Shown: piece by piece, positions 1 to 407 of the stretch
Layout: every line of letters starts with the position of its first letter
Position numbering within the stretch: position 1 is the first letter of the stretch
Source of the DNA: Escherichia coli
GTDB taxonomy: Bacteria > Pseudomonadota > Gammaproteobacteria > Enterobacterales > Enterobacteriaceae
Direction: 5' to 3' (one strand)
NCBI RefSeq assembly: GCF_003334335.1
Contig: NZ_QOWQ01000197.1
Length of the DNA stretch: 407 nt
The notes under the pieces: model-generated
What the model was told of the DNA's origin: nothing
Databases searched by the model: none
The model's input: the letters and a program-made list of their open reading frames with translations, nothing else
Program-made: the position numbers and the translations under genes

Positions 1-407
1 ATCATCACGCCAATGGAGCCGATACGGGATGTCTGGGTAACCAGCCGTCGGGAGCAGGCCGACGCCAGCAGCATGGCTGCAGAACAGGCCGTGTCATTGC
101 ACAGTGCCCAGACCGGCTTCTGCTGACTAAGTCGGTAAATCATGTCAGCACAGTCAAACGCACCGGCGGCCTGCCCGCCCGGACTGTCAATGTCCAGCAG
201 TACACCCCGCACCTGGCTATCCGCCATTGCCTGCTGAAGACAGGCGACAATGCCGTCATAGCCTGTCATTCCGGAAAATGGCCGCATACCCCCCAGCCGG
301 TGCACCAGCGTGCCTGTCACCGGCAGTACAGCAATACCGTTCACCACCCGGTAAACACGGGCCGGTCGTTTACCTCCGGCCATGTACTCGTCCGTTTCAG
401 CCAGCAT
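1..407 (-). CDS. Phage prohead (head maturation) protease, peptidase S49 family, lambda gpC-like; partial CDS (C-terminal part continues beyond position 1; N-terminus may lie beyond position 407)
   Basis: The minus-strand frame with codons at 407-405 down to 5-3 is open for all 135 codons. The translation contains the blocks RVYRVVNGIAVLPVTGTLV, RPFSGMTGYDGIVA, GVLLDIDSPGG-AGAFDCAD, KPVWALCND-CSAA-LLASA-SRRLVTQT and IGSIGVMM. From memory these align closely with lambda gpC (…SYQVMNGIAVLPVSGTLV…QPYSGMTGYNGIIA…GILLDMDTPGGMVAGAFDCAD…KPVWALANDMNCSAGQLLASAASRRLVTQTARTGSIGVMM…). Codon choice is typical of enterobacterial genes (CTG, CCG, GGC, GCC). The opposite strand shows only short interrupted ORFs. 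Confidence 0.9.
   Translation of the reverse strand, partial: MLAETDEYMAGGKRPARVYRVVNGIAVLPVTGTLVHRLGGMRPFSGMTGYDGIVACLQQAMADSQVRGVLLDIDSPGGQAAGAFDCADMIYRLSQQKPVWALCNDTACSAAMLLASACSRRLVTQTSRIGSIGVM
81..83 (-). other. Codon for the predicted nucleophilic serine of the S49 protease (Ser109 of the window translation, in the motif N-D-T-A-C-S-A-A)
   Basis: Plus-strand aga at 81-83 is TCT (Ser) on the minus strand. It sits in the block ALCNDTACSAAMLLAS, which aligns with the lambda gpC block ALANDMNCSAGQLLAS. As I recall, the Ser in that block (Ser166) is the proposed catalytic residue of gpC. The assignment rests on remembered homology, not on computation. Confidence 0.5.

Follow-up and report, generated by a model that had tools for sequence, protein, structure and literature searches.

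The head-maturation protease family to which lambda gene C and phage 21 gene 5 belong has been studied for decades in these two phages, and what it does in procapsid maturation is already known, as are the gene family and the nested arrangement of its scaffold. In lambda, the C protein, Nu3 and B, which is the portal protein, make up an initiator on which the major capsid protein E assembles; C is a protease, Nu3 is broken down ahead of packaging, and a peptide is removed from the N terminus of B (PMC3224144). The biochemistry of lambda gpC processing is known from Medina et al. (2010), as that work is cited in PMC3224144. Here we analyze a stretch of 407 nucleotides, hereafter the window, which is almost certainly a piece of a head-maturation protease gene from a temperate, lambda-like coliphage (phage 21-type), carried either as free phage or as a prophage.

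Translation of the window revealed that frame 1 of the minus strand is open throughout, from position 407 down to position 3 (135 codons), whereas the other two minus-strand frames contain five to seven stops each. The G+C content of the window is 60.7%, and a fully open frame of some kind occurred in 7.7% of mononucleotide shuffles; in G+C-rich DNA an open frame is therefore weak evidence when taken alone, and homology has to decide. The remaining closed open reading frames in the window are 30 to 39 residues long and all overlap the 135-codon frame; those on the plus strand (37 and 31 residues) and on the minus strand (30 and 39 residues) were rejected as unsupported. The ATG at positions 405-407 encodes an internal methionine, residue 54 of the protein, and the start of the gene lies elsewhere. 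Searching both strands of the window against Rfam (E up to 1) gave no match, and a promoter and terminator scan of the window found none. The features assigned to the window are collected in Table 1.

Table 1. Features of the 407-nucleotide window, with the evidence for each
Feature	Position	Strand	Evidence
Head-maturation protease/scaffold gene fragment, residues 54-188 of 501	1..407	-	135-codon frame, PhiR5_1 identity, PHROG 53
Start of Peptidase_S49 domain, window residues 93-135, running on beyond position 1	3..131	-	PF01343
Codon TCT of the predicted nucleophile Ser, window residue 109 = protein residue 162, motif ACSAAM	81..83	-	Alignment

Comparison with phage records by megablast showed that all 407 bases are matched at 100% nucleotide identity by Escherichia phage PhiR5_1 (PV340545.1, 30080-30486), an isolated phage whose record names E. 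coli C as host, in which the matching segment sits within a CDS of 1,506 bases (29921-31426) encoding a 501-residue product. Five PhiR12 phages followed at 99.3% nucleotide identity, phage 21 (M81255.1 gene 5; OL657228.1) at 98.0% and the Gifsy-1 gene annotated as 'Lambda gpC homolog' at 75.5%. The window differs from phage 21 by seven synonymous changes and one non-synonymous change (pN/pS 0.05), and the comparison with lambda gave a pN/pS of 0.40, both values being consistent with a coding frame under purifying selection. Judged by its sequence, the allele is of the phage 21 / PhiR5_1 type rather than lambda C itself. Among complete E. coli genomes, 1,934 of the 5,426 carry a match, at 3,026 places in all and with up to five copies per genome, and at least 10 complete chromosomes are 100% identical to the window among the matches listed. 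Given this abundance in E. coli chromosomes, a prophage is the more likely source of the window than a free phage genome. Nine of the 3,026 places lie on plasmids.

Relatives of the encoded protein are also widespread among phages: a protein-level search recovered them in 790 phage records spanning many genera, where the usual annotation is head maturation or prohead protease. The sequence-only reading had likewise called the family well known. Among the nucleotide-level matches of the window the same gene goes by different names, with 'head-tail preconnector protein Nu3', 'Phage capsid and scaffold', 'S49 family peptidase' and 'capsid protease/scaffolding protein' all in use.

The surroundings of the gene were read from PhiR5_1 (100% identical over the window), a prophage in the chromosome of E. 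coli EC2 (100%), phage 21 (98%) and lambda, and it is from these copies that we infer the context of the window. The gene order in PhiR5_1 is terminase Nu1, terminase A, W, portal B, protease/scaffold, D, E, FI and FII, followed by the tail genes Z, U, V, G, T, H, M and L, with the lysis genes upstream of the terminase. The head module has the same gene order in phage 21 and lambda, and the head-tail order of PhiR5_1 recurs in the EC2 chromosome. Seen in the orientation of the window, PhiR5_1, EC2 and phage 21 all have the portal gene past position 407, and the scaffold frame and the decoration and major capsid genes past position 1, as the sequence-only reading had expected when it placed the window inside a lambdoid head-morphogenesis module of phage or prophage. 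The tape-measure gene H of PhiR5_1 (L001:683-3255) is annotated as two CDS (683-922 and 922-3255), which could reflect a frameshift, a stop or an annotation split; H of the EC2 prophage is a single CDS (L002 11733-14255).

The EC2 copy also provided a view of the prophage as a whole. The Q antiterminator, replication and repressor genes lie on one side of the head and tail genes, with J, the tail fibre genes and cargo genes on the opposite side, and the integrase sought by the earlier reading as a mark of a prophage boundary was found at one end, where the neighbours of a tyrosine integrase and an excisionase are yecN and a gene for a DUF72 protein. This gene set, together with the integrase and excisionase, identifies the EC2 copy as part of a full lambdoid prophage. 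The integrase CDS overlaps the end of the DUF72 CDS by 19 bases (L005:10626-12983), which suggests that the prophage is integrated at or in the 3' end of the DUF72 gene. Apparent cargo was seen at two sites (L002:1-2509 and 28569-33966). Past the tail fibre genes are genes for a YadA-like adhesin and an S6 family (autotransporter) peptidase, and the interval from Q to the lysis genes holds those for a SASA family carbohydrate esterase and a nucleoid-associated protein.

Many lambdoid prophages in E. coli are defective, and the window might thus come from a decayed cryptic remnant in which the gene, though intact over these 407 bases, no longer serves the making of virions. The number of copies in E. 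coli, up to five in one genome and thousands across the complete genomes, fits such a history, as does the state of the EC2 prophage, in which a tail assembly gene is frameshifted and other genes are truncated. Against it, the window contains neither a stop nor a frameshift, is identical over its length to an isolated phage, PhiR5_1, and differs from phage 21 almost entirely at synonymous positions. We therefore regard a remnant as unlikely, if still the most credible of the alternatives to an intact phage or prophage gene, and a remnant would in any case still be phage-derived DNA, as the sequence-only reading had it.

The family of the encoded protein was determined by profile searches. The translation matched PHROG 53, 'head maturation protease' (E 4.3e-72, 245 bits), in which residues 4-135 of the window translation align with profile positions 55-186 of 583. 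Pfam Peptidase_S49 (PF01343) matched the fragment at E 9.6e-9, with residues 93-135 aligned to model positions 3-45 of 154; coverage of the model is limited to this part, as the domain begins only around window residue 93 and continues past the window edge. With the full-length protein, taken from a copy identical over the window, the same model gave E 2.6e-35 over residues 146-293, aligned to positions 3-151 of 154. The window thus covers the N-terminal part of an S49 protease domain, and the gene is a homologue of phage 21 gene 5 and lambda gene C. The proposal that the sole gene present is a gpC-type S49 prohead protease, to be checked by running the 135-residue translation against Pfam PF01343 and phage protein databases, is accordingly upheld by significant matches to both.

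The same searches bear on whether the gene might instead encode a cellular SppA or another housekeeping protease of the ClpP/NfeD fold, the case that the sequence-only reading had named as the one that would overturn it. Weak matches to cellular proteins were indeed obtained with the NCBIfam models TIGR00706 and TIGR00705, with Pfam NfeD1b_N and CLP_protease and with solved structures, among which B. subtilis SppA (3RST, 4KWB) matched the full protein over residues 77-289 at E about 4e-16 (3RST 3.5e-16) and E. coli protease IV (3BEZ/3BF0) more weakly; all of these reflect a shared fold, which for NfeD1b_N and CLP_protease is the ClpP/crotonase-like one. The scores with the SppA models (TIGR00705, TIGR00706 and NF008195) are far under the curated cut-offs (57.8 against 155.45, 39.8 against 311.45 and 18.1 against 746 bits), and although a fragment lowers such scores and would score low anyway, the score with PHROG 53 is about four times that of the best SppA model. 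All three contexts inspected, in PhiR5_1, EC2 and phage 21, are phage head modules, and every E. coli match is annotated 'S49 family peptidase', not SppA, among the matches listed. On the basis of the scores and the head-module context, we rejected a cellular protease as a reading of the window, its probability being negligible.

Equally improbable is that the window encodes the protease domain of a portal-protease fusion protein: PHROG 21, 'portal protein', matched at profile positions 546-665 of 1362 (E 4.7e-26), a weaker match that is explained by the fusion of the two proteins in some phages, but PhiR5_1, EC2 and phage 21 each give the protease a start of its own (with an annotated ribosome-binding site in phage 21), which overlaps the end of a separate, 530-residue portal gene by 11 bases and lies in a different frame, since 1593 + 1506 - 11 cannot be divided by 3; a fusion was accordingly rejected for these copies.

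Turning to the head-maturation protease itself, we identified residues predicted to act in catalysis by aligning it with lambda gpC and with SppA of known structure. The serine in the ACSAAM motif is invariant between the window, phage 21 gp5 and lambda gpC, in the last of which it corresponds to Ser166, and it aligns with the serine of the AASGG motif in B. subtilis SppA (3RST); from the S49 literature we take Ser162 to be the nucleophile. In the full-length identical copy, Lys214 (motif HKVDG), which is encoded outside the window, occupies the position of lambda Lys218 and aligns with the 'HA' position of chain 3RST, presumably the site of the K199A mutant. On this alignment, together with the S49 literature, a Ser-Lys dyad is predicted for the 21-type protein.

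The same gene extends beyond the window into a nested scaffold frame. An in-frame, Nu3-like scaffold in the 3' third of the gene is annotated with a ribosome-binding site in phage 21, and at the position of this annotated start PhiR5_1 has an ATG after AGGAGG (L001 8663), some 340 bases downstream of the window. In the 21 type, the scaffold part (L001:8061-8663, minus strand) contains three repeats of about 45 residues whose motif resembles RIMxxxEAxGRExxAxxLAxxPGMTVExARxIL. In lambda Nu3 the repeat occurs as one full copy, with a 36-residue insert ahead of it, and this difference accounts for much of the difference in length between the two proteins (501 and 439 residues). The phage 21 record also contains two matches to the CII-binding-site pattern (ttgynnnnnnttgy) on the opposite strand of gene 5 (L004:4411-4424 and 4645-4658), outside the window, which are probably mere pattern matches.

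The comparisons above show the sequence identity, the family, the conserved serine, the gene order and the purifying selection; how the 21-type protein acts, on which substrates, and how it is targeted we infer by analogy with lambda. A search of the searchable literature found no experiment on this protein. The full gene encodes a 501-residue protein whose N-terminal two thirds are predicted to fold as a serine protease of the S49 type (SppA/ClpP fold), with a Ser-Lys dyad, and whose C-terminal third would also be made separately, from the internal in-frame start, as a scaffolding protein equivalent to Nu3. As in the case of lambda gpC, a few copies of the protease may be built into the procapsid alongside the portal, scaffold and major capsid proteins. 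With the scaffold sequence at its C terminus, the protease could co-assemble with the scaffold inside the shell, and we suggest that this C-terminal scaffold domain, common to both products, would target the protease to the shell interior. The protease would then degrade the scaffold and itself and trim the N terminus of the portal protein, leaving the shell emptied for DNA packaging.

It is conceivable that the three-repeat scaffold domain, or this allele, has a property beyond those of lambda gpC, such as being a determinant that is sensed or evaded by a bacterial defence system. In phage Bas13, the prohead protease has been reported as such a determinant for type I CBASS (reviewed in PMC12409349), yet nothing in the window points to a role of this kind, and we consider it very unlikely here. 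The assignment is of value only for annotation, in that the window can be labelled as E. coli lambdoid DNA, of phage or prophage, and placed in the head-assembly module. Relatives are found in roughly a third of the complete E. coli genomes.

Among described proteins, the product of phage 21 gene 5 (UMO75420.1; 'head-tail preconnector gp5' in M81255.1) is the closest, with 98% nucleotide and 99% amino acid identity over the window and a single substitution, Ser to Arg at window residue 53. Its length of 501 residues, its nested scaffold frame and its neighbours are all as in the PhiR5_1-type copy, from which it differs outside the window by a few substitutions in the C-terminal scaffold part. 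Lambda gpC (NP_040584.1, S49 family peptidase) belongs to the same fold family, keeps the Ser and Lys positions and shares with the 21 type both the order B-C/Nu3-D-E and the nested in-frame scaffold, but it is shorter (439 residues) and its identity to the window is 67.5% at the nucleotide level and about 65-68% at the amino acid level (68% over 124 aligned residues). SppA (3RST, 4KWB, 3BF0) has in common with the 21-type protein the S49 protease domain, including the nucleophile Ser motif, and is a distant relative, whereas the 21-type protein has no evident membrane anchor or tandem domain and falls below the NCBIfam SppA cut-offs; the role of SppA is the clearance of signal peptides, and that of the phage protease the maturation of the procapsid.

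Follow-up and report, generated by a model that had tools for sequence, protein, structure and literature searches.

A probable internal segment of a phage 21/lambda-type head maturation protease gene in Escherichia coli, with the predicted catalytic serine inside it and the putative general base encoded beyond it

Results

Location and reading frame of the protease segment

The window, that is, the whole 407-nucleotide stretch of Escherichia coli DNA analyzed here, carries on its minus strand part of a gene for an S49-type head maturation protease and scaffold protein; the features recognized in it are collected in Table 1. Translation of the minus strand from position 407 to position 3 yields 135 sense codons with no stop (MLAETDEY...GSIGVM), and the product is MLAETDEYMAGGKRPARVYRVVNGIAVLPVTGTLVHRLGGMRPFSGMTGYDGIVACLQQAMADSQVRGVLLDIDSPGGQAAGAFDCADMIYRLSQQKPVWALCNDTACSAAMLLASACSRRLVTQTSRIGSIGVM. 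An intact run of 135 codons had already been reported in a first-pass annotation, which did not name the strand, and is confirmed here for the minus strand. The GC content given there (about 61%) agrees with the values obtained for the full window (60.7%) and for positions 3-407 (61.0%), and the codons that it assigned to Ser109 (TCT) and Lys97 (AAG) are correctly placed, both on the minus strand. In the E. coli genomes that match the window exactly and in phage PhiR5_1, the window corresponds to nucleotides 160-566 of a gene of 1506 nucleotides, and residue n of the window product is residue n+53 of a protein of 501 amino acids. Since the window begins 53 codons into the gene, the first Met of the window is internal. 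Ser109 and Lys97 are numbered below by the window, and all other residues by the full protein unless the window is named.

Table 1. Features of the 407-nucleotide window, in window coordinates
Feature	Position	Strand	Basis
S49 head maturation protease/scaffold gene, codons 54-188 of 501	3..407	-	Translation, exact matches, PHROG 53, 65% protein identity to lambda gpC
GSIGV motif, window residues 130-134, full-protein 183-187	6..20	-	Conserved S49 block downstream of the nucleophile
Ser109 (TCT; Ser162 of the full protein; lambda Ser166), predicted catalytic nucleophile	81..83	-	SppA alignments, 151/151, model
Lys97 (AAG; Lys150 of the full protein; lambda Lys154) in KPVWAL, leading into the nucleophile strand	117..119	-	Alignments, 147/152
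SPGG motif, window residues 75-78, full-protein 128-131	174..185	-	Aligned with NSPGG of both SppA structures
Antisense open frame, not a gene	3..407	+	Substitution pattern, no conservation

Two frames are open from end to end in the window, minus 407 to 3 and plus 3-407, which share the same codon register, and stops occur in the other four. At least one end-to-end open frame was found in 8.6% of mononucleotide shuffles of the window, so that an open frame alone is weak evidence at the given GC content. A comparison with phage 21 is more telling: eight codons differ within the window, and in the minus-strand frame these amount to seven synonymous changes and one non-synonymous change (S94R), whereas in the plus-strand frame the same eight differences change seven amino acids. 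It is therefore the minus-strand frame that is under selection, and the differing codons appear to reflect purifying selection on that frame. Homology (PHROG 53, Pfam S49 and the SppA structure) decides for the minus-strand frame as the real one. A search of the window against Rfam gave no match at E <= 1, neither promoter-like nor terminator-like sites were found in it, and the repeats that it contains are short and at chance level.

Family assignment

The window covers the N-terminal two-thirds of the protease domain, and the remaining third is encoded outside it. In profile searches, PHROG 53 "head maturation protease" was matched with E = 4e-72 by the window product and with E = 1.5e-224 by the full protein, and TIGR00706 (SppA_dom) with E = 1e-15 and E = 5e-32, respectively. 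Pfam Peptidase_S49 (PF01343) matched window residues 93-135 (E = 9.6e-9), the match being clipped by the end of the window. The solved chain of Bacillus subtilis SppA (3rst) was matched with E = 1e-6 by the window product and with E = 1.7e-16 by the whole protease domain. A match to the ClpP profile CLP_protease (E = 3e-4) is weaker than the S49 match. The full protein misses the cut-offs of the SppA equivalogs, with 65.4 bits against 311 for TIGR00705 and 35.7 against 746 for NF008195. Because these scores lie far under the NCBIfam cut-offs for SppA, the protein is a relative within S49 and not an SppA orthologue, and details of its mechanism could differ from those of SppA for that reason. 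The gene family is itself already known, as lambda gpC, phage 21 gp5, PHROG 53 and MEROPS/Pfam S49.

Beyond the window, PHROG 8399 "head scaffolding protein" matches residues 294-372 of the full protein, and PHROG scaffold families match two to four stretches of its C-terminal part. PHROG 21 "portal protein" is another family matched by the protease domain (E = 5e-26 with the window). Two of the representatives, P0009 (844 aa) and P0150 (698 aa), carry the protease domain at residues 411-701 and 347-631, respectively, and together with PHROG 21 they suggest that other phages have portal-protease fusion proteins.

Distribution, gene context and intactness

A search of 5426 complete E. coli genomes found the window at 100% identity in 10 chromosomes, and matches to it, mostly at 95-99% identity, in 1934 genomes. 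Homologues of the full gene are present in 2032 of the 5426 genomes, at up to 7 places per genome and at 10 places on plasmids, and in 1866 genomes the gene is represented at a coverage of at least 80%. Some of the places cover the gene only in part, which means that truncated copies exist. Phage PhiR5_1, for which E. coli C is the listed host, is 100% identical over the window, and gene 5 of phage 21 is 98% identical at the nucleotide level. A literature search for a publication on the provenance of PhiR5_1 found none.

The state of the gene beyond the window was read from records with an identical segment (five exact-match E. coli genomes and PhiR5_1) or a near-identical one (phage 21). In all seven the gene is 1506 nucleotides long and, on translation, has no internal stop (7/7). 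Moreover, the cluster Nu1-A-W-portal-protease-D-E-FI-FII-tail is complete in each of these records, and the neighbours carry no pseudogene flags. The rest of the gene is thus uninterrupted in these records and the neighbouring genes are unflagged, and the earlier view that an intact head protease argues against heavy decay of the prophage is supported by them. In all seven 21-type records and in lambda, the gene is flanked by the portal gene on one side and by the genes for head decoration and the major capsid protein on the other.

The names under which the gene is annotated vary and include "S49 family peptidase", "capsid protease/scaffolding protein", the loosely used "head-tail preconnector protein Nu3" and "Phage capsid and scaffold". 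According to its annotation, the protease gene starts with GTG and shares 11 nucleotides with the end of the portal gene (L001 8842-8852), an overlap to be expected of head genes that are coupled in translation. Near the head module of the exact-match strain STEC17-183, a single pseudogene flag occurs, on a DUF1327 gene of the lysis region that is truncated (L001 1612-1857); the head and tail genes of this strain are all unflagged.

The predicted catalytic serine and the conserved blocks

The blocks that define the family were said in the first-pass annotation to be preserved, and indeed GIAVLPV.GTL, D.PGG, KPVWAL, CSA and GSIGVMM are common to the window product and lambda gpC. The alignment of the serine at 81-83 with the nucleophile of lambda gpC, proposed in the same place, also stands. 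This serine corresponds to lambda Ser166 and to the nucleophile positions of SppA: Ser162 aligns with residue 92 of the 3rst chain (Ser147 of B. subtilis SppA once the offset of 55 is added) and with residue 384 of the 3bez chain (Ser409 of E. coli SppA, offset 25). Conservation was assessed on 150 representatives sharing at most 50% identity with one another, together with two SppA chains, and Ser162 is invariant among these relatives (151/151). Ser166 of lambda gpC is reportedly an experimentally supported nucleophile (Medina et al. 2010). A literature search for Ser166 or S166A in lambda gpC returned nothing relevant. A search for Ser147 and Lys199 of B. subtilis SppA gave no direct match, the K199A mutation and the two-monomer site being described in PMC7568657.

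Two further blocks surround the serine. In the SPGG motif, Gly130 and Gly131 are invariant (152/152), and the Gly-Gly turn of this motif is common to S49 and ClpP enzymes; as in ClpP and SppA, the turn presumably gives a backbone NH to the oxyanion hole in the window protein. The GSIGV motif is aligned with GSLGV of B. subtilis SppA and with GSIGI of E. coli SppA, and its residues are almost invariant (Gly183, 150/151; Ser184, 148/151; Gly186, 150/150).

Two conserved lysines

Lys97, which lies in QQKPVWAL, had been aligned with the lysine of the lambda block DIKPVWAL, and this alignment proved right, the lambda residue being Lys154. In SppA, Lys97 aligns with Lys135 of the B. subtilis enzyme (KKPIY) and with the lysine of GKPVV in the E. 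coli enzyme, not with Lys199. A weak alignment places the same KPV motif in enoyl-CoA hydratases, a group of non-proteases. Under its full-protein number, Lys150, the residue is conserved in 147 of 152 relatives and is invariant in an alignment of 66 sequences.

In the exact-match genomes, the full gene encodes Lys214 (SGAHKVDGN) at the position of the general base, about 52 residues past the serine. In an ungapped stretch of the alignment, Lys214 is matched by an Ala at residue 144 of the 3rst and 4kwb chains (position 199 by the offset of 55), and we read this Ala as K199A, a mutation in the active site that inactivates B. subtilis SppA (PMC7568657). The spacing between serine and lysine is 52 residues in both the phage protein and B. 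subtilis SppA. Lys214 is conserved in 143 of 147 relatives; among the few that deviate are the K199A crystal construct and the C-terminal domain of E. coli SppA. In E. coli SppA, only the N-terminal domain reportedly gives the catalytic lysine, Lys209 (Wang et al. 2008), and the C-terminal domain lacks a lysine here because Lys209 of the N-terminal domain serves.

Lys97 and Lys214 are similarly conserved, and conservation alone cannot separate them; the assignment is therefore made by homology to SppA, for which mutants and solved structures are available. By this homology, Lys97 is not the general base, a point that the first-pass annotation had left undecided, and it is Lys214 that matches SppA Lys199. 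Lys97 is most likely structural, a feature of the fold at the turn before the nucleophile-bearing strand, because it is aligned with SppA Lys135 and because KPV is also found in enoyl-CoA hydratases. Lys214 would be residue 161 of the window product, and the window ends at residue 135, so that the putative general base lies 26 codons past window position 1. With Lys214 beyond its end, the window holds only half of the predicted catalytic dyad.

Predicted structure

Residues 1-293 were modelled with AlphaFold from 66 sequences, at a mean pLDDT of 94.3. In the model, Ser162 is located at the junction of a strand (152-161) and a helix (163-169), which is the usual site of the nucleophile in this fold; Lys150 stands just ahead of the same strand, and Lys214 falls in a long irregular stretch (201-224). 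Thus, the serine singled out in the first-pass annotation maps both onto the nucleophile positions of the SppA structures and onto the strand-helix junction of the model. A Foldseek search of the PDB gave B. subtilis SppA (4kwb and 3rst) as the best matches (E = 2e-19, TM 0.83-0.86, rmsd about 2 A), followed by E. coli SppA and then by ClpP (TM about 0.7). The fold of the model is accordingly of the ClpP/crotonase type and closest to that of SppA. Searches by sequence and by fold found no structure of a phage S49 head protease in the PDB copy used.

Discussion

We consider it highly probable that the window is an undamaged stretch from the interior of the gene for the head (prohead) maturation protease in an E. 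coli temperate phage or prophage of the phage 21/lambda type, with a predicted catalytic dyad of Ser162 and Lys214 and with Lys97 most likely in a structural role. Since family and role are already established, the importance of the finding beyond annotation is small. The gene is among the commonest prophage genes of E. coli, occurring in about 35% of the complete genomes. Its practical bearing lies in the dyad: with the predicted catalytic serine inside the window and the predicted catalytic lysine outside it, the nearby conserved Lys97 should not be labelled the general base. In addition, the undamaged segment is identical to the one in an isolated phage, which speaks mildly for a functional, not a decayed, prophage head module around it.

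There is next to no probability that the coding sequence is the plus-strand frame 3-407 instead. That frame has no stop over 135 codons and corresponds in the full context to an ATG-started ORF of 191 amino acids on the strand opposite to the gene (L001 8857-9432), and two fully open frames arose in just 0.2% of shuffles; nonetheless, family matches were obtained for the minus-strand product alone, and seven of the eight differences from phage 21 alter amino acids on the plus strand versus one of eight on the minus strand. The homologous stretch of lambda has a stop in this frame, the register has nine stops over the whole gene, and the frame is unannotated in the records examined (E. coli, PhiR5_1 and phage 21). 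Coding by plus-strand 3-407 was rejected on the substitution pattern and the missing conservation, and the open frame appears to be a by-product of the codon usage of the sense gene. The coding segment being that of the minus strand, the gene might still be disrupted elsewhere in its own genome, as the remnant of a decaying cryptic prophage that makes no functional protease. The window shows only 135 of the 501 codons, and homologues are very common in complete E. coli genomes and in some places partial. We regard such a remnant as improbable, however, in view of the stop-free gene of 1506 nucleotides within a complete head cluster in all five exact-match genomes and PhiR5_1, and of the seven-to-one ratio of synonymous to non-synonymous codon differences from phage 21.

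It is very improbable, too, that Lys97 acts as the general base, which would place the entire Ser-Lys dyad inside the window. The conservation of Lys97 and its location just 12 residues ahead of the serine would fit such a role. Yet its counterpart in B. subtilis SppA is Lys135, whereas it is Lys199 whose Ala mutant is inactive, and Lys214 falls exactly on position 199 with the spacing of 52 kept. Furthermore, KPV aligns weakly in hydratases that have no protease function and is kept in both domains of E. coli SppA, although the catalytic lysine of that enzyme, Lys209, is said to be in the N-terminal domain only and at another position. A separate question is whether the phage branch of S49 works exactly as SppA does. 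His191 is conserved in 147 of 150 gpC-like relatives and is encoded three codons past window position 1 (L001 9412-9414); its position is occupied by Ser in B. subtilis SppA and by Ile in the C-terminal domain of E. coli SppA. For an archaeal SppA, that of Thermococcus kodakaraensis, Ser162 and Lys214 are reportedly essential and His191 supportive (Matsumi et al. 2006). It is conceivable, if unlikely, that Lys97 and His191 take part in catalysis or in a switch confined to the procapsid, for example, through a cross-subunit Ser-Lys dyad tuned by His191.

The protein consists of an N-terminal serine protease domain of the S49 type (SppA-like, with the ClpP/crotonase fold) and a C-terminal Nu3-like scaffold region. 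By analogy with lambda gpC, it may assemble together with the portal, the scaffold and the major capsid protein in the procapsid, into which the scaffold-like C-terminal region would bring the protease. The protease would then cut the scaffold, the portal and itself, whereupon the shell could mature and take up DNA. Lambda C, the viral protease, not only cleaves itself but also modifies the capsid, portal and FII proteins (PMC12617516), and is an essential protein (PMC10695390). For SppA, catalysis by a Ser-Lys dyad is described (PMC9360617), with two adjacent monomers contributing to each active site (PMC7568657). Catalysis in the phage protein is likewise predicted to depend on a dyad, with Ser162 as the nucleophile and Lys214 as the general base, and the active site is probably split between neighbouring subunits, Ser162 coming from one and Lys214 from the next. 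If the two halves of the active site come from adjacent subunits, the enzyme would be active only once oligomerized. We infer the proteolytic activity, the substrates and the cross-subunit site of the 21-type protein from these better-known relatives.

The SppA enzymes (3rst and 4kwb of B. subtilis; 3bf0 and 3bez of E. coli) share with the phage protein the fold, the position of the nucleophile and the Ser-to-Lys spacing, and the chemistry of the dyad is presumed by homology. Identity to the phage protein is only about 24%, however, and the latter has no membrane anchor, possesses an N-terminal extension of 70 residues, a C-terminal scaffold domain and the conserved His191, and would act on capsid proteins instead of signal peptides. 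ClpP (S14, Ser-His-Asp) has the superfamily fold and the layout SPGG ... KP ... Ser in common with it; on the other hand, the match to ClpP is weak by both the Pfam profile and the TM score, ClpP structures rank under all SppA chains, the position of the lysine general base is filled in the phage protein, and the best matches are to S49.

Among the closest known systems is gp5 of phage 21 (GenBank OL657228, CPT_21_05; M81255, gene 5), annotated as "capsid protease/scaffolding protein". Its gene is likewise 1506 nucleotides long and lies between the portal and head-decoration genes. S94R is the one amino-acid difference within the window, and over 501 amino acids the protein identity is 95%. 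Of the 26 amino acids that differ overall, most belong to the linker or the C-terminal scaffold part, and nothing functional is implied by them. Lambda gpC (S49 peptidase, NP_040584, with the nested scaffold Nu3) is more distant, with 65% protein identity over the window and 58% overall. Its gene order is the same, and Ser166, Lys154 and Lys218 of lambda correspond to Ser109, Lys97 and Lys214, respectively. A nested scaffold coding sequence is annotated in both phage 21 and lambda. The two types differ in length, 439 amino acids in lambda gpC against 501 in the 21-type protein. A C-terminal module of about 45 amino acids (..EAKGREQLA..L...GMTVE.AR.IL..) is present in three tandem copies in the 21-type protein and in one copy in lambda gpC/Nu3. 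The three-copy stretch is encoded outside the window, at L001 about 9760-10250.

Follow-up and report, generated by a model that had tools for sequence, protein, structure and literature searches.

The DNA that we analysed, called the window below, is a stretch of 407 nucleotides from Escherichia coli that lies entirely within one gene. On the minus strand, positions 1 to 407 carry a reading frame of 135 codons, none of them a stop, that reaches the window edge still open and whose translation opens with MLAETDEYMAGGKRPARVYRVVNGIAVLPV. Both ends of the gene fall outside the window. We therefore give coordinates beyond position 407 as extrapolated window positions and as positions in the locus L001, in which the gene is on the plus strand and the window occupies 3001-3407. 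The features referred to in the text are the following.

Window 1..407, minus strand: internal gene segment, codons 54-188 plus 2 nt of a 501-codon gene.
Window 81..83, minus strand: codon of Ser162, the putative catalytic nucleophile (lambda gpC Ser166), invariant in 111 homologues.
Window 318..341, minus strand: NGIAVLPV codons, residues 76-83, the first beta-strand of the S49 core (predicted strand E78-88).
Window 381..383 (L001 3025; window codon 9), minus strand: ATG read as internal Met62 and not as a start; weak Shine-Dalgarno (SD) match.
Window 405..407 (L001 3001), minus strand: ATG read as internal Met54 and not as a start; no SD, frame open upstream.
Extrapolated window 566-564 (L001 2842-2844), minus strand in the window: GTG, the predicted start.
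Extrapolated window 581-576 (L001 2827-2832), minus strand in the window: AGGAGA Shine-Dalgarno sequence.

A megablast search returned two kinds of match with 100% identity to the window: Escherichia phage PhiR5_1 (PV340545.1 30080-30486) and ten complete E. coli records, in which it lies in prophages and is annotated 'S49 family peptidase'. Gene 5 of phage 21 (M81255) matched at 98% nucleotide identity, and matches to the window occur in 1,934 of 5,426 complete E. coli genomes. The enclosing CDS is 1,506 nt long in all three records that we examined (PhiR5_1, an E. coli chromosome and phage 21), and its label varies between 'head-tail preconnector gp5', 'head-tail preconnector protein Nu3', which is accompanied by a note reading protease C / scaffolding domain Nu3, and 'S49 family peptidase'. 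Gene order is the same in the three records: terminase, W, portal, the protease gene, head decoration, major capsid and FI. The full protein matches the profile phrog_53 'head maturation protease' end to end (residues 1-501, E=2e-224), carries the ClpP/crotonase-like domain Pfam Peptidase_S49 (PF01343) at residues 146-293 (E=2.6e-35) and shares 53% identity with lambda gpC over 412 residues. A search of the window against Rfam returned no match at E<=1. The gene product thus combines an S49 serine protease domain with a C-terminal scaffold, and the gene belongs to a lambdoid, phage 21-type E. coli prophage. The window carries the form of phage 21 gene 5 that occurs in PhiR5_1 and many E. coli prophages.

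The opposite strand is open as well. Frame 3 of the plus strand, which is in phase, is stop-free across window 1-407 and belongs to a 191-aa ORF (L001 2857-3432, minus strand); it is open because the sense gene uses no TTA, CTA or TCA codons in this region. We considered this antisense ORF as a gene and rejected it as a shadow ORF, given that the frame is interrupted in the homologues from Gifsy-1, N15, 705R4 and the Vibrio and Aeromonas phages.

A first-pass annotation of the window had described the ATG at its edge (405-407), a second in-frame ATG at 381-383 and a frame that was still open, all of which are present, and had regarded the choice of start codon as ambiguous. It had placed the NGIAVLPV block about 75-80 residues from the N-terminus of lambda gpC, which agrees with its position at residue 80 in gpC of NC_001416, and in the window frame the block occupies residues 23-30 (window 341-318, minus strand). 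In themselves the two ATGs are unremarkable, since 14 of the 135 codons in this frame are ATG or GTG. Beyond the window edge the frame remains open for a further 66 codons, up to a TAG at L001 2803-2805, and the first ATG, GTG or TTG after this TAG is the GTG at 2842-2844, which lies 53 codons (159 nt) upstream of the edge ATG and is the sole such codon ahead of a conserved N-terminal block described below. Counted from this GTG, NGIAVLPV begins at residue 76, and the suspicion that the real start lies upstream of position 407, with roughly 50 residues missing from the window as implied by the position of this block, was well founded; the actual number is 53. The proposed check for an overlap with the end of a portal gene gave a clear answer, as the GTG overlaps the portal gene by 11 nt, the portal stop being the TAA at L001 2850-2852. 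The region is shared among related records: each of the ten E. coli records with a 100% match also carries these 221 nt of upstream sequence at >=99.8% identity, which makes the placement of the start independent of the record chosen, and PhiR5_1 carries them too.

For each candidate start we scored pairing with the anti-SD sequence as the best duplex in the 17 nt ending 3 nt before the codon. The GTG at 2842 reached -9.1 kcal/mol, within the top 5.4% of all locus positions, with AGGAG and GTG set 10 nt apart, near the upper limit of usual spacing; pairing of this strength, in the top ~5% of locus positions, is not decisive alone. The next candidate, the ATG at 2944 (codon 35), scored -2.5 kcal/mol (68th percentile of locus positions) and sits downstream of most of the conserved block, and the ATGs of the window scored +0.6 kcal/mol (window 407-405, L001 3001; 97th percentile) and -3.2 kcal/mol (window 383-381, L001 3025; 53rd percentile). 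Across the 47 in-frame ATG, GTG and TTG codons of the ORF, the best two duplexes belong to the ATG at 3745 (-10.3) and the GTG at 2842 (-9.1), and these are the annotated starts of the nested gene pair in M81255. Moreover, the CDS is annotated from L001 2842 in PhiR5_1, in the E. coli chromosome (PGAP) and in phage 21 alike.

Comparison with homologues points to the same codon. Within the 53 residues encoded upstream of the edge ATG, the block NLSHIIAAAFNEPLLLEPAYARVFFCAL is nearly identical in lambda, N15, phi80 and Gifsy-1, and phage 705R4 and the Vibrio and Aeromonas phages have it in a recognisable form. Nine homologues start 2-6 codons ahead of the NLxHI...FNxPLxLEPxYARVFF block, with a portal overlap of 1-20 nt; strong SDs (-11.8 to -12.7) are present in lambda, N15, phi80, Gifsy-1 and 705R4. 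Over the same 53 codons, differences at codon positions 1/2/3 number 17/15/30 against Gifsy-1 and 18/17/32 against lambda, a bias of substitutions towards third positions that indicates coding constraint on this segment.

Protein searches extended this picture. The 120 matches listed by the first search were all near-identical E. coli proteins, 118 of these 120 cluster representatives having an MRRNLSHII-like N-terminus equivalent to the GTG start, and diversity was therefore drawn from representatives clustered at 50% identity. The best 150 of these are 36-97% identical to the query. In 128 of them the alignment runs from the N-terminal block and the N-terminus lies <=10 residues from that given by GTG 2842; eight are 11-40 residues longer, two are unrelated long fusions (P0128 and P0267), and in 12 the alignment begins only past query residue 20, several of the latter being fragments. 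In the phrog_53 match, residue 1 of the protein falls at profile position 4. As a separate observation, P0128 (844 aa) joins ~410 unrelated N-terminal residues, which are not portal-like, to a lambda-type gpC exactly at gpC residue 3, and may be a chimeric assembly or an engineered construct.

Our search of citing papers found no experimental N-terminal sequence for phage 21 gp5 or lambda gpC, and the GTG start thus rests on annotation and comparative evidence. From these we infer that the GTG is the start used in vivo. Ribosomes would then initiate at this codon via an SD that is embedded in the end of the portal gene. The placement of the GTG inside the last 11 nt of the portal gene suggests translational coupling, and through this overlap synthesis of the protease may be tied to synthesis of the portal protein within the late operon.

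We next describe what the upstream codons would contribute to the protein. An AlphaFold2 model of residues 1-300 (mean pLDDT 94.2), built on a 111-sequence alignment of homologues at 35-93% identity, places helices at residues 6-12, 21-35 and 51-63 and a beta-hairpin at 39-50 within residues 1-63 (block pLDDT 81-94), followed by a linker (block 61-70, pLDDT 69) and by the S49 core from about residue 73. Pro16 hardly varies in the alignment, where entropy is low over columns 13-31, and on this evidence a ~63-residue N-terminal module is conserved across the lambdoid S49 proteases. The module is encoded by L001 2842-3030, and residues 54-63 alone lie inside the window, at 407-378. Met54 is placed within the predicted helix 51-63 (block pLDDT 92) and Met62 at its end, before the linker, such that initiation at Met54 would remove two helices and the hairpin and leave an N-terminus in mid-helix. 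We found neither a solved structure (PDB, searched by sequence) nor a described function for the module, and it is the sole part of the locus that might repay further work.

The window ATGs could nevertheless have a role in addition to the GTG, which would produce the full-length protein while Met54, or Met62, served as a secondary site for a protease without the N-terminal module. Nested in-frame initiation does exist in this gene, at the gene 6 start with its strong SD (L001 3745) and by analogy with C/Nu3, and Met occupies column 54 in 26 of the 111 homologues, including those of Gifsy-1, Vibrio phage HY01 and 705R4; if true, low-level initiation at Met54 would add a third nested product to the gene 5/gene 6 locus. 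However, Leu is the majority residue in this column (Leu 51, Met 26, Ile 9), which we read as a hydrophobic structural position and not as a conserved Met, and column 62 is highly variable and gapped in 33 of the 111 homologues. No SD precedes the column-54 Met in any homologue examined (-3.0 to -3.4 kcal/mol), and a product of this kind is annotated neither by PGAP nor by the phage 21 authors. Weighing these points, we regard a dual use of starts as very unlikely.

Still less credible, to a degree that we would give it hardly any weight, is that the ATG at 407-405 (or that at 383-381) is the sole genuine start, which would leave ~22 residues before NGIAVLPV. This much shorter N-terminus had been put forward by the first-pass annotation as the alternative to an upstream start, and it is contradicted by the conserved block NLSHIIAAAFNEPLLLEPAYARVFFCAL upstream of the window. 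ATG is a better start codon than GTG, a few representatives (P0208, P0239) begin at the S49 core, and the CDS of Vibrio phage HY01 (L007, MT366580.1) is annotated from an ATG at 551 whose Met aligns with Met54. In HY01, though, both the ORF and the homology begin at an ATG at 395 that overlaps the portal stop (402), and the CDS as deposited is probably 52 residues too short at the N-terminus, with the conserved block among the missing residues. What had been named as evidence for the edge ATG, an in-frame stop immediately upstream of 407 and a good ribosome-binding site in front of 405-407, was not seen in either part: the 66 codons upstream contain no in-frame stop and neither window ATG has an SD. 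In addition, the 53 upstream codons are conserved at the protein level as far as the Vibrio and Aeromonas phages with third-position-biased substitution, column 54 is mostly Leu, and the start would fall mid-helix in a confident prediction.

Equally implausible is that the protease has no start of its own and is instead produced as an extension of the portal protein, through a programmed frameshift close to the stop of the portal gene: the protease frame is indeed open for 13 codons upstream of the GTG (55-69 in lambda, Gifsy-1 and the Aeromonas phage), and the PHROG profile phrog_21 'portal protein' matches residues 18-295 at profile positions 502-795, which indicates that some family members join portal and protease regions in one protein, but the upstream open length is not conserved (2 codons in 705R4, 8 in N15 and phi80), every homologue has a start codon with an SD, the long N-terminally extended P0128 and P0267 have no similarity to the portal protein, and all records examined have one gene for the portal and another for the protease.

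We conclude that the window is the inside of a gene of the lambda C/phage 21 gene 5 type and that translation almost certainly starts at the GTG 159 nt past position 407. The apparent ambiguity of the start is a window-edge artefact that arises from where the window was cut, and the matter is biologically minor, the start position being already annotated in phage 21, lambda and an E. coli prophage.

Downstream of the N-terminal module, the alignment identifies Ser162 and Lys214 as invariant among the 111 homologues (35-93% identity), and we regard the two as a putative conserved catalytic dyad. Ser162 pairs with a Ser in the alignment with SppA, which we take to be the catalytic Ser of the SppA structures. 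The codons of the invariant residues His191 and Lys214 lie beyond window position 1.

The second annotated initiation site of the gene also lies outside the window. The start of the nested gene 6/Nu3-like scaffold gene is the ATG at L001 3745, which is preceded by an AGGAGG-like SD whose duplex (-10.3) is the best of the whole ORF; gene 6 is annotated in M81255, and lambda Nu3 is nested likewise. Close homologues of the full protein cluster at lengths of 451, 482 and ~497-501 aa, and these steps of ~31 aa probably reflect differences in the 'Tri box' repeats of the scaffold part (L001 3745-4347; M81255). Searches of the scaffold part for tandem and direct repeats recovered weak 21-nt matches alone, the 'Tri boxes' of M81255 having diverged too far at the DNA level for such tools.

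A hybrid of the two phage types was observed within the protease gene. In phage D2 (L011, OM475427.1), a lambda/21 hybrid, the sequence is 100% lambda-like up to the portal end and over the first ~100 codons, and from there on it is of the 21 type, with the crossover at the conserved GMTGYDGI, at window ~250-265 (L001 ~3140-3156). We considered the boundary between the N-terminal module and the S49 domain as the recombination joint and rejected it, since the D2 crossover lies further in and marks no domain boundary.

The systems to which the gene can be compared differ in how much of it they share. SppA, also of the S49 family and the only relative of solved structure that the sequence search identified, shares the protease domain: the SppA sequence alignment begins at residue 77 (E=3.5e-16), and the model of residues ~77-290 is predicted to have the same fold as the SppA structures (PDB 3rst, 4kwb, 3bf0; Foldseek E=5e-20), with target-normalised TM-scores of 0.84-0.87 over 215-226 aligned columns for Bacillus subtilis SppA in the Foldseek comparison with the PDB. 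The conserved Ser and Lys positions are shared as well, whereas SppA has neither the ~65-residue N-terminal module nor the scaffold tail. The protein scores below the NCBIfam cut-offs for SppA (TIGR00706, 111.9 bits vs 155.45; TIGR00705, 66.9 vs 311.45) and is thus a family relative and not an SppA equivalog.

Lambda gpC, the S49 capsid assembly protease C with nested Nu3, is closer. It is an essential viral (procapsid) protease (PMC10695390, PMC12617516, PMC3224144) that processes head proteins and itself and is unresolved in mature particles (PMC12617516, PMC10695390, PMC3224144), and processing of head proteins during procapsid maturation is known for it (PMC12617516, citing Medina et al. 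2010). Its N-terminal block is conserved (NLPHIASMAFNEPLMLEPAYARVFFCAL), and its start is likewise a GTG that has an SD and falls within the end of portal gene B, although the overlap is 20 nt compared to 11 nt here. NGIAVLPV occupies residues 80-87 in gpC and 76-83 in our protein, Ser166 corresponds to Ser162, and the linker that joins the N-terminal module to the S49 core has 4 more residues in gpC, which carries no Met where our protein has Met54 and Met62. A further difference from lambda is that the C-terminal scaffold part of the 21 type contains three internal repeats.

All testable defining features of the gpC/gp5 family were found in the gene, namely the S49 domain, Ser162/Lys214, the N-terminal block, a nested scaffold gene and the placement between the portal and the decoration and major capsid genes. 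Nothing in this is new: annotations of phage 21 (M81255) and lambda already contain the gene with its GTG start, portal overlap and nested scaffold gene. The closest counterpart is gene 5 of phage 21, which encodes the head-tail preconnector gp5 with the nested scaffold gp6 (M81255) and also has 501 codons and a GTG start. Point differences from the window allele are few, with 5 substitutions within 219 nt of sequence upstream of the window. Its putative RBS is annotated in the corresponding position, it overlaps gene 4 (portal) by the same 11 nt, and the nested gene 6 start is likewise shared.

Follow-up and report, generated by a model that had tools for sequence, protein, structure and literature searches.

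The 407-nt stretch of DNA analysed here, which we refer to as the window, is an internal segment of a phage-21-type head maturation protease/scaffold gene. Its minus strand (1..407) reads through as a single, uninterrupted frame of 135 codons, corresponding to codons 54-188 of a gene of 501 codons, and the part of the protein that it encodes is the N-terminal half of an S49 peptidase domain. Megablast located the window at 100% identity in Escherichia phage PhiR5_1 (PV340545.1, 30080-30486), a record submitted as a complete phage genome that lists E. coli C as host, and at the same identity in E. coli prophages; phage 21 is 98% identical to it at the DNA level. Prophages matching the window are found in 1,934 of 5,426 complete E. 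coli genomes. A search of Rfam with the window gave no match. The features that lie outside the window were read from public records that hold the exact 407-nt sequence, L001 (PhiR5_1, PV340545.1) and L003 (E. coli STEC17-183), in both of which it occupies locus positions 5001-5407; window position p is L001 position 5408-p.

The full gene (L001 4842..6347, on the minus strand of the window; 1,506 nt, 501 codons) has a GTG start 159 nt beyond window position 407, and in L001 and L003 alike the frame continues past window position 1 for 313 further codons, with 940 nt to the stop codon. The surrounding genes follow the lambda head-gene order of terminase, head-tail joining protein W, portal, protease/scaffold, head decoration, major capsid protein and FI, and the order portal, protease/scaffold, decoration, major capsid is seen in the annotated records PV340545.1, NZ_CP075652.1 and NC_001416.1. 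In the annotated regions, the protease gene is not separated from the genes for decoration and capsid proteins by any scaffold gene of its own. The initial annotation had proposed a homologue of lambda gene C whose minus-strand frame runs past position 1 of the window and might contain a nested scaffold gene further on, and had named two findings that would speak against the nested gene: a reading frame that ends soon after the window, and a stand-alone scaffold gene downstream. Neither is found at this locus, where 313 codons (940 nt) precede the stop codon and the next genes are those of the head decoration and major capsid proteins.

The gene carries several labels. In PhiR5_1 the 501-codon gene is labelled 'protease C / scaffolding domain Nu3', the RefSeq label is 'S49 family peptidase', and the whole 501-aa CDS is also called 'head-tail preconnector protein Nu3' in PhiR5_1. 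Four short ORFs of 30-39 aa lie in other frames of the window or antisense to the gene (13-126 and 142-237 on the plus strand, 5-97 and 140-259 on the minus strand); they have no support, and we regard them as ORFs that arise by chance where coding sequence is GC-rich. Related prophage and viral contigs have length variants of the gene: L044 and L046 (439 aa), L048 (577 aa), L082 (446 aa) and L051, which has a stop after 99 codons. These look like frameshifts, truncations or mosaics, and the internal Shine-Dalgarno (SD) sequence and ATG described below are still there in the variants that reach that far, which are all except L051.

The protease domain and its catalytic residues

The full 501-aa protein is 53% identical to lambda gpC (BLASTP, E=2e-140) and matches Pfam Peptidase_S49 (PF01343, E=2.6e-35) over residues 146-293, so the proposed relationship to lambda gene C is borne out, in an open frame with the predicted orientation. 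PHROG 53, 'head maturation protease', is matched with E=4e-72 by the window translation and with E=2e-224 in a test of the full gene. Among cellular proteases, Bacillus subtilis SppA (PDB 3rst) is matched by phmmer with E=3.5e-16. The scores against the NCBIfam SppA models lie under the curated cut-offs (for example 111.9 against 155.45 bits), and we therefore regard the protein as a member of the S49 family and not as an SppA equivalog. A sequence search of the PDB gave matches to SppA for the protease part only, and no relative for the scaffold part.

The codon of the predicted catalytic serine, Ser162, is at 81..83 (minus strand) in the window. This residue corresponds to lambda gpC Ser166 in the BLASTP alignment and is paired by phmmer with the serine of the 'MAASGG' motif of 3rst, which we take to be the nucleophile Ser147 of B. 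subtilis SppA. To follow it through the family we used a comparison set of 80 IMG/VR loci together with lambda, phage 21 and L001, which yielded 69 distinct complete proteins of 57-100% identity; Ser162 is invariant in all 69. Outside the window, the 3rst alignment puts Tyr209 of the phage protease ('IYSGAH') opposite the lysine of the SppA 'IKSGAH' motif, presumably the general base Lys199, and an invariant His213-Lys214 pair is found near Tyr209, five residues on. The gpC-type S49 proteases may have a catalytic base unlike that of SppA.

At its end the window holds nothing but protease. Positions 1..120 (minus strand) are protease codons 149-188, with the translation WALCNDTACSAAMLLASACSRRLVTQTSRIGSIGVM, and the frame runs off the window at position 1 toward the nested start. 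The initial annotation had attached to this interval its expectation of a possible nested scaffold gene beyond the window. It was right in that the frame leads to such a start, 338 nt beyond position 1, and the interval itself consists of protease codons alone. We also considered a nested start inside the window and rejected it: the in-frame ATG and GTG codons among codons 54-188 pair with the 3' end of 16S rRNA at -4.8 kcal/mol at best, and the in-frame candidates in 1-120 (codons 165, 187 and 188) at -1.7 kcal/mol each. That the window alone would contain no nested element had been stated from the outset, and holds.

The internal start signal and its conservation

The sequence beyond window position 1 contains an SD sequence, AGGAGG, at L001 5735-5740 (minus strand of the window, 328-333 nt beyond window position 1), and an ATG that begins at L001 5745, 338 bases past window position 1. 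L001 5735-5747 reads AGGAGGcactATG (AGGAGG-cact-ATG). As 5745-4842 = 903 = 3 x 301, the ATG is in frame and is codon 302, 60% into the 501-codon gene, and caGGAGGcactATG is found at codon 302 in both exact-window records, L001 and L003. The predicted nested scaffold CDS (L001 5745..6347, minus strand of the window) uses the stop codon of the long gene and would encode a product of 200 aa, 20.8 kDa and pI 4.7. An internal start with an SD sequence had been anticipated about two-thirds of the way into the gene, and the AGGAGG-ATG at codon 302 of 501 answers closely to that expectation; the same start is annotated in phage 21 and kept in 69 of 69 homologues, as set out below.

When every in-frame ATG, GTG and TTG of the gene is compared for pairing with the 16S rRNA 3' end, codon 302 has the strongest interaction (-10.3 kcal/mol) and the runner-up reaches -7.4. 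In phage 21 and in lambda, too, the strongest pairing of all in-frame starts is that of this codon (-12.0) and of codon 309 (-10.8), respectively. With 4 nt between SD and ATG, the spacer is near the lower limit of what is usual. Real initiation sites are typically low in structure, and the 50-nt mRNA stretch centred on the internal ATG is less folded than 99.8% of the stretches of the gene (in L001, -6.4 kcal/mol against a mean of -14.0). The start regions of four other homologues, lambda codon 309 among them, are less folded than 93-99.8% of stretches.

The start of the long form is of a different kind. It is a GTG with its SD sequence (GAGGAG) 10 nt upstream, and its first 11 nt (L001 4842-4852, 149-159 nt beyond window position 407) overlap the last codons of the portal gene. 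The location of the GTG within the portal end suggests translational coupling to the portal and weak independent initiation, and the combination of GTG and a 10-nt SD spacing fits a lower output than that of the internal ATG with AGGAGG. These features fit a protease start that is coupled and low in output, next to a scaffold start that is independent and strong, and from them we infer the direction of the product ratio. A sigma-70 scan of the gene for an internal promoter that could serve the short product gave one site, past the gene end, and no more sites than shuffled sequences; internal translation initiation is therefore the simpler model.

Each of the 69 distinct homologues has an ATG where the S49 domain meets the C-terminal region, as a rule with a strong SD sequence in front of it. 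The pairing energy at this codon has a median of -10.3 kcal/mol and a range of -12.0 to -5.8; homologue L080, at the weakest value (-5.8), has only a weak SD. Ranked within its own gene, the boundary ATG lies at a median quantile of 0.6% of in-frame positions, and of the remaining in-frame start codons in the same 69 genes only 0.2% attain -10.3. The homologues are related to one another, so that 69 of 69 amounts to about 20 distinct nucleotide contexts and not to 69 independent events. The residues immediately before the methionine differ (THDTGGT, SNVRGGT, SKTKGGN, VTQENT, VTKENA, VTQEET). In some homologues the purine motif is GGA-GGN, encoding Gly-Gly, and in others it is (A/C)AG-GAG, encoding Lys/Gln-Glu, with a different spacer. 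A purine motif that is kept while residues and spacing change suggests that selection acts on the RNA and not on the encoded residues. In principle, a conserved methionine and Gly-Gly between two domains could also be of use to the protein itself, perhaps in a linker or as a site of cleavage.

Phage 21, lambda and the scaffold module

Phage 21 provides the closest annotated counterpart. In M81255.1 ('Bacteriophage 21 head gene operon') gene 5 is at 4572..6077 and gene 6 is nested within it in frame at 5475..6077; the sequence at the gene 6 start is agAGGAGGcactATG, and the record marks a ribosome binding site at 5464..5468 and three 'Tri boxes' in gene 6, of 'function unknown'. An independent record, the complete phage 21 genome OL657228.1, labels this nested CDS 'scaffolding protein' and marks its ribosome binding site. 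Genes 5 and 6 belong to the same gene family as the window gene and are essentially the same allele, with 91% DNA identity over the nested region and 94% identity over the whole protein (gp5). Both have a 501-aa long product, a 200-aa nested product, AGGAGGcactATG at codon 302 and three 'Tri box' modules. They differ in a few residues just before the start (THDTGGT in PhiR5_1, SNVRGGT in phage 21), in the third module and in the tail. The nested CDS is annotated in phage 21, whereas it is unannotated in the records with the exact window allele.

Two further observations were made on these phage 21 records. The portal gene, gene 4 (L002 2990-4582, M81255.1), has the product name 'head-tail preconnector gp5', as does gene 5, which looks like a labelling slip. 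On the minus strand of OL657228.1, two matches to a 'CII binding site' pattern, ttgynnnnnnttgy, occur at 5314-5327 and 5548-5561 (L085 1251-1264 and 1485-1498); they are antisense within the scaffold gene, the first just past the nested ATG, and are pattern matches only.

The scaffold domain might act only as part of the 501-aa fusion, the internal ATG being a mere methionine codon. An arrangement of this kind is described for P2 gpO, one polypeptide with a protease in its N-terminal part and a scaffold domain in its C-terminal part (Chang et al. 2009, as cited in PMC8508860). The window gene is unlike that of P2 in having a strong, conserved internal SD and ATG at the domain boundary. P2 gpO is made as a single protein and is not known to have a nested gene. 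Public annotation agrees with a fusion on its face, as a single CDS is all that is given in 17 of 19 phage records and in 40 of 40 sampled RefSeq E. coli records. However, gene callers do not report nested in-frame genes, and the missing annotation is not evidence of absence. A mere methionine codon would also have to own the best SD of the gene and the local minimum of mRNA structure, with an SD motif that is kept across homologues though the residues it encodes change; moreover, the curators of phage 21 annotate the nested gene, and the homologous Nu3 of lambda is the standard example of a scaffold that is produced separately (Shaw & Murialdo 1980, as cited in PMC8508860). We consider a fusion-only scaffold unlikely.

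The scaffold part of the gene is related to Nu3, as a comparison of the C-terminal region, recommended when the window was first described, established. In BLASTP, the 200-aa product aligns three times over with a single segment of lambda Nu3 (E=9e-17, 2e-12 and 6e-09), and PHROG 8399, 'head scaffolding protein', matches three stretches of it (E=8.5e-37). An alignment of nested products defines a module of about 45 residues with the consensus D(Q/R)IMAL.EAKGRE.LA..LA..PGMTVEQAK.LLAAAP. Lambda has a single copy and L050 has two; the window gene and phage 21 have three each, and a 538-aa type has four, in every case behind the conserved internal start. Tandem Repeats Finder detected no DNA tandem repeats in the scaffold region, where the modules are seen at the protein level only, and no NCBIfam model matches the nested product. 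An AlphaFold model made from the nested-product alignment has short helices in each module (pLDDT 72-83) and low-confidence linkers and C-terminal tail (mean pLDDT 67.5, pTM 0.28). The model depicts a product that would be helical and flexible, as expected of a scaffold. It is conceivable, though rather doubtful, that the copy number of the module is an evolvable setting of procapsid assembly, acting for example through the valency or reach of the scaffold.

Lambda C and the window gene have in common the S49 domain (53% identity overall), the gene order, an AGGAGG-N4-ATG at the domain boundary, a homologous scaffold module and a C-terminus shared by the long and short products. In lambda, a single module follows a linker of about 45 aa rich in Ser, Thr, Ala and acidic residues, whereas the window gene has three modules and no such linker; the far C-terminal tails of the two cannot be aligned. 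The start that matches is not the one annotated. The nested start of the window gene aligns exactly with AGGAGGgcgaATG at lambda 5342, and the annotated nu3 start at 5132 is left unaligned. Lambda 5342, gpC codon 309, reads tcAGGAGGgcgaATG (lambda 5332-5344, L004 2833-2845) and is the best SD-preceded start of gene C (-10.8 kcal/mol). The initial annotation had described Nu3 as starting in the 3' third of gene C; this fits 5342, which is 70% into the gene, rather than the annotated 5132, which is 54% in.

RefSeq and GenBank give lambda nu3 as 5132..5737 (start at L004 2633), from gpC codon 239, with a product of 201 aa, and a start at the equivalent position, about codon 235 of the window gene, is one way in which the nested scaffold gene could begin elsewhere than at codon 302. 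The lambda 5132 ATG falls within the S49 domain; in a ranking of the in-frame starts of gene C by SD sequence it does not reach the first eight, and the only SD-like sequence upstream of it is GGGAG, 15 nt away. Opposite lambda Met239 the window gene has Ile, and 62 of 69 homologues have Ile or Val. The other candidate, GTG318/ATG319 after CAGGAG, is second in SD energy (-7.4). Met319 belongs to the R(I/V)M motif repeated in the scaffold modules, and this motif explains its conservation through the protein. The phage 21 curators, for their part, chose codon 302. A start at either of these other places is thus very unlikely, and we take codon 302 as the probable start of the nested gene.

We suggest that the reference start of lambda nu3 may be wrong, or that lambda has two starts. 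Initiation at 5342 would give a product of 131 aa and 13,394 Da (residues 309-439), and gpNu3 is reportedly described as a 13.4-kDa protein in papers from the Catalano laboratory. The PHROG 8399 profile has 131 positions, and the 131-aa sequence of lambda has been called as a protein on 165 public contigs, the 201-aa form on 6. Conservation of the internal start implies that lambda Nu3 would be the 131-aa (13.4-kDa) product from 5342 and not the annotated protein of 201 aa.

A model for two products and its use in annotation

We conclude that the gene very probably makes two proteins from one frame, a 501-aa protease-scaffold and a 200-aa scaffold that starts at codon 302. Translation from the GTG overlapping the portal end would give the 501-aa protein, an SppA-like S49 protease (about residues 60-295) followed by the C-terminal scaffold domain. 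Translation from the internal AGGAGG-cact-ATG would give only the scaffold domain, a protein of 200 aa equivalent to Nu3 of lambda and gp6 of phage 21. As they have a common C-terminus, both products would then assemble together with the major capsid protein in the procapsid; most of the scaffold would be the short form, and the long form would carry in a few copies of the protease. Before DNA packaging, the protease would digest the scaffold and itself. Use of the internal start, the amounts of the products, their co-assembly and the proteolysis are proposed here from what is known of lambda and phage 21. By the same analogy (Shaw & Murialdo 1980; Medina et al. 2010/2011, as cited), the short protein would be the abundant scaffold, the long protein would enter the procapsid by way of the shared domain, and the protease would remove the scaffold and trim itself.

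The design resembles, in its logic only, that of UL26/UL26.5 of herpesviruses, where a long protease-scaffold and an abundant short scaffold are likewise read in a common frame and dock to the capsid through the same C-terminus. In UL26/UL26.5 the long and short proteins share frame and C-terminus. Nevertheless the herpesvirus protease has the unrelated S21 assemblin fold with a Ser-His-His arrangement, and the short form comes from its own internal promoter and transcript in a eukaryotic host.

It is most improbable that the source copy is a defective prophage whose gene is truncated or frameshifted downstream and makes no nested product: such damage is present in related loci (L051 with its stop after 99 codons, L044 and L046 at 439 aa, L048 at 577 aa), but both exact-window records have an intact 501-codon gene with the internal start, and one of them, PhiR5_1, is a phage genome submitted as complete.

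The nested protease/scaffold arrangement is already known, as the phage 21 annotation (M81255) and the classic lambda C/Nu3 design make clear; it has been annotated in phage 21 for decades, and biologically there is nothing new in it. Its treatment by gene callers is a different matter. The initial annotation had warned that a nested gene of this kind is easily missed, and the records justify the warning. None of the 40 E. coli RefSeq records sampled across the ranking has the nested CDS, each of them giving only 'S49 family peptidase', and it is lacking in 17 of the 19 phage records covering at least 80% of a 648-nt query over the nested region; the two that annotate it are both phage 21. With only 'S49 family peptidase' annotated, protein catalogues lack the scaffolding protein of a prophage head module that is very common. 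The comparison also suggests that the lambda reference places nu3 (5132) off the conserved start (5342). The practical value of the present analysis is in annotation: relatives of the gene occur in about 1,900 of 5,426 complete E. coli genomes, and the nested start can be found by a simple rule, an ATG with a purine-rich SD sequence right after the S49 domain.

Follow-up and report, generated by a model that had tools for sequence, protein, structure and literature searches.

Among the lambdoid phages, the best described counterpart of the gene considered here is gene C of lambda, whose product, gpC, is presented in PMC3224144 as a head protease that acts together with Nu3 and with B, the portal protein; a 2010 work by Medina et al., "gpC is the viral protease", is cited there. 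A second described member is gene 5 of phage 21, which is annotated as "head-tail preconnector gp5" in GenBank entry M81255 and as "capsid protease/scaffolding protein" in the complete phage 21 genome OL657228, a record that re-annotates this gene family (PMC9119081). A search for experiments on the phage 21-type protein found none in the searchable literature. A third and more distant point of reference is provided by the signal peptide peptidase A (SppA) proteins of bacteria (PDB 3rst, 4kwb and 3bez; family S49 in MEROPS), which have a homologous peptidase domain and a nucleophile serine motif that can be aligned with that of the phage proteins. Unlike SppA, the phage protein is not a host membrane protein; it has a scaffold domain fused to it, and its gene belongs to a phage head gene cluster.

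The stretch of DNA analyzed here, which we refer to as the window, is 407 bases long and, as we are almost certain, represents an internal, antisense-oriented part of the head-maturation protease gene in an Escherichia coli phage or prophage of the phage 21-like lambdoid kind, for whose product a role in head assembly may be proposed by analogy with lambda. Six-frame translation of the window reveals a frame on the minus strand, running from base 407 to base 3, that is free of stops for 135 codons across all 407 bases, and stops occur in each of the remaining five frames. The product of the open frame is a fragment of 135 residues, MLAETDEYMAGGKRPARVYRVVNGIAVLPVTGTLVHRLGGMRPFSGMTGYDGIVACLQQAMADSQVRGVLLDIDSPGGQAAGAFDCADMIYRLSQQKPVWALCNDTACSAAMLLASACSRRLVTQTSRIGSIGVM. 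The ORF list for the window contains four short ORFs only, of 30-39 residues, and the long minus-strand frame is missing from it because this frame extends past the window on either side. The end-to-end open frame and the identities of 100% to phage PhiR5_1 and 98.0% to phage 21 together point to the assignment of positions 1-407 (minus strand) as an internal fragment of a phage 21-type head-maturation protease/scaffold gene, i.e., a homologue of lambda C and of phage 21 gene 5. The window corresponds to positions 160-566 of the PhiR5_1 coding sequence, or codons 54-188 and two bases (the first and second) of codon 189 in a gene of 501 codons. It therefore represents 27% of the gene, and the start, the stop, the lysine discussed below, the scaffold part and the start of the nested scaffold (Nu3) gene all lie outside it. 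The G+C content is 60.7% for the window as a whole and 65.9% at third codon positions. Residues 1-11 of the fragment (MLAETDEYMAG; positions 375-407, minus strand) form a variable linker ahead of the protease core, as judged from the local alignment with lambda, which begins at residue 12 and leaves the linker with no alignable counterpart in gpC. The leading ATG of this linker encodes an internal methionine, which maps to residue 54 of the full PhiR5_1 protein, and is not a start codon.

The closest relatives of the window are found among phages and prophages of the Escherichia genus. A megablast search of the phage collection detected 20 records that match the window at the DNA level, 19 of which are Escherichia phages. 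Escherichia phage PhiR5_1 (gene XSB41320) is identical to the window over its whole length (100% of nucleotides), followed by five PhiR12 phages at 99.3%, by phage 21 (M81255 and OL657228) and ev017 at 98.0%, and by Gifsy-1 of Salmonella at 75.5%. Equally perfect matches (100% nucleotide identity over the window) are provided by several prophages of E. coli, for example by the gene for the S49 family peptidase WP_198800527 in strain STEC17-183, so that the PhiR5_1 and prophage genes show no difference within the window. Relative to phage 21 gene 5, the window differs at eight nucleotides over all 407 bases, seven of which are silent third-position changes, and 134 of the 135 encoded residues are identical; the sole amino-acid difference is at Ser94 of the fragment, which is an arginine in phage 21. 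The likeness to phage 21 gene 5 extends to the gene as a whole, since both genes have 501 codons, follow the portal gene and have a putative nested scaffold start at the same codon, and the PhiR5_1-type allele is 94.4% identical to its phage 21 counterpart in protein sequence. On sequence grounds, then, the host genus is Escherichia and the lineage is that of the phage 21 type. This lineage is not a new one, as its head genes are in GenBank under M81255. An initial annotation of the window had placed it in a distinct lambdoid lineage that is not lambda and had called for a database search to find the nearest relative and the host genus; the lineage has now received a name, that of phage 21-type head gene 5, with PhiR5_1 as the nearest relative and Escherichia as the genus.

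The divergence of the window from lambda was measured against gene C as translated from NC_001416, positions 4418-5737 (gpC, NP_040584). An ungapped local alignment matches fragment residues 12-135 (window positions 3-374, minus strand) to gpC residues 69-192, with 84 of the 124 aligned residues identical (67.7%), and the corresponding tblastn match to lambda (E = 2e-39) is far beyond chance. At the nucleotide level, identity to lambda C is 67.5% in a codon alignment of 372 nt and, by blastn, 68.7% over 371 nt, and lambda is absent from the megablast matches of the window in the phage collection. The mismatches with lambda are distributed 31/28/62 over the three codon positions, i.e., third positions carry twice the mismatches of first or second positions, and the differing codons include 47 that are synonymous and 40 that are non-synonymous. 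Taken together, this distribution and the preponderance of silent changes relative to phage 21 constitute a pattern typical of purifying selection. The pairwise alignment with gpC had been proposed in the initial annotation, and its result agrees with the clear homology and the many substitutions that were described there from the letters of the sequence. The two window peptides that had been quoted as examples are both present in the minus-strand frame: the block VTGTLVHRLGGMRPF (positions 276-320, minus strand; fragment residues 30-44), for which the lambda counterpart is VSGTLVSRTRALQPY (gpC residues 87-101), and the block ADMIYRLSQQKP (positions 114-149, minus strand; fragment residues 87-98), for which the lambda counterpart is ADIIARVRDIKP (gpC residues 144-155). 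The latter block includes Ser94, and phage 21 has ADMIYRLRQQKP in its place. Both lambda peptides, as given in the initial annotation, are exact in gpC as translated from NC_001416. Over the whole gene, the 21-type protein and gpC belong to the same family, occupy the same place in the head cluster and would have the same nested-gene layout, and the presumed catalytic positions are conserved between them (lambda S166 and K218 vs. 21-type S162 and K214), although the identity of the full-length proteins is only about 45% and gpC has 439 residues as compared to 501. Most of this difference in length results from the presence of three copies of a C-terminal module in the 21-type protein and of one copy in lambda.

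The encoded segment is predicted to make up the first half of a serine peptidase domain of the S49 (SppA-like) type, the nucleophile serine included. Membership of the fragment in peptidase family S49 is indicated by its profile match and by the conserved serine: residues 93-135 (positions 3-131, minus strand) match positions 3-45 of the 154 in the Pfam model Peptidase_S49 (PF01343; E = 9.6e-09), and NfeD1b_N and CLP_protease, which are related Pfam families, are matched more weakly. Among the NCBIfam models, the SppA domain model TIGR00706 (SppA_dom) is matched at E = 1.2e-15, under its curated cutoff, by the fragment and at E = 3.2e-32 by the full protein. The solved structures with sequence similarity to the protein are SppA proteins only, and for 3rst and 4kwb the fragment gives E-values of about 1e-06 and the full protein 3.5e-16. 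By alignment, the presumed nucleophile is encoded by a TCT codon at positions 81-83 (minus strand), which specifies Ser109 of the fragment, equivalent to Ser162 of the full-length protein and to Ser166 of lambda gpC; we take the lambda residue to be the one that was tested in gpC. The A-C-S of the window aligns with A-A-S in the motif GSMAASGG of Bacillus subtilis SppA (3rst). In the identical gene at its full length, Lys214, which lies within SGAHKVDG about 52 residues beyond the serine, aligns to the SGAH-A of 3rst, in which the alanine is, we assume, residue 199, where a lysine was mutated to alanine in the crystallized protein. The aligned serine and lysine positions presumably correspond to the Ser/Lys catalytic pair of SppA (Ser147/Lys199), with the lysine as general base.

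The placement of the gene among its neighbors was read from the PhiR5_1, STEC17-183 and phage 21 copies, the window itself being without flanking genes. PhiR5_1, phage 21 and the 100%-identical STEC17-183 copy of E. coli all show a gene of 1,506 bases (501 codons) that overlaps the upstream portal gene by 11 bases, with the decoration and major capsid genes following downstream. The gene order Nu1-A-W-B-C-D-E-FI-FII-Z-U-V is kept in lambda and phage 21 as well as in PhiR5_1 and a prophage of E. coli. In the record of phage 21, a scaffold gene is annotated as nested in the same frame, with a start at codon 302 and a ribosome-binding site, an arrangement that resembles the nesting of Nu3 within C of lambda, and codon 302 of the PhiR5_1 gene is likewise an in-frame ATG with GGAGG upstream, a putative scaffold start that lies outside the window. 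The protein identities between PhiR5_1 and phage 21 are mosaic around the protease gene: they are 93-99% for W, B, C, D and E, and lower for Nu1 (64%), FI (57%), Z (67%) and U (82%); the Z and U proteins of phage 21 are 99% and 97% identical to those of lambda. The position of the window is therefore well within a 21-type block that is conserved and has recombination joints as its bounds.

Several other features of these genomes were observed in passing. Within PhiR5_1 protein residues of about 314-466 (about 6781-7239), there are three tandem modules of about 45-50 residues each, with the pattern …IMxxxEAKGRExLAxxLAxxPGMTVExARxILAA…, and an equivalent array exists in phage 21; lambda gpC/Nu3 has one copy. 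Two sites in the phage 21 record, at 5314-5327 and 5548-5561 on the minus strand, are annotated as predicted matches to the consensus for CII binding (ttgynnnnnnttgy); both are antisense to the protease/scaffold gene, within it and downstream of the window. The STEC17-183 prophage (NZ_CP075652.1, 52715-93121) ends beside a truncated ydfJ gene and has a late region that is Stx-phage-like, with a DNA methyltransferase gene, three tRNA genes and a gene for a SASA-family esterase, as well as a gene for a YadA-like protein after the tail fibre genes. No stx genes were found in the unannotated 970-base gap between the tRNA and esterase genes of this prophage, the place expected for them, where the ORFs are short and unconvincing only.

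We met no evidence in this analysis against the reading of the window as part of a phage 21-type protease gene, and the alternatives to this reading fare poorly. The initial annotation had allowed that a near-identical match to lambda gene C would mean that the substitutions were a product of a wrong lambda sequence and that the window is simply lambda. Lambda C does belong to the same gene family, but the quoted lambda peptides proved exact, lambda is not among the megablast matches, and the real gene C is far from identical to the window in either DNA (67.5-68.7%) or protein, so that direct alignment with gene C of NC_001416 rules out this identification altogether. A cellular origin of the sequence, as part of the host signal peptide peptidase SppA or SohB, might be suggested by the SppA proteins that head the solved-structure and NCBIfam matches. 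The scores are nevertheless far under the NCBIfam cutoffs, at 57.8 bits vs. 155.45 for TIGR00706, 39.8 vs. 311.45 for TIGR00705 and, with the full protein, 36.9 vs. 259 for SohB. Scores of this order are to be expected because the protein is a phage paralogue, and they argue only against a cellular SppA. In addition, the match to PHROG 53, "head maturation protease", has an E-value of 4.3e-72, and every close match of the window lies, in phage or prophage, between the portal and decoration genes of a head cluster. With such scores and such a prophage context, cellular SppA and SohB can be set aside, and we give this origin almost no credence.

Two further alternatives accept or bypass the homology rather than dispute it. 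Many lambdoid prophages are defective, and the copy from which the window derives might be a dead remnant of such a prophage, related to gpC by descent and encoding no working protease. The window covers just 27% of the gene, and up to five matching places per genome occur in E. coli, both of which are compatible with decay. However, the 135 codons are unbroken, the identical sequence belongs to a gene with its full 501 codons both in a phage record that names E. coli C as the host and in a prophage whose late-gene cluster is complete, and seven of the eight differences from phage 21 are synonymous. We consider a dead remnant to be quite improbable. It is also conceivable that the plus strand holds a separate feature, for instance an RNA or a small antisense ORF, since short plus-strand ORFs exist at positions 13-126 (37 aa) and 142-237 (31 aa). 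Chance would, however, be expected to produce ORFs this short opposite a G+C-rich gene, and the pattern of substitutions is consistent with selection acting on the minus-strand frame. A search of the window against Rfam gave no match at E <= 1, and an inspection of the window for sigma-70 promoter-like sites, terminator-like sites and direct or inverted repeats found none. In view of the lack of RNA, promoter, terminator or repeat signals, a plus-strand feature was rejected as having hardly any likelihood, and the two short ORFs are most likely chance occurrences.

The phage 21-type protease gene, which thus remains the preferred reading of the window, is widely distributed in E. coli. A match to the window exists in 1,934 of the 5,426 complete genomes of this species (about 36%), with 3,017 matching places on chromosomes and 9 on plasmids. 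Among the E. coli records that match, 77 do so at 99% or more and 1,765 at 95-99%. An additional 68 E. coli records match the window at 60-80% only and may carry lambda-type or other alleles. The RefSeq name for the gene, "S49 family peptidase", is found in thousands of E. coli genomes. The initial suggestion that such a lineage is common in enterobacterial prophages is thus well founded for E. coli, where nearly all of the matching places are chromosomal.

The role of the 21-type protein in head assembly, and the identity of its substrates, can be proposed by analogy with lambda. According to this analogy, the full 501-residue protein would join the procapsid together with the portal by means of its C-terminal part, which would be identical in sequence to the scaffold protein that is translated separately. 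With its Ser162/Lys214 pair, the peptidase domain would next digest the scaffold and itself and trim further proteins of the head, so that the shell would be emptied before DNA packaging. It is further imaginable, though we think it unlikely, that the three C-terminal modules of the 21-type protein alter the stoichiometry of procapsid assembly or the binding to shell or portal. This idea about the modules is based on the whole gene, and the window bears nothing on the module copies. If it were true, a common prophage allele of E. coli would build heads somewhat unlike those of the lambda textbook model.

The finding is a correct one and belongs to ordinary, already-known biology, and the window opens no new question. 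Its value is essentially that of a correct annotation, which names the lineage (head genes of the phage 21 type, as opposed to lambda) and the host, Escherichia coli, for an allele that is among the commonest prophage head genes.
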